Source: an uncultured delta proteobacterium
GTDB taxonomy: Bacteria; Desulfobacterota; Binatia; UBA9968
Assembly: GCA_963727625.1 (NCBI GenBank)
Contig: CAVSHR010000012.1
Span: forward strand, 576,001-640,000
Length of the DNA: 64,000 nt
Reading direction: 5' to 3'
The translations under genes were made by a program, and so were the position numbers. Under the pieces are notes generated by a model. That model saw only the letters and a program-made list of their open reading frames with translations. It was not told the origin of the DNA and did not search any database. Shown here piece by piece: positions 1 through 64,000 of this stretch; positions within the stretch are counted from its first letter, which is position 1; every line of letters starts with the position of its first letter.

Positions 1-300
1 CCGGATGTTTTCGGACATCATTACTGCACCCGCCTTGCTTTTACGGAAAGCACAATCGAGTGAACGAGGCATCATGACAAAGATCGTAATCATTTTTTGT
101 CAGACCCCGTATACAGCATGCGGAAGCGAGCGCATTTCCCGGCATTTAAGCAGCCCCCACGTTTGGGTCCTGACGCGCAACTGTTCCGGCAATTTTTTGA
201 GTCGAACGATTGCTAGACTTTTTAATTGCGCTAGGCCCGGACGGCGAGATCACCGTCCGGCCGAATCGCAAAAAACACGGTCAGGTATCGATGGTCCTCG

Positions 301-407
301 GTTGATCATCATTGCGCGGTTCCTGGCTTGAGGACATGATTATCCTTTTTGATTTTTCCATGCCTGAAGTCGGTGACCGTTCCGGCAAAAAATCGAGATA
401 TAGATTC
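301..407. repeat. Diverged direct repeat, copy A (partner 6883-6987)
   Basis: Core 334-399 aligns without gaps to 6913-6978 at 55/66 identities (hand count); flanking GTTGATCATCA..GCGGTTCC is also shared. Confidence 0.75.
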
Positions 408-627
408 TGCTGAAAAGTCTTTTTCCAAAAATCAGAAAAAAAGATTTCGCACACAGATGCCGTATAACGAACCATCGGAGCTTAGTGAATCATTTTTGAC
501 GTCCCAAATTTTCCGAGAAAGGGGGTTTTTCAGCAAAATCAATCAGAGTCCCCAGCTTTTCCCCAATCGGCAAATATTCCGATCAAACTGAACCGAGACT
601 GCGTCAATGATTTCTCTGCCCTTTACC

Positions 628-681
628 TTGACTTTAACTTTACCGCTTTGATATGCGTGTGATTAGAACAACAAATTGTTC
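628..681 (+). promoter_or_regulatory. Possible sigma70 -35 (TTGACT) and palindromic operator GAACAA-N4-TTGTTC upstream of the TTT operon
   Basis: TTGACT at 628-633 with a weak -10 near 652; perfect 6-bp inverted repeat at 666-671/676-681. Confidence 0.3.
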
Positions 682-896
682 CTTTCACTGCTGCACCTAA
701 AGGGCTGTTGCTTTCCCCCGTCGCCCGACGCACATGAACTTGTTTGCGAGTAACGCCCTTGCCCAACAGGAGGCGTGCTTGTTTCTTTCGCATACAACGT
801 TCGGATTCATTTTACGTCTTACATCAATCTTTCTTGGAGTTGAGTTTTTGTCGGCGGTTTTGGGTTGATCCTAATTTCTTACCAAGGAGGTGCTGA

Positions 897-1442
897 ATGG
901 TTACAGAGCCGGAACGAAAAAATATCCATCTTTTTACGCTAGGATTGGTGATTGCGCTCATCGGTCTAAATATGGGACTTCTTTCTTCCCTTCCACGAGC
1001 CGCGGCCCAAGACCGGAAGGAAAAGCAACAACCAAAAATCGACGTTTTCAAAATTCTGATCGTCAATGAAAATGCTACGAAAGATGGGCTCGAAAAGGCG
1101 TACACGTTTGCCGGGGTCGTTGTCGATCGCGCCCGCACGGTTAAGCGTAATCAGACGGATGCGGAGGTCAAGGTCACAACTCGGATACCGCAGGGGAAAA
1201 ATCCCGGCCAGCCTTTCGATGTTATATTTCTCCTCCGCCCGAGTTATCTGGAATCCAGCGAGATACTTACTTTCACCTCCTCGTCGGTTGAATCGTGTCG
1301 AGGCTTCCTCAAGACTTTTTTAACGAAAACGCTTTCTCCCAAACGAATTGCCATGGCTTACAAGGGAGCTAAGCTCAAACCTGCCGAATACTTAACGCAA
1401 GATCTAGACGGCAATGGCTGGTTAGCTCCCTGTGCCGGTTAG
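897..1442 (+). CDS. Hypothetical exported protein
   Basis: AGGAGG RBS, hydrophobic N-terminus ending in AAA-Q (signal peptide-like), first gene of the tct operon; no family recognised. Confidence 0.65.
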   Translation: MVTEPERKNIHLFTLGLVIALIGLNMGLLSSLPRAAAQDRKEKQQPKIDVFKILIVNENATKDGLEKAYTFAGVVVDRARTVKRNQTDAEVKVTTRIPQGKNPGQPFDVIFLLRPSYLESSEILTFTSSSVESCRGFLKTFLTKTLSPKRIAMAYKGAKLKPAEYLTQDLDGNGWLAPCAG

Positions 1443-1486
1443 ACGCAAAAACCGATCAACGTTCATTCCAGAATGGAGGAATTCAA

Positions 1487-2548
1487 ATGTCACGAGAACT
1501 ATCAAGACGGAGATTCTTGAAGCAGGCCGGCACAGCCGCGTTGGCGGTTACCGTTTGTGAACCCTTCATGGGGAAGGCGTTCGCCGCCAAGGGATGTTAT
1601 CCGAGCGGAACCAACGTTCGATGGATTGTCCCCTTCTCACCCGGAGGAGGATACAATGTCTACTCGCGGATGCTCGAGCCATTTTTAGAAGACGAAATCG
1701 GCGCCGAATTCGTCGTCGAAAATATTTCCGGTGCAGGAGGGGGCATCGGCAGCACGCAGATTTTCCAGGCAAAGCCCAACGGTCGCACGGTCGGCATTCT
1801 TAATGCGGGCGGAATCGTCATGGCGGGAATCTCCGGAGAATTGAATTTCACCATCGACCAGTACACGATTTTTGGGCGCATCGTAGACACCCGGCAAGTG
1901 ATCTGCGTCGGGAAACCCACTTATGAAAAGGGTCTTCGAACCATCAAGGATGCGATCAAAACAAAACAGCCACTCCTCTGGGGAGCCACGGGCCCGAGCA
2001 GCAACGGATTTTTTGGCGCCGCTGTCTTAGGCCATATTCTGGGCATCAACCGGAAATTTGTTTCCGGTTACCCCGGGAGCACCGAGGTGACCCTCGCCGC
2101 CACCAAAGGAGAAATAGACCTTATCGAGTTTACATTCTCGTCCATTCAATCGGCAGTGGAGGCCGGCGATGTTATTGTCCTGGCGGTCGTAGGCCAAAAA
2201 GTTCCCGATCATCGGATCTTCAAGGAGAAGAAGATTCCTACAGTCATGGAAGTCGCCAAAATGGTTGGAGCCGACCCCGAGGATGCGTTAGGAGCGGCAG
2301 AGGTCACGGCCGCAGGAAGGGTCATCGCCGGGCCGCCAAACATCCCCTCAAGGATCGCCGACTGCTTTGCCAAAGGCGCCTACCGGGCGATGACTCACCC
2401 CGGTTTCAAGGCGATCGCGAAAGGGGCACGGCGCCCAATCGATCCGATCGGCGCCGACGAGGCTCGAAAGGCCATGCAAAGAGCCGCGAAGGCCGCGCGA
2501 AAGTACAAGGGTATATGGGAACAAGCGGTCAAGGAGCTTGGCACGTAA
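1487..2548 (+). CDS. tctC: Tripartite tricarboxylate transporter substrate-binding protein (Bug/TctC) with Tat signal
   Basis: SRRRFLK twin-arginine motif; IVPFSPGGGY and VVENISGAGG Bug-family motifs; GGAGG RBS. Confidence 0.9.
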   Translation: MSRELSRRRFLKQAGTAALAVTVCEPFMGKAFAAKGCYPSGTNVRWIVPFSPGGGYNVYSRMLEPFLEDEIGAEFVVENISGAGGGIGSTQIFQAKPNGRTVGILNAGGIVMAGISGELNFTIDQYTIFGRIVDTRQVICVGKPTYEKGLRTIKDAIKTKQPLLWGATGPSSNGFFGAAVLGHILGINRKFVSGYPGSTEVTLAATKGEIDLIEFTFSSIQSAVEAGDVIVLAVVGQKVPDHRIFKEKKIPTVMEVAKMVGADPEDALGAAEVTAAGRVIAGPPNIPSRIADCFAKGAYRAMTHPGFKAIAKGARRPIDPIGADEARKAMQRAAKAARKYKGIWEQAVKELGT

Positions 2549-2653
2549 CCAGGTGGCGGCTCACTCAGCATCACAGACCATTCCGTCACAGAGATTCGCT
2601 GCGTATTCCGACTGCCGAATCCCCGAGAGCAGCGCGGCACGGAAAGGAAAGCC

Positions 2654-4204
2654 TTGTTTGACGCATTCTTAACAAGCTCGAGCATCCTCTTTTTAGGGTA
2701 TTCAACCCTCGGCTTTCTGACGCTGCCGAATTTTCTCATTCCGCTTCTTGGCACCCTCATTGGAATGTTTTTCGGCATCCTTCCCGGTGTCAGCGGGATC
2801 ACGGCAATGGCTCTGCTCATCCCATTTACGTTTTCCTGGGATCTGATTCCAACGATCTTGCTCTTCGGCTCCATCTATGGAGGCGGAACCTATTGCGGCT
2901 CAATCACAGCGATCCTGGTAAACATTCCCGGAACTGCACCGAATGCCGCGACTTGCCTTGACGGCTATCCCATGGCTCGTAAAGGTCAAGCCAAGACGGC
3001 CCTCGGGGCTTCAGCTTCGGCTTCCGCAGTCGGGGCTGCCTTCGGGGTATTCGTCTTAATCGCCATGCTACCGGTCATGCGGGCGACCGTCCTGGCGTTC
3101 GGGCCGGCCGAGTTTTTTATGCTTGCCATCTTGGGTCTCGCGGTCATTGCCGTCGTTTCGGAAGGGAACATGATCAAGGGTCTGGCGGCAGGTGGCATTG
3201 GTCTACTCCTGGCATTTGCCGGACGCGACCCTGTCACCGGAACACTGCGATTTACTTTTGGTTCACTCTACCTGCATGACGGGATACGCTTGATTCCGCT
3301 GTTTCTCGGTATCTTTGCCGTCACTGAAATGATCAGTTTAGCCGCGAGCAGTCGCAAAACCATTTCCGGGATGGAGCGAGTTGAACAGCTCACCGGAAAC
3401 CTCTGGGAAGGAGTTTTCTCAATCTTTCATCACTTCGGCCTCTTTATTCGCAGCTCCATTATAGGAACTATTATCGGAATGATCCCGGGCATTGGAGGGA
3501 CCGTCGCTAGTTTTGTTGCCTACGGCCACGCGGTCCAAAGCGCGAAAGACTCCGGACAATTCGGCAAGGGAGACATTAGAGGCGTCATTGCCCCTGAAGC
3601 CTGCAATGACGCGAAAGACGGAGGCTCCTTAGTGCCGGTTTTAGCTTTTGGTATTCCCGGAAGCGAGGGGGCCGCTTTGGTCCTGGTTGCGCTGATTCTC
3701 CACGGGCTGATTCCCGGCCAGGAACTGATGACCAAGAATCTCCATCTCGCCTTTCTCTTGATCTGGGGGCTTTTTCTCTCGAACCAGCTCACCTCGATTC
3801 TCGGCGTGATGATGATTAATCAAGTGGTCCGGGCCACGATCATCCGGACGCAGCTCTTGGTGCCTTTTATCTTTGTATTGGCCGTGATTGGCGCTTATGC
3901 CGAACGCAAGGCGATCGGTGACGTATTGCTCACTTTCATCTTCGGCGTAGTCGGATATCTGATGAAGAAATACGAATATCCACGAGTCTCTTTGGTCATC
4001 GCCCTTATTCTTGGAGAACTCTTTGAGGTCAACTTCCGCCAAGCCATGAGGCTCCATGAATTCGGCCGGCTGGATTTCTTCGACCGGCCAATCTTTCTTG
4101 GATTGGTTGCGTTTACTATACTAAGCTTGCTTTATCCCGTTTATCGAGCATGGCGGCGCAAAGGCAGAACAGATGTCCGCCCCCACCTTGCCGGTAAAAC
4201 TTAG
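2654..4204 (+). CDS. tctA: TTT large permease TctA
   Basis: GILPG, SITAILVNIPGT..ATCLDGYPMARKG and APEACNDA..GGSLVPVLAFGIPG signature motifs. Confidence 0.92.
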   Translation: MFDAFLTSSSILFLGYSTLGFLTLPNFLIPLLGTLIGMFFGILPGVSGITAMALLIPFTFSWDLIPTILLFGSIYGGGTYCGSITAILVNIPGTAPNAATCLDGYPMARKGQAKTALGASASASAVGAAFGVFVLIAMLPVMRATVLAFGPAEFFMLAILGLAVIAVVSEGNMIKGLAAGGIGLLLAFAGRDPVTGTLRFTFGSLYLHDGIRLIPLFLGIFAVTEMISLAASSRKTISGMERVEQLTGNLWEGVFSIFHHFGLFIRSSIIGTIIGMIPGIGGTVASFVAYGHAVQSAKDSGQFGKGDIRGVIAPEACNDAKDGGSLVPVLAFGIPGSEGAALVLVALILHGLIPGQELMTKNLHLAFLLIWGLFLSNQLTSILGVMMINQVVRATIIRTQLLVPFIFVLAVIGAYAERKAIGDVLLTFIFGVVGYLMKKYEYPRVSLVIALILGELFEVNFRQAMRLHEFGRLDFFDRPIFLGLVAFTILSLLYPVYRAWRRKGRTDVRPHLAGKT

Positions 4205-4736
4205 CGTCGCGGGTTCGAGGTCAGTGTTGTTTCAGATTACAGGCCGAACATTATTTACCTTTGCCGCGCTTCTATTTGTCGCGCTCGTGTTATGGCTTTC
4301 AGCAAGTTACCCGCCACGGGCACGGCAAGTGCCTGAAGTCGTGGGCTGGTTTTCGCTGATTTGTCTCATCATCCAGCTCGTCCTGGACAGCTCACCTCAG
4401 CTGGCGGCACGACGGGATCGCTTGCGATCAAACCAATTCTTTTCTATCGACGAACAAGTCCGCGAGGCGCGTTCCACCGGCGAGGCAGAAAGCCGCTTGG
4501 AAGTTATCGCCTTTTTTTGGCTCGCGTTCCTCCTTGTCGGTCTAGTGCTGCTGGGCTTTCTGGTGTTCATTCCCATCTACATTCTTTGCTATCTGCGTTA
4601 TCAGGCTGAGCAGACATGGTTCAAATCAGCCCTTTGCGCGGGAGCAACTTGGTTGTTCGTGGACCTTCTCTTCGTTCGCTTGTTTGAAATTCGCCTATAC
4701 GGCGGCATCATCCTTGAGAGATTTTTTGATCTATAA
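4173..4736 (+). CDS. tctB: TTT small permease TctB
   Basis: About 4-5 TM segments, LLGFLV motif, overlaps the 3' end of tctA. Confidence 0.8.
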   Translation: MSAPTLPVKLSVAGSRSVLFQITGRTLFTFAALLFVALVLWLSASYPPRARQVPEVVGWFSLICLIIQLVLDSSPQLAARRDRLRSNQFFSIDEQVREARSTGEAESRLEVIAFFWLAFLLVGLVLLGFLVFIPIYILCYLRYQAEQTWFKSALCAGATWLFVDLLFVRLFEIRLYGGIILERFFDL

Positions 4737-5103
4737 GCGGCTCCTTCTCGGATCGTCCAACGAACCCAACCTTTGAATATCCCCGATGAATTCTCGGAGG
4801 AAAGAATCCAGGCCTGGGAGGAATTGGACGGCTATCCACACGCCTTGGACCATCGGGAGGCTTTCCTCTTGTCGCAATTGAGTCAAGGGGCGCTGGATGG
4901 GGCCGTTTCTTTCCAGGCCAGCATCGATTTCGAGCGGACAAGGGCGCTGTTGCATGAGGACAGCTTGTGATCACAACCGCGGGTTGATGCGATTGTTAGA
5001 CCAGATCCCGCAACCGCTGATAGTTCCTCAATGTTGCGGCGCAAGACCCCGATTCTTTCTTTCGCGCCAATCCCTGCGCGCCGGACAGAACTTCGGAACA
5101 TAT

Positions 5104-6480
5104 TTAATCAACGGTGGAGCCGCGCCCTCCCGGTATCAGCGAGAACACCAGGAGGTTGGCGAATACACCGATGACCAGCCCGGCGATGTGTCCCGGTTGG
5201 CCCAGCATATTATCCCATATCAGCGCGGCGCAGATGCCGGCCAAGCCACCGGCGACGAACCCGGAAACTCCCTTGCGGTAGCCGTAGATCGCCGCGATCA
5301 ACGGCACCAGGACCACCGGCGCCCAATAGGTGTAGGCGTAGATGAGGATGTCGAGGATGCTCTCGATCGCCAGGGCGAAGATGATCGAAAGAACCCCGAC
5401 CGTGAAGGTGACGGCTTTGGCTAGCAGCAGCGAGCGCCGCGCGGCGAGGGGCTCGGAACTCAACGGCTGAACTACATCGTTGATGAACGCGATCGACGCC
5501 GAGTTGAGAAAGGAATCCGCCGACGACATGACGATCGATATGACCGCGGCGATGACCAGACCCTTGAGCACCGGGGGCATAACCGTAACAACGACCTGCG
5601 CCATCGCGAGGTTGGGGTTTTGGGTCGGATCCATGGCGAGCGCCACCAGCCCGATCAGACCGGTAACGGCGAAAAACGGGATGGAAAACAGCCCGGAATA
5701 GAACGTGCCGCGCGCCGCCTCATTCGCGGACTTGCCAATACACAGCCGCTGAACATAGGGCGGCACCAGGGTTTCACCGAACATGAACACCAGGAAGAGC
5801 GCGAGCATTTCGATCCAGGTAAAGTTCCCGCTCGGAACCGTTAATCGGTCGGGCGGCACTGCGGCAATCAACGCATCGAGGCCGCCCACGTAGCTCACGC
5901 CGAAAATTAGGACGAGCGGCATCCCGATGGCCAGGATCGCGAATTGAAACAGGTCGGTGACCACCACCGCCCGCATGCCACCGAACGTCGTGTAGAGTAT
6001 GACGATGCCGCAGCCGAGCCCGATGCCCCAAATCCTATCCATTCCATAGAAGACGTTGAATACGATCCCCATGGCTCCGACTTGGGCGCCGACGATGCCT
6101 GCGCAAAGGAACAGCGCGCACAAGCCGGTGATCACGCGCCCGACCTTGCCGTAGGCGGTCGCCATGACGTCGCCGACCGATATGGCGCTGGGGAAATGGA
6201 CGAATTTCGGCGCAATGTAGCGCGCCACTAGAAGCTCTTTCAGGCTGAAGCCCCACAGGCCGATGATGTTGACGATGCCGAAGCGAAAGACCTTCTCGGC
6301 GTTGCCGGTGGAAAAGCCGCCGCCGATGAAGGATGCCGATAAGGTCGCGAATATGACCCACGCGCCGTAGGACCGTCCGACGACCGCGTATTCTTCAAGA
6401 TTTTCCGGCCCTCGCCCTCCCCAGAGGCCAATCAAAAGTATAAACCCCAGGTAAACGGCAACGATGATTGTATCGATCAT
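5104..6480 (-). CDS. Sodium:solute symporter (SSS) family protein
   Basis: Multi-TM; ATLSASFIGGG, YTTFGGMRAVVVTD and IVMSSADSFLN motifs. Confidence 0.9.
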   Translation of the reverse strand: MIDTIIVAVYLGFILLIGLWGGRGPENLEEYAVVGRSYGAWVIFATLSASFIGGGFSTGNAEKVFRFGIVNIIGLWGFSLKELLVARYIAPKFVHFPSAISVGDVMATAYGKVGRVITGLCALFLCAGIVGAQVGAMGIVFNVFYGMDRIWGIGLGCGIVILYTTFGGMRAVVVTDLFQFAILAIGMPLVLIFGVSYVGGLDALIAAVPPDRLTVPSGNFTWIEMLALFLVFMFGETLVPPYVQRLCIGKSANEAARGTFYSGLFSIPFFAVTGLIGLVALAMDPTQNPNLAMAQVVVTVMPPVLKGLVIAAVISIVMSSADSFLNSASIAFINDVVQPLSSEPLAARRSLLLAKAVTFTVGVLSIIFALAIESILDILIYAYTYWAPVVLVPLIAAIYGYRKGVSGFVAGGLAGICAALIWDNMLGQPGHIAGLVIGVFANLLVFSLIPGGRGSTVD

Positions 6481-6709
6481 GGGCTGCTATCCCCCCGTAC
6501 ATTCCGCGCCTGCTCACCAGCTAAACTGCGAACAAGCGGTTAACTTGACGCGAAGCAACGCCACCATTTGGCGGAGTAAATGCCATGGCGGTTTCGCTCT
6601 CCAAACGACCAGGGTAGAGAGTGATAGAATTGACGGTTATAAATTTGTCCGCAGTATACGGGCCTGGCACTTTGTGAACAAGGGAGTTTTTTCATAGATA
6701 GCGGCAAAA

Positions 6710-6792
6710 TCGTGATCGTGAAACCTGCGCGTAAGCGTGGAGGGAGATTGTGGGAGGAAAACCACCGTGATCGTCCTCGTGCTCGCTGTCAC
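6710..6792. repeat. Degenerate hexamer (CGTGAT/CGTNNT) intergenic repeat
   Basis: TCGTGATCGTG and CCGTGATCGTCCTCGTGCTCGCTGTCACG; a related array lies at about 17394-17452. Confidence 0.4.
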
Positions 6793-6882
6793 GTTGGACT
6801 CCGGGATACGCGCGAGCTGGTTTGTCGTGTCGCGTGTTGAATTGCTACATTCTCGATCACAAGCCTGGTCTCAATCTTCTTG

Positions 6883-6987
6883 GTTGATCATCAATGCGGT
6901 TCCCGCCCGAAAACATGATTTTCGTTTTTGTTTTTTCCATGCCTGAGGCTGGTGACTGTTCCGACAGAAAGTCGGGATGTAAAAGTC
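6883..6987. repeat. Diverged direct repeat, copy B (partner 301-407)
   Basis: About 83% identity to copy A over a 66-nt core. Confidence 0.75.
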
Positions 6988-7083
6988 AGACCCCCCGAGA
7001 TCCCAGATTGGTACAGACGCAGGACCGGACCACGTCATTAGCAAAGATTCGACAGATTGCTTCGGGAATCGCTATCGCAGCAA

Positions 7084-7317
7084 TCACTTCCGTTCAAGGA
7101 CGTGAATATAGAGATCGGTCGTGCCTTCTTTTTCCGTGCGCTGCTCTTTGAGGATGGCGGTTTTGCTGCTCTGCGCCCAACCTTTGAAGTCCGGCATCGA
7201 GCCAGGGTCGGTCGAAATCACCTCCAGCAGTTCGCCGGGCTGCATCAGGTCGACTTCTTTTTTGGCTTTTACAATCGGGATGGGGCATTTGGCGCCCCGG
7301 ACGTCCAGCTTTTTCAT
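7084..7317 (-). CDS. tusA: Sulfurtransferase TusA family protein, second copy lacking an RBS
   Basis: LDVRGAKCPIP (CPxP) motif, 77 aa, 72/77 aa identical to 9514-9747. The upstream sequence is pyrimidine-rich with no SD. Confidence 0.75.
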   Translation of the reverse strand: MKKLDVRGAKCPIPIVKAKKEVDLMQPGELLEVISTDPGSMPDFKGWAQSSKTAILKEQRTEKEGTTDLYIHVLERK

Positions 7318-7346
7318 GAGCAAGAAAAGGGAGAGCAAGAAAAGGG
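7318..7346. repeat. Tandem 14-bp duplication GAGCAAGAAAAGGG abutting the tusA start codon
   Basis: 7318-7331 and 7333-7346 are identical. Confidence 0.8.
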
Positions 7347-7487
7347 GATAAGTCCAATTTCGAGCGCCCGGTTCAGACATACGTAACTAGACAAGCCTAA
7401 TTTTAAAACCATGAAGGACTTCGGGAATGCATTACGCTAAGAGTCGATCTTTGTTACACCTCGCTCCTTCAGCGCGCCAAGCTTGCT

Positions 7488-8477
7488 TCACCGCCCTTCG
7501 TAAACCTTGGAGATGAAACCCTCGCTTTCCAGCTCGGAGACAAGACTTCGGTCAATGAAATCTTCAATCTTTAAGTGACCGGCCTGGGGCACGGTTGCCG
7601 AGAGCCGCTTAAGGGCGACACCCAAGACTTTTGGATTTGGCGAGGGAATTGTTTCGTGGACTGATTTGTAAACCTCGAAGGTCTTGTCGAGGATTGATCG
7701 ATCACTGGTTTTGAGAAATTTTCGCATCACTTTAATAGTGAATTCCTTATCGGTCTTTGCCGTTTTGATGCCTTCGATCCAGCCCCGAAGAAATCTCTTA
7801 ACGATGTCTCTCTTAGCGGAAAGAAACGGTCGACTGACAACGATAGTGCTTCCGGGATACCGAATCGGCAGCTGGCTGAGATCGATCACCTTGTGAAAGC
7901 CGAGCTTTTCGGCTTCAAAAGCAGTGTCGCCTGCCACGATCGCACCATCGACGGCGCCGACCTTAAGAGCGCCGAGCCGCTGCGGCAATCCGCCGGTTTG
8001 AATAACCGCAACGTCGCGATCAGGTACGAGATTGTAGTACCGCAATGCTTCGCGCAATACCAAATCCGAGAGCGAACCATAACGGTCGCTGCCGATCTTT
8101 TTTCCTTTCAGATCCTCGGGCTTTTTTATTGAACCACGAGTCATGACGACGTGCAGCAATCGATTCGATGTCACGCCGACCGTAACCAGCTCTGCGCCGC
8201 GAGCCCACGCAGCTAGTGCCGGAGCCGAGCTCATGTTGGCGACGTCGACCTGCCCTGACAAAATCGCCGGGATAATTACGGAGCCCGCCGAAATATAAAT
8301 CAGTTGTACGTCCAGTCCATATTTCTTGAAAAAGCCGGCCTGATCGGCGATCCAGAGTGGCGCATAGGTAGGTGACAACGCAGCGAACGGAACTCTGAGG
8401 CTCTGCGCAGAGCCGGGGACTGCACTGTAAAAGAAACAAATAAAGACTAATACCGTTTTGAGTTTCGACCTAAACAT
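7488..8477 (-). CDS. ABC transporter substrate-binding protein (NMT1/SsuA-like)
   Basis: Signal peptide; PLWIADQAGFFKKYGLDV and DLKGKKIG motifs; no cognate permease nearby. Confidence 0.88.
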   Translation of the reverse strand: MFRSKLKTVLVFICFFYSAVPGSAQSLRVPFAALSPTYAPLWIADQAGFFKKYGLDVQLIYISAGSVIIPAILSGQVDVANMSSAPALAAWARGAELVTVGVTSNRLLHVVMTRGSIKKPEDLKGKKIGSDRYGSLSDLVLREALRYYNLVPDRDVAVIQTGGLPQRLGALKVGAVDGAIVAGDTAFEAEKLGFHKVIDLSQLPIRYPGSTIVVSRPFLSAKRDIVKRFLRGWIEGIKTAKTDKEFTIKVMRKFLKTSDRSILDKTFEVYKSVHETIPSPNPKVLGVALKRLSATVPQAGHLKIEDFIDRSLVSELESEGFISKVYEGR

Positions 8478-8492
8478 TCTCGGGTCCTTTGT

Positions 8493-9116
8493 TCAGCTGC
8501 CCGACGCCCGTTGCAACGCGATATCTTCCGAAACCAGCCGGAGATCTTCGGAGCGGGACACCGTCACATTGAAATTATACGCGTTGGAGCGGAACTGATG
8601 CAGGGCAAATGGTTGGGACTGCGGGTGAACGCCGTGGATGCAATCTTCCGGCACGATGCTGTAGTAATTTCTGATGTGAAACCCGATCACCGCATGATAG
8701 ACACAGTTGCTCGAACCTATACCGGTAACGATGATCTTATCTCGACAAGGGCGAAGATCCAGCCTTTGCAAAGTCGCCTCCATCGACGTCTTGTAAAAGC
8801 AATCGTGCGAGGATTTCTGAACAATGTTCTCCCCTGGCACCGGCTTTAGCTCCTCGACGAAATCAGCGCCCGGACTGCCAAGCAACAAGCCAAAAGGCCG
8901 CCCAAAGACGCTAAACTCAGGATGGTCCTTGGTACGGACGGATTGCACGTGAATGATCTTTCCGTTGATCTCCCGAAAGCGATCGAGCAGGCGACGGATA
9001 TTGGTAATTACGGGCTTGACGCCGGGGCCATGCCGTTCGCACCCTTCCACCTGCATGTCAATAATGATCAAGCCCGTCGACTCGGGATGCAAGTTGATCT
9101 TGGTTCCGTTTTCCAT
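8493..9116 (-). CDS. Isochorismatase-family cysteine hydrolase
   Basis: IIIDMQ, QKSSHDCF and TGIGSSNCV (D-K-C triad); start moved to ATG 9116 with GAAAGGA RBS. Confidence 0.88.
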   Translation of the reverse strand: MENGTKINLHPESTGLIIIDMQVEGCERHGPGVKPVITNIRRLLDRFREINGKIIHVQSVRTKDHPEFSVFGRPFGLLLGSPGADFVEELKPVPGENIVQKSSHDCFYKTSMEATLQRLDLRPCRDKIIVTGIGSSNCVYHAVIGFHIRNYYSIVPEDCIHGVHPQSQPFALHQFRSNAYNFNVTVSRSEDLRLVSEDIALQRASGS

Positions 9117-9513
9117 TTGCCAATCCTTTCTTACATCGGTTGTCGGCGAGTATTTCACAGGGCGTTTTACCTTGTCAAAGCATCGGGGTGCCACCCGGTT
9201 TTGGTATGACCCTTCCATAGGCGGGCGAGCCGGGCCGCTTTGATATTCTCCTATTCTTGCGTATAACGGCTTGAACAGTGAACACTCTCCGGCTTCTGAC
9301 ATGTTTGAATCACACAACCTAATTGTTCGCCGGATTTGTTGGGCGAAATCGCTGCTGAAGATTTTTACGCATGCGGGACACCAATAGGGTCGCGTCATTA
9401 CTTTTGCTGTTTTACCGTGACAGGTTCGCGATGACGCCGGACACCACCCATCGCTATTAACAAAAGTTCCGCAGAGTGTCTCGCGTGATTCTATCGCAGC
9501 GATTTCCCGTGGT

Positions 9514-9747
9514 TCACTTGCGTTCGAGAACGTGAATATAGAGATCCGCGGCGCCTTCTTTTTCTGTGCGCTGCTCTTTGAGGATGGCGGTCTTGCTGGT
9601 CTGGGCCCAACCTTTGAAATCCGGCATGGAACCTGGATCGGTGGAGGTTACTTCGAGGAGTTCGCCGGGCTGCATTTGGTCGACTTCCTTTTTCGCCTTC
9701 ACGATCGGGATGGGGCACTTCGCGCCTCTGACGTCCAGTTTTTTCAT
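9514..9747 (-). CDS. tusA: Sulfurtransferase TusA family protein
   Basis: CPIP motif, GGAGG RBS, last gene of the dsrE2-rhodanese/MBL operon. Confidence 0.9.
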   Translation of the reverse strand: MKKLDVRGAKCPIPIVKAKKEVDQMQPGELLEVTSTDPGSMPDFKGWAQTSKTAILKEQRTEKEGAADLYIHVLERK

Positions 9748-9761
9748 ATGATGTTTACCTC

Positions 9762-10919
9762 CTAAGCTTCTGCGTAGCCCGCACTGGCGGCGCATTGGTT
9801 CTTGCCCAACTCCCACTCGACCGCGCGCTCGGGTTCAGTATTGCTCTTGCCCAGATTCACGTCGATGATCTCGGCATATTCCGGCGGCGGCGTGCGGACC
9901 GCCTGTTTCATCGCTTCGGTGAACGCCGCGGGGTCCGAGACTTTGAGCTCGGGCAAATTGCGGCGCAGGTCGCCGAGGGTCGCCGACACGACGCCATCGG
10001 AACCGATCTCGGAGATATCGGTATAGTGGGCCGGCAGGACGGTGGTCGATTCGTCGAGCCGGGCGATGCGCTCGTTCAATGTTCGGAAGAGTTCGCGCGA
10101 CCATTCGACCACGTGTCCACCCAGGTCCGGCCGTCCGACGGATTTTTTGAAGAGCGTATCGCCGCTCAACAGGTAACGATCGGCAACGAGGTAACACACC
10201 GAGCCGGGCGTATGGCCAGGCGATGCGAGTATGCGAATCGAAGTTTTGCCAAACCGAATTTTGTCACCGTCTTTCAGAGAACTGGTTTTTTGCATGAGAT
10301 CGAAGCCGGCGCCGGCGCTGACAAAATAGTCCGCGCCCAGCTTGGCGGCAAGTGCTGGTCCGCCGCTGATGTGGTCGGCATGAACATGGGTGTCGAGCAC
10401 GTGGGCGAGCCGTGCACCCGACCGAGCGAGAAACGACTCGTAGGCTTCCGCGGCGCGCGATGGATCGACGACGACCGCTTCGCCGCCCGAGACGATGGCG
10501 TAGGACAGGCAGCCTTTGCCGCGCCGATTGAACTGCCAGATCGCGAAAGCTTCCTGCTCCGATTGCCGCACCGGCACTTTGACCGGTGCGAGATATTCCC
10601 CGTAAGCGATCATGCCGCCGACCAGATTGCGCGTCGGCACGCCCGCGCCGCGCAGGATCTCCGCGACCATTTCGGACGAGCCGCCTTTGGCACAGACGGC
10701 GATGACCTCGCCCTGATGCTGCGGCAGGCGCGCCAGCGCAGACTGTTCGTCTTCAATGAAGTCGAAGTAGGGAATGTGCGCGACTTCGAAATGACGCCGT
10801 CCCTCGATTTTCCAGCTCTCGTACTCGTCGTCGTTCCTGACGTCGAGCACCATCAGCGGCTCGCCGGCGTCCACTTTCGCCAGCAGCTCGCCTACTTCGA
10901 CCTCGTGCTCCGTTGCCAT
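9762..10919 (-). CDS. Rhodanese-MBL fold fusion (persulfide dioxygenase/YrkH-like)
   Basis: N-terminal rhodanese (LDVR..CAKGGSS..LVGGM) plus THVHADH, PGHT, SGDTLF and PAHY MBL motifs. Confidence 0.88.
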   Translation of the reverse strand: MATEHEVEVGELLAKVDAGEPLMVLDVRNDDEYESWKIEGRRHFEVAHIPYFDFIEDEQSALARLPQHQGEVIAVCAKGGSSEMVAEILRGAGVPTRNLVGGMIAYGEYLAPVKVPVRQSEQEAFAIWQFNRRGKGCLSYAIVSGGEAVVVDPSRAAEAYESFLARSGARLAHVLDTHVHADHISGGPALAAKLGADYFVSAGAGFDLMQKTSSLKDGDKIRFGKTSIRILASPGHTPGSVCYLVADRYLLSGDTLFKKSVGRPDLGGHVVEWSRELFRTLNERIARLDESTTVLPAHYTDISEIGSDGVVSATLGDLRRNLPELKVSDPAAFTEAMKQAVRTPPPEYAEIIDVNLGKSNTEPERAVEWELGKNQCAASAGYAEA

Positions 10920-10929
10920 ATCGCGATCT

Positions 10930-11535
10930 TTAGATGAAAAGCGTGACCTTCGACCGGCAGGCGTCGGCCATGTAGGTGGCGACGCCGCCGTACTCCAGAT
11001 TGTCGGCGAGTTCTTCTTTGGAAACGCCCATGGCGTCCATGGACATGGTGCAGGCGATGATCTTGACGCCGAGATCCTTGGCGATCTCCATCAGCTCTTC
11101 CAGGCTGGCGATGCCTTTCTCCTTCATCATCGCGCGCAGCATCTTGGCGCCGATGCCGAAGAAATTCATCCGCGACACGCCCAGCGCCTGCGACCCCGCC
11201 GGCGTCATCATTGCGAACATCCTTTCTTTGAGCGTGCGTGTTCCCGGCGCCGCGGCTCCCGCTTTCTTGAGCGCGCAAAGTCCCCAGAAGGTGAAAAACA
11301 TCGAGGTCTCCAGGCCGGCCGCGGCGGCGCCGGTCGCAATCACGAAGGAGGCCAAGACTTTGTCCAGGTCGCTGCTGAACACGACGATGGTGGCGCGATC
11401 TTCCGGCATGCGGACCTTGAGTTCCTCGACCTCTTTTTCCAATTGCGCGATTCGCACCGCCAGCCCGTTTTTGTCTTCGCTGCTCGCAACGGAGCCATTT
11501 TCATCGAGAGTATTCGCTTTCAAAGCAACGTCCAT
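10930..11535 (-). CDS. DsrE/DsrF-like (DsrE2/YrkE-type) sulfur carrier
   Basis: DLDK..ASFVIATGAAAAG..MFFTFWGL, IIACTMSMDAMG and GGVATY motifs; AGGAGG RBS. Confidence 0.9.
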   Translation of the reverse strand: MDVALKANTLDENGSVASSEDKNGLAVRIAQLEKEVEELKVRMPEDRATIVVFSSDLDKVLASFVIATGAAAAGLETSMFFTFWGLCALKKAGAAAPGTRTLKERMFAMMTPAGSQALGVSRMNFFGIGAKMLRAMMKEKGIASLEELMEIAKDLGVKIIACTMSMDAMGVSKEELADNLEYGGVATYMADACRSKVTLFI

Positions 11536-11824
11536 CTTCTTTAAACCTCCTGACTTATCGTCTTATGCGAGCCGGTCGCCGGCACCTTTTCAATGCACTT
11601 GGCGCTCGTCTCATTTCTACCTTTTCTGCCTTAGAACCGCGCTCGACCGATGGAGCACCTCGCATCAGGAGAAGCAGCCACGGTCATATTTACTTACGTT
11701 TGGATTTATTCTACTCACCTCGATTGCACCTGCAATAGCCCATCGGGGCCGGTCGCGGCAGCGACTTTCCGCTTCTTTAACCCTGCCCTATGGCTAGGAC
11801 ATCGTTGGTTTTACGTTTTCGCAT

Positions 11825-11860
11825 TTTAACCTTGAACTTTGAACATGGAACATTGAAATT
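11825..11860. repeat. TTGAAC heptamer array
   Basis: TTAACC-TTGAACT-TTGAACA-TGGAACA-TTGAAAT. Confidence 0.7.
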
Positions 11861-12006
11861 TCACCTCCTTGATCGCAAACGCTCGCGAATTTTGTCGCCC
11901 GGACGCGCTTAAGGAATTAATGGAACAGGTTGACCGTATCTGCACCCTTATATAAAGGTGTTGTCGTGACCTTGGCCCGCAAGCAACCGTATTGAGGAGG
12001 TATACC

Positions 12007-13032
12007 ATGCGGAAATTATTACCGATTGGTTTTTATTCATTAGTTTCTGTCCTGGCTGGGCTGATGATATGCGCACTACCTGCGGCAAGCATGGCGCAAA
12101 CCGCGGTCTCTCTGGGAACGTCCAGTGTTGGCGCGCGCTTTCACATTTTAGCTGTGGGCATGGGGGACGTGGTCAGCCGTCATTCCAAGCTCAACGTCAC
12201 CGTCGAGCCGATCGGCGGCAGCGACGCTAATATCCGCGCGTTGAAGGCGAAGCGAATCGACTTTGCGCTGACGAACTCGCTCGCCGCCACCCACGGTTTT
12301 CGCGGCATCGGCTCGTTTAAAAAGGAAGGGAAAGCCCCGGTCCGATTGATCCTCCAAGGCGGGCTTGCCGCCCGAGCTCTGGTGGCGAGAGCGGACCGCG
12401 GCATCAATACGCCCGCCGATCTCAAGGGCAAGAAGGTTCAAGGACGGCGCCGCGCGCTCGCCGATTTGGAAGTGGTGCTCAAACAGCTATTGAAAGTTTA
12501 TGGCGTACCCGAAAGCTCGGTCACCATCTACGCTCATTCGGACACCAATGAGCAGGTCGAGACCCTGAGACTCGGCACGGCTGACGCCGCGATGATGCCC
12601 TTCGGCAGCCCGAAGACTTCATCGCCGCCGATACGCCGCTTAGCCGAGACCGTGCCGCTGGTCGTCGTCGACTTCGGCCGCGACAAGATTCCAGCGATCC
12701 TGGAAAATCCCGACCTCGCGGGTTACGCGGCCGCCACCATTCACAAAGGCGCGATCAAGGGCTTGGACAAAGACGTCACCTCGCTCGCACTCGGCGAATA
12801 TCTAGTGGGCAGGGCGGATCTCTCCGACGAGGTCGTCTATCAGTTCACGAAAACTTTCTTCACCAACGTGAAGGACTTTCACGCGGTGCATGCCTCGGCC
12901 AAGGAATACGACCTGGAGGGGAGTTTAGACGCTCCGAAAATTCCTTTTCATCCCGGCGCGATTCGCTATTACAAAGAGACCGGGCGTTGGAACGACGCGA
13001 TGGCAAAGCTCCAGGCCAAGCTTATGAAGTAA
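12007..13032 (+). CDS. TAXI family TRAP solute-binding protein
   Basis: GGSDANI and PFHPGAIRYYKE motifs, signal peptide, GAGGAGG RBS before ATG 12007. Confidence 0.9.
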   Translation: MRKLLPIGFYSLVSVLAGLMICALPAASMAQTAVSLGTSSVGARFHILAVGMGDVVSRHSKLNVTVEPIGGSDANIRALKAKRIDFALTNSLAATHGFRGIGSFKKEGKAPVRLILQGGLAARALVARADRGINTPADLKGKKVQGRRRALADLEVVLKQLLKVYGVPESSVTIYAHSDTNEQVETLRLGTADAAMMPFGSPKTSSPPIRRLAETVPLVVVDFGRDKIPAILENPDLAGYAAATIHKGAIKGLDKDVTSLALGEYLVGRADLSDEVVYQFTKTFFTNVKDFHAVHASAKEYDLEGSLDAPKIPFHPGAIRYYKETGRWNDAMAKLQAKLMK

Positions 13033-13054
13033 GCCGGCCCCCAGCATATTCTCG

Positions 13055-14974
13055 ATGACCGCCACGCGTACAGAGGCGATCTACGCCAGGGTGGTGGAGG
13101 TGTTGGCCTTCGTAGCCGCTCTCTACCACCTGGTTATCGTCAGTCGTATTCCTACCTATTTCGGTTTTTTCTTTCCCAGCGCGCGCCACCGAGCTGTCAG
13201 CCTGCTCTTCGCGCTGGTGATCGTTTATCTCAGCTATTCGGTTCGCGGCGAGCGCAAGCGCGGGATCTCCTGGTTCGATGCGCTGATGCTGGTCTTGGGA
13301 GTTGCCGGACTCGGTTTCGTGATCGTCTTCTATGAACGGGCGAGCGACTACGAGGCCTACGGCTTTCTCGATACGATCGGCATCGCACTGGCGTTCGGAC
13401 TGGCCATCTCGGTTTTGGAAGCGCTGCGGCGGCTCACCGGCTGGATCTTACCTTCGCTGATCGTCCTCTTCCTGGCGGCGGCGCGCTTCCAGAATGTTCT
13501 GCCGGGTTTGCTGTTCGGCAAAGGCTATTCCTGGGACCGGCTCGGCTATGCCATCTATGTTCCAGGGGAAGGCGTCTTCGGCGTGCCCCTCGGGGTGGCA
13601 TCGACCATCGTCATCGTCTTTCTCATCTTCGCGGCGTTTTTGCAGACCGCCGGGGTCGGCGAGTGGTTCAGCCGCCTTGCGCTCTCGCTCGCCGGTTGGA
13701 CGAGGGGTGGACCGGCAAAGACCGCGGTTTTGGCATCGGCGTTTTTCGGTACGATCTCCGGTTCTCCGTCGGCCAACGCGGCGACCACCGGCGCGTTTAC
13801 CATCCCTCTGATGAAGCGGACCGGCTACAGCCCGGCGTTTGCCGGCGCGGTCGAGGCAGCCGCTTCGGTCGGCGGTCAGATTCTACCGCCGGTCATGGGC
13901 GCCATCGCCTTTGTCATGGCAGACTTCTTGGGGGTGCCGTACGTCGAGGTCGCCAAGGCCGCGCTTCTGCCCGCAGTGCTCTATTTCATGATTGTGTTTA
14001 TGGGGGTGCACTTTGAGGCGGTGAAAAGAAATCTGCGCCCCCTGCCGCGCGCGGAATTGCCGTCGTTGTCTAAGACTCTAAAGGACGGCTGGTATTTCCT
14101 ATTGCCGATTGGAGTATTGATTTACCTGATGCTGGTCAAGCAATTCGACCCGGATATGGCCGGTATCTTCAGCTTGCCGGTGCTGGTCGCGGTGAGCTTT
14201 TTCTCCCGCGACAAAGAACGGCGGCTCTACCCGCGCGCGATCTATCGCGCCCTGGTGGATGCGGTGAATACCTGGCTGTTATTGGCAATCCTCACCGGAG
14301 CGGTCGGCATGCTGGTTGCCGCCCTGGGGCTGAGTGGATTGGGCGTCAAGTTTTCGCGCTTTCTCGTCGATCTGAGTGGCGGCAATCTGCTTGCCGCTCT
14401 GGCCCTGGTTGGAATCAGCAGCTTGATCCTGGGCATGAGCATGGACTCCTTGCCCGCTTACATTACCGTGGCGACTCTTTCCGCTCCCGCTTTGATTCTC
14501 ATGGGCGTGCCCGACATGGCGGCGCATCTGTTCGTCGTCTACTGGGGGCTTGCCTCGCACCTCACGCCGCCGGTTTGCATTACGGTCTACGTCACCTGCA
14601 GCATCAGCGGCGCCGGCATTTGGGAGACCGGCCGCGACGCGGTGCGGCTGGCCATCGGTAAATATCTGTTGCCATTTTCTTTCGCGCTCAATCCGGCGCT
14701 GTTGCTGCGCGGTCCCGTGGATGCGATCGTCATGGGTGTCACCTCGGCCTTCGCCGGCGCGGTATGTGTCTCCGCGGGAACGATCGGTTACGGACTTCGC
14801 GATCTAGGATGGCTCGAGCGCGCGCTCTTGATCGTAGGAGGGACGCTGCTGATTCTGCCGGGCTGGCGCACCCTGATTGTCGGCACCCTCCTCGTCGGCG
14901 TCTCACTTGTGTTGCAGTTACCTTATTTTCATTGGCGAGCGTCGACGCAAAAAACCGCACCTCCGGTGGATTAA
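13055..14974 (+). CDS. TRAP transporter fused 4TM/12TM permease
   Basis: GGPAKTAV, GTISGS..ANAATTGAFTIPLM and GGQILPPVMGA motifs. Confidence 0.92.
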   Translation: MTATRTEAIYARVVEVLAFVAALYHLVIVSRIPTYFGFFFPSARHRAVSLLFALVIVYLSYSVRGERKRGISWFDALMLVLGVAGLGFVIVFYERASDYEAYGFLDTIGIALAFGLAISVLEALRRLTGWILPSLIVLFLAAARFQNVLPGLLFGKGYSWDRLGYAIYVPGEGVFGVPLGVASTIVIVFLIFAAFLQTAGVGEWFSRLALSLAGWTRGGPAKTAVLASAFFGTISGSPSANAATTGAFTIPLMKRTGYSPAFAGAVEAAASVGGQILPPVMGAIAFVMADFLGVPYVEVAKAALLPAVLYFMIVFMGVHFEAVKRNLRPLPRAELPSLSKTLKDGWYFLLPIGVLIYLMLVKQFDPDMAGIFSLPVLVAVSFFSRDKERRLYPRAIYRALVDAVNTWLLLAILTGAVGMLVAALGLSGLGVKFSRFLVDLSGGNLLAALALVGISSLILGMSMDSLPAYITVATLSAPALILMGVPDMAAHLFVVYWGLASHLTPPVCITVYVTCSISGAGIWETGRDAVRLAIGKYLLPFSFALNPALLLRGPVDAIVMGVTSAFAGAVCVSAGTIGYGLRDLGWLERALLIVGGTLLILPGWRTLIVGTLLVGVSLVLQLPYFHWRASTQKTAPPVD

Positions 14975-14988
14975 ACTTTAGATCCCAG

Positions 14989-15144
14989 AACGTTCAAACC
15001 GTGCAACCGCTTCGCTCCGTTCAAGTCGTTCAAAACGTTCGACGGACATGTTCGGGCTGTGTGAAAGCGTCCCTATTGGCTGACATAGTGCATAGCCCGC
15101 CGCCGTTCGATTCAGCGTTGAACTTTGAACCTGGAACCTTGAAC
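14989..15144. repeat. GTTCAA (left) and TTGAAC (right) short-period arrays between convergent genes
   Basis: 14989-15042 has about 9-nt-period CGTTCAA units; 15118-15144 has 7-nt-period TTGAAC units. Confidence 0.7.
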
Positions 15145-15149
15145 AACTC

Positions 15150-16214
15150 TTAAAGTCCGTAGAACGCCTGGGAGTTGGTCTCCAGAATTTTCTTGCCTTG
15201 GGCGCTGGTGATCCTGCCCTCGTCGACCCAGCTCCGCACCTCGTCGATCCCACTCAGGTTGGCGGAGATGTCGGTGTGGCTGTAGTCGGTGCCGATCATC
15301 AAGCTGTCTTCGGTGCCGAACTGCAGCAGGGAATCAACGTCGTCGATCGGGTCGATGGTGATGAACATCCGGTTGGCGCGGAAAATTTCCGGCTCCAGCT
15401 CGAACAGCCGCGGTAATCGAGTCTGCTGGCCGCGCAGCGACTGGCGTTTCACCGCGCCCAACTGCGAGATGGCGTAGGGAATCCACGAGGCCCCGGACTC
15501 GATGAGTCCGAAGCGAAGCTTCGGGAACTTCTTTGGAACTCCGGAGCTCACCAGCGCGGTGAACGAGTACATGATCGGAAAGCCCCGGTCCCATTCGTGG
15601 GCGGGCAGCGGGTGTCCGGTGTGAATACACAGAGGAATGTCGAGCGCGGCGGCCTCCTCATAGACCGGAAAGAAGTGTGGATCAGTGACTTTCCGGTCGA
15701 GATCGAAACCGCGCTTGTAGATGCCGCAGGCGCCGTGCTCCTTCGCCCAGCGCAGCTCCTCGACCGCTTTCTCGGGCTGGAGCAGCGGCAGCACCGCGGC
15801 CCAACGCAAGCGCCCGTCGGTGTTCGCGCATTTCTCGGCCATCCAGCGATTGTAGGTCGTGGTCAGCGCCCATTCGGCTTCCCCGTTGCCGGTGTTGTAG
15901 CGGATAAAGAAGGTCGGGAAGATGACTTGTATGTCGACGCCCATCTTGTCCATGTGCGCGAGGCGGCCCGGCACGTCTTGAAGCTCGCGAAACACCCGGG
16001 GAGGATGGTTGACTTCGTCACGGATGGCACGGTTCTGCAGCCTGCCCTCCACCACCCAACAGCGGCTGTTCGTCGGGTTATAGCCCGCGCGTTTGGCCTC
16101 CTCGGCAGGCATCGAAATGGTCACGGGAATATACTTCGCGTACGGCGTGCCCTCCAACTTTTTCCAGGTCTCTTCGCATTCGTCGACGTGAGTATCGGCA
16201 TCGATCACGGGCAT
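15150..16214 (-). CDS. Amidohydrolase_2 family protein
   Basis: IDADTHV, CIHTG, IESGASW and IGTDYSH motifs. Confidence 0.9.
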   Translation of the reverse strand: MPVIDADTHVDECEETWKKLEGTPYAKYIPVTISMPAEEAKRAGYNPTNSRCWVVEGRLQNRAIRDEVNHPPRVFRELQDVPGRLAHMDKMGVDIQVIFPTFFIRYNTGNGEAEWALTTTYNRWMAEKCANTDGRLRWAAVLPLLQPEKAVEELRWAKEHGACGIYKRGFDLDRKVTDPHFFPVYEEAAALDIPLCIHTGHPLPAHEWDRGFPIMYSFTALVSSGVPKKFPKLRFGLIESGASWIPYAISQLGAVKRQSLRGQQTRLPRLFELEPEIFRANRMFITIDPIDDVDSLLQFGTEDSLMIGTDYSHTDISANLSGIDEVRSWVDEGRITSAQGKKILETNSQAFYGL

Positions 16215-16443
16215 GGGATGATCTCCTCTTCCGCTGACTTAAATAGAAATTACTCCTCTCAACAAGCGACCTACCTATAATTGTTAGGCTTCAATATAAT
16301 TCCCTCGTTCGGATTTTTAAACACCCCTGAGTCTGGAGTCACCTGTCGCATTGCTTGATCGCCCGCGGCCTTTAGGGATAAGAAGGTTGTGAGACAGGCA
16401 ATCGCAACGATGACTTCCAGAAGGTAACTGAGCCGATTAACCC

Positions 16444-17166
16444 ATGAATACGACGACCGATGAAATCCGGGTCATGACCTCGGGCGCTTTTACCGCGGCC
16501 TATCTTGAGCTCATTCCCCGGCTCGAACTCCTTACCAAGAAAAAACTCGTGACCGCCGCCACGTCCATCGGAACGGGGGAGAACTCCATCCCGAACCGGC
16601 TTCGACGCGGTGAAGCCGTCGACGTTGTCATTGTCGCGGACGCCGTGCTTGTCGGATTAATCAAGGACGGGCTGATCATGGCCGAAAGCCATACCCCCGT
16701 CGCACGCTCTGCCATCGGTATGGCGGTACGGGCAGGAGCCCCTAAGCCCGACATCGGCTCGGTCGACGCGCTGACGCGCGCGCTTCTGCAGGCAAAGTCC
16801 ATCGCGTACTCCGCCAGTGTGAGCGGCGACTACCTCTCCACCGAGCTGCTTCAGCGCTTGGGTATAGCCGACCAGGTGCTAAGCAAATGCCGGCGCATCG
16901 AAGGGGGTGAGAGAGTCGGCGCCGTGGTCGCGCGGGGAGAAGCGGAAATCGGATTTCAGCAGCTAAGCGAGCTGCTTCCCGTCCCCGGCATAGATCATGT
17001 CACACCGCTGCCGCCGGAAGTGCAGAAGGTGTCTATATTCTCGGCTGGAGTCGCAGTGAGTACGAGAGATTCGGACGCCGCTCACGCGATTCTTGGCTTC
17101 CTATCGTCGCCCGAGGCGGCGGACGCCATCACGAAGAGCGGCTTGGAGCCCATCGGAAATCGCTGA
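16444..17166 (+). CDS. ModA-like substrate-binding domain protein (stand-alone)
   Basis: AVRAGAPKPDI, SIAYSASVSG and VARGEAEIGFQQLSEL motifs. Confidence 0.85.
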   Translation: MNTTTDEIRVMTSGAFTAAYLELIPRLELLTKKKLVTAATSIGTGENSIPNRLRRGEAVDVVIVADAVLVGLIKDGLIMAESHTPVARSAIGMAVRAGAPKPDIGSVDALTRALLQAKSIAYSASVSGDYLSTELLQRLGIADQVLSKCRRIEGGERVGAVVARGEAEIGFQQLSELLPVPGIDHVTPLPPEVQKVSIFSAGVAVSTRDSDAAHAILGFLSSPEAADAITKSGLEPIGNR

Positions 17167-17656
17167 AGCCGGAGACTGATGGGACGTTATCAGGCGCTGG
17201 ATTTCTCGAGCGGGATGATCAGACCTGAGATTAAGTTTCTTTGTTCGACTCGACCCACCTGCGAGCGTAGAATCTGGTTGGTCTATGCCAAAAACTTGCG
17301 GATAATTCGCCGCGGCAAACATCACCTTGAGCGTAACCCTTTCCCCGATTGACTTAGTTTGGAATCATCTATTTCTTCACCGCATTTCTCCCGCACGACC
17401 ACGCCACTGATCGTCACTGGAAAAAATTGACTTTTACCCGTGATCGTGGTGTGCGAGACACAACTCACCGGTAATTTGATTGAGAGCCGCGTAGCAGCGG
17501 GGCCGAGTCTGGGTTTCTAAACAAGTTTATCATGACCTCCAGGCATGGCCCGCCGCGGTGATTCCCGCATGACTCGCTTATAAGAATTCCTCGGCTCAAT
17601 TCGCTTCCCGGTGAGATTACCTGCATTGGCAAGCCTGGCTCACCGGGAATTAATTT

Positions 17657-19162
17657 TTACTTCGTCTGCAAAACCACAAAGAGACTGCCGCCTTTGCGCT
17701 TGATCAGGAGTAGAACCCTGTCCTTGTTCTTCGCCTTAGCCAACGCATCGGACAACTCATGGGCGTTGGTCACCGGTTGACGGTCCGCTTCGGCAATCAA
17801 GTCCCCGGCCTGGAGTCCGGCCATGGCTGCCAAACTGCCTCCCTGCACCCCGGTAATCAGCACGCCTGTTTCATTTTCAACTCCATACTGCCGGGCGAGT
17901 TGGGGCGTTAGCGTTTCAACTCGCAATCCGAGCTCAGCCAATTGGTCCCCGCCTTCGGCTGGCCCTGTGCCGGCTTGGACCGTTTCCTCGGTAAGGGTTC
18001 CGATGGTCGCGCTTAGAGCATCCTGCTTGCCATCGCGAACGACATCGATGTTAACGCCGGTGCCGGGCTTGGTCCCGGCCACGAGATTGCGTAGTTGACG
18101 CGTGTCTTCTATTTTCTTTCCATCGTAACCGACGATGACGTCGCCCACTTTAAAGCCCGCTTTCGCTGCCGGCGAATTCGGTTGGACTTGAGAAACTAGC
18201 GCTCCCTTGGCTTCGGACAAGTGGAACTGTTTGGCCAAATCTTCGTTGACCTCTTGGATCACTACCCCGAGCAAGCCGCGGGTAATCTTCCCGCCCTTAA
18301 TCAGCGTCGGCAGCATGGTCTTGATCATGTTAACCGGGATGGCAAAACCGACGCCGGCAAACTGCCCGATACTGGTGGCGATGGCGGTGTTCATGCCGAT
18401 CACCTGACCGCGCATGTTGACCAGCGGGCCGCCGGAATTGCCGGGATTGATCGCCGCGTCGGTTTGCAAGAAATCCTCGTAGTCCGAGATGCCCACGTCT
18501 TGGCGGCCGGTGGCGCTGATGATCCCCTGGGTTACGGTTTGGATAAGGCCAAACGGCGCTCCGACGGCCATCACGAGATCGCCGACTTGCAACGCGTCCG
18601 AGTCGCCCAGATCCACCGCGGGCAGATCGTCGGGCACTTCGCCTTTGATCTTGATGATCGCCACATCGCTTCTCGGATCGGTGCCGACGACCTCGGCCTC
18701 GAACCGCCGCTGATCGGCGAGGCGAACGTTGAGCTTATCGACGTCCTTCACGACGTGATAGTTCGTAAGAATATGACCCTGATTGTCGATGATCATTCCC
18801 GATCCCATGCCGCGCTGAGGGACTTTATGTTCCCTCGGCTGTGAGTGCGGGTTTGAAAAGTGTTGACCGAAGAATTGGCGGAAAAAATCATCGCCGAACG
18901 GAAAGGGAAAGTCCGGCGTGTCAAATTTAACTGTCTTTTCCGAGTACACACTGACAACCGAGGGCTTCACATGGGCCGCCACCGCGGCAAAGGCTTTTTC
19001 CAATTGTAAGGCCGGGGCGACCGCAGACTCTGAGATCGCGGCCGCTTTCAAATCGGCTTGTGGCGATCTGTTTGCCCCAACAGCCCACACCCAGCCGATG
19101 CCAACGACCAAAGCCACGCCGGCACCGGTACTTACGATTTTGATTTTTGCTTTATTTGTCAT
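17657..19162 (-). CDS. Do/DegQ family serine endoprotease with two PDZ domains
   Basis: TNYHV, SDVA and QTDAAINPGNSGGPL catalytic triad; start moved to MTNK with GGGGAG RBS. Confidence 0.93.
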   Translation of the reverse strand: MTNKAKIKIVSTGAGVALVVGIGWVWAVGANRSPQADLKAAAISESAVAPALQLEKAFAAVAAHVKPSVVSVYSEKTVKFDTPDFPFPFGDDFFRQFFGQHFSNPHSQPREHKVPQRGMGSGMIIDNQGHILTNYHVVKDVDKLNVRLADQRRFEAEVVGTDPRSDVAIIKIKGEVPDDLPAVDLGDSDALQVGDLVMAVGAPFGLIQTVTQGIISATGRQDVGISDYEDFLQTDAAINPGNSGGPLVNMRGQVIGMNTAIATSIGQFAGVGFAIPVNMIKTMLPTLIKGGKITRGLLGVVIQEVNEDLAKQFHLSEAKGALVSQVQPNSPAAKAGFKVGDVIVGYDGKKIEDTRQLRNLVAGTKPGTGVNIDVVRDGKQDALSATIGTLTEETVQAGTGPAEGGDQLAELGLRVETLTPQLARQYGVENETGVLITGVQGGSLAAMAGLQAGDLIAEADRQPVTNAHELSDALAKAKNKDRVLLLIKRKGGSLFVVLQTK

Positions 19163-19539
19163 ACTTCTTCTCCCCTTCGGTATTTCGCCGGTCCCGGAGC
19201 CGCGATAATAATTGCTGCCCTGCTGCAGCCGTAAATAAACCTCGGCTTCGACTTGGCGCCGGCGGTAAGCCGCGTCCATCATTCGACACCGGGCTCTGGA
19301 ATAGGCTTGGCGCAAGTTTCACGCCAGAGAAAAAACTTCGCGTTGCAGTGGATCCATCGCCTTAATCCTCAGCAACTTCAGACCACCCATACGATCGTTT
19401 GATAGCAAACAGAAAAAGACTGAGGCAAAACTGCGCGACGGGTGTGTCATTACGTCTCACCGATTAAAGCGCTGGAGTTTACTATTTTGCCGGTCGGCTC
19501 GAAGGGACTGGTAATAGTTCGCGATGTTAAGAAAAAAAA

Positions 19540-19608
19540 CGAGGATCGGGCGCAACGGCAGACCCTAATATCCAAACAACGATTATCATGACAGCGCAGC
19601 CTGCCGCC
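19540..19608 (+). ncRNA. Possible degenerate c-di-GMP-I (GEMM-I) riboswitch, 3' portion
   Basis: CGAGGATCGGGCGCAA...CCCTAA...ATGACAGCGCAGCCTGCCG resembles the P2-3'/P3/P1-3' motifs; the 5' arm is replaced by an A-run. Confidence 0.3.
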
Positions 19609-20058
19609 GATTCAAGCTTTTAAGACACTGGCATTAACGAGCTCAAGTGTCATTGGAGTCCTGCAGTGACCGGTTTTTTTGCAGCCGCTGATTTTTCCAT
19701 ATCGTCAAGCGCCTGCTGATTCCCTCTGATCGTTTCCTGGCGGGCGTCGACGTTTGGCTTAAGCCTATGCATGGCTTGGCGAAGACTGCTTCCGTTCATC
19801 ATCGACCGAAATCAGCGACATCATCACGCCGTCATGGGGCCGAAGCGATGCCCAAAGTAAACCGCTAGCGGGCAATCAAATCGTGGGAGATCATCTTTTC
19901 TTCGGCCCATCGTGATCATGTTGACAAGACATGTTCGTCCAAATGTAAACTCGCTTCCACCGTGGCTTCGTGTTAGGTTGAGGCCGCTTTGCCGTCCTCG
20001 TCTCGTCTAGAATTCGACAGGCCCGCGCGAAGAAATCCATATTGTGTTTAAAAATTAG

Positions 20059-21255
20059 ATGGCCAGGGACAAACCAGAATCCATCTGGACGAGGACATTT
20101 TTGCTTCTGTGCGCGGCGCAATTCTTGGGCTACGCGCAGCACTCCATGCTCGCGCCGGTCTTGCCGCTTTACGTCATCCGGTTGGGCGGCTCGCCGTTCA
20201 TTGTCGGCATGGTACTCGCCTGCTTCGCCGCCAGCAGCGTGATCGTTCGCCCGCTGGTCGGCCACTGGGCCGACCGCTGGAGCGAAGCCAAGGTGATGAT
20301 CTCCGGCCTGGTTTTTCAGGGCGCGAGCATTTTTCTTTGCTTCCCTCCCTTCGTCGGCACAACCATGCTCGCCAACGGCCTGCGCGGTATCGGTTGGGGC
20401 GGGCTGAACACCGGCGGCTACTCGCTCTTGGCGCATATCGCGCCGCAATCGCGGCGCGGCGAAGCATCCGGGCTGTACAGCGGCGTGCAAAGCGCCTCGT
20501 CGATTCTTTTCCCCGCCTTCGCGCTTTGGCTGCTGCAAGCTTCCTTCGGCGGCTTCGGCGCGGTGTTCTTGGCGACAGCGCTGTTCTCGTGGACCGGCGC
20601 GGCGCTCGGCGCGGTGATGGCGCGCGACGTTCTCCGCGCCGAGCGGCCGATCGCCCCGGCGGAACTTTCGCCGCGCTGGTGGCGTGAGATTTTTCACTTC
20701 ATCGAGCATGACATCTTGCTGCCGTCGCTCATGCTGCTCTGGCTCAATATCTCTCTGCCATCGATCACCAATTTCAGCGTGCTGTACGCGCGCGAGCTGG
20801 GCATCGGAGATTTCGGCGCCTTTTTTATCGTCGTCGGCATGACCAGCTTCGTCGGACGGCCGATGCTCGGCCGGCTCTCGGACAAAATCGGCCGCGATCG
20901 CTCGGTGGCGGCCGGGTTCGGCCTGCAGCTGGCGGGCTTGTTGTTGATGACGACCGTAACAAGCCTCATCGGCATGATTATCTGCGGCACGCTCTACATG
21001 CTCGGCAACGCCATCGCCAGCTCCACCACCCTGGCGCTCGCCGTGGAGCGCGCCAATCCGCAGCGGCGCGGCAAGCAGATGGCGACTTTCTCGATCGCCT
21101 ACCCGCTCAGTTACGGTGTCGGTTCGTTGCTCACCGGCAGCGCCATCCAGATCGCCGGTTATAACGGTATGTTTTTTATTTTGGCCGGTCTGCAAGCGGT
21201 CGGCTTGATCTTCGCGCTGATCAAGGCGCCGCAATTGCGCTCGCACACGGCCTAA
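20059..21255 (+). CDS. MFS transporter
   Basis: 12-TM pattern; RPLVGHWADRWS and GRLSDKIGR motif A. Confidence 0.9.
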   Translation: MARDKPESIWTRTFLLLCAAQFLGYAQHSMLAPVLPLYVIRLGGSPFIVGMVLACFAASSVIVRPLVGHWADRWSEAKVMISGLVFQGASIFLCFPPFVGTTMLANGLRGIGWGGLNTGGYSLLAHIAPQSRRGEASGLYSGVQSASSILFPAFALWLLQASFGGFGAVFLATALFSWTGAALGAVMARDVLRAERPIAPAELSPRWWREIFHFIEHDILLPSLMLLWLNISLPSITNFSVLYARELGIGDFGAFFIVVGMTSFVGRPMLGRLSDKIGRDRSVAAGFGLQLAGLLLMTTVTSLIGMIICGTLYMLGNAIASSTTLALAVERANPQRRGKQMATFSIAYPLSYGVGSLLTGSAIQIAGYNGMFFILAGLQAVGLIFALIKAPQLRSHTA

Positions 21256-21267
21256 CCCCGCTCATCG

Positions 21268-22449
21268 ATGACCGAGAATAAACCGCCATCGCTTTGGACT
21301 CGCGCCTTCGCGCTGCTCTGTTTCGCCGAGTTCCTCGGCTACGCGCAGCATTTCGTGCTCCAGCCGACGTTTCCGCTTTACATCACTCATCTCGGCGGTT
21401 CGCCGTTTATCGTCGGATTGGTGATCGCCTCGTTCGGCGTGATGAGCGTTGTCTCGCGGCCGATCATCGGTTATTGGGCCGACCGGTGGAGCGTCACCGG
21501 CGTGATGATCTTGGGCTTGATCACGCAAACCTTGAGCAATCTGCTCTGTTTCATTCCTCATGCCGGCGCAACCATGATTGCCAACGGTTTCAGAGGCGTC
21601 GGCTGGTCCGGCATGAACACCGGCGGTTACACCCTGCTCGCCACCGCGGCGCCGGCGGATCGGCGCGGCGAGGCCTCCGGCTATTACGGCGGCGTTCAAT
21701 CCACCGCGACGATCCTGTTCCCGGCCATCGCGCTGTGGATTATCGACGCGCCTTTCGGCGGCTTCAACGCGGTTTTTTTCGTCGCCATGAGCCTGGTGTT
21801 TCTCGGCGCGATCGCGGCTTACATCCTGTCTCGGGAAACTCCGCCGCGGCCACGCCCAATCGAAGTCGAGTCCAACCAATCCTGGTGGCGCGAAATCATC
21901 AGCATTTTTGACCGCCACATTCTGTTGGCGGCGACGCTGCTCTTTACCTTGCACCTTTCGCTGCCCTGTATTTCAAGTTTTGTCGTGCTTTACTCCCGCC
22001 AACTCGGCGTCAGCCATTTCGGCTGGTACTACGTCTCGATTGGCCTGACCAGCACCGTAGCGCGGCCGATCCTCGGCCGGCTCTCGGACAAAATCGGCTG
22101 CGGCCGGTCGCTCATCGCTGCGTTCGGCTTGGAAACCGTCGCCTTGCTCGTCATGCCGCTGGTCACGACTCTTCCCGGAATAATCATCGCAGGGTCGCTT
22201 TGGTATATCGGCTCGGCCATCGGCGGCGCGCGTATTCTCGCTCTGGCGATGGAACAAGCTCGCGCCGAACGGCGCGGCCGCGCCATGGCGAGTTTTTCCG
22301 TAGCCTTCCCGTTGAGCAATGGCGCCGGCGCTTTGTTGAGCGGCTTGGTCGTCGACCTCGCTGGCTACCGCTGGATGTACATCATCGCGGCCATTCCATG
22401 CTCCTTCGGTCTTGCGCTGACCTGGAAACAATGGTCGAAGCTTAAATAA
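21268..22449 (+). CDS. MFS transporter (tandem paralog)
   Basis: Same motifs as the preceding gene (WTR.F.LLC.A.FLGYAQH, RRGEASG). Confidence 0.9.
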   Translation: MTENKPPSLWTRAFALLCFAEFLGYAQHFVLQPTFPLYITHLGGSPFIVGLVIASFGVMSVVSRPIIGYWADRWSVTGVMILGLITQTLSNLLCFIPHAGATMIANGFRGVGWSGMNTGGYTLLATAAPADRRGEASGYYGGVQSTATILFPAIALWIIDAPFGGFNAVFFVAMSLVFLGAIAAYILSRETPPRPRPIEVESNQSWWREIISIFDRHILLAATLLFTLHLSLPCISSFVVLYSRQLGVSHFGWYYVSIGLTSTVARPILGRLSDKIGCGRSLIAAFGLETVALLVMPLVTTLPGIIIAGSLWYIGSAIGGARILALAMEQARAERRGRAMASFSVAFPLSNGAGALLSGLVVDLAGYRWMYIIAAIPCSFGLALTWKQWSKLK

Positions 22450-22546
22450 TCGCCCCTTGACGCGCCTGCGGTTACCCCTTATTGTCCCCGCGAGATGATT
22501 TGAGACCAACTTAGACCGTTGGATCGGTAACCAAGGAGGCTATCGA

Positions 22547-22866
22547 ATGAGGTGCGCCGGGTGGTTTTGTCGATGGCGGAGTCGATTCACTACTTCAAGA
22601 CCCATAAGGACGTTTCGATCAAAGTCATGCAAAAATATACCCGCGGTCTGCCGCGCGATATCCTCGAAGGCGCCTACGCGGCGAATTCCGAGCTGCTAGT
22701 TGAAAACACCTATCCGACGCTTGAAGGCTTGAAGACGACCCTCGACGTTCAGGCGTTGACCGATCCGCGCGCGAAGAAGCTCAAGCCCGAAGATTTTGTC
22801 GAGTTGCGATTCGTCGACGAGATGAGAAAGTCGGGTTTTGTCGACAAACTTTACGGCCGTAAGTAA
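22547..22866 (+). pseudogene. Internally deleted NMT1-like substrate-binding protein (C-terminal ~100 aa only)
   Basis: GGAGG RBS and ATG at 22547 joined out of frame to EVRRVV...FVDEMRKSGFVDKLYGRK, which matches the C-terminus of the 7488-8477 type of SBP. Confidence 0.7.
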
Positions 22867-22939
22867 TATTACCCAATCCTTCTCACCCGTCACGCACCGG
22901 ATCAGGGGTGAGTCGTAAGGAGTTCGTGGATTTTCGCCG

Positions 22940-23785
22940 ATGATCACGCCACGCGCAGAAGTCGCCGACGTTGCCGCCGTCGCGGCGCATTACGATGATC
23001 TCGATGAGCTCTACCGCAGCCTCTGGGGAACCAGTCTGCATCACGGCTACTGGATCACCGGAAAGGAATCCCCGGGCGAGGCAGTCAGCAACCTGACTCG
23101 GCTGGTCGCGGAGCGAGCTGCGATTCGTCCGGGCGACCGGATCTGCGACCTCGGCTGCGGCTACGGCGCGGTAGCGCTCGCCTTAAAGCGGGATTTCGGC
23201 GCGGATGTCACCGGTCTCACGGTTTCGGCAAAACAATTCGCGTGCGCACAAGCGCTGGCGGCAGGCAGCGAGCGGATTGAATTTTTCCTGCGCGACGCGC
23301 TCAATAACGGCTTATCCGGCGGCACCTACGACGCCGTCACCGCCATCGAGAGCTCGGAGCATGTCGGAGACAAACCCAAGTTTTTCGCCGAAGCCGCGCG
23401 GCTCCTGCGGCCGGGAGGGCGCTGCGTCGTGGCCGCTTGGCTCTCCCGCGAGCAACCGGGTGCTTGGGAGAAAAAATATCTGCTTGAGCCGATTTGCGTC
23501 GAAGGCCGGCTGGCGAGCATGGCATCGGCGGCGGAATGCCGCAGCATGCTCGCCAACGCCGGTTTCCACGAGATAAATTATTTGGATTTGACGCGCCAGG
23601 TGAGAAAAACCTGGACCGTCTGCGCCCAGCGCGTCGCCGGCCAGTTTATGACCGATGCGACATTCCGCCGTCAACTGGCCAATCGACAATTCTCCAACCG
23701 CGTCTTCGCCAAAACCGTGTTCCGCATCTGGCTCGCCTATCAGACCGGCAGCATGCGTTACGGTCTTTTCTCGGCCGCAAAATAG
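22940..23785 (+). CDS. Class I SAM methyltransferase (tocopherol/sterol MT-like)
   Basis: HYD..WGTSLHHGYW, DLGCGYG and IESSEH motifs. Confidence 0.88.
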   Translation: MITPRAEVADVAAVAAHYDDLDELYRSLWGTSLHHGYWITGKESPGEAVSNLTRLVAERAAIRPGDRICDLGCGYGAVALALKRDFGADVTGLTVSAKQFACAQALAAGSERIEFFLRDALNNGLSGGTYDAVTAIESSEHVGDKPKFFAEAARLLRPGGRCVVAAWLSREQPGAWEKKYLLEPICVEGRLASMASAAECRSMLANAGFHEINYLDLTRQVRKTWTVCAQRVAGQFMTDATFRRQLANRQFSNRVFAKTVFRIWLAYQTGSMRYGLFSAAK

Positions 23786-23943
23786 CCGGCGACGAGCTCG
23801 GCCCCGATTATTCAATGAAAGAATTGCCGACACGCTGGCAAACCCGCTCGGGTTAACGAACTGAAGTCTCAAATGTTGCGATATTGTTTCTCCTGAAGTA
23901 GTTATGCAGATCAAATAGACAACTTCGTAGCTATGGTTGACCT

Positions 23944-24945
23944 ATGAAATTCGGCATTTTCATCTTTGGCGACAATCATCCCGAGCTCGGCCGGTCCAAT
24001 CAAACATTTTTTGAGGAAATCTTGACTCTCGGCGAGTGGGCCGAAGAGCTGGGCTTCGACTCCTTCTGGCTCGGCGAGCACCATCTCTACTGGTACGGCA
24101 CCTGCGTCTCGCCGCCGATGATCATCGCGGCCTTGGGCCAGCGCACAAAAAGAATCCGCTTGGGGCCGGCGGTCGCCGTGCCATCCTTTCATAATCCGCT
24201 GATTGTCGCCGAAGAATACGCCTTGGCCGACAATCTCTGTAACGGCAGGTTGGAATTCGCCCTCGGCAGCGGCTTCTCGCCGGTGGAGTTCCAGCAATTC
24301 GGCATGACCATGGAAGAAGCCAGGGAACGTTTCTGGGAAGGCACCGACGTCATCATTAAGGCGTGGACTCAAGAAGAGTTCTCGCACCGGGGCAAATACT
24401 ACGACTTCAAAAATATTTCGCTGTATGTCAAGCCGCTGCAAAAACCATTGCCTCCGACTTGGCTTGCCGCGTCAAGCGATGAAACCCTCGTCAAGGCCGG
24501 TGAGCTCGGCTGGCCAATGATGGGCATACCCTTTGCGCGCTCGAGTGATCTCGCCGACGTCAAGGCAAAAAATGATCTTTATCTAAACTCGTACCGCAGG
24601 GCTGGTCACAAGGCGCCGCCGGAGATCATGGTCGCCCTGCATATATTTCTCGATGAAAATGAACAAGCCGCCGTGAACCGCGCCCGTCCTTACTTTGAGC
24701 GCGCCATCGCCTTCCATAAGACGCACCGCCGTCCCGGCTCCAAAATTCCCCAGTTGGACAACCTCAAGGCGGAGCGCCTCGGGCTCTTCACCGATCCCGA
24801 AACTGCCGTTGCAATTTTGCGCGAGTACGAAAGGATCGGCGTCACCCACGTTATCGGCCTGGTCAATTTCGGCGGGGTGCCGATGCCGGAGACACGACGC
24901 ACCTTGGAGCGGATGTCGAAAGAAGTGATGCCGAAATTTCGCTAA
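23944..24945 (+). CDS. LLM class flavin-dependent oxidoreductase
   Basis: AEELGFDSFWLGEHH, TKRIRLG and GRLEFALGSG motifs. Confidence 0.92.
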   Translation: MKFGIFIFGDNHPELGRSNQTFFEEILTLGEWAEELGFDSFWLGEHHLYWYGTCVSPPMIIAALGQRTKRIRLGPAVAVPSFHNPLIVAEEYALADNLCNGRLEFALGSGFSPVEFQQFGMTMEEARERFWEGTDVIIKAWTQEEFSHRGKYYDFKNISLYVKPLQKPLPPTWLAASSDETLVKAGELGWPMMGIPFARSSDLADVKAKNDLYLNSYRRAGHKAPPEIMVALHIFLDENEQAAVNRARPYFERAIAFHKTHRRPGSKIPQLDNLKAERLGLFTDPETAVAILREYERIGVTHVIGLVNFGGVPMPETRRTLERMSKEVMPKFR

Positions 24946-25011
24946 GTTCGACGGTCTCACCATTCCGCTCAACCTTTCATTCGCAATCATCTTTGGGTTA
25001 TAAGAAAACTT

Positions 25012-26475
25012 ATGACCGAAGTTCGTTTTGTCGACACCACACTGCGCGACGGCCAACAGAGTCTCTGGGCTTACAACATGAGAACCGGCATGATGCTCCC
25101 CGTCGCCGAACTGATGGACCAGGCCGGCTTTGAAGCGATCGAGCTCGGCGGCCCGGTGGAGCTCCCGAAGTGCATCAAAGAGCTGCGTGAAGATCCCTGG
25201 GAGCGCTACCGGCTGGTCATTCCTAAATTCAAAAAGACCCCGCTACGGCTCATTCACGGCACGCGCAGCGGCTTTGCGATTTTTCCCGACGCCCTGCATC
25301 AGCTCTACGACACCTGCATGGCGAACGCCGGGGTGACGGAGGTGCGGATTTCGGACTCGTGGAATGATCCTAGCGATTGGGCGTGGCGCGTCCAACAAGC
25401 GAAAAACGCCGGCCTGAAACCGATTATCAATCTGATCTACACCGTCTCGCCGCGTCATACCGATTCATATTTTGCGCAAAAGATTCGCGACGCGAACGCC
25501 CTCGATGTCTACCGCATCATTCTTAAAGACCCCGGCGGCATCTTGACGCCCGAACGAACGAAGACGCTTGCGCCGGCAGTTCTCAAAGCCGCGGGCAACA
25601 CCACCGTCGAGTTGCATACCCACTGCACGACCGGACTCGGGACGCTCTGCTGCCTGGAGGCGATCAAGGCTGGAATAACGAATATCAACACCGCAATTCC
25701 GCCGTTGGCCGACGGCTCATCGAATCCGTCGCTATTCAACGTCGCCATGAACGCGCGCGCGCTGGGCTTCAAGACATTGATCGACGAAGCGCCGCTGCGC
25801 CGGGTCGCGAGTCATTTTACCGACTGCGCCAAGCAGGACGGTTTGCCGATCGGCAGAACTCCGGAGTACGACTACGCCCAATATGTGCATCAAATTCCCG
25901 GCGGCATGATTTCGAATCTGCGCTATCAACTGCGCCGCGTCGGCATGGAACACAAGATGGATCAGACTCTCGAAGAAGCCGCGCAAGTGAGGGCGGACTT
26001 CGGCTACCCGATTATGGTGACGCCACTGTCCCAGTTCGTCGGCAGCCAGGCGGCGATCAACGTAATCGTCGGCGAGCGCTATAAGCAAGTCACCGATCAG
26101 ACCATTGAATACGCCATGGGTATCTGGGGCAAGGAAGGCGCCGTGCTCATGGACCCCAAAGTAAAAGAAAAGATTCTCAACCGCCGGCGCGCCAAGGAAA
26201 TCGCCGAGCGGCCCCATCCGACCGATTCGCTGCAAGAGCTGCGCCGCAAATACGGCGGCGCTGGAGTTAGCGACGAAGACGTGTTGCTGCGCTTTTTTTC
26301 CAGCAAGGAAGACGTCGAACGCATGCGCGCGGCCGGCCCGCCGCGCGCTTACACGACCAACGGCAATCCGCTGCTCAATCTGGTCGAGGAGCTCAGCAAA
26401 CAAAATGAACGCAGCAGCGTATATATTCGGCGGCCGAATTTCTCTCTGCGATTGGAAAGACGCCGCACCGTTTGA
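25012..26475 (+). CDS. Pyruvate carboxylase B / oxaloacetate decarboxylase alpha-like carboxyltransferase (no biotinyl domain)
   Basis: DTTLRDGQQSL, LHTHCT, HQIPGGMISN and GYPIMVTPLSQFVG motifs; no AMKM motif. Confidence 0.88.
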   Translation: MTEVRFVDTTLRDGQQSLWAYNMRTGMMLPVAELMDQAGFEAIELGGPVELPKCIKELREDPWERYRLVIPKFKKTPLRLIHGTRSGFAIFPDALHQLYDTCMANAGVTEVRISDSWNDPSDWAWRVQQAKNAGLKPIINLIYTVSPRHTDSYFAQKIRDANALDVYRIILKDPGGILTPERTKTLAPAVLKAAGNTTVELHTHCTTGLGTLCCLEAIKAGITNINTAIPPLADGSSNPSLFNVAMNARALGFKTLIDEAPLRRVASHFTDCAKQDGLPIGRTPEYDYAQYVHQIPGGMISNLRYQLRRVGMEHKMDQTLEEAAQVRADFGYPIMVTPLSQFVGSQAAINVIVGERYKQVTDQTIEYAMGIWGKEGAVLMDPKVKEKILNRRRAKEIAERPHPTDSLQELRRKYGGAGVSDEDVLLRFFSSKEDVERMRAAGPPRAYTTNGNPLLNLVEELSKQNERSSVYIRRPNFSLRLERRRTV

Positions 26476-26504
26476 ATGATCGCGGCGTTTTTTGGGAGGA
26501 CATC

Positions 26505-27032
26505 ATGGCACGCGTGCCCTTGATCGAAGAAGCCGACCACCCGGAGCTTGCCGATTCTATCGCCAAAATTAAGGGCGCACGCGGCGGCCGGCTCATCAAT
26601 ATCTATCGTTTGATGCTGCACAGCCCGGCCCTGGCCAACGCCTGGTTCGATTTGAACCAGGCTGTGCGCTACGGCACCGAGATCGACGGCCAGAGCCGCG
26701 AGCTGGCGGTGATCCGCGTGGCGATCTTAAACAACGTCGAATATGTCCAGCGCGCCCACGGCCCCGCCTACGCGCTCAAAGAAGGCTTGACGCCCGAGCA
26801 AGTGACGGCGCTGGCAAACTGGCGCGACTCGAAGCTTTTCAGCGACCAGCAGCGCGCCCTGCTCGCTTACACCGACGCGATGACTCGGACCATCGAAGTG
26901 TCCGGTGACGTTTTCGACGAACTGCGCAAGCATTTCAGCGAACGCCAAACCGTCGAGCTCACCATGCTCATCGGTGCCTACAACATGCTGACCAGATTTT
27001 TGCAGGCCCTCGAGGTCGATCCGGAACCCTAG
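26505..27032 (+). CDS. Carboxymuconolactone decarboxylase/AhpD-like protein
   Basis: HSPALA, RELAVIRVA and VELTMLIGAYNM motifs; GGAGG RBS before ATG 26505. Confidence 0.85.
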   Translation: MARVPLIEEADHPELADSIAKIKGARGGRLINIYRLMLHSPALANAWFDLNQAVRYGTEIDGQSRELAVIRVAILNNVEYVQRAHGPAYALKEGLTPEQVTALANWRDSKLFSDQQRALLAYTDAMTRTIEVSGDVFDELRKHFSERQTVELTMLIGAYNMLTRFLQALEVDPEP

Positions 27033-27040
27033 CGGATTAG

Positions 27041-27106
27041 TTTAAAGTTCAAAGGTTCAAGAATTCAATTCCGACCTTGAACGTTTGAACGCTTGAACCT
27101 TGAACG
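27041..27106. repeat. Inverted GTTCAA/TTGAAC array (hairpin-forming)
   Basis: AAGTTCAAAGGTTCAAG...CCTTGAACGTTTGAACGCTTGAACCTTGAAC. Confidence 0.75.
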
Positions 27107-27116
27107 AAAGCTTTCT

Positions 27117-28208
27117 ATGACACCAACGCCCAGGATCAAATTCGTCGTCGAAAACGACAGTTTTCTCCGGCTGATCCAAGTCGTCCTCGATCCGGCTGCG
27201 CCGAAAGAACGCATCGACGCTTTCGCTCATTTCTGCAAGCACGACACGCCGGATTTTGTCGGCTGGTGCGATAAAATCCGCGCCCGAGCGCGGAATATCT
27301 ATCCGACCAACGTATGTCTTGTCGATAGCCAAAGCGAGCTTAAGGCAAACCTTTCGGGGGCAACCGTCGCAGTGGTCGAGGAACTGCAGATCGGCAATGA
27401 AGAATTCGTCGCGGCCGGAACCCAGCTTAAGTTCGTGCAAAAATACGGTTTCACCACGCGTAACATCGACGCCGACGCCTGCGCGAACGCCCGCGTAAAA
27501 GTGCTGACGATCCGCCGCCGCGCCAACATCTCCACGGCGGAGCAGGCTTTAATGCTTATGCTCGCGCTGGCGCGCCAGGTGGCGCGCAACGCCAACCTGA
27601 TCAGCGTCAAACAGTTAAAAGATGCCGGCTACGAACCGACGACTTACGACCGTTCACATACGCCCAACGGCAACTGGGCGCGCATTCCGGGGATGATTAC
27701 GCTGTATCAAAGGCAACTCGGTGTTATCGGTTTAGGTGAGATCGGCCGGGAACTGGCGCTCCGCGCTCTTGCGCTCGGCATGCGCATCGCTTACACCCAA
27801 CGCACGCGCTTGCCGGTTGAGGTCGAACGACAATATCGTGCGAACTATTGTTCGCTGGAAGAGCTGCTCGCCGGTTCGGATGTCGTGAGCGTCCATCTGC
27901 CGCGCAGTCCCGCAACCGCGGGCTTCATCGGCCGCCAGGAATTGTCGGTCATCAAGCCTGGAGCCTTTTTGATCAACGTCTCCCAACCCAATCAGGTCGA
28001 GCGCGATGCCTTGCGGCACGCGCTCGCGTCAGGCCGGCTGGGCGGATTTGGGCTCGACACCTTCTATGATGAACCGGGCGATGCCAACGACCCGTTGATC
28101 AAGTTTCCCAACGTGATCGTCACACCCCATCTCGGCGGTTCGCCGCGCTGGAACTCCCTCGACGACATCGAAGAAGTTATCGTCAATCTTTCGCGCCATC
28201 TCGCTTGA
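27117..28208 (+). CDS. D-isomer-specific 2-hydroxyacid dehydrogenase family protein
   Basis: GVIGLGEIG Rossmann motif, SDVVSVHLP, LDTFYDEP and VTPHLGG motifs. Confidence 0.88.
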   Translation: MTPTPRIKFVVENDSFLRLIQVVLDPAAPKERIDAFAHFCKHDTPDFVGWCDKIRARARNIYPTNVCLVDSQSELKANLSGATVAVVEELQIGNEEFVAAGTQLKFVQKYGFTTRNIDADACANARVKVLTIRRRANISTAEQALMLMLALARQVARNANLISVKQLKDAGYEPTTYDRSHTPNGNWARIPGMITLYQRQLGVIGLGEIGRELALRALALGMRIAYTQRTRLPVEVERQYRANYCSLEELLAGSDVVSVHLPRSPATAGFIGRQELSVIKPGAFLINVSQPNQVERDALRHALASGRLGGFGLDTFYDEPGDANDPLIKFPNVIVTPHLGGSPRWNSLDDIEEVIVNLSRHLA

Positions 28209-28299
28209 TCATTTCCTTCGACTACAAAATACGATTGACAGTCTAATTGCGCCGGCGCTCTAGTCCGCGCGTTCCAGACGCCATCTGGCTTGGCGCCGT

Positions 28300-28669
28300 T
28301 GTCTCTGTCCGCAAACAGGATCGCTACGTGGCGAAGCGGGTCACTTGGGAGATGCCCACTGGAGGGGTTCATTCCGGGGAAAGCGTCGAGGATGCCGCGC
28401 AGCGAGAATTAGGAGAAGAGGTTGGTTACCAAGCAGGTCGCCTCAAATGGGTCTCAACCTATCACGCCAGCAAAAGCGTTATGGATGAAACCGCGCACCT
28501 CTTTTGGAGAAGACCTGGCGGAGCTTAGGCTCGATTCTGACGAACCCGAGTTCATCGAGGCGCAACCAGTTCCTTCAAAAAAGTTGTTCAAATGGTTCTT
28601 GCGAGCGAGATTCTGGACAGCATGACAGTTATAGCCATTCCTCATGCTGCCCGCATGAAAGGAATTTAG
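28300..28669 (+). pseudogene. Frameshifted, 5'-truncated NUDIX hydrolase (ADP-ribose pyrophosphatase-like)
   Basis: WEMPTGG..GESVEDAAQRELGEEVG Nudix box, continuing in other frames (DSDEPEFIE..; EILDSMTVIAI). Confidence 0.75.
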
Positions 28670-28678
28670 CGCCGTAAC

Positions 28679-29209
28679 TCAATGACGGTCGAATGGAGCC
28701 TGCGGCTCGTAGTCGTAGCGCACCAGCCACCAGTGTCCGCTGCGGCGCGCGAACATCCAGAAGTCGCGGTAGTAATGGTCGCCTCCCCACCCATGAAACT
28801 TCTGATTGATCTCCACGACCGCCGAATTATTGACAATGTAGATCCGATGGATCCGATCCTCAAAACGGATCTGTCCAATTTTACGATCGCGAAAGGCACC
28901 AAGGGCCTCGGCGCGGATGCCGGCATAATCGATCATGACTTTCGGCTTGTCCCAAGCCCGCTGTAGCGCGTCGGCAGCATAGGCCGACATGACCACGTTG
29001 ATATCCCTCCGTTCCCAGCCCTGCCCAACAGTCATGATCAGGCGCACGATTTCTGCTTCGTCTTGGTTGCGCGAGCTGTATTGGGCGATCGGCACTCCGG
29101 CCCCATGATCAGCCCAGCTCGTTTTTGCAGCAAAGACCAGAATGAAAAACAATAAGTTGGTGGCCACCACCATTTTAAACATCTCAAACGCGAAGAGTTT
29201 CTTCATCAT
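28679..29209 (-). CDS. Exported NTF2/SnoaL-like (DUF4440-like) protein
   Basis: Signal peptide; WERRDINVVMSAYAADA and C-terminal RRSGHWWLV beta pattern. Confidence 0.65.
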   Translation of the reverse strand: MMKKLFAFEMFKMVVATNLLFFILVFAAKTSWADHGAGVPIAQYSSRNQDEAEIVRLIMTVGQGWERRDINVVMSAYAADALQRAWDKPKVMIDYAGIRAEALGAFRDRKIGQIRFEDRIHRIYIVNNSAVVEINQKFHGWGGDHYYRDFWMFARRSGHWWLVRYDYEPQAPFDRH

Positions 29210-29943
29210 TTGTCCCTTTCTCTTATATCTTCTATCCCTTTGGTGCTGCAGGGCTGGATCGATGAAACCGGCGGCAACTCATGAGGTGGCAAGAAGATCG
29301 CGAGGTAACTTTCGGCTGGATCAAGCGGCATGAATTCGATCTGCCGGTAACCCACGGCCTCGAGCTCACAACGCAAAAGGGCGGGCGGGGTTCCATGATG
29401 CTGGGTCGGCCGATCGACGTCGACGATGGCAACCCGCCCAGCGGTCACAAGGGCGGGTTTCAGCCGGTAGAAGAATTCATAAGGATTTTCGATCTCGTGG
29501 TAGACGTGCGATAGGAGGGCGACATCAACGGAACCGGGCATCAACTTGGGATCATTGGGCTGTCCGAGCACCAATTTGACGCCAACCATCTCTTCCTGCT
29601 CAAGCCGCGCGGCGAGCCGTTTGAGGTAATCCGGTCTGACATCCTGCGCATATATAGTGGCTGAAGGACCCAGACGCCGCGCGAGCCGAACCGTATAATA
29701 ACCTGCGCCCGCACCGATGTCGGCGATCCTTGGGCCCGGTGCGAGGCCGAGATGGTCCATGACCCGCTCGGCCTCTCCGGTTTTGTCTCGTGTCTTCTCA
29801 TCCGAATATGCCGGCGCAACAATCGCCGCCACCGGCCGATCGGGTCTCGGAAAGACCAGCCGAACCTGCAGCAGCGCATCGCCGGCCCATAACAGACCGA
29901 TAGCCCCCAACGTCGGGATGAGATAGCGATGGACGCACAGCAT
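29206..29943 (-). CDS. Class I SAM-dependent methyltransferase
   Basis: IADIGAGAGYYT, YAQDV and HVYHEI motifs; overlaps the next gene by ATGA. Confidence 0.88.
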   Translation of the reverse strand: MLCVHRYLIPTLGAIGLLWAGDALLQVRLVFPRPDRPVAAIVAPAYSDEKTRDKTGEAERVMDHLGLAPGPRIADIGAGAGYYTVRLARRLGPSATIYAQDVRPDYLKRLAARLEQEEMVGVKLVLGQPNDPKLMPGSVDVALLSHVYHEIENPYEFFYRLKPALVTAGRVAIVDVDRPTQHHGTPPALLRCELEAVGYRQIEFMPLDPAESYLAIFLPPHELPPVSSIQPCSTKGIEDIRERDK

Positions 29944-29973
29944 GCTCGCTGGAAATCCTCTCTCCTAAAAAGT

Positions 29974-30144
29974 TCAGGTGATCCAAGTAAACTCTAAATC
30001 ACCTTTGATCTGTGCAATAGGCAAACGAAAACATCGCGCACCTACCCGACGTCGCTGTCTTCGAAAATCTATTACAAGCACCCGCGGATCAATAGCGCCT
30101 GGCTTGTGACGCGCGACTTGCTGCCTAATTCGTTTCCGGCCCAT
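29974..30144 (-). CDS. Small basic hypothetical protein (56 aa)
   Basis: GGAGG RBS before ATG 30144, co-oriented and 30 bp from the methyltransferase; no family recognised. Confidence 0.35.
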   Translation of the reverse strand: MGRKRIRQQVARHKPGAIDPRVLVIDFRRQRRRVGARCFRLPIAQIKGDLEFTWIT

Positions 30145-30314
30145 CAATCCTCCCTGCTCTAACGTCAATTAGATTCGACCTTGATCATAACTATCAATTA
30201 ACTGTTTTGGAGAGCAAAAAGTTTCCGAAATGGGCGCGGGGTCAGCATTTGTTGAAACTTTTGCATGGATAGGGTGTTTTCTATTTACGGTATCTCGGAA
30301 AGGGTCGAATCTTT

Positions 30315-31037
30315 ATGAAAGGCGCCCACCACTTATCAGAATCTCTCCTTCCCGACGCTCCAGTGCTACCTCGTTTTTTGTGTCCTAGTTCCATGGCCCA
30401 AACTGATCGGCGCATTTCTGGATTTTTTTGTGACCTTGCTTTATAGCGCCATCAATAGCGAATTGGGAAGACCGCCCACCCTAGGGGAGAGCCCTTTGAA
30501 TGTCTCCGGTCTCCATGCAGGCATCTTTCTAGTATCGCTGATTTTTGTGATTGACTGGGAGCTTGAGCGGTTCAATCTCAAAGGCGCCGGAGCGCCGTTA
30601 TTTATTCTACTCACAGGCAGCCTAGGCGCTCTGAGCGCGATGTCATACAGAAGGATTGCGTATCTCTGGCGAGTGCCCGAAGGAAACATGATCGGAATGC
30701 AGTGCCTGGCCATGGCTGCTGTCTTGATTTTTCCGATGCTATGGCTGCCCCGACGCTTAATTGGCGACCGCCGCAGCGGCTGGCTCTGGATCATCGGTCT
30801 TTCCTTCTCAGCCACGGCGATGTTTGCCTACACCATCATCCATGGAAATTGATCTATTCCGCCGATTTCGATCTGATCCAGCTCTACAATATCGTGGAAG
30901 ATCCCCAGGAGAGAAGAAATCTTTGGCAAGAAAATCGCCAACTTGCGGCTGAGATGGAAAGAGAGCTGATGGGCTATCTAAAAAAAGCGGCGGGAAAATC
31001 CTACCGGCCACTGCTTTCGGACGCTCCTGCCCGATAG
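30315..31037 (+). pseudogene. Membrane-anchored sulfatase/LTA-synthase-like remnant with frameshifts and deleted catalytic core
   Basis: TM N-terminus followed directly by a sulfatase C-terminal motif (IIHG/WKLIY...QLYNIVEDPQERRNL) across a frameshift at about 30845. Confidence 0.65.
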
Positions 31038-31142
31038 CACGACCGGTCTTCGCATCGCTTTCAGGCCTTTTGCGGGGGGTCGAAGGCATTATGTTCCGGA
31101 TGTTCCGGATAGATCAAAGTAGAGACGAAAGCGCTTGAGCAA

Positions 31143-31168
31143 GGAACTTTAGCGGGGGGTGGAACGTT
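31143..31168 (+). promoter_or_regulatory. Putative ECF sigma promoter GGAAC-N17-CGTT
   Basis: GGAAC 31143-47 and CGTT 31165-68, about 70 nt upstream of the operon start. Confidence 0.45.
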
Positions 31169-31239
31169 ATTAGAAAAAATCGGTATCGAGAGAACGGCTA
31201 ACCTCTTACGGATAAGCCGTAATCGCAGAAAAGTATCAG

Positions 31240-32892
31240 ATGCAAGCGACTGCTAAAGCGATCGGCGACCATTCTGCAGCAGAAATCAGGCAATTGGTTC
31301 GCGACAAGTATTCTGAAGTCGCGCTCAAGCCGGGCTCAAAATACAAGTTCAGGGTCGGTCGCGAGTATGCGATCGAGCTCGGCTATCCCCCTCAAAAGGT
31401 TCAAGCGCTTCCGGAGAAATTGGCTGAGGCCTTTACCGGCGTCTCTTCGTTCATGGCCCGTTTCGAGGATTTCGCTCCAGGAGATGTCGTCCTCGAGCTT
31501 GGATCCGGTGGAGGATTCGACAGCGCATTACTCGCCAAACGATTCGGCGCTGCGACAAAGGTCATTGGAGTCGATTTTTCTCTCGACATGATTCAAAGGG
31601 CAGCGCGATCTCTCGGCGCGCTGGAGCTTTGCCAGGTTAATTATACCCAGGCTGTGGCGGAGGAGCTTCCCGTCCGTGATAATTCAGTGGACTGGGTTGT
31701 CAGCAACGGGATCTTCAATCTCTCCCCGGAGAAGGAGAGAATCCTGTCCGAGATTCATCGGGTCCTAAAACCCAAGGGTCACGTGCTCTGTTCCGAGATC
31801 GTTCTCTATCAGGAGCCCACTCCGGAGGAGCGTCTCAATGAAGACGACTGGTTCAAGTGAATTGCCGGCGCAATGTCGGAAAAGTCTTTTCTGACCAAAT
31901 TCATCGAGGCTGGGTTCACCCGCATAGAGATCCTGGAGAATTCCGAGAATAAACGAACGCCAAACCGCAACGCCTACGTGGTTACTCTAGCCGCGCAGAA
32001 GGCGCCCGCGGCGTTACGGGCGCCTCTTGAGCAAAAAACCAAACCCGTCCTGAATCGGGAAAACGCAGCCGAAGTCTTGAAGGAATGTTGGGTTTTTCCG
32101 GTCGCGCCGGAGACCTGCAATCTGGCGTGCACCCATTGTCTTTATGGCGCTTCGCCACGATCGCGCAATCCTTACCGTGTCACGTCCGGCGAGCTGGGCG
32201 AATTACTGGCGCAGGTAAAATCCGTCGGTGCGAAACCGCATTTTTTGTTTACCGGCGGGGAGCCGACGCTGCACTCTGAACTCTACGATTTTCTACAAAC
32301 TTTTGATCGAGAGGGCTACTCGTTCCAGCTCATGACCAATGGAACTCGGATCCAGGAAGAAAGTGCCGAGCGTTTAGCGAAGCTGTCTCATCTGATCAAG
32401 GTGCAAGTATCACTGGAATCGGCGGACGCGAAAATCAACGATTCCATTTACGGCGCCGGACTGTACGGCAGGGTCCTCAAGGCAGTGAAAGTTCTCAAAG
32501 AAAAAAATGTCCCGGTGACACTGGCGGCAACAGCCATGGAGATCAACGAGCACGGTCTCTCCGCCATCGAAGAGTTGGCCGACGCCCAGGGAGTGGAATT
32601 GAAACAGATACTTTTGTACGAGCTCGGCGCAGCCAAAGAAAACGGCTTGAAACCGGCGCAGCAAATTCCAACCGACAACGGTCAAAGGGACAGAGAACTG
32701 ATGTGTGACAAAGGGGTCGCCTATTCCGAGGGAGCCTTCTACCCGTGTCCCGTGCTGGTCAAGGAGCCGCAGACGAAATTAGGCGATAGTTTAGAGCAGG
32801 CCTTGAGTCCGGAGTCACGCCGTAAAGTGACCGGGTTGCAGGAAACGCACGCTGCCTGTCAGGTTTGCCTTAAAGGCTCCACGTGAGCGTAG
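31240..32892 (+). CDS. Predicted selenoprotein: ArsM-like methyltransferase-radical SAM fusion, 550 aa, Sec207 and Sec549
   Basis: ORFs 31240-31860 and 31873-32886 are in one frame, split only by TGA in DWFK*IAGAM (ArsM W-x-x-C-x-x-GA). It carries ELGSGGGFD, CNLACTHC and TGGEP motifs. The C-terminus is HAACQVCLKGST*A-TAG. SECIS-like hairpins follow both TGAs. Confidence 0.8.
31858..31903 (+). promoter_or_regulatory. SECIS-like element 1
   Basis: Upper stem GTCGGAAAA/TTTTCTGAC (31875-31895, one G-U pair) with a GTC loop; TGAATT (31858-63) can pair with AATTCA (31898-903). Confidence 0.7.
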
Positions 32893-32896
32893 GCAA

Positions 32897-32913
32897 GCGC
32901 TCCGTAGGAGCGC
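32897..32913 (+). promoter_or_regulatory. SECIS-like element 2
   Basis: Perfect 7-bp stem GCGCTCC/GGAGCGC with a GTA loop, 17 nt long, after a 10-nt spacer from TGA 32884-86; no U-tract. Confidence 0.65.
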
Positions 32914-32967
32914 AAAAGAGAACGATAAAAACACATCCGGAACGGTAGGCGTTAAATCGGACAGGCA

Positions 32968-34029
32968 ATGAATTCAACCGACCCCAAGACTCGAATCGCC
33001 TATTTCAAGACCATCGATGGCCAAAGTCGTAGCGCGATGGCGACTCTCGATCCGGTCTGCCTCTACCTCGAGGTCAGCAACCAGTGCAACCTGTTATGCA
33101 AGACCTGTCCCATTACCTACGGCAAAGTGGAGGAACCCGCCTCGTTGAGCTTTGATCAGATCAAGCGCTTGGTCGCCCAATTCCCCACGGTCGAGCGCGT
33201 GGTGCTCCATGGTGTTGGAGAGCCGCTTCTCAATAGGGAACTGGCCAAAATTATTCTCTGGCTCAAGGGCAAGGGGATCTACGTTCTTTTCAATTCGAAC
33301 GGCACATTGATCAATAAGCGCTGGCGTGAAGCGCTCGTCGGATCGGGACTCGATGAAATCCGGCTCTCCCTTGACGCAGCAACGCCGGAGACTTTCGCGC
33401 GGGTGCGCGGCAAACGGCTCTTTGCCGTTGTCGTCAGGAATATCCAAGGCCTGATGGCCCTCAAGGCAGAGACAGGACTGCGCACACCGCTCGTTTCACT
33501 CTGGCTGACGGGGTTGAGAGAGACTCTGAAGGAGCTCTCGGATTTCGTCCGGTTGGGCCATTCTCTGGGGATCGACCGGGTATACCTCCAACGGCTAGTT
33601 TATTGGGACGGCAACGGCAATGATCGGCTGGCCCGTCCAGAGCAATCTCTGTTCAATTCCCTGCGAGAAGAAGGCGATCAGGTGATCAAGTCGGCGGAGG
33701 AATTGGCCCGTTCGCTGGGGATCTCTTTTGAAGCATCCGGAGCAACCACTCCTTCGACTAGCCTTGTGGGTGAAAACTTCGACCAACCCTGGTCAGCCTG
33801 CATGCGTCCCTGGACACTCATGTACATTAGCGCCCGGGGAAGCGCATTTCCCTGTTGCATTGCCCCTTTCTCGACGGCAGATCTAAGCCATCTCTCTCTC
33901 GGGAACGCGTTCACACAGGATCTGGCCTCCATATGGAATGGAAAGCGTTATCAAGAATTCCGCCGCCGGCTCCTGAGCGCTGAACCGCCTGAATGCTGCA
34001 AAGGTTGTGGCGCCTGTTGGAGTTTGTGA
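32968..34029 (+). CDS. Radical SAM/SPASM domain protein
   Basis: CNLLCKTC and GVGEPLL motifs; SPASM CMRPW...GSAFPCC...LGN..IWNG..CCKGCGAC. Confidence 0.92.
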   Translation: MNSTDPKTRIAYFKTIDGQSRSAMATLDPVCLYLEVSNQCNLLCKTCPITYGKVEEPASLSFDQIKRLVAQFPTVERVVLHGVGEPLLNRELAKIILWLKGKGIYVLFNSNGTLINKRWREALVGSGLDEIRLSLDAATPETFARVRGKRLFAVVVRNIQGLMALKAETGLRTPLVSLWLTGLRETLKELSDFVRLGHSLGIDRVYLQRLVYWDGNGNDRLARPEQSLFNSLREEGDQVIKSAEELARSLGISFEASGATTPSTSLVGENFDQPWSACMRPWTLMYISARGSAFPCCIAPFSTADLSHLSLGNAFTQDLASIWNGKRYQEFRRRLLSAEPPECCKGCGACWSL

Positions 34030-34033
34030 TCGC

Positions 34034-34768
34034 ATGAAGATCGAAAGCGGCGGCAAGAACAAAAGTCGAGCTCTGGTGGTCGTTGCCAAAGCGCCGTTAC
34101 AGGGTCTTGTCAAAACGCGGCTTTATTCCTACCTCAGTCCTGTAGACGCCGCCGGCCTCTACGAGTGTTTGCTCGGCGATATCGTCTCCAAGTTGGAGAG
34201 CTACGAAAAGAGCGAATTTTGGCTTGCCTTTGCGCCGGGAGGTGAAGACTATTTCCGCCGAAATTACTCGGCGATGAGACTGCTCGCTCAGCGCGGCAAA
34301 GATCTCGGCGAGCGGCTCCATCACGTTTTTGTGGATCTCTTCCGCAGGGGTTACAGCGAAGTCGTCATCGCCGATAGCGACAGTCCCACGGTGCCGCTTT
34401 CGTCTATCGATCAAGCCTATCAACAACTCAACGAACAAGAATGTGATCTGGTCCTGGGACCATCGGACGACGGCGGTTATTACCTCATAGGCCTCAAGCG
34501 TGCCACGGAACGGATTTTTTACGATATCCCGTGGAGTACCCATAGAGTGCTCGATACCACCTTTAAGAGGGCGGCTGAGCTGGGGTTAAGCGCGGGGCTT
34601 CTCCCTCCTGCCTATGACATCGACATAGAGGATGACCTCAGGAGACTGTGGAATGATTTTTTGGCTCTCAAGCACCTCCGGGCGCTAGCCCCGAGAACCT
34701 ATGACTACCTGAACAATGTCCTCGGCGCCGGATCTTTGCAGGTTCGTGCTTTAACCGAAATCGATTAG
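34034..34768 (+). CDS. DUF2064/TIGR04282-type glycosyltransferase-like protein (rSAM/selenodomain-associated)
   Basis: AKAP..G.VKTRL, QRGKDLGERL, DSDSP, LGPSDDGGYYLIG, IPWST and DIDIEDDL motifs. Confidence 0.9.
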   Translation: MKIESGGKNKSRALVVVAKAPLQGLVKTRLYSYLSPVDAAGLYECLLGDIVSKLESYEKSEFWLAFAPGGEDYFRRNYSAMRLLAQRGKDLGERLHHVFVDLFRRGYSEVVIADSDSPTVPLSSIDQAYQQLNEQECDLVLGPSDDGGYYLIGLKRATERIFYDIPWSTHRVLDTTFKRAAELGLSAGLLPPAYDIDIEDDLRRLWNDFLALKHLRALAPRTYDYLNNVLGAGSLQVRALTEID

Positions 34769-34778
34769 GAGGCTCAGA

Positions 34779-35318
34779 ATGGCCGCAGCCGTTAGTTCCG
34801 TCGGGATTCGAGACCTGGCTCTTTGGGCTGGTCTTTATCGAATTGCGCTCGGGATTATGTGGCTGCAAATGGCCTTACAAAAAGCGCCCTGGATCATGGG
34901 GCCCGAGGGAAGGCCCTACGGTTGGCTCTACGGTTACATCTGGAAGGAAATCAATAATCCGACCTTTACTTTTTACACCGAGTTTCTGAAAAATATAGTG
35001 CTTCCCAATTTTTACTATTTTGGTTTGTTGACCTTCGTCGTTGAGATCGCAATCGGGGTGTCACTGGTGCTGGGTTTTTTAGTTCCTCTGATCGGCGGTC
35101 TCGGCGGCGCCCTCATGCAAACCAATATCATGCTCGGCAGTTACAGCATTCCGAGCGAGTGGTTTTGGCTTTGGCCCATGCTGATCGGCAGTCACGTCAT
35201 CTTCATGATGGGTAGAGCCGGCCGCCGTCTCGGATTGGATGGCCTCCTTTCAAGCTCTCTTGAGCACTCCCCTGATACAGGAGGCAAGTTGAGACGATTC
35301 TTGACCTATGTCGTGTAG
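34779..35318 (+). CDS. DoxX/TQO small subunit (DoxD)-like membrane protein
   Basis: RIALGIMWL..ALQK, EIAIGVSLVLG, EWFW and AGRRLGLDG motifs; AGGAGG RBS. Confidence 0.8.
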   Translation: MAAAVSSVGIRDLALWAGLYRIALGIMWLQMALQKAPWIMGPEGRPYGWLYGYIWKEINNPTFTFYTEFLKNIVLPNFYYFGLLTFVVEIAIGVSLVLGFLVPLIGGLGGALMQTNIMLGSYSIPSEWFWLWPMLIGSHVIFMMGRAGRRLGLDGLLSSSLEHSPDTGGKLRRFLTYVV

Positions 35319-35347
35319 TTGCATTCGCGCAGTCGGGCTATAGCAGG

Positions 35348-36853
35348 ATGATCCGATTCATTACCAGAAACAAAGTCTGGGTATTAGGACTGCTCTCCGC
35401 AGCCATCTACGGCATGAATTTGCGCATGGCTGACGTGCTGGTCCGCCTTGAGATCCTCGATTCTGCACCGGACCCCATAGCGTCTTACTTGATCCAAATC
35501 GCGCCTCTGAGTCTAATCTATTTTCTGGCCGTGTGGATGACGGCACGTGCGCAATACGCCAAGAAGACTTTGACGCCCATTATCCTGTTTGCGCTGTTGT
35601 TCCGACTGCCTCTGATCCTTTTAGAGCCCGCCCTCTCCAGTGACGTCTATCGCTACCTTTGGGAAGGGAAAGTGCAAATTGTTGCCGGAATGAATCCCTA
35701 CGTCGTGCCGCCGGCGGACGACCGCCTTGCCTCTCTACGGGATCAAGCGATTTATCCTCACATCAATCGCAAGGAGGCGCCGACGATCTATCCTGCAGGC
35801 GCGCAGCTCCTTTTCGCCCTACTACACAAGGCCGGCGTCGAAAGCCCCCAGGCATTCAAAGCTCTGTCCCTTGTTGCCGATGCTCTATCGCTGCTTCTCC
35901 TGCTTTTAATCCTTAAGCGACTCCATTTGCCGCTTGACCGCGTTATCATCTACGCGTGGAATCCTCTCCTTATCTATGAGTTCTTTTGGAGCGGCCACCT
36001 GGAAAGCTTCATGTTGCCTCCCCTGCTGGGCTTTATCTATTTTACCCTTCGGGGTTGGGTGCTAGCTGCCGGTGTCGCCCTCGGCCTCGCGACAGCGATT
36101 AAACTAGTCCCCCTGTTTCTTCTGGCAACCGTGCCTCCGGGCAAGAGGATTAGGACAGTAATCCCTTTTGTCTTTGTTCTGGGGCTTGCTTATATCTTTT
36201 ACGCCGCAGCGGGGACGAGGATCCTGGGCTTTCTTCCAACCTATTTCTCTGACCCATACGAGATTTTCAATCTCGGCATCGTCCAACTAGGTTTGTTACG
36301 GGTGGTGCAGTCATTTTCATTTCCCGTCTCTTGGGTTCGTAACATTCTTCTCGCCCTCCTGCTTGCGATCCTAATGATGATCTCACGGCGCGCCCCCAAT
36401 TCCCCTGCGGACATTATCGGGAGAAGCTACGCGACCTTTAGCGCCTATCTCTTGCTCATCTATCCCGCTTTTCATCCCTGGTACTTTTGTGCGCTTGTGC
36501 CCTTGTTATGCTTCGTCCCGTCGCGAGCTTGGATCTGCTTCTCCTTGCTGCTCCCTCTGTCTTACTTTAAATACCTCACGCCAGACGGAACGATGCCATT
36601 GTGGATTACGCTCGCAGAATTTGCCCCTTTGTATCTGCTCCTGGTCCGGGAACACGGCCGGTTTCCAATTTGGCTAAGAAAGCGCCAGGCGTCCAGCGGC
36701 GCTATAAACGAGAAATGCGACGGCAAAGAAATTCCAAGCCGCGAACTAAAAGAGCGCCTCCTCTTAGACGATCAGACCGGAGAATTACTGCCTTGCATGT
36801 CGGCGATAACCGCCTTAGCCACAGTCAGGCGAAGCCGTAAAAGAAGGGAATAG
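35348..36853 (+). CDS. GT-C membrane glycosyltransferase (GT87/DUF2029-like)
   Basis: LSSDVYRYLWEG, NPY..PP, PTIYP, YAWNPL, GHLE and HPWY motifs. Confidence 0.85.
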   Translation: MIRFITRNKVWVLGLLSAAIYGMNLRMADVLVRLEILDSAPDPIASYLIQIAPLSLIYFLAVWMTARAQYAKKTLTPIILFALLFRLPLILLEPALSSDVYRYLWEGKVQIVAGMNPYVVPPADDRLASLRDQAIYPHINRKEAPTIYPAGAQLLFALLHKAGVESPQAFKALSLVADALSLLLLLLILKRLHLPLDRVIIYAWNPLLIYEFFWSGHLESFMLPPLLGFIYFTLRGWVLAAGVALGLATAIKLVPLFLLATVPPGKRIRTVIPFVFVLGLAYIFYAAAGTRILGFLPTYFSDPYEIFNLGIVQLGLLRVVQSFSFPVSWVRNILLALLLAILMMISRRAPNSPADIIGRSYATFSAYLLLIYPAFHPWYFCALVPLLCFVPSRAWICFSLLLPLSYFKYLTPDGTMPLWITLAEFAPLYLLLVREHGRFPIWLRKRQASSGAINEKCDGKEIPSRELKERLLLDDQTGELLPCMSAITALATVRRSRKRRE

Positions 36854-36857
36854 CTCA

Positions 36858-38435
36858 GTGGCAACCGGCATTTTAGAATCAATTTTTTACTACAGCCTCG
36901 GCGCGCTCTACCTTCTGTGCCTGAGCGGGCTCTTTCTCTACGGCACCAACTGCTATGTTCTGCTCCTGCTCTTTCGCCGAAACCGCAGCAAAGGCGAGAA
37001 GGAGTATCGCGACGCTCTCGATAACTTTGAGAACTCCCCCTGGAAAAACGACCTCCCTCAGATCACGGTACAACTGCCGATCTACAACGAGCGCTATGTT
37101 GTCGCTCGGCTCATGAAAGCTGTCAGCGCCCTGGATTACCCGCGCGACCGATTGGAGATTCAGCTCCTCGACGACTCCACCGATGATTCCGTGGAGATCA
37201 TCAGCCGGCTGGTCGCGGATTATCGGAAAGAGGGCTTCCCTATCGTCCATCTCCAGCGAGCAACCCGACAGGGCTTTAAAGCAGGCGCGCTTAGGGAAGG
37301 CATGGAGACAGCGCGTGGAGAATTTTTCGCCATTTTCGATGCCGACTTCGTTCCCCCGCCTGACTTTCTGCGCAAAACCATTCCTTACTTCTTGAATGCC
37401 AAAGTCGGTATGGTGCAGGCGCGGTGGAGTCACATCAATCCCAACTATTCGCTTCTGACACGCGCGCAGTCGATTGGAATCGACTCGCATTTTTCCATCG
37501 AGCAAGGCGCCCGAGCCTGGTCGGGCCTTTTTCTCAACTTCAACGGCACCGCAGGTGTATGGAGACGGCAAGCCATCGTTGAAGCTGGAGGCTGGCAAGC
37601 CGATACTCTCACCGAGGACATGGACCTAAGCTATCGAGCTCAACTAGCGGGTTGGCGGATGAAGTATCTCTTGGAAGTGGCGTGCCCGGCAGAACTGCCG
37701 GTGCAGGTGGCTGCATTTAAATCGCAACAGTTTCGTTGGGCAAAAGGCTCCATCCAAACGGCACGCAAAATAATGCCCGCTCTGCTTAGGGCGCCCTGCT
37801 CAAATTTCGCCAAGTGGCAGGCCATGCTCCACATGACTCACTACGTCATCCATCCGCTGATGCTGGTCACTATTTTGCTTTCCTATCCGGTAATCCTTAT
37901 CCAGGATACTGAGTCAAGCCCCTGGCTGTTGGCCGGCGCTTTCATTTTATTTCTATCGGCGACGTTGGCCCCCTCGACTTTGTATCTTGCGTCGCAAAGA
38001 TTTCTCTACCCGGACTGGCGCACCCGGATACGTTGGATCTCGCTTATGACACTGATCGGCACGGGCCTCTCGTTAAACAACGCGCGAGCGATTTTGGAAG
38101 GGCTGTTCCTTTCCGGCGGAAACTTCGTGCGCACTCCGAAGTTCGGCGTCTTTCCTGGCGACGATTTGCGCGGACGGATAATAGGCTATGGTCTCAAGAT
38201 GGGTATGCTGCCATGGCTCGAGTTGGCTATCGGAGTTTATGCGCTATTTGCACTGACTCAAGCCATTAAAACTCCGGGCATACTGATCAGCCCATTCCTG
38301 CTGATGTACACGTGTGGTTTTTTCTATATCGCGCTCAAGGGAATCGGCGAATCGCTGGACTGGAAGATCGGCAAGTACCGACCCCCACCACCGCCCACCG
38401 CATCCACTGTGATCGAGCAACACGATGGCACCTGA
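36858..38435 (+). CDS. Processive GT2 glycosyltransferase (cellulose synthase-like/CslA-type)
   Basis: TVQLPIYNE, LDDSTD, GFKAGAL, FDADF, TLTEDMDL and QQFRWAKG (D,D,D,QxxRW) motifs. Confidence 0.92.
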   Translation: MATGILESIFYYSLGALYLLCLSGLFLYGTNCYVLLLLFRRNRSKGEKEYRDALDNFENSPWKNDLPQITVQLPIYNERYVVARLMKAVSALDYPRDRLEIQLLDDSTDDSVEIISRLVADYRKEGFPIVHLQRATRQGFKAGALREGMETARGEFFAIFDADFVPPPDFLRKTIPYFLNAKVGMVQARWSHINPNYSLLTRAQSIGIDSHFSIEQGARAWSGLFLNFNGTAGVWRRQAIVEAGGWQADTLTEDMDLSYRAQLAGWRMKYLLEVACPAELPVQVAAFKSQQFRWAKGSIQTARKIMPALLRAPCSNFAKWQAMLHMTHYVIHPLMLVTILLSYPVILIQDTESSPWLLAGAFILFLSATLAPSTLYLASQRFLYPDWRTRIRWISLMTLIGTGLSLNNARAILEGLFLSGGNFVRTPKFGVFPGDDLRGRIIGYGLKMGMLPWLELAIGVYALFALTQAIKTPGILISPFLLMYTCGFFYIALKGIGESLDWKIGKYRPPPPPTASTVIEQHDGT

Positions 38436-38450
38436 GAAGACTCCTTCGAT

Positions 38451-40091
38451 ATGAGATTCTTAAAAATGTCCTTCCGCGCCAACTGCCTGATACGAGCGGC
38501 GGCCCTTCTGTTTCTGCTTGCGACCCTGACGCCGCTCGCTGTGGTCCTGGGGCAGAAACTTTTGCCAAGCCCGTGGCCGACCTACCGCGGCGATCTCAAG
38601 CGCACAGGGCGAAGCGATTATAAAGGTCCAACGACCAATCAGCTCCGCTGGGTTTTCTCGACTGGGCTCGCCGAGAAGCGTGGAGGCATCGAGACAGATC
38701 CCGTCATCGGTCCTGACGGAACCGTTTACATCGGCGCCAACAACGGAATTATTTACGCGTTGAACCCTGAAGACGGCTCGATACGCTGGGTTTTTCCCAC
38801 GGCTTTTGACACCTTCGCGATCTATTCCAGTCCGAGCGTCGACCAGCAGGGACTCGTCTACTTCGGCGCCAAAGATGGCAACGTTTATGCGCTGAGGGCG
38901 CCAAAACGCGGAATCATGGGGGAATTGGTCTGGTCTCTCAACCTCGGCACTACAATACAGACTTCACCGGCTTTTACACCGGACGGAACTCTCGTGATTG
39001 GTGCCGACGACTGGGCTTACTATGGGATCGCACCTCCCCGGGACGGGACTGGCCCCAGGATAAAGTGGCGCTTCCAAACGCAGGGTACATTGATTACGTC
39101 GCCGGCCGTCGACTCTGACGGGACGATTTTCGTGGCGTCGATGGATGGAAAAATTTATGCTCTGGAGCCGCCAAAGGATGCGAGCCAGCAGCCGGTCAAA
39201 GTCCGCTGGAGCTTTTCTTCGGGCGCGCGCGACGATCGGGGAGGCTTTGAAAACGCGCCCGCCGTCGACAAGCAAGGGACTCTTTACATGGGCGGAAATG
39301 ACGGAATTTTTTACGCTCTGGACAGCAAGACAGGCAAAGTCAAGTGGACGTTCGATGGCGTCGCGCGTTCGGGTTATCGAACCTACGCGATCTTTTCTTC
39401 TGCCGCGATCGGCCCGGATCGGACAGTATACTTTGGTGGGAAGAACGGCGATCTTTACGTAATTCGCCAGCAGCAGGCTTTCTTTCGCTCAGGCCCGCAA
39501 GTCCTCTGGCGGTACAAACTGGGAGCAGGGATTCAATCTTCTCCGCTCCTCGCGGCTGACGGAACCGTTTATCTTGGTGACGAGCGTGGCACCTTGCACG
39601 CCATCAGACCGCCTGCTTCCGGAGAAGCGGGAACAACCTTGTGGAAATTTTCCACAAAGGGAACATTGATCTCTTCCCCTGCTCTTGCTGCTGACGGAAC
39701 GCTCTACGAAGGTTCCATGGACGGGAAACTCTATGCCTTTAAGTCTGGGGCCGCAAAGCCCGGCGCCGAGGGTCCTTTCTCAGGAACCTGGTATGGAACC
39801 TATGAAAGCCAGCTAATCTCTGGGCAGGTGAGAGCTGTCCTTCGACAAGAAGGCACACAGGTTTGGTCCGCTTGGTTCCTTGAGGGAGTAGGGCGCGGAG
39901 AGGGACAGGCAACTGCCCTGGACAACCGTCTGATATTTTCACTGCCCATAAAAACGGCCCGCTGTCGGGGAACTGTTCGCGGCGAGGGTCAAAGGGACGG
40001 GAATCGAATCCGCGTCGATGTCCGGATTGATCAATGCGGAGGAAAAATCGTAGGCGGTAAGCTCACGATGCGCAATAGCTTGAAAAGGTAA
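38451..40091 (+). CDS. Exported PQQ-like beta-propeller repeat protein with C-terminal beta domain
   Basis: Signal peptide, WPTYRGD, repeated SSP...DGT.Y.G..DG..YA..W units. Confidence 0.88.
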   Translation: MRFLKMSFRANCLIRAAALLFLLATLTPLAVVLGQKLLPSPWPTYRGDLKRTGRSDYKGPTTNQLRWVFSTGLAEKRGGIETDPVIGPDGTVYIGANNGIIYALNPEDGSIRWVFPTAFDTFAIYSSPSVDQQGLVYFGAKDGNVYALRAPKRGIMGELVWSLNLGTTIQTSPAFTPDGTLVIGADDWAYYGIAPPRDGTGPRIKWRFQTQGTLITSPAVDSDGTIFVASMDGKIYALEPPKDASQQPVKVRWSFSSGARDDRGGFENAPAVDKQGTLYMGGNDGIFYALDSKTGKVKWTFDGVARSGYRTYAIFSSAAIGPDRTVYFGGKNGDLYVIRQQQAFFRSGPQVLWRYKLGAGIQSSPLLAADGTVYLGDERGTLHAIRPPASGEAGTTLWKFSTKGTLISSPALAADGTLYEGSMDGKLYAFKSGAAKPGAEGPFSGTWYGTYESQLISGQVRAVLRQEGTQVWSAWFLEGVGRGEGQATALDNRLIFSLPIKTARCRGTVRGEGQRDGNRIRVDVRIDQCGGKIVGGKLTMRNSLKR

Positions 40092-40135
40092 ACTGTGGGT
40101 CATGCTCGCTGAACATAGACACCACGACCTTCCCA

Positions 40136-40837
40136 ATGAAAATTTCACTCATCATTCCCGCTCTTGACGAGGAAGAACCTCTGCCTGACGTGTTGGCATC
40201 GGTTCCGCCGGGCGCAGTTGATGAAATTATCGTGGTGGATAACGGGAGCACGGACGGCACCGCGGCTGTCGCTTGTCGTGCTGGAGCACTGGTGGTCATA
40301 GAACCGAGAAAGGGTTATGGCGCGGCCTGCTGGTCCGGTTTTAAGGCCGCCGAAGACGCTGATATTTTGGTGTTTATGGACGGCGATGGAAGTTTCCAGG
40401 CAGGCGAGATCCCTCGACTCACCGAGCCTATCGCGAGTGGCACTGCGGATCTGGTGCTAGGGAGCCGAGCCCTAGGGGCCACAGATGCAGGGGCAATTCC
40501 TCTCCACGCTCGTTTGGGGAACAGCCTCGTTGCCACTATTATCGGTTTTATCTCGGCAACTCGAATCTCGGACCTGGGACCTTTCCGGGCCATCGGTTGC
40601 AAGAGTTTAGAAAACCTAAATATGCAGGAGCGCACGCACGGCTGGCCCTGTGAGATGATCATTAAGTCAGCCAAGTTCGGATACCGGGTCCTCGAGGTTC
40701 CTGTAACTTATCGCCCCCGCACCGGCGGAAAATCAAAAGTCTCCGGCACAATCGCCGGGAGTATCAGTGCTGCCATTGCTATGCTCAGAGTGACCCTCCG
40801 GTGGTTATTTTGGAATCCAAACCGCAACATATCTTAA
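40136..40837 (+). CDS. GT2 glycosyltransferase (polyprenol-phosphate sugar synthase-like)
   Basis: IIPALDEE, VVDNGSTDGT, FMDGDGS, DLGPFRA and SKVSGT motifs. Confidence 0.9.
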   Translation: MKISLIIPALDEEEPLPDVLASVPPGAVDEIIVVDNGSTDGTAAVACRAGALVVIEPRKGYGAACWSGFKAAEDADILVFMDGDGSFQAGEIPRLTEPIASGTADLVLGSRALGATDAGAIPLHARLGNSLVATIIGFISATRISDLGPFRAIGCKSLENLNMQERTHGWPCEMIIKSAKFGYRVLEVPVTYRPRTGGKSKVSGTIAGSISAAIAMLRVTLRWLFWNPNRNIS

Positions 40838-41232
40838 TAAGAAGTTAGGAGTTCCTCACTCTGTTGCGTCAACACAAGCAAAATTACTGAAGGACGAATG
40901 GATAGAAATTCGGCTTTGGGCACTGTAGACCGAAGAAGAATGGTGCGCTTTTTGATTTTCTCGTCTCCGGGTTGTCCAGGGATTGAACTTTACGGATAGG
41001 TTTTATCCTTGCTGCGTCCTATCCTCACTACTCTCGCCCGATCGTTCTGCGCTCCCATCCAGGTTAATACCTATCGGATATGTCACTTTGGATGCCTACA
41101 CTTGGTCGCCCGCTTGATTGGTAATCAAGTGGCCAAACCAAGTACCCGTGGGAATTGGGGAATACGATCTCAGCGACCGGCCGGTCGCCGCCACAAGCTT
41201 TGCGAGCCGCGTGGTTTGTCACTCACTCCGAA

Positions 41233-42315
41233 TCACTCCAACCCATAAAACACCCGGGGGTTATCCTCGACGATCTTCCTGTGCTGCTCGGCGGAAATGC
41301 CGCCGCTGTTTTTCAACGTCGTCAGCGCATCCAGTTCCGTCGATGAGTCGGCGTGGCCGTAGTCGGTGCCGATCATCAGGGTGTTTTCACCCATGCAGCT
41401 TTTGATCAAATAGGGCACGTCGTCGCCGATCTGGCAAGTGACGAAGATGCCGCAGCGTTCGAGTAAATCGTCAGGCAGCCGGCTATCGACCTTGTCCAAT
41501 CGCCGGCGCAGCTCGTAAACGACCCACGGCACCCATGTCGCTGCGGTCTCGATGAAGCCGAAGCGGAGTTTGGGAAATAGCTTTGGAATGCCGCAATTGA
41601 TGATGCGGAATAACGCGCCGACGTTGAAGATCCGATACTGGTTGAAAAAGTCCCGGCTGCCGTCCGGGTTGACCATCAGGTCGACGGCCGCGGCGCTGCC
41701 GTTGGATTGGTGTAGTCCAATGCAAAAATCCAGCTTCTGCGCCTGCTCGTAAAGCGGGAAGAAATAGGGATCGGAAATCTGCCGCGCACCTTCCAGCGGA
41801 CGCATGAAAATGCCGCAGCCGCCGTGCTCCTTGGCGAATTTTAATTGATCTAGCGCATCGGGCATGCACAGCAAAGGCAGCGTTGCCATCCAGCGCAGCC
41901 GGCCGTTGCTTTCTTTCCAAACATCCGCCAGCCAACGGTTGTACGCGCCGCACAAGGCCACGTCGGTATCGGCCCGCTCGGTGCACTGATCGAGGAAGAT
42001 GCTCGGGTAAAGAACTTGGATGTCAATTCCCAGTTCGTCCATGTGCTTGATGCGGCCCGACACGTCGGCGAGATCGCGCGCCGCCATCGTTGTGCTCATG
42101 TCGCGTCCGAACTCGGCCGATTTCTTGTCCACGTCCTCCTTGCTGAAGGTAAAACGGAACAGGCCGCGGATCTTCCCGTCGATCACCCAATGGGCCCTTT
42201 GGGTCTCGCCTTCGGGCTTGAACAGGAGGGGGCGAAACTTCTCTTCCGACGGCGTCAGATAATCCCAAGTATGCGGGCTTTCGACCACATGAGCATCAGC
42301 GTCTATCCATCCCAT
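41233..42315 (-). CDS. Amidohydrolase_2 family protein
   Basis: IDADAHVVE and IGTDYGH motifs; GGAGG RBS before MGWID. Confidence 0.9.
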   Translation of the reverse strand: MGWIDADAHVVESPHTWDYLTPSEEKFRPLLFKPEGETQRAHWVIDGKIRGLFRFTFSKEDVDKKSAEFGRDMSTTMAARDLADVSGRIKHMDELGIDIQVLYPSIFLDQCTERADTDVALCGAYNRWLADVWKESNGRLRWMATLPLLCMPDALDQLKFAKEHGGCGIFMRPLEGARQISDPYFFPLYEQAQKLDFCIGLHQSNGSAAAVDLMVNPDGSRDFFNQYRIFNVGALFRIINCGIPKLFPKLRFGFIETAATWVPWVVYELRRRLDKVDSRLPDDLLERCGIFVTCQIGDDVPYLIKSCMGENTLMIGTDYGHADSSTELDALTTLKNSGGISAEQHRKIVEDNPRVFYGLE

Positions 42316-42333
42316 GATACCCTCCGCGGAACG

Positions 42334-42390
42334 ATTTTGGATTGCCAATCCTTCGGCTTGGCTCAGGACAGGTTTTGGATTTTGGATTAT
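42334..42390. repeat. TTTTGGA heptamers flanking a REP-like CTTCGGCTTGGCTCAGGACAGG unit
   Basis: GATTTTGGATT...TTTTGGATTTTGGATT in the intergenic space. Confidence 0.5.
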
Positions 42391-42461
42391 CGGAATAGCG
42401 AAAAATGTTTACGGCACGTTCCGCTCTGACTATTGCATAATGCCTGTTGCCTATTGCCTTC

Positions 42462-43226
42462 TCAATGAAGCACCGCCCCGCCATTCACAAGTATCGTTTG
42501 TCCGGTCACGAAGGTGCTCAAATCGGACAACAAATATAGCGCCGTGCCGACCAAGTCTTCCGGCTGCTCGATCCGTTTGAGAATTCTCGTCGAAGCGGAG
42601 CGCTGGTAACTCTTGAGTGCCTCATCCGTCGCTTTATCCTCGCTCATGGTCGAACCCGGCGCCAACGTATTCACGCGAATATTATCCGGACCGAGCTCGC
42701 GCGCCAGCACACGGCTAAATCCGACCACCGCAGCCTTTGAGGTAACGTAGTGCATCATCGTCAGGCCGCCGTTAAACGCCATGTTCGAAGAAATATTGAC
42801 CACGCTCCCCTGCTTGCGTTTTTGCATGGCCGGCACCACCGCTCGGCTGCAGAGCCAGAGACCCTTCACGTTGACCGCCATGATCCGATCCCAAGCCTCT
42901 TCGGTGATCTCCTGCCAGCTCCCCTTCTCCGCCGGCACGCTCATGAAAATCGCTGCGTTGTTGATCAAGCCGTCGATCCTGCCGTAAGCGTCGAGCGCTT
43001 TTTTCGCCATCTCCTGGCAGCTCGCTAAATTGACCACGTCGACTTTGGTCGCCAGCGCCTTGCCGCCGCTGTCCTTGATAGCTTTAGCGAGCCCGTCCGC
43101 CGCTTTTTCATCTACATCGGCGACGACCGCCGCTCCGCCTTCACCGGCAATGCCCAGGCAATAGGCTTTACCGATGCCATGCCCGCCGCCGGTTACGACG
43201 ATGACTTTTCCATCGAGTAATCCCAT
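42462..43226 (-). CDS. SDR family oxidoreductase
   Basis: TGGGHGIG, NNAA, NISS and YVTSK motifs. Confidence 0.92.
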   Translation of the reverse strand: MGLLDGKVIVVTGGGHGIGKAYCLGIAGEGGAAVVADVDEKAADGLAKAIKDSGGKALATKVDVVNLASCQEMAKKALDAYGRIDGLINNAAIFMSVPAEKGSWQEITEEAWDRIMAVNVKGLWLCSRAVVPAMQKRKQGSVVNISSNMAFNGGLTMMHYVTSKAAVVGFSRVLARELGPDNIRVNTLAPGSTMSEDKATDEALKSYQRSASTRILKRIEQPEDLVGTALYLLSDLSTFVTGQTILVNGGAVLH

Positions 43227-43345
43227 AGCAAGATATGCTCTCCTAAAATCACCCAATTCCCAAGTACCGTGTTCGGTACCACCCGACAGAGGCCGCTGTC
43301 AACGGCAACAATGTTTATAGAGTGAAGGGCGCCGATGCCGCCGCT

Positions 43346-44548
43346 TTATCCCGCCGTCATTGAAAGTTTTGTACCGCGCCGCAAATCTGTGGCCAAAAAT
43401 ACCAGCGATGCGAGCGGCACCAAAGGCGGCAAATGAGGAAAGGCGACCGTGTTCACCAAGGGAAAAATCCCGACTAGGACCAGCGCTAAAGAAATCACGG
43501 GCGGCACGGGCTCGCCAGCGGATTTCACAAGAAACGCAGCAGGCACGATGAGCAACACAAGGTCGTGACTGTGCAGATGAGGCGCCACCAGGATCAACCC
43601 GATAAGAATAACCGCCCAGTCATAGAGAGTCATCCCCCCGGACCCATGGCGCGGCCAACTGTGAATGACAATCACGGCCATCACCGCAAGCGTGCCCAAC
43701 CACCAAACATAGTCTCGCCACGGCGCGCCCAAGAAATAATCTGCGAGCGCTCGCAAATTTTGCATTCCCTCGGGTTGGATATGCAAGGTATCTTCTCCGG
43801 ACGCGGCCCGGCGCGAAAGCTCCCAGTAAGCCTGCATCCCATCCAGCCCGACGACGAGCAAAGACACGAGCCCCAGGGATGCCATCACAATTAGAGCGAG
43901 GCTCACTTGGCGCCACCGTTTTCTAACAAGCAATATCAAAAGCGGAGCAGCCGCGAGCTGCGGTTTAAAAAACAGCAGGCCGGACCAAATCCCGCACTCG
44001 CGCCGCGTGGAGCCGCGCAAAGCCCTCACGAAGAGAACCAGCAACAAAAGCGCGATAAAGGACGTTTGGGCTTCGAGCAACGCGTAATGAACGCCGTAGT
44101 TGCAAAACGTTGCCAGGATCAGCCAGTTTACCTGATGCCGGTTCAATTCTAGATGCTGTATGAGAATCTTTATTGCGGCGAACAGCAGGACCAAATTGAC
44201 AACGCTCATCATTACGAAGGCTGCCGAAAACGGCAACCAGGCCAACGGCACCAAAACCGCGGCAAAAAACGGCGGGTAAAAAAATGGCAAGACCCAACTG
44301 CCGCGCGACGGGTCTATCGGCTCCTGAACCAAGCGCTGCTTTTCGAGATCGTACAGCGACCCTCGGTCGGTCCACGTGAGCTTTGCCGCCGTGTAAAGAC
44401 TCATGAAGTCAGGTTTGTAAGCGCTGCAAGACGGACTGTGATAGCGAACGATAGTCCACCAGCAAGGACCGATGACTGCGCTCATTGCGAGACCCAACCC
44501 CAGCGCGAGAGCAGCGATTCGATTATTCCAGACTTTCGGCGAAGACAT
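43346..44548 (-). CDS. GT87/DUF2029 membrane protein
   Basis: DF.SLY, FFYPPFFA, AQTS, FKPQL and HDL motifs; multi-TM. Confidence 0.82.
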   Translation of the reverse strand: MSSPKVWNNRIAALALGLGLAMSAVIGPCWWTIVRYHSPSCSAYKPDFMSLYTAAKLTWTDRGSLYDLEKQRLVQEPIDPSRGSWVLPFFYPPFFAAVLVPLAWLPFSAAFVMMSVVNLVLLFAAIKILIQHLELNRHQVNWLILATFCNYGVHYALLEAQTSFIALLLLVLFVRALRGSTRRECGIWSGLLFFKPQLAAAPLLILLVRKRWRQVSLALIVMASLGLVSLLVVGLDGMQAYWELSRRAASGEDTLHIQPEGMQNLRALADYFLGAPWRDYVWWLGTLAVMAVIVIHSWPRHGSGGMTLYDWAVILIGLILVAPHLHSHDLVLLIVPAAFLVKSAGEPVPPVISLALVLVGIFPLVNTVAFPHLPPLVPLASLVFLATDLRRGTKLSMTAG

Positions 44549-44636
44549 CGACCACAAAAGCTAGCGCGGACATGGAAACCGTGAACCACGGGTCGGCGCG
44601 CGGAGTCGCTCGCGAGCGAGAATTGCTACGGGACAA

Positions 44637-45464
44637 TCAGGCACACCGTTTCACCCAATCATGAATAATTTTATTCGTGGCCTCCGGCGCCTGCCAGAAA
44701 AACCCGTGCGACTGGCCTTTTAAGACTTTCATCTCCGCGCCGGGAATACGCTCCGCGAGCACTTTCGATTGCGCGATGTGATTGCTGCCGATGGTGTCGG
44801 CCTCGCCGATCAAAACCAGAGTCGGCGCCACCACGTCGCCTAACCGGTGCGTCCCCTCGAAGTTGTGGCGAGCGATGCAGAGATGGATGAACTCGGACAA
44901 CTTGGCGTGGGTTGCCCACGCGCGGTTATAGAATTCTTCGACCTTGTCGTGGTGGCGTTCGCGATAATCCTTGGTGAAAAAAGTATCGGACTTAACGATC
45001 TCGTCATAGATGAACTTTTCGAAGCCCATCTCGACAAGATCCAATACCAGCCGATGCGGTAAACCCGGAATGCAATCGGAGCCCGGCCGCGCCGCCGGGC
45101 CCGAGCCGCTGGCCGCCATGATCAAGCTCTTGACCCGACCCGGAAAGTTCTGCGCCAGCGAGAGCGCGATGCGCCCGCCCATCGAGTGACCGATCAAATG
45201 CGCCGAGGTGAGACCCAAATGATCCATCAGCGCGACGATATCCAGCGCCATCTGCTCGATGGTGTAGACCTGCTGCGTTGCCACCGATCGCCCGCAGCCG
45301 CGCGGATCGTGAAAAATCAGATTCAACGCGTTCGCAAGCGGCATCTGCGACGGCTTCCAGACTTCGCCTGAGTACGCCGTCGACGGCACGAAGATCAGCG
45401 GCTCGCCGTGACCGTGGCTTTCGTAATAGAGATCGACGCCAGTGGGTAATTTGATGTTTGGCAT
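44637..45464 (-). CDS. Alpha/beta fold hydrolase
   Basis: DPRGCGRS, GHSMGG nucleophile elbow, C-terminal His (SHG). Confidence 0.9.
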   Translation of the reverse strand: MPNIKLPTGVDLYYESHGHGEPLIFVPSTAYSGEVWKPSQMPLANALNLIFHDPRGCGRSVATQQVYTIEQMALDIVALMDHLGLTSAHLIGHSMGGRIALSLAQNFPGRVKSLIMAASGSGPAARPGSDCIPGLPHRLVLDLVEMGFEKFIYDEIVKSDTFFTKDYRERHHDKVEEFYNRAWATHAKLSEFIHLCIARHNFEGTHRLGDVVAPTLVLIGEADTIGSNHIAQSKVLAERIPGAEMKVLKGQSHGFFWQAPEATNKIIHDWVKRCA

Positions 45465-45573
45465 GGAATTGATCCGATTCAACTAAAAACCCGTCGCTCA
45501 ACTGTAATGCATACTCTTCGCGTGTCCCCTCGATCAACCCTAGGCCGAAAACCCAAAACCCGAGACCCGCGAA

Positions 45574-46572
45574 CTAATTCGGCAGCCAGCACACTGCGGC
45601 GATTTCGCTGAGCTCCCGCCGCAGCTTCGTCCACAACATGCCGCCGTCGTCGCTGCGGTAGAGATAACCGTAGCGACTGGCGGCAAACAGGATGTTTGGG
45701 TCGTCGGAGTTCGCACCGAATGTCCACATGGTCGAATTCGGTTCCACCGGCAGCGGCAGGAGCTTCCAGCTCTTGCAGAAGTCTTCCGTTTGCGCGATGG
45801 CGCCCGAAGTACCCGGCGTAAAATCGCCGAAGCTCAAAAGCACTCGTTTTGGATTGCCCGGGTCCACGGCGATGCCGCGCAGATAATTTTCCTTGCGCGG
45901 ATATTCCCACGGCAAACTTTTCTGCATATCGCGCGGCTCCCAGCTCTGGCCGTTGTCCGTGCTCGCGTAGATCTCGCGATTGGCGACGATGAAGACCGTC
46001 TTCGGCGGACCGGCGGTCACGGCAACGTTGTGAATGTCGCGACGGCCGGTGACCTCCACGATGCTCCAGCTATCGCCGCCGTCGCTGCTGTGGCGCGCGC
46101 CGTCCACTTCAAGCCCCGCCCAGACATGATTGGGCTCCACCGGATCGACCGCGATCCCGGTAAACCGCGGCGTGCCGACGGCCTCGCATTCCGCGGCTAC
46201 TTCCACCTGCCGCTTCTCCCAGCTCCGGCCGCCGTCCTTGGAGCGAAACAGCATCGCCGGGGTCGGCGTGCCGGTGCCGACGAACATATGGTCCGGATTT
46301 ACCGGATCGAAGGCGATCACCCAGACGTAAAGACCGTTGAGCGCCGAGTCGACATATTGCCAGTTCGCCCCCCGATCTTCGCTGCGATAGAGGCCCTTTT
46401 CCGTGCTGGCAAAAAGAATCTTGTGCTCCTTCGGATGCATCGCGATGCAGCGCACAGAAGCTTCATAGGCAAATCCCCGACGCGGCCCGACGCGCGCCCA
46501 GGTCTGGCCGTTGTCCTCGCTGCGCATGATGCTCTGCCCGATGGTACCGACGACAATCGTTACGTCTTTCAT
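45574..46572 (-). CDS. BNR/Asp-box repeat beta-propeller (YCF48/sialidase-like) protein
   Basis: Repeated S.D.G..W Asp-boxes; GGAGG RBS before MKDVT. Confidence 0.85.
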   Translation of the reverse strand: MKDVTIVVGTIGQSIMRSEDNGQTWARVGPRRGFAYEASVRCIAMHPKEHKILFASTEKGLYRSEDRGANWQYVDSALNGLYVWVIAFDPVNPDHMFVGTGTPTPAMLFRSKDGGRSWEKRQVEVAAECEAVGTPRFTGIAVDPVEPNHVWAGLEVDGARHSSDGGDSWSIVEVTGRRDIHNVAVTAGPPKTVFIVANREIYASTDNGQSWEPRDMQKSLPWEYPRKENYLRGIAVDPGNPKRVLLSFGDFTPGTSGAIAQTEDFCKSWKLLPLPVEPNSTMWTFGANSDDPNILFAASRYGYLYRSDDGGMLWTKLRRELSEIAAVCWLPN

Positions 46573-46661
46573 AGCGCCTCCCATCGTTCCAACGTTTTGA
46601 ACTTCATGACATGTCTATCGAGTTCAAATCTTTCTCACGCCTGTCGCCTCGCGCTTCACGC

Positions 46662-47642
46662 CTAGATATTCACCCTATGCATGTCCCGGCTGCGCGGCCC
46701 AGCGACTGCTTCAGGCCGAAAGATAGCATCCAGACGAACTAGATCCTCTTTTGTCAATTGGACCTCCGTGGACTTGATATTCTCCTCCAGGTGCTTGCGC
46801 GTTTTGTTGCTGGGAATCGGGATAATGTCGTAGCCCTGAGCCATGAGCCAGGCCAGCGCCAATTGCGCCGGCGTCGCGCCCTTTTCCTTGGCGATCGCTT
46901 CGAACTGAGCCAGCAGTTTCAGATTGCGTTCCAAATTCTCGGCCTGAAAGCGCGGATGATTGCTCCGCCCGTCGCCTTCCGACATATCCTTCGTGTCATG
47001 AACCGCGCCCGCGAAAAAGCCGCGCCCGAGCGGCGAGTACGCCATGAAGCCCATGTTGAATTCACGGCAGGCGGCGATATTGCCGCCCTCGGGATCGCGC
47101 GACCAAAGCGAGTACTCCATCTGCAACGAAGCGATCGGATGCACCTTGCGCGCGCGCCGGATCGAGTTGGCGCTCGCTTCGGATAACCCTATATAGCGGG
47201 TGAGACCGCGCTCGACCAATCGCGCCATCGCGCCCACCGATTCTTCCACGGGGATGTTCGGATCCACCCGCGACATGCAAAAAAAATCCAGGGCATCGAC
47301 GCCGAGCCGCTTGACACTCTGCTCGCAGTTTTGCGTCAGGTATTCTGGGGTGCTGCCGCTGCGCATGCCGGTGGCGTCCGGCGCCCGGGGGCTGCCCGAC
47401 TTGGAATGAATGATGATCCGCTCGCGCCTGCCCTTGAGCGCCCTGGCGATCAGCTCGTGATTATGGCCGCTACCGTAGCTCGCCGAGGTGTCGATAAAGT
47501 TGATGCCGAGGTCGAAAGCCTCATGCAGCGTCGCGATGGATTCGTTGTCATCCGCCGGCCCGTAGGTTCCGGACATGCTCATGCAGCCGAGTGCCAGGCG
47601 TGAAACTTTAAATTCCGTGGTGCCAAACTGTACGTATTCCAT
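46662..47642 (-). CDS. Aldo/keto reductase
   Basis: LGCMSMS, IDTSASYG, IGLSE, QMEYSLW and YSPLGRG motifs. Confidence 0.92.
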   Translation of the reverse strand: MEYVQFGTTEFKVSRLALGCMSMSGTYGPADDNESIATLHEAFDLGINFIDTSASYGSGHNHELIARALKGRRERIIIHSKSGSPRAPDATGMRSGSTPEYLTQNCEQSVKRLGVDALDFFCMSRVDPNIPVEESVGAMARLVERGLTRYIGLSEASANSIRRARKVHPIASLQMEYSLWSRDPEGGNIAACREFNMGFMAYSPLGRGFFAGAVHDTKDMSEGDGRSNHPRFQAENLERNLKLLAQFEAIAKEKGATPAQLALAWLMAQGYDIIPIPSNKTRKHLEENIKSTEVQLTKEDLVRLDAIFRPEAVAGPRSRDMHRVNI

Positions 47643-47779
47643 CTATTCCTCCCTTCAGCCCAGAGAGTTATCGCAGTCGAAAGGAGTATGTCAAATTTTT
47701 TCAAAGCACGAGCCGCAGGGACTCTCCGGCATCCGCAAGCGGGACGAGGCTCGAGCGAAAATCCGTGAGGCAGACAATT

Positions 47780-48856
47780 TTAAAGCTTGTGCACGGCCTG
47801 CATCACTTCTTCGGCAAACAGCCGCATCGACTTGAGCACTTTATCCTGCGCCAAGCTGCCCGAGGCGATGTTGAACATAAGCTGCTCCGGGCGCATCGTA
47901 TCGACGTAGAATTTGATCTTCTCGTTGCATTCTTCCGGCGTTCCCCAAACCGCCATCACGTTGGGCCATTCCGCCTCGACCGCTTGGCGCGCTTTTTCCG
48001 GCGTGCAGAGTTTTTCGAAAGCTTCGCGGGAAGCGCTCTTGGTGGAGTATGTTTTAATCGTTTCGGTTTCCACCGGACGGCTCAGTCTGCCACGCAGAAA
48101 TACATCAGCTTGGCTGGATAGTGCGAGAGCGCCGTTTTCGATCGCTTCGTTACGATCTTTGGCGACATGCAGGTGAATTCCGAGTACCACATCGCTCTTA
48201 CTTCCAGTCGGCAGATTCATTCGGTAAGTCTCGGTCAAACCACGAACTAAGTCGAAAGGAATACCGAGATAACCCGGCTGCACCAAGCCCTGGCCAATCT
48301 TGCCGGCGAAGCTCGCGCTCTCCGGCGTGGTCGCCGCTGCCGTGTAGATCGGCGGATGCGGCAGCTGCACGGGCGGTGGGCTCAGTTTGAAGTCGCGGAT
48401 CTGCCAGAACTCACCGTCGAGCTTTTCGATATAGTCGCCCTTGAAGATCTCCACCAGCATGCGGATGCCTTCCTCGAAGCGCGCGGCGCTGGTGGCGGCG
48501 TCGACATTCATCCGGCCGATCACCCACGGATGGCCGCGGCCGAGGCCGAGCATGATTCTGCCTTTGGTCAATAGATCCGCGGCGGCAACTTCGCTCGCCA
48601 ACATTGCCGGATGGTGAATCGGCATGCTGATGATGCCGGTGAGAAAGCGAATCCGCCGTGTCCGTTGCGCCGCGGCGACATACAGTCCCAAGGGAAACGG
48701 TGAGCAGGAAAATAAATCTTTGCCGTAGCTTTCGGTGATCGAGAAGAAGTCGTAACCCAGCTCGTCGGCAAGCAGGATCTGCTCGAAAACTTCATCGTAA
48801 GTCTGCTGCTCCGATTTACCGGGATAAGAAAACTCCGTGAACAACCCAACTTTCAT
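47780..48856 (-). CDS. LLM class flavin-dependent oxidoreductase
   Basis: ADELGYD, TRRIRF and GRIMLGLGRG motifs; the N-terminal extension in the track is repeat-derived. Confidence 0.88.
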   Translation of the reverse strand: MKVGLFTEFSYPGKSEQQTYDEVFEQILLADELGYDFFSITESYGKDLFSCSPFPLGLYVAAAQRTRRIRFLTGIISMPIHHPAMLASEVAAADLLTKGRIMLGLGRGHPWVIGRMNVDAATSAARFEEGIRMLVEIFKGDYIEKLDGEFWQIRDFKLSPPPVQLPHPPIYTAAATTPESASFAGKIGQGLVQPGYLGIPFDLVRGLTETYRMNLPTGSKSDVVLGIHLHVAKDRNEAIENGALALSSQADVFLRGRLSRPVETETIKTYSTKSASREAFEKLCTPEKARQAVEAEWPNVMAVWGTPEECNEKIKFYVDTMRPEQLMFNIASGSLAQDKVLKSMRLFAEEVMQAVHKL

Positions 48857-48864
48857 CTTCTCTC

Positions 48865-48910
48865 CGAACGAATTGAACGTTTTGAACGGCTTGAACGATT
48901 GGAACGGTTT
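48865..48910. repeat. 9-nt-period TTGAACG array
   Basis: CCGAACGAA-TTGAACGTT-TTGAACGGC-TTGAACGAT-TGGAACGG. Confidence 0.75.
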
Positions 48911-48911
48911 T

Positions 48912-49859
48912 TTAAATCCCAATCACCATCGTTGTTCCGACGCTATTAGGCACAAACGCTTCGGCGAACTCCCGGGCGATCAGGTGCGTCGCCTTCCACC
49001 CCGTGCAATGCTGCGGCACGATGACGCTCGGGTTGAATTCCTTCAATGCTAAAATCGTCGGCTGCACGATCGGCTCGAAAATCGGCCCGGTGAGATGGAA
49101 TCCGCCGATGACCGCGTGAATTTGATCGACGCCCGTTATCTCGCGGGCGCATTTCAACGTATTGATAACCCCTGCGTGGCCGCACCCGGTCAAGACCACC
49201 AGGCCTTTGTCCTTGACGTTGATGACGATCGCCTGATCGTCGTGAATCCACGGATCGGGTTGCCATCGGCCATCGATCAACGCGACCTGACGCGGGCTGC
49301 CTTTTTCGAACGGCGTCGTGCGCGGGATTTGCCCGGTGACCAGCGCCCGATCGCCGATCAGCATGGTCGGCCCGCGCTCCTCGATGATCTCGACGTCTTC
49401 CGCTTCCAGGTCTTTTTTGCTCGGCGGAATATGCTCAGACTCGTGGCCATCCGGCTGAATATTCTTTCTCTTTAGATAGGCGTCGGGATGGAGCACGATC
49501 GGTATCCGCGGCCGGCCGTAGCGTTTGATGAATCCCATCAAGCCGCGCGTGTGGTCGGTGTGGCCGTGGCTCAAAACCACCGCGTGCAGCTCGTTCCCCC
49601 TGATTTCGAGGACATCCATGTTGTGAAGCACGCCGTCGACGGTCACGCCGGTGTCGAACAAAAACGAATCCTTGTTGCCGCCCTGGTGAGTCGTCACCAG
49701 CATCGAGACGCCGTGCTCGGCGCGCAGCTGCGGCTTGCTATGGGCATCGCGCCCACGCTTAAACCGTTTGGCGACCGGCGTGCTGCCCATCAGGACGTCG
49801 ATGGAGTTATCCATCACGCTGAGAATTTCAACTTTATCGACCGGCTTAAGCTCGATCAT
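48912..49859 (-). CDS. MBL fold metallo-hydrolase (COG1237-like)
   Basis: AEHG, LFDTG, SHGHTDH, TGCGHAG, GGFHL and HCTG motifs. Confidence 0.9.
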   Translation of the reverse strand: MIELKPVDKVEILSVMDNSIDVLMGSTPVAKRFKRGRDAHSKPQLRAEHGVSMLVTTHQGGNKDSFLFDTGVTVDGVLHNMDVLEIRGNELHAVVLSHGHTDHTRGLMGFIKRYGRPRIPIVLHPDAYLKRKNIQPDGHESEHIPPSKKDLEAEDVEIIEERGPTMLIGDRALVTGQIPRTTPFEKGSPRQVALIDGRWQPDPWIHDDQAIVINVKDKGLVVLTGCGHAGVINTLKCAREITGVDQIHAVIGGFHLTGPIFEPIVQPTILALKEFNPSVIVPQHCTGWKATHLIAREFAEAFVPNSVGTTMVIGI

Positions 49860-50128
49860 GATCGTTCTCTTGCTTTACTCTACTTCGGTTTTGGCCCGAC
49901 CGTTTTCCATACGTAGAGGAAGCCCCCTTACTAAGGGGGCGAATCGCTAGAGGGAGGTCGCGCGCGATCCCCTAATTTCTTTCCTTGCACGGAAACAACG
50001 ATTGCACAGAGAGCTCCTTCTCAACGAAAAAATCCCGCCTCAAGGCCGAGCCTCATGGGTTCGCAGCGCCGAGGTTTGTGGCTTAGCTGTTGGAGTGAAC
50101 CGGCGAGTGAATTGTTTGCGTCGCTCGT

Positions 50129-50956
50129 CTAGTCGTTGGCGTGCCGGGCAAACTCCGCCGAATCCTCGTTGGTGATCTGCAGGCGGAAACCGCTCGGTTC
50201 TTTGAAATAGGTTCCCAGCTGCCCGGGCCGGCGCCCCTCGCGCTCGCCATGCTCGTCGCGCTCTTCGATGCCCGCGGCGTGGAGCTTCTCGACGATGGCG
50301 TGGAAGTTATCGTCGGTCACGGAAAATGCGAAGTGGCGCCCGCGGTAGGTTGTCTTGGTCACTTCGCTCAACTCGCTTGCTTGATTGAGAATCACAACCT
50401 GCCCGGAGGGCACGGCCAGCGCCGCCATGTTGTTTTTCTGTTCTTGCACGGTGGCGCTCAAGAACCGTTTGTAGAACTCGATGCTGGCGTTTAAGTCGGT
50501 GGTGTCGAAGTGGAGATGATGCAGGCGCGTCTTGGCGATCCCCTCGGCCTTGGTCATCTCGAAAAAATTGCCTTCGCTGTCCTGAAAAATTAGGCCGTCG
50601 TTCCAGCAACAGCCCAGGCTGCTTTCGTTTTTAATCTCTTTGACAAACGGGCTCGCGCGCCGGATCTTCTCGGCCATCTGCTCGTATTCGTTTGCCGGCA
50701 CCTGAAAAGAGTGGCGCGGAAAAGAGTTCGCGCTCTCCCGCTTGGGCAGGGTCGTTTTCCCTTGGGAAAACAGCCCTACGTGGTTTTCGCCGAGCTTCAT
50801 GAAGATGCGCGTCATGTTCGGCGAGTTTTCCGTCTTGAGCGTTCTCGCGCCGAGCACCTCCGTGTAGAATTTCTCCGCTCGGTCCGGGTCCATCACCGCG
50901 ACGACGAAATGATCCAAATGGCGCACGCCTCCGTTTGCTTTTGCTTCAACGCCCAT
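50129..50956 (-). CDS. Two-domain VOC/glyoxalase family protein
   Basis: LDHFVV..FYTEVLG, DSEGNFFE, LHHLHF and HFAF motifs; AGGAG RBS before MGVEA. Confidence 0.85.
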   Translation of the reverse strand: MGVEAKANGGVRHLDHFVVAVMDPDRAEKFYTEVLGARTLKTENSPNMTRIFMKLGENHVGLFSQGKTTLPKRESANSFPRHSFQVPANEYEQMAEKIRRASPFVKEIKNESSLGCCWNDGLIFQDSEGNFFEMTKAEGIAKTRLHHLHFDTTDLNASIEFYKRFLSATVQEQKNNMAALAVPSGQVVILNQASELSEVTKTTYRGRHFAFSVTDDNFHAIVEKLHAAGIEERDEHGEREGRRPGQLGTYFKEPSGFRLQITNEDSAEFARHAND

Positions 50957-51015
50957 AACGTCTTCTCCTTTCTTGAGTAAGCCTTTTATCATCATTTTAT
51001 TAATGGCGACGACCC

Positions 51016-52092
51016 TCAGGCCGCCGCCCCGGGAAACACGACCATTCGCTCCTTGGGCAAGTGAATGACCACGCTACCCGCGAGCTTTTCACAATCGGGC
51101 AACGCTTTGGCGACCAGGATTTTGTTGTTGATCTTCACTTCGGCAACCACTTGATCGCCCAAAAAATTCGAGCTGACGATGCTGCCATCGAGGCTATTCT
51201 CCATGCCGGACGCGCCGCCGTCCAACCTTACGTCCTCCGGCCGGATTCCCACGACCACGCTTCCGTCATAACGCCGCCCCACGGCGGTTACAAGCCTGCC
51301 GATTTCGCTCTCGACAATCCCGCCCGCAAGCATCTTGCCGCTAACCCAATTGATCGAACCGAAGAATTCTGCGACCAGCGCGCTTGCCGGCGTCCGGTAA
51401 AGCTCGAAGGGATTGCCGATCTGCAAGATTTGTCCCCGCGACATGACGGCGATCCGGTCGGCCAGCACCATGGCCTCGACCTGATCATGGGTCACGTACA
51501 AGACGGTGCTGCCCAACTGGGTCGCCAGTTTTTTAATATTCGCGCGCACTTCTTCGCGCAGCCGGGCGTCCAAATTGCTCAGCGGCTCGTCCATCAGCAA
51601 CAACGCCGGATTGACCGCCAGCGCCCGGGCGAGCGCGACCCGTTGTTGCTGACCGCCGCTTAGCAGGCGCGCCGGCCGATCCTGGAAGTCGTCCAACTGG
51701 ACCAGCGCAAGGCTGTGACGAATTCGTTCCGCCGCGGCGCTTTTTCCGAGTCGCAAACGCCCGTGGGTCAAAACCAAACCGATATTTTCCGCCACCGTCA
51801 GGTGCGGCCAGATCGCATAGGATTGAAACACCATGCCGACCTGGCGCCGCTCGGGCGGCACGAAGACGCGCTTGACGCCGGAATAAACAGTCTTATGGTC
51901 AAGCACAATTTCTCCGCCGTCGGGTTTTTCCAAACCAGCCACACTGCGCAGCAAGGTCGTTTTACCGGAACCGCTAGGCCCCAGAAGCACGAAAAATTCG
52001 CCCCTGTCGACCTTTAAATCGATGGCGCGCAGCGCCGCCACAACCTGGTCGCCGCTTTGAAAGTTCTTGCTCAAGCCGGCGATCGAAATCAC
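51016..52092 (-). CDS. ABC transporter ATP-binding protein (Fe3+/polyamine type)
   Basis: GPSGSGKT, LSGGQQQR and DEPLSNLD motifs; the GTG start overlaps the permease TGA. Confidence 0.92.
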   Translation of the reverse strand: MISIAGLSKNFQSGDQVVAALRAIDLKVDRGEFFVLLGPSGSGKTTLLRSVAGLEKPDGGEIVLDHKTVYSGVKRVFVPPERRQVGMVFQSYAIWPHLTVAENIGLVLTHGRLRLGKSAAAERIRHSLALVQLDDFQDRPARLLSGGQQQRVALARALAVNPALLLMDEPLSNLDARLREEVRANIKKLATQLGSTVLYVTHDQVEAMVLADRIAVMSRGQILQIGNPFELYRTPASALVAEFFGSINWVSGKMLAGGIVESEIGRLVTAVGRRYDGSVVVGIRPEDVRLDGGASGMENSLDGSIVSSNFLGDQVVAEVKINNKILVAKALPDCEKLAGSVVIHLPKERMVVFPGAAA

Positions 52093-53789
52093 AGCGCCTC
52101 CGTAAAGCGGCTGCGCCGGCCGAAAATAAAATAGAGCAGCAGCGCCGGCAACATGAAGGCGAGCACGACCAGATTGGCGGCGGCGGCTTGATTGAGGCTG
52201 CCGCCAAGCCAGAGCCCCCACACGATCATCGGCAGGGTGACGTTTTCCCGGCTGGTGACCAGCACCGACGCCATGGTCAACTCGCGATAGGACAGCAGCG
52301 CCATCCATAACCAGGCGTAAACCACCGCCGGCTTCAAGAGCGGCAGCAAAATTTTGCGAATCACCTGGATGAGCGGCAAACCGCCGACGAATGCCGCTTC
52401 TTCCAGCTCCGGGTGAATCTGCGCTAAAGAATTGTTGAAAATCCGGGTCGCGAAGCTGATACGGCTAATCGTGTAAACTAGAATGAGAATCGTCAAGCTG
52501 CCGTAAAGGGACAGTATATTGTGCAGCAGAAACAGCGAGGCGAACAGCGCGGCGATGGCAAGAATCAAGTGCGGCACGGCGTGGGGCAGAAACGCCACCG
52601 CGTCGAAACTCAGCCGCCACCTGAGCCCCGACCGCAGCACCGTCCAGGAAATCGCCAGGCAAAAAATCACCGCCAAGGTCGGCACCACGATCATGAGAAT
52701 CACGGTGTTGCGCGCGCCGTGCAATAACAGCTCCCAAGGCAAGCCGTAAAAATTGCCGAGGGACACCTGCTTCAACGCGGCCCATGACGGCGGCTGGAAA
52801 TAGCGCAGCAGCGACGCCCACACCAGGAGCAGGAGGGGCAGCAACTTGGCCATGGCGAAGTAAGCGCCGAGAAACGCCCAGGCGACACACCATCCCCTCC
52901 GACCCAACTCGACCAATCGCGGCCGGTAACCTTTGCCGGTCACAACGGCGTAGCGATGGGAAAACCGCAGCACGTGAAAGTAGCTCCAGCTCAACAGCAG
53001 CGCCAGCACAACCAGCAGGCTGCTCACCGCGCCGGCGACGCCGTAGTTCGGCAACTCCTCGAGCGGCTGGATTTTGTAAAAGATGTAGGTCGAGAAGGTA
53101 AAAATCTTATTCGACATGCCGATGATCGCCGGCACTTCAAAGGCCGATAAGGCAATCGTGAAAACATAGATCGAGGCCGCGAGTATGCCGGGAACCGTGA
53201 GCGGCAGGGTCACATAGACGAGCGTTCGAAAGATTCCCAGGCCATGCACCCGAGCCGCTTCTTCCAGTGCGGGGTCCATGGTGCGGTAGGTGGCGACCAC
53301 CATGATAAATGCGATGGAAGACAACCCCAGCCCTTCGACCCAACCCATGCCGACGACCGAGGCGATACTGAACGGCGCTTGCTGAAGGTTGAGAAGATCG
53401 ACGACAAACTTGTTTACGATGCCGATACGCGGATGCAGCAAAAACACCCAGCCCATGGCGGTGAAAAACGTCGGCAGCAGAGCGCCGAGCGTCACCAGCA
53501 TATAAATGAGATTTTTCCCCGGCAGATCCGTCCGCTCGACCAACCAGGCCGTCGGCACGGAGAACAAAAGCGAAACCAGCACGGCGGTCGCGCTAAAACC
53601 AACGGTGTTGAGAAAAGTTTTATAGGTGAACGTGTCGGTGAAAATATTCCGATAGTGATCTAGCGTGTAAACGATCGGCTCACCCGGCCCGTTTTGCCAA
53701 AAGCCCATCCAGAGCACGAGCAACAGGAGACCGAGCACGGGGAGCAAGGCTGCCGCGGATATCCCGACGACTAACCAACGGCCCTTCAC
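52089..53789 (-). CDS. ABC transporter permease (duplicated EAA, FbpB-like)
   Basis: Two LEEAA loops; multi-TM. Confidence 0.9.
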   Translation of the reverse strand: MKGRWLVVGISAAALLPVLGLLLLVLWMGFWQNGPGEPIVYTLDHYRNIFTDTFTYKTFLNTVGFSATAVLVSLLFSVPTAWLVERTDLPGKNLIYMLVTLGALLPTFFTAMGWVFLLHPRIGIVNKFVVDLLNLQQAPFSIASVVGMGWVEGLGLSSIAFIMVVATYRTMDPALEEAARVHGLGIFRTLVYVTLPLTVPGILAASIYVFTIALSAFEVPAIIGMSNKIFTFSTYIFYKIQPLEELPNYGVAGAVSSLLVVLALLLSWSYFHVLRFSHRYAVVTGKGYRPRLVELGRRGWCVAWAFLGAYFAMAKLLPLLLLVWASLLRYFQPPSWAALKQVSLGNFYGLPWELLLHGARNTVILMIVVPTLAVIFCLAISWTVLRSGLRWRLSFDAVAFLPHAVPHLILAIAALFASLFLLHNILSLYGSLTILILVYTISRISFATRIFNNSLAQIHPELEEAAFVGGLPLIQVIRKILLPLLKPAVVYAWLWMALLSYRELTMASVLVTSRENVTLPMIVWGLWLGGSLNQAAAANLVVLAFMLPALLLYFIFGRRSRFTEAL

Positions 53790-53791
53790 AA

Positions 53792-54847
53792 CTATTTTCC
53801 CGCTAAAATACCCTGAAACTTCTTTCGCACGCGACTTTGATTCTTCCGATTCTTCACCACCTCGGAAACCGGATTGTCAAAGAACTTCACGCCTTGCTTC
53901 TCCTGCTCCTTGACGAATTTGAACATATGGGTGCCCTCGACCAGATGCGAACCGGTCTTCTCGGTCTTCCAAAGAATATCTTGTCCCTCTTTGGTCAACA
54001 GAAACGCCGAGAGAAGAGCCGCTGCGTTGGGATGAGCGGAATTGCTCGGCACGGCGAGATACCAGTAGGATAAAATGCCCGCATCTTTGAAAATCCTGCC
54101 GCTCACCGGCGCGCCCTTTTCATGCATATCGTTGGCGTCCGCCAGATCGCAATTGAACGCCAACATGGCAAACTCGCCGTTGGCTACCCGCTCCTCCTCG
54201 CCGCAGCGAATCAGGCCGGCAACCTGCTTCGCGTACTTTTGCAGAAAGGCGGTGGTCTTTTCTTCGCCCCAGATCAGCGCCAGGCGATCGAAGGAAGCCG
54301 CATAGGGCGTCGAAGCGAGTTTTCCCTTCCACTTGGGATTGAGCAAATCCTCCACTTTTTGCGGCACGTCGTTAGGGGAAACCATGTTGGTGTTGTAAGT
54401 AAAGCCAGGCGTGCGCGAAACAACGATCAGAACCCGCCCGTCCCAGTCCACCATCGGTTTAGTGATATGCGGAAAATTTTTCGTCCAGTCGAACTGTTTC
54501 AACGACATGCGCACCACGTGGTTTTCCGATCCGATAAAAAGATCGCTGGTCGCCGGCTGTCCCGCTTTTCCTTCTTGAATGATCCGGCTCGCCATCTGCG
54601 GCATGGACGGTCCGGGGCTGTACTTGAACTGCACGTTGAGGCCATAGGTTTTGTTGAACCCCTTCTCCATCGCCTGCACGCCGTCGATGCCGCCCATCGT
54701 GCCCGTGCCCCAGCTGAGCACGAGCTGGCCCTCTTTCTTGGCGCCTTCGACGAGCTGCGCTCTGGACTGAGCACTGGCGACGGCCGGAACAACGATCAGC
54801 CCGGTTAACAAGTAAATGTTGAGCCAAAAACATTTCACTAGCTTCAT
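53792..54847 (-). CDS. ABC extracellular solute-binding protein (Fe3+/thiamine/polyamine family)
   Basis: GAKKEGQL, YNT and DLLNPKWKGK motifs, HPNAA; signal peptide from MKLVK. Confidence 0.88.
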   Translation of the reverse strand: MKLVKCFWLNIYLLTGLIVVPAVASAQSRAQLVEGAKKEGQLVLSWGTGTMGGIDGVQAMEKGFNKTYGLNVQFKYSPGPSMPQMASRIIQEGKAGQPATSDLFIGSENHVVRMSLKQFDWTKNFPHITKPMVDWDGRVLIVVSRTPGFTYNTNMVSPNDVPQKVEDLLNPKWKGKLASTPYAASFDRLALIWGEEKTTAFLQKYAKQVAGLIRCGEEERVANGEFAMLAFNCDLADANDMHEKGAPVSGRIFKDAGILSYWYLAVPSNSAHPNAAALLSAFLLTKEGQDILWKTEKTGSHLVEGTHMFKFVKEQEKQGVKFFDNPVSEVVKNRKNQSRVRKKFQGILAGK

Positions 54848-54860
54848 GACTTCACCCCCA

Positions 54861-54938
54861 AACTTTGAACCTTGAACCCTTGAACTTTCGAGCGTACGAA
54901 CGCGACTTGAACCATTTGAACGCCTTGACTGCTTGAAC
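54861..54938. repeat. TTGAAC array
   Basis: About 7 degenerate TTGAAC units between the OCD-like and SBP genes. Confidence 0.75.
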
Positions 54939-54942
54939 AAAC

Positions 54943-55905
54943 CTAGAGTTCCATCCGCTTACCCAGCCCGCGCCGCACCGCCTCCTCGTATAGCCATGCT
55001 GCAAAGGATACGTCGCCGTAACCGCCCTGCGATTCGCGAAAAATATTGATTTCGTCGCGGCTCGCACGGCCGGAAATTTGGCCGGTTACCAATTCGCCCA
55101 ATTCTGGAATCCGGCTCCAGGAGAGTTTTCCTTCCGCCGTCAGCTCGACTAACGGCAACGCAGCGGAGCGATCATTGTAATTGCGCTCCTGCTCCTGGCT
55201 GCCGACGACGATGCGACCGGCTTTTAAATGCAAACCTCGGCTCAACTCCGTCGGCTTGCCCATGCTGCTCACGTGAGTTCCGGGATCCACCCATTCCTCG
55301 GGAAAAATCGGCGCAAGGGAATTGGTCGCGGTGAGAATGACATCCATGCCGCGCACAGCCGCTTCCGGTTTATCCACCCCCTCTACCTTGATACCGAGCA
55401 GCTTTTCACCTTCCGCGCAAAACGTTTTGCGCCGCTGCGGATCGCGGCTCGAAACAAATATTTCTTTGATCGGCCGCACGGAAAGCAGCCCTTTGAGAAT
55501 GCCGAAGGCGTTGCGCCCCACGCCGAACAGGCCCAGCCGCCGGGCATCCTCCCGCGCCATGTGTTTGGCGGCGATCGCGACCACGGCGGCGGTTCTCAAA
55601 GTTCCAAAAGGGAAACCCATGAAGGCGAGCAGCTCGCCGCTGTCGGCGTCAAAAAGCAGCGCGTACATTTTATTGCCGCCGCCCAGGCCGCTGTTCGGAC
55701 CGAGCCGGACACCGACCCGCCGCGCGCCGAGCGAGGCGCCCGAGACCACCCGCAGGCCGCTGCGCTCGCCGACCGGAATATGATAGGGCGCGTGCGGCAC
55801 GATTTGACCGCCGGCCTGCTGCCGGTGCGCCTCTTCGATCAGCTCGATCGCTTGTTTGAGATCGAGCAGCGGCTTCAACTCATCGCGACTAAGAAGTAAT
55901 GGCAT
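54943..55905 (-). CDS. Ornithine cyclodeaminase/mu-crystallin family protein
   Basis: LFDADSGE, LRTAA, GLFGVGRNA, ATNS and GTHVSSMG motifs. Confidence 0.88.
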   Translation of the reverse strand: MPLLLSRDELKPLLDLKQAIELIEEAHRQQAGGQIVPHAPYHIPVGERSGLRVVSGASLGARRVGVRLGPNSGLGGGNKMYALLFDADSGELLAFMGFPFGTLRTAAVVAIAAKHMAREDARRLGLFGVGRNAFGILKGLLSVRPIKEIFVSSRDPQRRKTFCAEGEKLLGIKVEGVDKPEAAVRGMDVILTATNSLAPIFPEEWVDPGTHVSSMGKPTELSRGLHLKAGRIVVGSQEQERNYNDRSAALPLVELTAEGKLSWSRIPELGELVTGQISGRASRDEINIFRESQGGYGDVSFAAWLYEEAVRRGLGKRMEL

Positions 55906-55920
55906 GAACCTTTTTCCGAG

Positions 55921-55965
55921 CAACGATTAAAACGTCTTGAACGATTGGAACCATTGGAACGGCTT
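55921..55965. repeat. 9-nt-period TTG(G/A)AAC array
   Basis: TTAAAACGTC-TTGAACGA-TTGGAACCA-TTGGAACGG. Confidence 0.7.
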
Positions 55966-57183
55966 TTATTTACCGGCCACCGCCAACTCATGGGGCCGCT
56001 TGCCCAGCCGCCGCCCGCCGTTTTTCGTCACCACGACGGTGTCGCCCCACTGGCAAATAGTTTCGCCGTCGGCGGAAACCGCCGCGGGTTTGCAAATAAA
56101 AACCATGTTCTCGCGCATCGCCACCGCGAGTTGTTTGGGGCTCTTGGCGTGCGGCGTGATGATCGGCCCGTCGTCGCCTTGCCCGCGCCCGTGCAGGTTC
56201 AGGTCGCCCCGCGCGTCCGCCGCCGGACCGTTCTTCGGCGCCGCGCTTTGAGCCGTTCTCTTGGTCAGCTCGGCTAACTCGCCGACCGTAACACCCGGTT
56301 TGAGGCTTTCCAGCACACGATTGAAAATCTCTCGTTGGACTTTGATCAGCTCCGCCTGATTCGGATCGATCACTTCGACGTAGACCGGCTGCACCGCCTG
56401 CGCCCGGTAGCCGATCCAAGACGCTTCCAATTCATTGATGATCGAATCGCCGCGTTCGAGCAGACGCATGCTCGGCCGGGTCAGCGTGCGCTTGGGATTC
56501 TTGCCCGATACCCAGAAGCAATGAATCGGCAATTCCGAACCATTTCGCGTCATCGCGTAATGTACCGCGGCCCAAACCTCCCAGTCTTTGACGCCGACTT
56601 TTGCGGCTTGGATCTCCGCCTCAACGGCCAATTCGTTGATCTCCATCGACTTGGCGAGCGCGTTGATCTCTTCCTGGCTTTTGACATAGCGCACTTCGTC
56701 GAGAATCTCCGTCGCATCGACGAGCTCGGCATGCGGGAACGCCTCGCGAATCTGCTTCCAGGTACCGTAGAAAATCGTTCCCTCCGGCGTGCGCGTGCCC
56801 TCGACTTCGCCGAGGCCGGTGATGCCGATGCGGCCGCGCGCGACGTTCAACTCTTGGAGCCGCGCGACAATCGCGCGCCCGTAGTTGCGCCGCGCTTCGC
56901 GCACGTCGGTAACCCAGTCCTGCACCGTCGGCCAGCGCGGCGCCGCCGATGTCGCGATCGCCGTGACTTCGCCTTCCAGCGGAAACACCGCCGCAAGGTC
57001 GGGCTCGCCACCGCCGCAATGGGTCAGGTATCGGGTGTTGGCCTGATAGTCCGCCGAATGACCGCTGTTTTGCGGCGTGACGATGACGTCGAGGCTATGC
57101 TCACGCATAAGCGTGCGAACGGCCTTCCAGCGCCGGTCCCGCTCGGCAAGCGAAAAACGCGGATAGGGATAGAGCTCAGCCAT
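55966..57183 (-). CDS. M24 (pita-bread) fold protein, creatinase/Xaa-Pro peptidase-like
   Basis: FSLAERDRR N-domain, VKSQEEI, HGRG and GDTVVVT motifs. Confidence 0.85.
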   Translation of the reverse strand: MAELYPYPRFSLAERDRRWKAVRTLMREHSLDVIVTPQNSGHSADYQANTRYLTHCGGGEPDLAAVFPLEGEVTAIATSAAPRWPTVQDWVTDVREARRNYGRAIVARLQELNVARGRIGITGLGEVEGTRTPEGTIFYGTWKQIREAFPHAELVDATEILDEVRYVKSQEEINALAKSMEINELAVEAEIQAAKVGVKDWEVWAAVHYAMTRNGSELPIHCFWVSGKNPKRTLTRPSMRLLERGDSIINELEASWIGYRAQAVQPVYVEVIDPNQAELIKVQREIFNRVLESLKPGVTVGELAELTKRTAQSAAPKNGPAADARGDLNLHGRGQGDDGPIITPHAKSPKQLAVAMRENMVFICKPAAVSADGETICQWGDTVVVTKNGGRRLGKRPHELAVAGK

Positions 57184-57280
57184 GGTCAGTTACCAGACGG
57201 AGGTTTTCCTATCACCAAAAATTCTTTGAAGCTACCCAAAGCAATTAAAAAAGCTCGACATCGAACGGCTGGCAAGGAAA

Positions 57281-57392
57281 AGATTTCTCGCGACGCTCGA
57301 AATGACAATCCCTCGGAGCCCAGGGAGAAGACAATCAGATACGAAAACAGATCGTAATGCCAGCTTGTCATTTCGACCGGTGGAAGAACTCT
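57281..57392. repeat. REP/MITE-like inverted element
   Basis: TCGAAATGACAA (57297-308) and TTGTCATTTCGA (57365-376) form a perfect 12-bp inverted repeat; AGATTTCTCG precedes the left arm. Confidence 0.55.
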
Positions 57393-57606
57393 TACTTCGC
57401 CCTTTACGATCTTAGCTGTCAAACCTCACTTTACGATCAATTTTAATTCGCGCTTGGCCATCTCGGCGCGCACGATTTGATAGCGCCGGTCTTGCTCTTG
57501 GATGGAGAATTGCGGAATCATTATTTATTCCTCGTTCTTTTGATCTCGCGCACGCCCACGGCTCTGCTTTGGCCGCCGGGCCGTAACGAACGGCCGGCAA
57601 AACTCG

Positions 57607-58632
57607 CTAGGGGCGCAGCGCCAGCTCTTCGTCGATGATTTGAACGAAGCGTTCCAGCGGCTGGGCGCCGGGTAAAAACCGGCCGTTGATAAAAAACGCC
57701 GGTGTACCGCTGACCCCCGCCTGTTTTCCTTCGTCAAAATCTTGCTGCACCGCGGCGGCGTATTTGGCACTGGCGAGACAGCTCTCAAACGCCGCTAGAT
57801 TCAAATTTACGGCGGCGGCGTACTTGCGTAGATCGTCCGGATTGCCATGCGGCGCGTTGGCATAGAGGGCGTCGTGATAGGGCCAGAATTGACCTTGTTC
57901 GCCGGCGCAGCGGGCCGCTAAATGCTCCCGGCGCGCCTGCGGATGAAGTTCATCGATAGGGAAGTCTTTGTGTATCACCCTGATCCGGCCTCTATAGCGG
58001 AGCAGCAATTGCTCGAAGATATGTTGCGCGTCTTTGCAAAAGGGACATTGAAAATCCTCGAATTTGACAATGGTCACCGGCGCGTTCGGAGCACCCTTGA
58101 CCGGCGCGCCGTCGATATTGAGCTTGGTGCGATAGATCGGCGGCGCTTTGAGAAGAATCGTGATGTCGGCTTTGGCCCGTAGCCGGTCGAGAAACAGACT
58201 GCGTTGCGCAATCAGCTTCTGACCCTCCAGATGGCTGCGGATGCGCTCGCGCAATTTCGGACCGTCCGGCGGCAAGCGGTCTTTGTGAGCGCGGTAAAAC
58301 ACCGCGACTTCGTCGTCGCTCACCGGGGGTACTTTAGAAGTCACCTCGGAGGCGAGCAACTCGCCGACGCTGACGCCGCGCCGCGCCGCCTCCTTAGTCA
58401 TCAATCGGTCGGCGATCAGCGCGTCAAGCCGTTGTCGTTGCAATCGATAGATTTGCTCCCGCAAAAGGCCGATGCGGGCGCCGATCGGCGCCTCTACTTC
58501 TTCGAGCCCGATGGCTTCACCGTCGACCCTGGCAACCGGGGTAGAGGAATCGGCCGCCAACAGCGGCGCCGCCGCAACAATGCAAAGCAGCAACACCGGG
58601 CTCATGGCTCGGCGCAGATGAATAAGTCTCAT
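57607..58632 (-). CDS. DsbA/thioredoxin-fold protein with N-terminal SurA-like helical domain
   Basis: FEDFQCPFC, AARCAGEQGQFW and GTPAFFING motifs. Confidence 0.9.
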   Translation of the reverse strand: MRLIHLRRAMSPVLLLCIVAAAPLLAADSSTPVARVDGEAIGLEEVEAPIGARIGLLREQIYRLQRQRLDALIADRLMTKEAARRGVSVGELLASEVTSKVPPVSDDEVAVFYRAHKDRLPPDGPKLRERIRSHLEGQKLIAQRSLFLDRLRAKADITILLKAPPIYRTKLNIDGAPVKGAPNAPVTIVKFEDFQCPFCKDAQHIFEQLLLRYRGRIRVIHKDFPIDELHPQARREHLAARCAGEQGQFWPYHDALYANAPHGNPDDLRKYAAAVNLNLAAFESCLASAKYAAAVQQDFDEGKQAGVSGTPAFFINGRFLPGAQPLERFVQIIDEELALRP

Positions 58633-58901
58633 GCTTGACCTCCGAGGGCATCCAAGCTCTCCATGACCGCAACTCTACTACCCCGATCCGACCGAACGCA
58701 AAATTCGTTCGCGTCGCCAAAAACTGTTCAATATTCTACTTAACCCTCGCAGTGCGCCGTAAACCCGTCCGGACATTTGCCGGCATCATCGCCACGGCAT
58801 TGGGCCGTAACGGACCGCTTTGCTCCTAAAAGTTCGCGCAGATATCACCGACGACTAGGATACCATGAGCGATTTCACTTTGCTCAACGCCGGCATTCCC
58901 A

Positions 58902-58918
58902 AAGGAACAAAACTTGCT
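58902..58918 (+). promoter_or_regulatory. Possible sigma54 promoter
   Basis: AAGGAAC-AAAAC-TTGCT (GG-N10-GC) about 50 nt before ATG 58966. Confidence 0.3.
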
Positions 58919-58965
58919 TTTATCGGTCCGCAAATCGCGCCATTGGAGAGACGAACACTTTAGTC

Positions 58966-59862
58966 ATGAACCGCAAAAATGATTGGCCCGTGGGCATCAA
59001 TGGTTTCGTGGGAATCGTCAGCTGCGTAATCGGACTGGGCGTCATCTATTTTGGTTATGGAATCGGCACGGAGTCGCCCAAGAAGAATGCTGCCGCCGAG
59101 CCGGTCCCGGCGGCTCAGCCGGATCGCCGAAGACCCGTTCGCGCGATGAACTTGGCATTGGGAAATATGGTTTACTTTGCCCAAGATCTGGGTTTCCTGG
59201 TCAAGAACGCCAAAGGCGCTGCTGTGAACGTAACGAAGATAGCGGCGCGCATTGAAAGCCGGCTGCTGGGAATCAGGGAGTTGTACCGCCAGGAGATCGG
59301 CAAAAACCCAGCGCTCGCGGGAAGCCTCACTTTGTCCTTTAACGTCGGCCCAACCGGCGAAGTGAGCCAAGTTCGCGAAATCTCTTCACGCCTCAACGAC
59401 GGTGAATTCAAACGAGCGGTTGCCGCCGAGATGTCGAAATGGTCGTTCGCAGAAATCGTCGGGGAAAATTTGAAGGTCACTTGCCCGCTGCTATTCGTCC
59501 ATGAAGGCATGGACATCACAACGCTCGTGCACTGGGAAAAATCTCTCGGCAATCCGACCGATAAACCGGCGCTGGCCCGAAGCATCGATGGCGCGGGACA
59601 GGTGTCGGCCCCCGCCTTGGCTAAACCGATAACTGCGCCGCTCGCAAAGCCGGCGGGTAGAAAATTTCAGATCAAATACGCCACCTCACTGCGCAGGGAA
59701 CCAGATTTCTCGGCAGTTTCACTTGCCAGGTTCACCATCGGCACCAAGGTGACCGTGCTCGGCAAACAAGGCGACTGGCTGCAAGTTCGCTCCTCCGACA
59801 ACAACACCACGGGTTACATTCGCAAAGAATTCGTCATGCCCGCCGGCGTCGCCCGAAAGTAG
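58966..59862 (+). CDS. Membrane-anchored AgmX/PglI-C (TonB-C-like) plus SH3b domain protein
   Basis: N-terminal TM; IRELY..NPALAGSLTLSFNV..GEV; C-terminal LRREP..GTKVTVL..GDWLQV..GYI. Confidence 0.75.
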   Translation: MNRKNDWPVGINGFVGIVSCVIGLGVIYFGYGIGTESPKKNAAAEPVPAAQPDRRRPVRAMNLALGNMVYFAQDLGFLVKNAKGAAVNVTKIAARIESRLLGIRELYRQEIGKNPALAGSLTLSFNVGPTGEVSQVREISSRLNDGEFKRAVAAEMSKWSFAEIVGENLKVTCPLLFVHEGMDITTLVHWEKSLGNPTDKPALARSIDGAGQVSAPALAKPITAPLAKPAGRKFQIKYATSLRREPDFSAVSLARFTIGTKVTVLGKQGDWLQVRSSDNNTTGYIRKEFVMPAGVARK

Positions 59863-60039
59863 CATCTTCTCGACGCAATATATTCTTCTTCTCATCACGC
59901 ACCGCTTCCCGCACGGCACCACCGGAGCCGGCTGCGCAAGCGTTAACTTTTCCCCGGCCGACCCGCCTAACCGCGTCGTTTGTGGCGGCTGCGTCTGACC
60001 GATACAATGAGGCGACTCGCAGAGCGGTCGCAATCGTCC

Positions 60040-61017
60040 ATGCCGCATTTCATAAACCGCCGTCCGTGGGCAGTTCTCGAACGCGAAACCACGCCCGAAT
60101 CGATCTTTCTCGAGCGCCGCCGTTTGCTCAAAGCCGCCGGGTTCGTCGGATTGGGATTGGCTGGAATGTTGCCAGCAGGCTGTGGTCCGGCGAAAGATGC
60201 CGCGCTCATCGGTGCCCAGGAAAATCCTGCCGCGCCGGAGTTCTACCCCGCGCCGCGTAATTCCCGCTTTGGGTTAGATCGCCCGCTGACCGAGGAAGCC
60301 TACGCCGCGTCTTATAACAATTTCTACGAGTTCAGCACGCTCAAGGGCAGCGTCTACAAAAAGGCTGCGCGTCTCCGCACCTCACCCTGGCAAGTCGAAG
60401 TCGGCGGTCTGGTCGAAAAAACGCGGCTCTTCGATATCGACGAATTGGTCCGCGCGATGTCCCTCGAAGAACGGCTTTACCGTTTTCGTTGCGTCGAAGC
60501 CTGGGCGATGGCCGTGCCCTGGACCGGTTTTACCATGGTCGAATTGATTAAATTCGTCCGGCCGCTGGCGTCGGCCAAGTACGTCCGCTTCGTGACGTTT
60601 ATGAAGCCGGAGGAGGCGCCAAACCAGAGTCCGTCTTATGGTCCCTGGCCCTACACGGAAGGGCTGACGATGGCGGAAGCGAGGAATGAATTGACCCTGC
60701 TTGCGACCGGCATTTACGGTCATCCCCTGCCTAAACAGCATGGCGCGCCGCTGCGCTTGGTGACGCCGTGGAAATACGGTTTCAAAAGCATCAAGTCCAT
60801 CGTCAAGATCGAATTTACCGCGGCGCAGCCGCGCACGTTCTGGAACAGCAACCGGCCCCGAGAATATGGTTTTATCGCCAACGTCGATCCCGCCACGCCG
60901 CACCCGCGCTGGTCTCAAGCAACGGAAAGATTGATCGACACCGGCGAGCGCCGGGCCACCCTGCCTTTTAATGGCTACGGCGAATGGGTTGCGAGGCTCT
61001 ACAAAAAAGGCGGCTAG
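60040..61017 (+). CDS. msrP: Protein-methionine-sulfoxide reductase catalytic subunit
   Basis: RRRLLK Tat motif, YNNFYEF, RFRCVEAW, GAPLRLVTPWKYGFKSIKSI and HPRWSQATER. Confidence 0.95.
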   Translation: MPHFINRRPWAVLERETTPESIFLERRRLLKAAGFVGLGLAGMLPAGCGPAKDAALIGAQENPAAPEFYPAPRNSRFGLDRPLTEEAYAASYNNFYEFSTLKGSVYKKAARLRTSPWQVEVGGLVEKTRLFDIDELVRAMSLEERLYRFRCVEAWAMAVPWTGFTMVELIKFVRPLASAKYVRFVTFMKPEEAPNQSPSYGPWPYTEGLTMAEARNELTLLATGIYGHPLPKQHGAPLRLVTPWKYGFKSIKSIVKIEFTAAQPRTFWNSNRPREYGFIANVDPATPHPRWSQATERLIDTGERRATLPFNGYGEWVARLYKKGG

Positions 61018-61108
61018 GGTCTCGCGTTTTGAGTCTCAGATTTAACCCTAGATCCTGGACACTTGGACCCTAGACGAAGACCGCATGCAATCGTGCCTCG
61101 GATCTTTT

Positions 61109-62218
61109 TCAAATCAGCTGCTTCAGTGCCTTGGAAAGAATTTCGACGCTTTGGACGCGCGCGCCGTGGCCCATCAGGCCGACGCGCCAGATTTTCCCTT
61201 TAAGCGGCCCCAGGCCGGCGCCGATTTCAATATTGAAGTCATCGTAGAGGCGCCGGCGCACCTTGGCGTCATCAACGCCGTCGGGGATTTTCACCGCGTT
61301 GATCATCGGCGCGCGGATCGCTTCGGCAACCGCCGGCTCGAGCTCGAGCTTATGCATTTCGCGCACGAAGGTCTCGTGCACCTGGCGGTGGCGCTGCCAA
61401 GCTTTCTCCAAGCCTTCTTCAAGCACGATGCGCAGCGCTTCGTGCAAAGCGTAGTTCATCGAGATCGGCGCGGTGTGGTGATAGACCCGCTCGCTGCTCC
61501 AGTATTTTTCGATCATCGACAAGTCAAGATACCAACTCCGCACTTTCGTCTTTCGCCGGCGCACGACTTCGACCGCGCGGTCGCTGAAAGTCACCGGCGA
61601 CAAGCCCGGCGGGCAGCCCAAACATTTCTGTGTGCCGCTGTAACAGGCGTCGATCCCCAGCTCGTCGACTCGGACCGGCGCGCCGCCCAGCGAAGTCACC
61701 GCATCGACCAGAAGCAAAGCGCCGCTTTCGCGCACAACCTTGGCGATTTCATCGAGCGGTTGGAGCACGCCCGTCGAAGTTTCGGCATGAACGATGGCGG
61801 CGGCCTTGTACTTTTTCTTGGCCAAAGCGGCTTTGAATTGTTGCGCGTCGAGCGCCGTGCCCCACTCCGCTTCCACGGTATCGGCCACCGCGCCGCAGCG
61901 CTGCGCCACATCGACCATGCGCGTGCCAAAGACGCCGTTGACGCCGATCAATACACTGTCGCCGGGCTCGAGCAAATTGACGAAACAGGTCTCCATGCCG
62001 GCGCTGCCGGTGCCGGACATCGGCAGCGCCAAACGATTTCTGGTCTGAAACACCTCACGCAGCATGGCCATGCTCTGATCCATGATTTCCAAAAACTTCG
62101 GATCGAGATGCCCAACCACGGGCAGGGAAAGCGCTTCGAGCACGCGCGGATTGACCGGGCTGGGTCCCGGTCCGAGCAACGTGCGAATCGGCGGATTGGC
62201 TTTGGGTGCTGCTGACAT
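61109..62218 (-). CDS. Alanine-glyoxylate aminotransferase family (class V PLP)
   Basis: [31 protein letters not shown] and SGTQKCL motifs. Confidence 0.93.
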
Positions 62219-62245
62219 AACGATTCCTCGCAAAAAATTTACATT

Positions 62246-63133
62246 CTATCTCTCGGCCTTGACGTGCAGCTCCATGCTGCCGATCTTTTCAATCGTGCCA
62301 TGCAGATGATCGCCGTCGTTGAGCTTGCTCACCCCCGCCGGCGTGCCGGTGGTGATCAGGTCGCCCGGGCGCAACGTCAGACAGCTCGACAGGAAGCGGA
62401 TATGCTCGCGCAACCCACAGATCATGTCGCTCGTATGCGCGACCATGGCCTCCTTGCCGTTCTGCAATACCTTGATCGAAAGATTCTGCGGCTCGTCGAT
62501 TTCATCGCGCGTCACGATCCACGGCCCCAGCGCGCTGAAAGTGTCGAAGCCTTTGCGAATATTGCGCGTGTTATGCATGCCCTTGCCCCAGGGATCGCGC
62601 TGGCTGATGTCCCAGCAGATCGTGTAACCGAACACATGGTCGAGGGATTGCGCTTCGCTGACTTTGCGCGCGCGCTTGCCGATGACGGCGCACAGCTCGC
62701 ACTCGAAATCCACCAGCTTGGAAATCTTCGGCAAGACAATCGTGTCGCCCGGACCGATGATCGACGACGTGGTCTTGAGGAAAAATTCCGCCATCAAGTC
62801 GTCTTTGTTCTTAATTTCCTTGTTGGCGCTGCCCATGCGGTCGACCATTTCCGCCCGGTGAGCGTAATAATTGGCCGCCGCCGCCCACAACGAGCCCGGA
62901 TTGGTGATCGGCGCCAGGAGCTTCACCGAAAGTAAATCCTCGCCGCCCGAGCTGTTCGCCGCGTCCCGGGCGATTTGCATCGCCGCCGGATTGTTCGCCA
63001 GCGCGTCGATGATTTCCAGCATGGTATAACCCTGGCGCGCCAGACCGGCCTTGATCATGCTGTCGCCGATATTGACAACCTTATTGCCAACCACGACGCC
63101 CGCTTGATTATTGTTATAATGACAAACCTTCAT
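62246..63133 (-). CDS. Fumarylacetoacetate hydrolase family protein
   Basis: ANY..H, FLK, DFECEL, DISQRD, KGFDTF and PGDLITTGTP motifs. Confidence 0.92.
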   Translation of the reverse strand: MKVCHYNNNQAGVVVGNKVVNIGDSMIKAGLARQGYTMLEIIDALANNPAAMQIARDAANSSGGEDLLSVKLLAPITNPGSLWAAAANYYAHRAEMVDRMGSANKEIKNKDDLMAEFFLKTTSSIIGPGDTIVLPKISKLVDFECELCAVIGKRARKVSEAQSLDHVFGYTICWDISQRDPWGKGMHNTRNIRKGFDTFSALGPWIVTRDEIDEPQNLSIKVLQNGKEAMVAHTSDMICGLREHIRFLSSCLTLRPGDLITTGTPAGVSKLNDGDHLHGTIEKIGSMELHVKAER

Positions 63134-63393
63134 CGAGAACCTCCAAAATACCGAGATGGCGGACTTTTTTCTAATACCCGATGGCTCGGCCGATGTCCAA
63201 CGCATCGTTGATGCCGTGATTTGCCAAGCAATCAGCGCGGCAAAACCGTCAACTTTCAGAAATCGATCATCGATGAATTTCCGCTGACAGGCACAAGGCT
63301 TGTAGTCTATTGATCCTCACGTTCAATTTAAATCATCGAGCGGTGTCGCAATCGGAGAAATAACGAATTTCAGCCGTTGAGAAGGTTACATCC

Positions 63394-64000
63394 ATGGAAC
63401 TAAGCAAAACCATGCAAACAGTTATGGATATCGGGATCGTCGTCGGTTTCAGGGTCGTCGGCGCGATTGTCTTTTATTTGGTGGGCCGGTGGCTTATCAG
63501 CTTCGCCATTCGCCTGGTCTCGGCCGCACTGGAAAAGCAAAAAGTCGATCCCACCCTCCTGCGTTATATCGGCACGGTGATCTCGGTCACTCTGAATATC
63601 ATCTTGGTCGTCGCGATACTCGGCTATTTTGGCGTCGAGACAACCAGTTTTGCCGCGATCTTGGTGGCCGCCGGCGTCGCCATCGGAATGGCCTGGAGCG
63701 GGCTCTTGGCCAATTTCGCCGCCGGTGCGTTCATGATCGTTCTCCGGCCGTTTAAAGTCGGCGACTTTGTGACCGCAGGGGGAACAACGGGAACGGTTAA
63801 GGAAATCGGATTGTTCGTCACGGCGATCGTCACCCTGGAGAACGTTGTGACGTTGGTCGGAAACAACAAGATCTTTTCCGACGTCATTCAAAACTTTTCG
63901 GCCAATCCGTACCGCCGCGTTGATCTTAAAGCGCAGCTGTCGCACTCCGTGGACCATAACGATGCGATCCGTAGATTAAAAGAACAGCTGAGTAATATTC
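63394..64000 (+). CDS. mscS: Small-conductance mechanosensitive channel (partial, runs off the window; absent from the ORF track)
   Basis: Hand translation from ATG 63394: ...GVETTSFAAILVAAGVAIGMAWSGLLANFAAG..LRPFKVGD..GTVKEIGLFVT..N..RRVDL. Confidence 0.9.
   Translation, partial: MELSKTMQTVMDIGIVVGFRVVGAIVFYLVGRWLISFAIRLVSAALEKQKVDPTLLRYIGTVISVTLNIILVVAILGYFGVETTSFAAILVAAGVAIGMAWSGLLANFAAGAFMIVLRPFKVGDFVTAGGTTGTVKEIGLFVTAIVTLENVVTLVGNNKIFSDVIQNFSANPYRRVDLKAQLSHSVDHNDAIRRLKEQLSNI

Follow-up and report, generated by a model that had tools for sequence, protein, structure and literature searches.

A predicted double selenoprotein that joins an ArsM-like methyltransferase to a radical SAM domain

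In the 64,000-nucleotide stretch of DNA that we analysed (hereafter, the window), positions 31240–32892 of the forward strand contain two open reading frames that share one frame. The first (31240–31860) encodes 206 amino acids and ends at a TGA (31858–31860). Four codons, ATT GCC GGC GCA (IAGA), follow this TGA, and an ATG at 31873 then opens a 337-amino-acid frame that ends at 32886 with a second TGA (32884–32886). The 15 nucleotides upstream of 31873 lack a purine-rich Shine–Dalgarno-like run. Beyond the second TGA lie one alanine codon (32887–32889) and a TAG (32890–32892). Comparative sequence evidence makes it very probable that the entire interval is one gene of 550 codons plus the TAG stop, with a predicted product that is a 550-residue double selenoprotein (Sec207 and Sec549). 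In all 26 complete homologous genes, which are 545–551 codons long, there are exactly two TGAs and no other stop, and the two parts are joined in frame and never occur as two genes. An earlier note on this DNA had correctly described the common frame of the two ORFs (31240–31860 and 31873–32886) and the downstream ATG without a Shine–Dalgarno sequence; it had proposed Sec207 but missed the second, penultimate Sec. The end coordinate that it gave, 32892, is exactly that of the TAG at which the frame extended through the second TGA terminates, even though its text named Sec207 alone.

The first part of the gene (31240–32004, approximately residues 1–255) encodes a class I SAM methyltransferase domain, which is matched by the Pfam families Methyltransf_31, Methyltransf_25 and Methyltransf_11 and carries the SAM-binding motif VLELGSGGG at 31489–31515. 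The domain has the ArsM fold: in a Foldseek search, the top matches were 4fr0 (E 2e-16), 6cx6 and 5evj, and the top 12 were all ArsM or AS3MT chains, with human AS3MT (8xt7) at rank 12. ArsM-type NCBIfam models run across the first TGA and cover residues 8–270. The label 'ArsM' would nevertheless be too strong, because the domain scores 167 bits against the ArsM model NF008823 (cut-off 263) and, of the four cysteines of canonical ArsM, three are absent and the last one is kept as the predicted Sec207. Specifically, alignments with PDB structures show that G157 (31708–31710) replaces the Cys of SNC and V68 replaces the Cys of GCGNP (both residues are invariant in 27 family members), and the N-terminal Cys region has no alignment to ArsM structures. 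ArsM enzymes such as CmArsM bind As(III) through a Cys pair. An inter-domain linker (residues 256–283; 32005–32088) consists of variable alignment columns, and its residues 259–267 have pLDDT values below 50 in the full-length AlphaFold model. In that model (pTM 0.50), helix 214–223 and strands 226–254 belong to the methyltransferase domain, and the tail (residues 536–550) has low confidence, so that the model gives no Sec207–Sec549 distance.

The second part (32089–32883, same strand) encodes a radical SAM domain (PF04055, 82.6 bits vs a cut-off of 29.5) with a SPASM/twitch fold. Its CxxxCxxC motif, formed by C293, C297 and C300 (32116–32139), is invariant, and four further cysteines are conserved towards the C-terminus: C489 (32704), C503 (32746), C540 (32857) and C543 (32866). 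The AF2 model of this half has a pLDDT of 91.6, and its best structural matches are SPASM/twitch enzymes. Foldseek returned anSME (4k37), SkfB (6efn), BlsE (7vob), SuiB (5v1s) and MoaA (1tv7) with E-values from 7e-13 to 2e-9, and the top list also includes EpeE and CteB; the TM score to SkfB is 0.76. We take the cysteine spacing of the window protein, C-x8-G-x4-C … C-x2-C-x5-[U], to resemble the SPASM motif. The Pfam SPASM model (PF13186) did not match the C-terminal 90 or 290 residues even at E = 10. Among families with arsenic-related functions, the ArsS model (TIGR04167) scores 44 bits, far below its cut-off of 300, and the locus gives no match to the ArsL model (NF040542). Unlike its structural relatives, the window protein ends two positions (Ala550 and the stop) past the third position of C-x2-C-x5-C, where the predicted Sec is located. 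Selenocysteine would be placed within a Cys motif whose usual role is to form auxiliary Fe-S clusters.

At this second site, nine aligned distant homologues with 26–30 per cent identity have the third Cys of C-x2-C-x5-C in the column of the TGA (P0105, P0106, P0117, P0127, P0128, P0147, P0148, P0150 and P0194), and they extend two to three or more residues beyond it. Because the homologue search found no Cys form of the full-length fusion, Sec/Cys pairs were taken from these and other more distant relatives. Of 58 loci, 56 have a single Ala or Gly codon between this TGA and a stop, with GCG, GCT, GCC and GCA all in use for alanine; loci L070 and L090 differ at the 3' end. The predicted C-terminus of the window protein reads C-Q-V-C-L-K-G-S-T-U-A-stop. 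Behind the TAG, in untranslated RNA, lies a candidate SECIS element (SECIS 2, 32897–32913), a 7-bp hairpin of sequence GCGCUCC-GUA-GGAGCGC with 17 nt between UGA and loop.

RNAalifold predicted no pairs in an ungapped alignment of 18 sequences around SECIS 2, a consequence of unequal loops and spacers, and it was therefore replaced by a per-sequence hairpin search and a covariance model. The per-sequence search located the hairpin in all 43 distinct sequences, 15–20 nt from the UGA; 42 of them have a G at loop position 1 or 2, and the mean dG is -9.6 kcal/mol (vs -2.2 kcal/mol in shuffles). Two-sided changes occur in three of the seven pairs, and none of 500 shuffles reached the covariation score of 0.194 (vs 0.091), in an alignment that was fitted to the covariance model and counts among its rows the 9 seeds and one from the reverse strand (L062). 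The only match of the covariance model in the 64-kb window is the SECIS 2 site itself; at E up to 1 the model misses four of 40 sources (L085, L087, L099 and L102), in which the per-sequence search does find hairpins. Both SECIS 2 and the hairpin at the first site (SECIS 1, below) satisfy the published description of bacterial SECIS elements, namely a stem of 4–16 bp and a loop of 3–9 nt with a G in its first two positions, located 16–37 nt from the UGA (PMC13188914).

The alternative that survives best is that only the first UGA encodes Sec, with the TGA at 32884–32886 acting as a true stop and the hairpin stabilizing the transcript or regulating the next gene. Such a role would suit the position of the hairpin within the roughly 80 intergenic nucleotides that precede the next gene, and TGA is a common stop in the window, where it ends 17 of 51 long frames. 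However, an untranslated stretch would have no reason to keep a GCN or GGN codon followed by a stop, as observed in nearly all loci with four different Ala codons, and the nine homologues with Cys at this column continue past it. The hairpin also retains bacterial SECIS geometry, lacks a T-tail and was not called a terminator. We consider this alternative quite unlikely and favour Sec at both sites. Mammalian thioredoxin reductase ends in G-C-U-G-stop and, as predicted for the window protein, carries Sec as the last residue but one of a flexible C-terminal tail, although the fold and the organism are unrelated. In recombinant work from 1999, Arnér and colleagues reportedly placed a bacterial SECIS past the stop codon; in the window gene, such an untranslated SECIS would be natural. 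If read as predicted, the gene is an example, occurring naturally in a bacterium, of a penultimate Sec served by a SECIS located entirely in untranslated RNA.

At the first site, the TGA (31858–31860) is kept in frame within DWF-x-U-IAGA in all 65 related loci that cover it. The corresponding residue, U207 of the U-I-A-G ('UxxG') motif, lines up with the final conserved cysteine of ArsM, which is that of GEC-L-[AG]-GA in CrArsM (5evj) and CmArsM (5eg5), and 4fr0 covers the same stretch. The downstream segment SEKSFLTKFIEAGF aligns with a helix and a strand of ArsM. Hence, the proposals of the earlier note that the UGA occupies the position of the last conserved ArsM Cys and that the segment after the ATG is the C-terminal helix and strand of ArsM both agree with these structures, and the homologue comparison that it had called for at column 207 yielded TGA in the related loci and Cys in canonical ArsM structures.

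Public annotation implies a different reading of the first site, in which the methyltransferase stops at TGA 31858 and ATG 31873 opens a radical SAM protein of its own. For 51 of the 65 loci, the codon at the latter position is indeed ATG or TTG, and databases hold about 65 clusters of 302–342-residue 'radical SAM proteins' that start there. Yet in the other 14 loci the codon is CTG, CTA, CAG or ACG, and the absence of a ribosome-binding site, noted above, is equally at odds with initiation. The IAGA codons between the TGA and the ATG vary synonymously (ATT/ATC; GCC/GCG/GCT; GGC/GGT/GGG; GCT/GCC/GCA/GCG), as expected under amino-acid constraint. Moreover, a split at this point would cut the ArsM fold, given the PDB and NCBIfam alignments that run across it and the placement of helix 214–223 and strands 226–254 in the methyltransferase domain, and it would leave the invariant, in-frame TGA to be accounted for. 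Two separate genes are thus very improbable, and a single polypeptide made by reading the UGA as Sec, as the earlier note had concluded, is supported by the conservation of the TGA, the Cys in ArsM structures and the Sec machinery of the genome (see below).

The 9-bp hairpin with GU in its loop that had been reported 14 nt after this UGA is present as SECIS 1 (31875–31895), in which 31875–31883 pair with 31887–31895 around a GUC loop (31884–31886), giving a UGA-to-loop distance of 23 nt. Across 42 distinct homologous sequences, its nine pairs are formed in 99.7 per cent of 378 cells; the changes are from A-U to G.U only, with no two-sided compensatory change among these sequences. Third-codon positions are invariant inside the 3' arm and variable outside it. 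A lower stem that would include the UGA, also suggested earlier, is only weakly kept (88.5 per cent of cells paired). It is these comparative data that argue for SECIS 1, because folding of the single 81-nt sequence (31850–31930), a check that had also been proposed, gave a result no better than chance (z = 0.13, with equally good folds in 107 of 200 shuffles).

The genome encodes the machinery for Sec insertion that the earlier note had listed as a check: a tRNA-Sec (76.7 bits, anticodon TCA), selA, selB and selD, all above cut-offs, with selD itself holding one in-frame TGA. Sec machinery is also present in all four other genomes in which either the gene or the corresponding radical SAM module occurs. 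Since selA occurs in 38 of 41 genomes of the order, the Sec trait is near-universal there, so that finding it is required for the reading but does not discriminate. Both TGAs recur in two other genomes and in dozens of independent metagenome contigs, down to 50–55 per cent protein identity, and altogether about 70 loci are distributed over two phyla-level lineages and many metagenomes. With the query used, the fusion was not found in 24 same-genus genomes, in the rest of 40 relatives or in a 400-genome sample of the phylum (the survey of 40 relatives and the selA count include genome G005). A scan of genome contigs, which reaches close relatives only, recovered only two loci.

Two further explanations are close to negligible. 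The TGAs could be assembly errors or signs of a decaying gene, given that the window possibly derives from a metagenome-assembled genome, which may carry errors, and that L070 and L090 differ at the 3' end; but both TGAs recur across genomes and contigs, as the first does in independent metagenome contigs, which speaks against the sequencing error that the earlier note had raised as a concern, and the 26 complete genes are free of frameshifts and other stops. Additionally, contigs of three other public runs cover the first TGA and contigs of two cover the second, and among the rows listed they show no difference at either site (these contigs cover the stretch partially, at a depth of 2–4). No RNA run is listed as containing this DNA. 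Alternatively, UGA could specify another amino acid (Trp or Gly) under a variant genetic code of the kind that exists in some bacteria, but TGA serves as an ordinary stop in the window, both sites align with Cys rather than with Trp or Gly, and the genome has tRNA-Sec, selA, selB and selD along with SECIS-type hairpins at both sites.

Downstream of the gene, on the same strand, lie conserved partners. The first is a 353-aa radical SAM/SPASM protein (32968–34029; PF04055 and PF13186), which follows the gene in most loci with enough DNA. Next comes a member of the TIGR04282 (DUF2064) 'arsenosugar biosynthesis glycosyltransferase' family (34007–34768; 173.2 bits vs a cut-off of 134), which also directly follows radical-SAM-only forms. 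Two membrane proteins (179 and 501 aa) and a GT2 glycosyltransferase (525 aa) occupy 34779–38435. A second class I methyltransferase (245 aa, NCBIfam match) is encoded on the reverse strand at 29206–29943, and in many related loci it is located directly upstream of the selenoprotein gene on the same strand. A canonical ArsM-ArsS-TIGR04283-TIGR04282 cluster lies on another contig of this genome, and it is one that the window operon parallels with its fused methyltransferase–radical SAM gene and a second TIGR04282. The conserved operon partners suggest organo-metalloid chemistry.

Selenocysteine at the same ArsM position and double selenoproteins formed by ArsM fusions are already known, as tabulated in a 2026 review (PMC13188914) and represented by NF047649, NF041536 and NF041537. 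To that extent, the idea put forward in the earlier note is less new than it had supposed. The review credits Sec-containing ArsM to Fomenko et al. 2007 and the double selenoprotein of methyltransferase/UXPK-star type (NF047649) to Haft & Tolstoy 2025. Like the window protein, which has its predicted UxxG Sec at residues 207–210 and a further C-terminal Sec at 549, NF047649 combines an ArsM-like methyltransferase, a U-x-x-G Sec, a Gly in place of the S-N-C Cys and a second Sec near the stop, as seen directly in members L037 (…GGAUAPK-stop) and L038 (…GGTUKPK-stop). In NF047649, however, a short tail follows the methyltransferase, whereas in the window protein a radical SAM domain of about 290 residues intervenes and the tail is S-T-U-A-stop. 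This family is the second-best NCBIfam match (184 bits, cut-off 460), after NF041537 (arsenite methyltransferase/AhpD; 188.9 bits over residues 12–247, cut-off 510) and ahead of NF041536 (arsenite methyltransferase/DUF2284; 170 bits, cut-off 575); all three scores fall short of the cut-offs, and the matches cover the methyltransferase part only. NF041536 and NF041537 share with the window protein an ArsM-type domain with UxxG and a second domain with a further Sec, but their second domain is DUF2284 or AhpD and not radical SAM. NCBIfam release 20.0 has no fitting model for a radical SAM fusion with a 'U-A-stop' tail. The fusion was also not found in the portions of the literature that the search reached, and papers on the closest families may mention the architecture. 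An ArsM-like methyltransferase and a radical SAM domain in one enzyme with two predicted Sec residues is a new architecture within a recently described selenoprotein group, and it extends the small set of ArsM-type multi-Sec proteins.

Among the arsenic enzymes, ArsM and AS3MT have the common fold and their last conserved Cys at the position of Sec207; the window protein differs in lacking the other three Cys and in its fused radical SAM domain. ArsS (TIGR04167), a radical SAM enzyme, can have a Sec near its C-terminus (GxxU in the table of PMC13188914) and pairs with ArsM and with TIGR04282/TIGR04283 genes, whereas in the window the radical SAM domain is fused rather than adjacent and its C-terminus is SPASM/twitch-like, unlike that of ArsS. 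According to a preprint on arsinothricin synthesis (bioRxiv 10.1101/2024.02.01.577332), ArsL (NF040542) binds As(III) through its C-terminal RCCLKC tail and works with ArsM. The end of the window protein, C-x-x-C-L-K-G-S-T-U-A, resembles this Cys-rich tail, but the likeness is short and may be due to chance.

On the favoured reading of the gene, SelB and Sec-tRNA(Sec) would decode UGA 31858–31860, guided by the 9-bp hairpin within the coding sequence, to place Sec207 in the U-x-x-G of the ArsM-like domain, and the same machinery would decode UGA 32884–32886, guided by the GC-rich hairpin behind the true TAG stop, to place the penultimate Sec549 at the end of the SPASM/twitch-type radical SAM domain. 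The enzyme could handle a soft metalloid, most likely As(III), an assignment that is plausible but to which we give less than even weight. In its favour, ArsM-type double selenoproteins, among them the UXPK-star methyltransferase with its Sec tail, are the closest families with curated models; the As(III)-binding tail of ArsL and the parallel between the operon and the ArsM-ArsS cluster of the genome point the same way. Against it, the methyltransferase domain falls below every ArsM cut-off and is without the As(III)-binding Cys pair, and the radical SAM domain is neither ArsS nor ArsL by its model scores. With only one of the four ArsM cysteine positions retained, Sec207 alone would be unable to chelate a substrate. 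Sec549, on a tail next to the CxxC of the auxiliary-cluster region, might supply the second selenolate and could shuttle the substrate between the sites of methyl transfer and radical chemistry. A single polypeptide would thereby take on the work of the ArsM + ArsS (arsenosugar) or ArsM + ArsL (arsinothricin) pairs, and its product would pass to the TIGR04282, membrane and glycosyltransferase partners.

A fuller scheme, doubtful as a whole, would combine Sec549 as an auxiliary-cluster ligand or swinging arm with a two-selenol relay to Sec207 and an organo-metalloid glycoconjugate pathway. Under this scheme, Sec549 would stand in place of the third Cys of C-x2-C-x5-C, either as a selenolate ligand of the Fe-S cluster or as a swinging arm, and the Sec207–Sec549 relay would let one polypeptide methylate and radical-alkylate a bound metalloid, namely arsenic, or perhaps antimony or selenium itself. 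The product would be the starting point of the pathway, which would be membrane-linked, not described before and run by the conserved operon of radical SAM/SPASM, TIGR04282, membrane-protein and GT2 genes in uncultured soil and sediment bacteria. If the metalloid hypothesis is true, the gene would unite in one protein what the C-As bond-forming pairs ArsM + ArsS or ArsM + ArsL do, and it would provide a lead to new organoarsenic natural products.

As the earlier note had anticipated, standard annotation splits the gene in two, and it does so in every public record seen. Gene callers stop at both UGAs, and the records therefore hold a truncated methyltransferase and a separate second half, which is named 'radical SAM protein' by NCBI and 'sulfatase maturation enzyme AslB' or 'AdoMet-dependent heme synthase' at JGI. 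Elsewhere in the window, in-frame TGA junctions at 38433, 8493 (reverse strand) and 62213 were rejected as further candidates: two precede the signal peptide of a separate protein, and one belongs to an antisense shadow frame.

The stretch at 31240-32892 (+ strand) is very probably one gene that encodes a double selenoprotein. An upstream open reading frame (ORF; + strand, 206 codons) runs from the ATG at 31240 to the TGA at 31858-31860; after four further codons (ATT GCC GGC GCA), a downstream ORF (337 codons) runs in the same frame from the ATG at 31873 to the TGA at 32884-32886. Reading through both TGA codons yields 550 residues, with selenocysteine (Sec, U) at positions 207 and 549 and Ala550 before the TAG at 32890-32892; class I SAM methyltransferase domains make up the first half, and a radical SAM domain lies in the second. 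An earlier note had claimed that the two ORFs share a frame, as they do, and that they encode one read-through polypeptide, which is backed by the complete genes in related loci: all 26 have 545-551 codons, exactly two TGA codons and no other stop. The fusion with Sec207 that it proposed is supported, and is extended here by a second UGA (U549) that its text lacked. Gene callers everywhere end the gene at TGA: a search of proteins of 302-963 residues returned 69 clusters, all covering the second ORF alone (302-367 residues), and none spanning both halves.

The gene was compared across 74 related loci: the window itself, two species-level genomes (metagenome-assembled genomes [MAGs] of Candidatus Binatia, L033, and Candidatus Acidiferrales, L034), 69 metagenome contigs and two relatives with the radical SAM part alone. 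Sixty-five loci include the stretch [ED]DWF-x-?-I[AV]GA, each with TGA at the queried codon. The four codons that follow are ATT (42) or ATC (23); GCC (57), GCG (4), GCT (3) or GTC (1); GGC (61), GGT (3) or GGG (1); and GCT (31), GCC (24), GCA (7) or GCG (3). Because the amino acids are kept while the codons change synonymously, these positions bear the hallmark of translation. At the window's ATG 31873 the codon is mixed (TTG 28, ATG 23, CTG 10, CTA 2, CAG 1, ACG 1), and there is therefore no conserved start for a separate downstream gene. Phmmer comparison with PDB sequences aligned FK-U-IAGAMSEKSFLTKFIEAGF with GE-C-LAGALYNNDFIRLARKVGF of Chlamydomonas ArsM (5evj) and with GE-C-LGGALYLEDFRRLVAEAGF of CmArsM (5eg5); U207 therefore corresponds to the last conserved ArsM cysteine, as the earlier note had claimed, and the ArsM fold extends beyond it. 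Of the homologs with TGA or Cys at this column that were anticipated, TGA occurs in all 65 loci and Cys in ArsM, but the same protein search yielded no fusion with Cys.

At the second site, the radical SAM half is represented by 36 aligned database proteins, which all stop at one residue, …C-x-[VI]-C-[LK]-[KR]-G-[SA]-[ST]. Among the 58 loci with at least 15 nt 3' of this motif, 56 continue with TGA, one GCN or GGN codon (GCG 39, GCT 8, GCC 5, GCA 1, GGA 2, GGG 1) and a stop (TAG 32, TAA 19, TGA 5); two further loci stop at a contig edge. The two exceptions are contigs L070 and L090, in which part of the region, including S-T-U-A-stop, is missing through deletions or assembly faults; in L090, CLKG runs directly into the hairpin sequence. 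Searching 1.84 billion representatives without a profile gave few close relatives (six at E <= 1e-30) but many distant ones. Nine distant homologs (26-30 per cent identity, aligned to the end) read A-C-x-T-C-x-x-x-G-x-x-C, with Cys in the U549 column and two to three or more residues beyond it, which makes a Sec/Cys pair for this site.

Each UGA is followed by a hairpin, and both hairpins agree with the bacterial SECIS criteria quoted in excerpts of PMC13188914. The second (SECIS 2; 32897-32913, + strand; GCGCUCC-GUA-GGAGCGC) lies 3' of the TAG, with 17 nt from UGA to loop. All 43 distinct 48-nt downstream sequences have a hairpin of 4-8 bp located 15-20 nt 3' of the UGA (mean dG -9.6 kcal/mol vs -2.2 in shuffles), and 42 have a G within the first two loop positions. 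The stems vary yet remain paired (CGCUCC/GGAGCG, GCGCCC/GGGCGC, GGUGCUC/GAGCACU, CCGCUCC/GGAGCGG, GGCGC/GCGCC). Built from nine seed sequences, a covariance model recovered this hairpin in 36 of the 40 sources, with a single match in the 64-kb window and, across 259 kb, no other match except one reverse-strand echo of the same site. The resulting alignment has 91.6 per cent of cells paired, three of seven pairs changing on both sides (18 cells) and a covariation score of 0.194 (0.091 in shuffles; reached by 0 of 500), although fitting the alignment to the model favors structure; pairing drops to 36-69 per cent in slid controls. The hairpin has no T-tail, and a terminator was not called.

The first hairpin (SECIS 1; + strand, 31875-31883 paired with 31887-31895) is the 9-bp stem with GU in its loop (GUC) that the earlier note had described, 23 nt from UGA to loop. 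Its single-sequence fold is unremarkable (z = 0.13), but 99.7 per cent of 378 cells are paired across 42 distinct sequences. Five pairs are invariant, three vary from A-U to G.U only, and none changes on both sides. Third-codon positions in the 3' arm (TCT/GGT, TTT, CTG) are invariant, and those outside the stem vary freely: the element is conserved at the RNA level, with covariation absent. A lower stem including the UGA, also suggested, can pair but is only loosely kept.

The window's genome encodes the Sec machinery that the reading calls for: tRNA-Sec (76.7 bits; SeC with anticodon TCA in ARAGORN), selA (607 bits), selB (397 bits) and selD (377 bits). The three sel genes lie in a row on a contig other than the window's (G000:C5:715112-719466), with tRNA-Sec about 50 kb away (C5:768830-768920); selD has one in-frame TGA and encodes a Sec-containing SelD. 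All four other genomes that carry either the gene or the radical SAM module have selA and tRNA-Sec. Such machinery is expected in carriers and not telling, because selA occurs in 38 of 41 genomes of the order (completeness is 60, 65 and 93 per cent in the three that lack it). TGA is a normal stop here, since it terminates 17 of the window's 51 long frames. Long frames also stay open past TGA at 38433-38453, 8493 (- strand) and 62213; Sec was rejected there in favor of chance. Two of these three other TGA junctions in the window are followed by a signal peptide that belongs to another protein, and the third is an antisense shadow frame.

When the TGA is read through, the methyltransferase half best matches the NCBIfam models NF041537 (ArsM/AhpD, 188.9 bits), NF047649 (methyltransferase/UXPK-star, 184.4 bits) and NF041536 (ArsM/DUF2284, 169.7 bits), with plain ArsM (NF008823, 167 bits) below these three curated selenoprotein families. 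The four matches span residues 8-270, crossing residue 207, and all fall under their cut-offs; no NCBIfam model fits the whole protein. The full-length AlphaFold model predicts an ArsM-like fold, with ArsM and human AS3MT chains as best structural matches (E 2e-16 to 2e-14, ~240 columns). Its helix 214-223 and strands 226-236 and 245-254, between U207 and the linker, agree with the PDB alignments and with the earlier view of this segment as the normal ArsM C-terminal helix and strand. Whereas ArsM has its GCGNP and SNC cysteines, this protein has V68 and G157, both invariant in 27 family members. Relatives' Sec-containing ArsM-like proteins have the same Gly at the SNC position, including two clear UXPK-star double selenoproteins (L037 in genome G340, L038 in G437; …WYQ-U-IGGA…, with tails …GGAUAPK-stop and …GGTUKPK-stop). 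The whole class thus couples one domain Sec with one C-terminal tail Sec. Another ArsM-like gene of the window's genome (G000:C9:271662-272333) also contains a single in-frame TGA and shares 36 per cent identity with residues 12-234; comparable single-TGA genes were seen in 6 of the 40 relatives searched.

In the radical SAM half, CxxxCxxC (C293, C297, C300) is invariant, and four more cysteines before U549 are conserved (C489, C503, C540, C543). Modeled alone (pLDDT 91.6, pTM 0.90), it resembles the SPASM/twitch enzymes anSME, SkfB (TM 0.76), BlsE, SuiB, EpeE and MoaA. The spacing C489-x8-G-x4-C503 … C540-x2-C543-x5-U549 is reminiscent of the SPASM motif; the Pfam SPASM model gave no match to this half. 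Assignment to the arsenosugar enzyme ArsS (44 bits vs 300) or the arsinothricin enzyme ArsL was rejected. The module and its terminal U are also found independently of the methyltransferase, standing alone (L023, L024, L077, L093) or fused to a TusA-like domain (PF01206; proteins P0067, P0069, P0070 and locus L099; no match recorded for the aligned homolog P0068). Throughout P0067-P0070 and L099 the TusA-like domain is N-terminal, in the methyltransferase's place, and the module ends …C-K-R-G-S-[ST] before TGA; three of the four proteins lack the usual TusA cysteine.

The combination is a new domain architecture of a kind already known. Excerpts of PMC13188914 credit Fomenko et al. (2007) with arsenite methyltransferase as a selenoprotein (motif UxxG) and Haft and Tolstoy (2025) with the three multi-Sec fusions of ArsM type and with several families termed 'UXX-star', and list radical SAM selenoproteins (TIGR04167, TrsS). 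The methyltransferase/radical SAM fusion is absent from the selenoproteins in those excerpts and from excerpts of a 2022 review (PMC9312934); a full-text literature search found no description, and two Haft papers may mention it.

Loci with enough DNA share the order [TIGR04282-like] – methyltransferase (245 aa) – the gene – radical SAM/SPASM – TIGR04282 – membrane protein (179 aa) – membrane protein (501 aa) – GT2. The TIGR04282 partner ('arsenosugar biosynthesis glycosyltransferase'; 173 bits vs a cut-off of 134) also lies directly downstream of the radical-SAM-only forms. The 501-residue polytopic membrane protein (35348-36853), without Pfam or NCBIfam match, looks by eye like a GT-C type glycosyltransferase. 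On another contig (G000:C9:367000-385000), next to prfB, the same genome has a canonical arsenosugar-type set: ArsM-like (411 aa), ArsS (TIGR04167, 447 bits, without TGA), a Pit-like transporter, an FAD-dependent enzyme, TIGR04283 and TIGR04282. There ArsM-like and ArsS are separate genes, whereas the window's operon joins methyltransferase and radical SAM in one protein and reads as a parallel system. The radical SAM enzyme ArsL of arsinothricin synthesis binds As(III) through a Cys-rich C-terminal tail and passes its product to ArsM, according to excerpts of bioRxiv 10.1101/2024.02.01.577332. Because of the ArsM/ArsS parallel and the ArsL tail, we tentatively propose, from analogy and context, that Sec207 and the tail Sec549 might jointly hold a metalloid substrate, which would be methylated and radical-alkylated on one polypeptide. 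The fusion was found in none of 24 same-genus genomes searched and not in a 400-genome sample of the phylum. Its distribution is patchy, yet L034, an Acidobacteriota-type MAG, has it at 70 per cent identity, a pattern that suggests the operon moved horizontally.

Follow-up and report, generated by a model that had tools for sequence, protein, structure and literature searches.

The forward-strand gene described here, which lies in a 64,000-nt stretch of DNA (hereafter, the window), is predicted to encode a 550-aa protein with two selenocysteine (Sec) residues, the second of which would be the second-to-last residue of the chain. Reading both in-frame TGA codons as Sec (U207 and U549) yields one continuous frame joining a methyltransferase domain to a radical SAM domain, and the Sec reading is strongly supported by the sequence comparisons presented below. 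For the terminal codon, TGA 32884, we put the probability of Sec at roughly 0.93. A penultimate Sec in a two-Sec enzyme had been proposed in the initial annotation, and both parts of that proposal held up: the terminal TGA is kept at every distinct related locus, the hairpin that follows it is conserved and covaries, distant homologs carry a Cys at the equivalent position, and the first TGA is also present, with a hairpin of its own.

Table 1. Predicted double-Sec gene and its downstream neighbours in the window; Sec, SECIS and ligand assignments are predictions.
Feature	Coordinates	Strand	Basis
CDS, methyltransferase domain (~aa 1-250) and radical SAM/Twitch domain (~aa 271-550)	31240..32892	+	Fused arrangement recurs in relatives
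First predicted Sec codon, TGA (U207)	31858..31860	+	Equivalent of CmArsM C224, the last As-binding Cys in ArsM
Candidate SECIS for U207: 9-bp stem, GTC loop 23 nt past TGA	31875..31895	+	Folding; stem kept in relatives
Radical SAM CxxxCxxC (C293/C297/C300)	32116..32139	+	PF04055 match; invariant in alignment
Twitch/SPASM-type Cys, C489-x8-G-x4-C503 ... C540-x2-C543	32704..32868	+	Probable auxiliary Fe-S ligands (cluster binding inferred)
Second predicted Sec codon, TGA (U549), in G-S-T-U-A-stop	32884..32886	+	TGA in 17/17 distinct loci; aligns with Cys
Last Ala codon GCG (32887-32889) and predicted true stop TAG (32890-32892)	32887..32892	+	Sequence and relatives
Candidate SECIS for U549: 7-bp stem, GTA triloop 17 nt past TGA; wholly intergenic	32897..32913	+	Folding, relatives, bSECIS constraints
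Second radical SAM/SPASM gene, with an ordinary stop; kept downstream of fused genes in relatives	32968..34029	+	Family matches, related loci
TIGR04282, CofC-like "arsenosugar biosynthesis glycosyltransferase"; most constant neighbour	34007..34768	+	173 bits vs cut-off 134
DoxX-like, GT87-like, GT2 glycosyltransferase and PQQ-like beta-propeller genes, same gene run	34779..40091	+	DoxX and GT87 matches below cut-off

Conservation of the terminal TGA and its flanking codons

A protein search listed 120 homologs with 53-100% identity, the window's own protein included. All but one of these, a fragment, end at the motif CxxC-x-[K/R]-G-x-[T/S/A], and none of the 120 listed close homologs shows a Cys continuation at the U549 position. 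Twenty-five loci were then examined at the nucleotide level; four lacked the gene end, one was broken inside the codon and three were duplicates, leaving 17 distinct loci including the window. These loci are related, and neither the counts nor the covariation reported for them are independent observations.

The terminal codon is TGA at all 17 distinct loci, which derive from at least three families; the TAA or TAG codons that, by the initial annotation, would count against Sec at this position were not found among them. The following codon is Ala at 15 loci (GCG 8, GCT 4, GCC 2, GCA 1) and Gly at the other two (GGG), and is followed in turn by a stop that may be TAG (10 loci), TAA (6) or TGA (1). 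A translated Sec-Ala-stop ending predicts this pattern, in which the TGA is fixed, the next codon drifts almost only between synonyms and the final stop drifts freely. As an internal control, the stop of the next gene was TGA in five and TAA in five of 10 loci, without a conserved codon or hairpin. Four relatives encode the radical SAM part alone and yet keep the terminal TGA and its hairpin, which assigns U549 to the radical SAM domain rather than to the fusion.

The first predicted Sec codon lies in the context W-F-K-U-I-A-G-A, and alignment with the ArsM structures 5evj and 5eg5 places U207 on CmArsM C224. This codon is TGA in 20 of the 25 loci, as determined with a search pattern able to find only a stop codon there, the remaining five being stand-alone radical SAM loci. 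The stem of its hairpin is kept in relatives; the folding z-score is only -1.9.

The hairpin past the terminal TGA

The initial annotation described TGA followed by GCG TAG and, after a 10-nt spacer, a perfect hairpin, and this description is exact. The hairpin folds at -14.8 kcal/mol (z -3.3), and none of 200 shuffles folded as well. The bacterial SECIS (bSECIS) consensus specifies an apical loop of 3-9 nt on an upper stem of 4-16 bp, a G as the first or second loop base (usually G[G/U]), a distance of 16-37 nt from UGA to loop, and a folding energy of -7.5 kcal/mol or lower (PMC13188914). The U549 hairpin lies within all of these limits, with 7 bp, a 3-nt loop and a 17-nt distance. A stem of 5-9 bp bearing a loop that starts with G 16-20 nt past the TGA occurs at all 17 distinct loci; the loop was picked in each locus by best pairing and not by its G, and its second base is G in 10 loci and T in seven. 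In one relative, L014, the folding energy of the hairpin is weaker, at -6.7 to -7.8 kcal/mol. As judged from these sequence features, the putative decoding signal for U549 is an ordinary bacterial SECIS, which conforms to the SECIS-like hairpin initially proposed for the 3' UTR: it lies wholly past the stop codon and is present throughout the related loci. Its position outside the coding sequence, at a normal bacterial distance from the UGA, follows from the Sec being penultimate.

Covariation in the stem, another point that the initial annotation had raised, was counted on the 12 of 17 rows that were in register and gap-free, since the automatic DNA alignment was out of register for the other five, which belong to a more distant clade. 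Among these 12 rows, 94% of cells are paired, with five cells changed on both sides as compensatory stem changes. Of 500 shuffles, 60 matched the count of two pairs and none matched the paired fraction, the covariation score or the two-sided cell count; slid controls paired in 22-65% of cells. We take this covariation as support and not as a probability, because four of the six pairs are invariant and the rows come from related loci. A covariance model built from the 12 rows recovered the window hairpin, as it must by construction, and none of the five held-out hairpins of the distant clade, whose stems are of different length; it adds no support.

Other identities for the hairpin were considered. 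An intrinsic terminator was rejected: the stem is followed by an A-rich tract, and a terminator scan calls no terminator at this site on either strand, in line with the earlier description of the hairpin as a poor terminator. Across the 6.6-Mb genome the hairpin occurs exactly once, a second match appears when up to two mismatches are allowed, and the degenerate pattern of the family matches just five genome places in all, so that the repetitive extragenic palindrome (REP) that the initial annotation had named as a possible refutation can be discarded. A search against Rfam returned no SECIS match for the hairpin and only two chance matches (E about 9). Under a crude rule, hairpins follow 26 of 2752 TGA, 14 of 2208 TAA and 11 of 1833 TAG ends of long open reading frames (all <1%), and the full arrangement of TGA, one codon, stop and hairpin is found at two of the 2752 TGA ends, one of which is the U549 site.

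Selenocysteine machinery and other candidates in the host genome

The genome containing the window encodes selA, selB and selD together on contig C5, each above its cut-off, as well as a tRNA-Sec, and its selD has itself an in-frame TGA. Among the 13 genomes carrying the family, the only ones counted, 12 encode selA. The window genome was scanned for internal TGA codons flanked on either side by coding-like sequence and followed, over a search range of 15-37 nt, by a hairpin with a G[G/T]N loop. This yielded 27 candidates, many of them in familiar motifs, of which 20 have their loop at a distance of 17-21 nt. The U549 hairpin (17 nt, 7 bp, GUA) resembles this set of candidate SECIS elements of the same genome. 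Measured against the selenoprotein criteria of Haft and Gwadz (10.1101/2022.07.06.499078), the family offers 17 distinct loci, all with TGA, where at least 10 such examples are asked for, a host with selA, selB, selD and tRNA-Sec, and a TGA aligned with a conserved Cys, the last through distant homologs (~30% identity) only.

Family identity and distribution

The initial annotation had related the radical SAM domain to ArsS (TIGR04167), and membership in that family was not upheld: the protein scores 44 bits against a cut-off of 300, and is best described as a distant relative with the same cysteine layout. BLASTP against ArsS aligns 132 aa only, at 29% identity, likeness beyond the SAM core is weak, and a full-length match required global profile alignment, in which the ArsS-type C-terminal CxxC followed by G-x-x-C/U falls in register with a different spacing. 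The radical SAM selenoprotein TrsS (NF045646) was rejected as well (54-56 bits against 490, over the SAM core only), as was canonical ArsM (NF008823) for the methyltransferase domain (167 bits against 263, though the SAM motif is present). Among its best 25 NCBIfam families, the window protein exceeds no cut-off. In a quick tree rooted on other radical SAM matches, which we regard as suggestive only, the family forms one clade (support 99) that is sister to ArsS plus a group of proteins with Cys at all the equivalent C-terminal positions, hereafter the all-Cys group (support 90).

Two radical SAM entries, ArsS and TrsS, appear in the 119-family table of PMC13188914, which lists no methyltransferase-radical SAM fusion, and a radical SAM protein with a CUAEP tail is a third radical SAM selenoprotein (10.1101/2022.07.06.499078). 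Literature searches found no description of the family, although the text and supplements of Haft and Tolstoy 2025 (mSystems) may bear on it, and a term search of PMC13326102 found none either. Seemingly, then, this family with a Sec-terminated radical SAM domain related to ArsS is uncatalogued, and its usual architecture, a methyltransferase with a single Sec fused to an ArsS-like Sec-tailed radical SAM domain, is apparently new.

Relatives with titles are mostly from Candidatus Binatia. The family has a patchy distribution, with 13 carriers among 401 genomes of a class sample and none among 30 genomes of the same genus or 300 other genomes of a phylum-wide sample. No match was found on plasmids at E 1e-20, and the ESM Atlas returned generic radical SAM clusters only.

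Several known systems share part of this layout. The radical SAM core and the C...C...CxxC...G-x-x-C/U series of ArsS are in register with those of the window protein, and ArsS too has a TIGR04282 neighbour and an ArsM-type partner; the window protein differs in its tail (x5, against x7 in ArsS), in the penultimate position of its Sec, in its fusion to the methyltransferase and in its separate clade in the quick tree. The ArsM/AhpD (NF041537), MTase/UXPK-star (NF047649) and ArsM/DUF2284 (NF041536) proteins, with three, two and two Sec residues respectively (PMC13188914), likewise present an ArsM-like domain, a Sec at UxxG and a C-terminal fusion, whereas here the fusion partner is a radical SAM domain and the scores reach only 170-189 bits against cut-offs of 460-575. 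DUF466/KCU-star (NF033934) and SaoC (NF040734) are known to end in Sec and to have their SECIS beyond the true stop, an arrangement that gene callers miss (PMC4607533; 10.1101/2022.07.06.499078), and PGAP could not call a C-terminal Sec (10.1101/2022.07.06.499078). Those are small proteins ending in Cys-Sec-COOH, while here an Fe-S enzyme domain of 280 aa would close with G-x-x and a penultimate Sec, and we do not propose homology.

The C-terminal tail and the role of U549

The Cys counterparts of U549 are found in distant homologs (~30% identity), which end in C-x2-C-x3-G-x2-C plus a short tail, as displayed by ten proteins. This all-Cys ending was recognized by pattern in 15 of 72 distant loci, the remainder being mostly other radical SAM families. 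The Cys that the initial annotation had suggested seeking two or three residues past the Gly thus exists three residues past it, in distant relatives only, and no full-length Cys fusion was seen among proteins of 302-963 aa. In global HHalign comparison, C489, C503, C540, C543 and U549 coincide with the five C-terminal Cys positions of both the all-Cys group (100%, E 1.7e-51) and ArsS (97%, E 1.4e-10); in the latter, U549 meets the Cys of the GSSC motif. A GxxU site is catalogued for ArsS selenoproteins (PMC13188914, Table 1).

The tail had been read in the initial annotation as a metalloid-binding or substrate-carrying arm, H-x2-C-x2-C-x2-G-x2-U, and as a conserved unit this arm did not stand: its first position is His in only 74 of 119 homologs and Lys in 38. 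The CxxC and two further invariant upstream Cys more likely form a Twitch/SPASM-type auxiliary Fe-S site, leaving U549 at most as a free putative metalloid-binding residue. The Twitch/SPASM motif is C-x(9-15)-G-x4-C ... CxxC, and the Twitch domain of BtrN holds one cluster with four Cys ligands (PMC6231123). In the window protein the series is C-x8-G-x4-C ... CxxC, its first gap being shorter by one residue than this range, and all 52 aligned proteins keep the four Cys past the SAM core; Pfam SPASM gave no match to the window protein. A fold search with the modelled radical SAM domain (pLDDT 90) retrieved as its closest matches SkfB (Z 23.6, rmsd 2.9, 258 aligned residues) and BlsE (Z 22.3, rmsd 3.5, 256 aligned). 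SkfB (6EFN), BlsE (7VOB) and BtrN (4M7S) resemble the domain in overall fold and in the C-x-G-x4-C ... CxxC layout; identity is 17-20%, the window protein is without an RRE domain, and shared function is not implied. The last four residues of the model have pLDDT <50, which is partly an artefact, since most aligned rows are without the last two residues, and a single-sequence model of the full fusion reached a pLDDT of 39.8.

The simplest reading of the modelled domain is that C489, C503, C540 and C543 would hold an auxiliary cluster with U549 free. Alternatively, TGA 32884 would encode a Sec that serves as a ligand of the auxiliary cluster rather than as a substrate-binding residue, either completing a single Twitch cluster in place of another Cys or forming with C540 and C543 a three-ligand cluster with an open site. 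The SPASM motif, over its first five positions, resembles the series C-x8-G-x4-C ... C-x2-C-x5-U, in which C540-x2-C543-x5-U549 reproduces the CX2CX5C spacing, the fold matches are to SPASM/Twitch enzymes, and SkfB has five C-terminal Cys, the most terminal of which are ligands (PMC6231123). We nonetheless consider a ligand role rather unlikely, given that four invariant Cys already suffice for a BtrN-type cluster and that the spacing from CxxC to the last Cys or Sec, five residues here, six in the all-Cys group and seven in ArsS, better suits a flexible tail than a fixed ligand.

The methyltransferase domain, gene neighbourhood and arsenic

The best family matches of the methyltransferase domain are all ArsM-type models (167-189 bits). 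A working definition of ArsM requires at least three of four Cys matching CmArsM positions 44, 72, 174 and 224 (PMC5552862); the domain keeps one, at position 224 and as the predicted Sec, and has G-V-S in place of G-C-G and S-N-G in place of S-N-C. With only one of the four positions kept, arsenite is not secure as the substrate. In three homologs a TusA-like domain (PF01206 for two of them) takes the place of the methyltransferase, and no ars resistance genes were seen in the related loci listed.

The surroundings of the gene echo those of ArsS. Of 16 related loci, 11 include TIGR04282 and the remaining five break off before reaching it; the gene lies directly downstream in all four stand-alone radical SAM loci, and the all-Cys group, in locus L053, is found behind ArsM and a TIGR04282-like gene. 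The run of DoxX-like, GT87-like, GT2 and PQQ-like genes recurs in part of the related loci only. Full or partial arsS occurs in six of the 13 carrier genomes, and the window genome has a true Cys-form arsS on contig C9, apart from the gene described here. Its neighbours there, named from their sequences, we take to be arsM, a TIGR04283-like and a TIGR04282-like gene.

ArsS adenosylates DMAs(III) to DDMAA, and in ArsL the As(III) is bound by C-terminal Cys required for activity (PMC13598754; 10.64898/2026.04.29.721666). ArsL is a radical SAM enzyme that has ArsM as its partner and depends on As(III)-binding C-terminal Cys to form the C-As bond, a likeness to the arrangement proposed here; its CCxxC tail and ACP radical differ from the CxxC-x5-U tail behind a Twitch fold predicted for the window protein, and no ArsL model is among the matches listed for the window protein.

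A pathway that does not involve arsenic must also be weighed, in which U549, still a Sec, would have a redox or S/Se-carrying role in the handling of another chalcogen or metalloid (Se, Sb, S) or of an envelope sugar or lipid. The loss of three ArsM cysteines and the TusA-like substitution in three homologs point in this direction, as do neighbours that include glycosyltransferases, NUDIX and a sulfatase-like membrane protein, and the arsenic role of TIGR04282 is a putative one, taken from its family name. Against this stand the exclusively ArsM-type best matches of the methyltransferase domain and the combination of cysteine layout and TIGR04282 partner common to ArsS and the ArsM-linked all-Cys group, and we hold a non-arsenic pathway to be somewhat improbable.

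Discussion

In the decoding step proposed here, SelB-GTP-Sec-tRNA would bind the G-loop hairpin and recode UGA 32884 as Sec, after which one Ala would be added before translation ends at UAG. That TGA 32884 is instead an ordinary stop, part of a fail-safe TGA-GCN-stop pair followed by an mRNA-stability or processing hairpin, is very improbable: all gene callers end the protein there, the close family has no Cys version, and the hairpin is intergenic, with a 5' arm that can pair with the UGA region in an alternative fold, but such stops drift, as that of the next gene does, whereas this one is invariably TGA, its next codon evolves like a coding one, neither the loop G nor the 16-20 nt distance is lost, even in stand-alone genes with other downstream neighbours, and a protein ending at Thr548 would drop a residue that is Cys in related groups.

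With Sec at both positions, the protein could be envisaged as combining the work of ArsM and ArsS in a single chain. The alignment suggests that the N-terminal domain would methylate a trivalent metalloid, most likely As(III), on U207. From motif and fold, C293, C297 and C300 would hold the SAM-cleaving cluster and C489, C503, C540 and C543 a BtrN-type auxiliary cluster. In the least certain step, the methylated As(III), for which a single chalcogen suffices, would be captured by U549, carried on a short mobile tail where ArsS has its last Cys or Sec, and presented to the 5'-deoxyadenosyl radical for C-As bond formation. Gene context alone suggests that TIGR04282, the second radical SAM enzyme and the glycosyltransferases might then lead to a surface or lipid-linked compound, probably unlike the product of the separate arsM-arsS locus of the genome. 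The fact that the genome already has a full arsM-arsS locus is a point against the arsenic chain. The entire ArsS-like mechanism, with U549 as substrate holder and arsenic included, is a tentative proposal to which we would give slightly less than even odds. In a more speculative and unlikely extension, a clade of Sec-terminated radical SAM enzymes would make carbon-metalloid bonds in parallel to ArsS, with U549 taking methylated As(III) directly from the U207 site through a Se-to-Se channel within one chain, perhaps replacing the lost methyltransferase Cys, and carrying it to the radical site for synthesis of an arsenic-containing glycolipid or surface compound.

If the Sec reading of both codons is correct, this selenoprotein family is at once split (at U207) and cut short (at U549) in databases. 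All 119 close homologs with an intact end are annotated two residues short, and the annotated protein, if expressed, would lose the residue most likely to matter. The U549 site would also provide a clean example of a bacterial SECIS free of coding constraint, in which loop G, stem and distance can be altered without changing the protein. More broadly, a second, ArsS-like radical enzyme next to TIGR04282, often in a genome that has arsS as well, would offer a testable lead to how organoarsenic biosynthesis proceeds in its later steps, to its alternative products, and to the role of the terminal Cys or Sec of ArsS.

Selenoprotein candidates elsewhere in the genome

The genome that carries the methyltransferase-radical SAM (rSAM) fusion encodes a second methyltransferase of the single-Sec type, stand-alone on contig C9 (34% identical; see table). 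Contigs C2-C14 contain 27 candidates in which an internal TGA is accompanied by a G-loop hairpin; their motifs include some that are presumably AhpD-like, GrdB-like, OsmC-like, peroxiredoxin, rhodanese and GST-like, and the set points to a selenoprotein-rich genome.

Coordinates of features associated with the fusion gene and its relatives
Feature	Location	Strand	Remarks
NUDIX hydrolase remnant	window 28301-28666	+	two short ORFs, N-terminal part missing
Membrane sulfatase-like gene remnant	window 30343-31031	+	intact counterpart in L014, 888 aa
Alternative fold at UGA	window 32876-32911	+	UGA-GCG codons paired with 5' arm of SECIS
Stand-alone methyltransferase, same single-Sec type	G000:C9:271668-272390	+	S-N-G and W-A-A-TGA-I-G-G-A
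All-Cys ArsS-like rSAM group	L053:2899-5831; L029, L036, L040, L046, L056, L073, L077, L085, L098		

Genomic context and relatives

Two gene remnants lie upstream of the fusion gene. In the related locus L014 the NUDIX neighbour is intact, and the remnant matches its residues 78-200 at 65% identity. NUDIX genes often lie upstream of members of this family. The sulfatase-like remnant retains only residues 13-61, 260-375 and 825-887 of its L014 counterpart. The 48 bases following the TGA are identical between an Acidiferrales-titled record and a genome assigned to the same family as the window (L015 and L106, the latter from G171), and the Acidiferrales title may for this reason be a mislabel.

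Homologs P0122, P0271 and P0272 carry a TusA-like domain at the N-terminus instead of the methyltransferase, with the C-terminal end at the same residue. The 272 aa rSAM protein P0129 (31% identical) ends in G-I-T, three residues past CxxC-x-x, and its sequence is possibly that of another truncated Sec form. Four scanned members of the distant all-Cys group, which has Cys at the position of U549, passed none of the NCBIfam cut-offs among the families listed. In L053, a group member occurs together with ArsM and a TIGR04282-like gene, and the gene following the group member in L068, L070 and L081 is presumably metallophosphoesterase-like. Judging from their tails, the rSAM proteins of L071, L072, L093, L094 and L095 apparently continue at the C-terminus into an ArsM-like methyltransferase, whereas in the window fusion the methyltransferase precedes the rSAM domain.

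Alternative fold and stop codon variation

In the alternative fold, the terminal UGA-GCG pairs with the 5' arm of the SECIS hairpin because the same five bases recur in the 3' arm. For most of the 17 loci compared, folding predicts similar structures that cover the UGA; such a fold may be a by-product of the hairpin's origin or may influence readthrough. One relative reads TGA-GCG-TGA (L025:1856-1864), its true stop also being UGA and lying six bases closer to the hairpin, and thereby provides a natural test of SECIS distance.

What the first reader, a model, noticed from the sequence alone, without database searches (positions are those of the whole stretch)
31240..40837. Eight-gene selenium-dependent biosynthetic operon: possible new metalloid-glyco(lipid) or surface-glycan pathway
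Seen: tightly packed co-directional genes for the Sec-MT/rSAM fusion, rSAM-SPASM, DUF2064 transferase, DoxX, GT87-like GT-C, processive GT2, an exported beta-propeller and a polyprenol-P-type GT2. Decayed genes lie upstream, and codons look more AT-ending than the flanks (qualitative). Known: ArsM, ArsS and TIGR04282/DUF2064 co-occur in arsenosugar (rSAM/selenodomain) clusters, and a GT2 lipid-P-sugar synthase plus a GT-C is the usual route for periplasmic glycosylation. Inference: a methylated and adenosylated (or radical-modified) As/Se/S sugar is made, loaded on a lipid carrier and transferred to an exported glycan, lipid or the beta-propeller protein. The fused two-Sec enzyme plus an extra SPASM enzyme and DoxX differs from the described arsM-arsS pathway.
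Basis: partly seen in the sequence, partly recalled or inferred. Interest (0 to 1): 0.82.

Follow-up and report, generated by a model that had tools for sequence, protein, structure and literature searches.

The report
Two-selenium enzyme heading a sugar-capping operon
A little-studied bacterium carries a conserved eight-gene operon led by an enzyme with two selenocysteines that protein databases list only in pieces; it probably makes an unusual methylated (arsenic-, sulfur- or selenium-bearing) sugar and attaches it to the cell surface, but the product has not been identified.

Summary
Eight tightly packed genes lie at 31240-40837. Gene 1 is a 550-aa methyltransferase/radical-SAM fusion with two in-frame TGAs (U207, U549), conserved in 17 of 17 relatives covering each site. 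Each has a SECIS-like hairpin, and the genome has selA, selB, selD and tRNA-Sec. The fusion is absent from a 2026 table of 119 prokaryotic selenoprotein families; 69 database relatives appear only as the rSAM half. It is not ArsM-ArsS: ArsS scores 44 bits against a cut-off of 300, three of four ArsM cysteines are missing, TIGR04283 is absent, and a canonical arsenosugar cluster lies elsewhere in the genome. Genes 2-5 and 8 form a wider cassette (BtrN-type twitch rSAM, DUF2064, DoxX, GT-C, polyprenol-P GT2), also seen in Methylobacterium and Miltoncostaea, that parallels the mycobacterial methylthioxylose capping route. Best reading: gene 1 makes a 5'-substituted adenosine whose pentose is activated, modified, lipid-loaded and transferred to an envelope glycan. 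Odds: arsenic 0.4, sulfur/selenium 0.2, uncoupled 0.2. No biochemistry supports any product yet. New variant of a known kind; interest 0.68.

The parts
31240..32892 (+). g1: 550-aa double selenoprotein; ArsM-fold class I methyltransferase (about residues 1-260) fused to a radical SAM domain (CxxxCxxC 293-300; C489, C503, C540, C543; C-terminal U549)
   Evidence: rSAM/twitch-type fold of the C-terminal half, model pLDDT 80
31858..31860 (+). TGA = Sec207, at the position of ArsM's last catalytic cysteine (CmArsM Cys224)
   Evidence: alignment to solved ArsM; TGA in 17 of 17 loci
31875..31895 (+). SECIS-like hairpin 1 (9 pairs, 3-nt loop starting with G), inside the coding frame
   Evidence: one stem pair with a change on both sides
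32884..32886 (+). TGA = Sec549, followed by one codon and a TAG stop
   Evidence: TGA-(Ala/Gly)-TAA/TAG in 17 of 17 loci; Cys at the like place in the nearest rSAM family
32897..32913 (+). SECIS-like hairpin 2 in the non-coding gap after g1
   Evidence: G-loop hairpin in 16 of 17 loci vs 51 of 1163 TGA-ended long ORFs of the genome; formal covariation weak
32968..34029 (+). g2: radical SAM enzyme with a BtrN-type twitch domain; probable sugar dehydrogenase or epimerase
   Evidence: best PDB relative BtrN, E 5e-18
34034..34768 (+). g3: DUF2064/TIGR04282, CofC-like putative nucleotidyl- or glycosyltransferase
34779..35318 (+). g4: DoxX/DoxD-like membrane protein
   Evidence: weak hits only; conserved next to g2
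35348..36853 (+). g5: multi-spanning GT-C-like (GT87-like) glycosyltransferase
   Evidence: homologs named 'glycosyltransferase 87 family'
36858..38435 (+). g6: cellulose-synthase-type membrane GT2 (DxD, ED, QQFRW)
38451..40091 (+). g7: probably exported PQQ/BamB-like beta-propeller with a C-terminal domain of about 110 aa
   Evidence: found in 7 of 401 class genomes, all 7 carrying the g1 family
40136..40837 (+). g8: polyprenol-phosphate sugar synthase-type GT2
   Evidence: best PDB relative dolichol-P-mannose synthase
29206..29943 (-). second class I methyltransferase with a hydrophobic N-terminus; beside g1 in 7 related loci, so likely part of the cluster
28679..29209 (-). SnoaL/NTF2-like protein with a hydrophobic N-terminus; in the cluster in 5 related loci
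28301..28666 (+). broken NUDIX (NudE-like) gene; present in 6 related loci; a NUDIX domain is fused to DUF2064 in Miltoncostaea
30343..31031 (+). internally deleted remnant (three pieces) of an 888-aa membrane sulfatase-family gene that is whole in L004

Best explanation
The operon makes a 5-deoxy-5-(methylarsenic)-pentose and uses it to cap a cell-envelope glycoconjugate, joining ArsM/ArsS-like chemistry to a methylthioxylose-type capping route. Shown: the gene anatomy, the Sec codons and the family likenesses. All chemical steps below are inferred. (1) The g1 methyltransferase holds an already methylated As(III) species on its single Sec207 and methylates it; the C-terminal U549 tail may supply the second ligand or carry the group to the other domain. 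(2) The g1 rSAM domain adds the 5'-deoxyadenosyl radical to As, as ArsS does to DMAs(III). (3) A housekeeping MTA phosphorylase releases the pentose-1-phosphate. (4) g3 activates it as an NDP-sugar. (5) g2 epimerises or oxidises it. (6) g8 loads it on a polyprenol phosphate. (7) g5 transfers it outside the membrane to an acceptor that g6 builds, with g7 as binder or scaffold. g4 may serve as the electron sink or source for g2.
For: The MT domain's best family hits are Sec-ArsM fusions and its best PDB hit is ArsM, with U207 on the last catalytic Cys. DMAs(III) is held by that single Cys in CmArsM (PMC6138428, passages), and a one-Cys ArsM is active (PMC8649762, passages). The nearest profile relative of the g1 rSAM (HHalign E 1e-48) has Cys where g1 has U549. 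It sits directly behind full-Cys ArsM in L091, L105, L113, L118 and L121, with DUF2064 in L105, L113 and L117, and is fused to ArsM in P0235. The g1 rSAM aligns end to end with ArsS including the C-terminal cysteines (prob. 96%). ArsS adenosylates DMAs(III) to DDMAA (PMC13598754, passages). g1 rSAM + DUF2064 is the pair kept even in the reduced loci L049, L053 and L054. L087 joins GT-C/GT2 and DUF2064 to a radical SAM of the family fused to ArsM in L085, L100 and L101. MtxS makes a lipid-linked donor and MtxT transfers it (PMC8780516, PMC12088412, passages). The genome has an MTA phosphorylase over the cut-off.
Against: The MT domain lacks the equivalents of ArsM Cys44, Cys72 and Cys174 in all g1 loci, while all four are needed for As(III) methylation in CmArsM. 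No arsenic resistance or uptake family was found among 45 flanking proteins scanned at E<=1e-12. A canonical ArsS already exists in this genome and in 7 of 16 related genomes. The back-half cassette occurs with no ArsM-like or g1-like gene in Methylobacterium. Three reduced loci lack the MT domain, and three database relatives carry a TusA-like domain instead. The quick tree leaves the g1 family's relation to the ArsM-linked families open. No phosphorylase is in the cluster. No enzyme of the operon has been assayed.
Confidence: 0.4

Rival explanations
1. Same route, but the heteroatom is sulfur or selenium. The single-Sec methyltransferase makes a methylthio or methylseleno group on a selenol carrier, the rSAM domain transfers it to the 5'-deoxyadenosyl radical, and the operon caps the envelope with a methylthio- or methylseleno-pentose akin to methylthioxylose.
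For: Loss of the arsenic-binding cysteines. TusA-like domains replace the MT domain in P0069, P0070 and P0096. The only characterised pathway with this GT2 + GT-C logic and a methylated heteroatom sugar uses sulfur. The Miltoncostaea cassette lies beside selB-selA-selD. No arsenic genes flank the loci.
Against: Methylthioadenosine is available from ordinary SAM metabolism without a radical enzyme (own knowledge). Two of the three TusA-like domains show no cysteine at the usual place (read; motif recalled). The nearest rSAM relatives are tied to full-Cys ArsM.
Confidence: 0.2
2. Two loosely linked modules. Genes 2-8 decorate the envelope with a sugar taken from ordinary NDP-sugar metabolism and modified by g2. 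g1 (with g3 at most) is an interchangeable metalloid-handling or redox selenoenzyme whose product does not enter the glycan.
For: The core g2/DUF2064/GT-C/GT2 set appears with different front ends: none in Methylobacterium, an Rv1681-like rSAM in Miltoncostaea, another rSAM in G221. In G301 the rSAM + g3 and g6-g8 lie on different contigs and g2 was not found.
Against: g1 directly precedes g2 in every full-length g1 locus with room downstream. 9 of 10 g2 carriers and 7 of 7 g7 carriers among 401 class genomes also carry the g1 family (kin are not independent). Interchangeable front ends also fit different caps made on one chassis.
Confidence: 0.2
3. The product is a small arsenosugar or arsenolipid, a second route parallel to the canonical cluster, rather than a cap on a surface glycan; g6 and g7 are accessory.
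For: DUF2064 is the tightest partner; family-f9 loci lack g6-g8 next to g1-g5; arsenolipids with 5-dimethylarsinoyl-ribose are known in algae (PMC10456119, passages).
Against: A GT-C with a polyprenol-P synthase points to transfer outside the membrane (established GT-C biology); TIGR04283 is absent from the operon.
Confidence: 0.12
4. The TGAs are true stops: g1 is two genes, or U549 is an ordinary stop.
For: Databases call the halves separately. Formal covariation of hairpin 2 is weak: RNAalifold found no consensus, and 71% of cells pair vs 66% shuffled and 67% for a slid control. selA in 13 of 16 carriers equals the class background of 328 of 401.
Against: TGA is invariant at an ArsM catalytic-Cys position in 17 of 17 loci. 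The residues after U207 complete the methyltransferase fold. TGA is followed by a conserved small codon and a second stop in 17 of 17. The hairpin is present in 16 of 17 vs 51 of 1163. Cys stands at the like place in relatives.
Confidence: 0.04

Closest known systems
ArsM + ArsS arsenosugar pathway (NCBIfam NF038099, TIGR04167, TIGR04282, TIGR04283)
   Same: ArsM-fold methyltransferase followed by a radical SAM enzyme with a C-terminal Cys/Sec tail; a TIGR04282 gene over the cut-off.
   Different: Fused; two Sec; the rSAM is a separate family (44 bits vs 300, no DUF3641); three ArsM cysteines absent; no TIGR04283; adds a BtrN-type rSAM, DoxX, GT-C, two GT2s and a beta-propeller. The canonical cluster sits elsewhere in the same genome (G000:C9, about 367-377 kb).
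Methylthioxylose capping of mycobacterial lipoarabinomannan (MtxS Rv0539, MtxT Rv0541c)
   Same: A GT2 that makes a polyprenol-P-linked donor plus a membrane transferase that caps a glycan with a 5-substituted pentose. Recalled, not from a call: a DUF2064 gene (Rv0540), an MTA phosphorylase and an epimerase lie in that cluster.
   Different: No methyltransferase/rSAM front end there; here a radical SAM twitch enzyme stands where an NAD-type epimerase is recalled, the phosphorylase is outside the cluster, and the acceptor is unknown. Direct sequence homology to MtxS/MtxT was not tested.
Double-selenoprotein methyltransferases (NF041537 ArsM/AhpD, NF041536 ArsM/DUF2284, NF047649 MTase/UXPK-star)
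   Same: Same Sec-bearing ArsM-like domain (UxxG) followed by a second Sec-bearing domain.
   Different: The second domain is a radical SAM enzyme; scores 189/510, 170/575 and 184/460; this architecture is not in Table 1 of PMC13188914.
BtrN and other twitch radical SAM sugar enzymes
   Same: g2 carries the four twitch cysteines in register with BtrN.
   Different: Low identity; substrate and reaction type unknown; lies in an envelope cassette, not an antibiotic cluster.
Rv1681-family radical SAM (NF049973) with Rv1679/Rv1680-like neighbours
   Same: TusA-like domain + rSAM design, as in P0069; an Rv1681-like gene heads the Miltoncostaea version of the cassette.
   Different: g1 scores 65 vs 380; no acyl-CoA dehydrogenase or PhnD-like binding protein in this operon.

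Membership tests
ArsM-ArsS arsenosugar cassette | Radical SAM over the TIGR04167 cut-off | tested here: not met
   44.2 bits vs 300 for g1; 447 for the C9 gene
ArsM-ArsS arsenosugar cassette | DUF3641 (PF12345) C-terminal domain | tested here: not met
   no hit for g1 at E<=0.01; 184 bits for the C9 ArsS
ArsM-ArsS arsenosugar cassette | TIGR04282 gene | tested here: met
   173.3 vs 134
ArsM-ArsS arsenosugar cassette | TIGR04283 gene | tested here: not met
   g8 45, g6 22.7 vs 182
ArsM-ArsS arsenosugar cassette | Formation of DDMAA from DMAs(III) and SAM | not testable with these tools
   needs an enzyme assay
Canonical As(III) methyltransferase ArsM | Four conserved cysteines (CmArsM 44, 72, 174, 224) | tested here: not met
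   only the last is present, as Sec (definition from PMC6138428)
Canonical As(III) methyltransferase ArsM | NF008823 or NF038099 over cut-off | tested here: not met
   167 vs 263 and 71.9 vs 400
Sec-ArsM double selenoproteins (NF041536, NF041537, NF047649) | UxxG Sec motif in an ArsM-like domain | tested here: met
   U207-I-A-G; motif listed in PMC13188914 Table 1
Sec-ArsM double selenoproteins (NF041536, NF041537, NF047649) | The family's own second domain and whole-model cut-off | tested here: not met
   170/575, 189/510, 184/460; matches cover the MT domain only
Selenoprotein | Conserved in-frame TGA at Cys-equivalent sites, downstream hairpin, Sec machinery in the genome | tested here: met
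   covariation test alone inconclusive
Methylthioxylose-type capping pathway | Polyprenol-P sugar synthase-type GT2 | tested here: met
   g8 best PDB hit dolichol-P-mannose synthase, E 4e-13; likeness, not activity
Methylthioxylose-type capping pathway | GT-C transferase | tested here: inconclusive
   g5 GT87 18.7 bits, under cut-off 25; homologs annotated GT87
Methylthioxylose-type capping pathway | MTA phosphorylase and NAD-type epimerase in the cluster (feature recalled) | tested here: not met
   neither among the eight genes; an MTA phosphorylase lies on another contig
Methylthioxylose-type capping pathway | Orthology to MtxS and MtxT | not tested
BtrN-type twitch radical SAM (g2) | CxxxCxxC plus four twitch cysteines in register with BtrN | tested here: met
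   C278, C296, C344, C347 invariant in 9 of 9 sequences and aligned to BtrN
Rv1681 family radical SAM | NF049973 over cut-off | tested here: not met
   65.3 vs 380

The most novel reading that the evidence does not exclude
g1 is a Sec-to-Sec relay enzyme that builds a carbon-arsenic bond and finishes it by methylation, giving a cationic trimethylarsonio-pentose. The operon displays it as a cap on a surface glycan or on the exported beta-propeller: an arsenic-decorated bacterial cell envelope. The DUF2064/twitch-rSAM/GT-C/GT2 cassette would then be a general chassis that installs different 5-substituted pentose caps (S, Se, As) depending on the front-end enzyme.
Probability: 0.2. Interest if true: 0.9.

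Novelty: new variant of a known kind. Interest (0 to 1): 0.68.

Why it matters
It adds a selenoprotein architecture that gene callers break in two, so it is invisible in protein databases. It ties two poorly understood pathways together: the unknown late steps of arsenosugar synthesis and methylthio-sugar capping share DUF2064 and a lipid-carrier route. If right, it gives DUF2064, an orphan twitch-rSAM family and the single-Sec 'arsenite methyltransferases' testable substrates, and it predicts metalloid-capped envelope glycans in Binatia and Tectomicrobia. The core cassette is in culturable Methylobacterium, so the chassis can be studied now.

Tried and rejected
Canonical ArsM-ArsS membership: rejected. 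Selenosugar or selenoneine-type synthesis: no such family was hit by any of the eight genes, and selD lies with selA/selB on another contig. A TGA inside g7 relatives looked like a third Sec but is the normal stop. selA co-occurrence as support: uninformative, 13 of 16 vs 328 of 401. Consensus folding of hairpin 2 gave no structure and a weak covariation signal. The full-length g1 model from one sequence was unusable (pLDDT 40), so the distance between the two Sec residues is untested. Fold searches of the rSAM half gave generic SPASM/twitch enzymes (SkfB Z 23.0, rmsd 2.7, 259 aligned; BlsE Z 22.1, rmsd 2.9, 249 aligned) and no substrate. No Atlas look-alike result exists for g1; for g2 it gave only generic rSAM/SPASM clusters. 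The tree was the quick version only; deep branches are open. Promoter and terminator scans were at chance level. The Tectomicrobia phylum search reached only 2 genomes. Angala 2017 and Haft & Tolstoy 2025 were not held; the second could mention this fusion, although the review table that cites it does not. No supplements were read.


Full report
Observation. The region 31240-40837 holds eight co-directional genes separated by 4-75 nt. Table 11 breaks the first into a 206-aa methyltransferase and a 337-aa radical SAM ORF; with TGA read as Sec it is one 550-aa protein with U207 and U549. The genome encodes selA, selB and selD over their cut-offs and a tRNA-Sec. Of 22 loci examined, all 17 that hold the first motif have TGA there. 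All 17 that reach the C-terminus have TGA, one small codon, then TAA or TAG. A hairpin whose loop starts with G follows U549 in 16 of 17 loci (15 at offset 19-27), against 51 (20 at that offset) of 1163 TGA-ended long ORFs of the genome. I set this criterion after seeing the hairpins, and the loci are kin. Formal covariation is weak. U207 aligns with the last catalytic cysteine of solved ArsM. The nearest rSAM family has Cys at the place of U549. I take both Sec as very likely.

Distribution. The search for related loci gave nine relatives in records titled Binatia, Deltaproteobacteria and Tectomicrobia, which places the host near Binatia by inference. Among 401 class genomes, 13 carry the g1 rSAM family at E<1e-100 (10 fused, 3 without the MT domain), none of them among the 21 congeners. 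g2 is in 10 of 401, of which 9 carry g1. g7 is in 7 of 401, all g1 carriers. Gene order is kept wherever contigs allow: all eight genes in L048 and L006 (g3 moved upstream in L006), seven in L007 and L051, five in L055, and rSAM + g3 only in L049, L053 and L054. A second methyltransferase, a SnoaL-like gene and a NUDIX gene belong to the cluster in relatives; here they lie upstream, the NUDIX broken, beside a deleted sulfatase-family gene. GC3 is modestly low. With the patchy spread this suggests lateral movement, which is inferred.

Not in print, as far as searched. The 69 database relatives at 50% identity or more are all the rSAM half alone (8000 candidates of 302-963 aa scored). At 50% clustering only 17 of 1.84 billion representatives reach E<=1e-30. 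Table 1 of PMC13188914 (section 7, parts 1-2 of 3 read; 119 families) lists Sec-ArsM fusions with AhpD, DUF2284 and UXPK-star but none with a radical SAM domain. 'DUF2064' occurs in no held paper. Searches showed no description of this operon in their listings. Haft & Tolstoy 2025 and Angala 2017 could not be read.

It is not the ArsM-ArsS cassette. g1 scores 44 bits on TIGR04167 (cut-off 300) and lacks DUF3641; neither GT2 is TIGR04283. The same genome has a canonical cluster on contig C9 with a full-Cys ArsM-like gene, ArsS (447 bits), TIGR04283 and TIGR04282. Seven of 16 related genomes also hold ArsS over the cut-off. The g1 MT domain has Gly where ArsM has Cys174, lacks the Cys72 motif and has no N-terminal cysteine. 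In CmArsM all four cysteines are needed for As(III), the last two for MAs(III), and DMAs(III) rests on the last alone (PMC6138428, passages). A one-Cys ArsM is nevertheless active (PMC8649762, passages). So g1 fails membership but may still work like ArsM + ArsS. Its rSAM half aligns end to end with ArsS and much better with an unnamed family (E 1e-48) that follows full-Cys ArsM and DUF2064 in metagenome loci or is fused to ArsM. A quick tree of 38 rows makes the g1 family its own clade (SH-aLRT 99) but leaves its sister open.

The back half is a wider cassette. g2 (about 50% identity), DUF2064, a GT87-like gene and a g8-like GT2 form an operon on two Methylobacterium plasmids, with a cytochrome b/molybdopterin oxidoreductase pair and no g1. 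L006 has a similar pair. Miltoncostaea has the set plus DoxX and an Rv1681-like rSAM beside selB-selA-selD, with NUDIX fused to DUF2064. G221 has it with yet another rSAM. Pseudoalteromonas has g6-, g5-, g8-, DUF2064- and TIGR04283-like genes together. g2's best solved relative is the sugar dehydrogenase BtrN, with the four twitch cysteines in register. g8 is closest to dolichol-P-mannose synthase and g6 to cellulose synthase. An earlier scan note pointed me to mycobacterial methylthioxylose capping. Two papers confirm that MtxS makes the lipid-linked donor and MtxT transfers it (PMC8780516, PMC12088412, passages; also PMC8081860, passages). That a DUF2064 gene, a phosphorylase and an epimerase lie in that cluster is recalled, not from a call.

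Mechanism. The ArsS product DDMAA (PMC13598754, passages) and methylthioadenosine are both 5'-substituted adenosines. The simplest reading is one route: make the substituted adenosine (g1), release the pentose-1-phosphate (MTA phosphorylase on contig C4), activate it (g3), alter it (g2, with g4 as a possible redox partner), load it on polyprenol-P (g8) and transfer it (g5) to an acceptor made by g6 and bound by g7. Every chemical step is inferred. Arsenic is favoured by the relatives of both g1 domains (0.4 for an envelope cap, 0.12 for a small arsenosugar or lipid). Sulfur or selenium is favoured by the lost cysteines, the TusA-fused forms and the absence of arsenic genes among 45 scanned flanking proteins (0.2). 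An uncoupled reading is favoured by cassettes without g1 (0.2).

Verdict. A real, conserved operon with a selenoprotein architecture not found in the sources searched, built from known kinds of parts and of unknown product: new variant of a known kind, interest 0.68.

Noticed in passing
G000:C9:367375-377545 (L013:7375-17545, minus strand): Canonical arsenosugar-type cluster in the same genome: full-Cys ArsM-like gene, ArsS (Cys form), a PiT-like transporter (read from sequence), a flavin halogenase-like gene, a TVP38/MerA-like oxidoreductase, DUF547, TIGR04283 and TIGR04282.
   Followed up: partly
G000:C9:271662-272441 (L014): A stand-alone Sec-only ArsM-like methyltransferase (WAAUIGGA) with a downstream hairpin; this Cys-poor subfamily is common in the class (many one-TGA hits).
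   Followed up: partly
L138:4893-5740 (Miltoncostaea oceani plasmid): The Rv1681-like radical SAM gene ends TGA-GCG-TGA followed by a GC-rich hairpin, next to selB-selA-selD; it may be an unannotated selenoprotein.
   Followed up: no
L077, L105, L113, L114, L118, L121, L132, L136; P0115, P0235: An unnamed radical SAM family ending CxxCxxxGxxC sits with ArsM, DUF2064, a metallophosphoesterase and a flavin oxidoreductase, and is fused to either of ArsM or the oxidoreductase in some proteins.
   Followed up: partly
P0069, P0070, P0096: g1-family rSAM proteins with an N-terminal TusA-like domain in place of the methyltransferase; they end at the same column, so probably also at a Sec codon; no DNA context seen.
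   Followed up: partly
P0103: A 272-aa AT-rich-looking distant relative of the g1 rSAM ending CKICLSGIT at the same column; possible further selenoprotein.
   Followed up: no
window 43346-44557 (-): A second, canonical GT87 gene (91.6 bits) 2.5 kb downstream on the other strand; not seen in the related loci.
   Followed up: no
window 36700-36853: The last 50-60 residues of g5 are not conserved and vary in length among relatives (459-501 aa).
   Followed up: partly
G000:C4:526357-528773: The genome's MTA phosphorylase lies about 1 kb from a g8-like GT2 (29% identity).
   Followed up: no
L139:10993-19616 (Pseudoalteromonas plasmid): g6-like GT2, GT87, a flavoprotein/ferredoxin membrane fusion, g8-like GT2, DUF2064 and a TIGR04283-like gene form an operon with no radical SAM gene in the stretch.
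   Followed up: no
L170, L171, L172: In family-f9 genomes the g8-like GT2 lies elsewhere, beside a TIGR04283-like GT2 and genes that look like selenoprotein B (GrdB-type) relatives by sequence.
   Followed up: no
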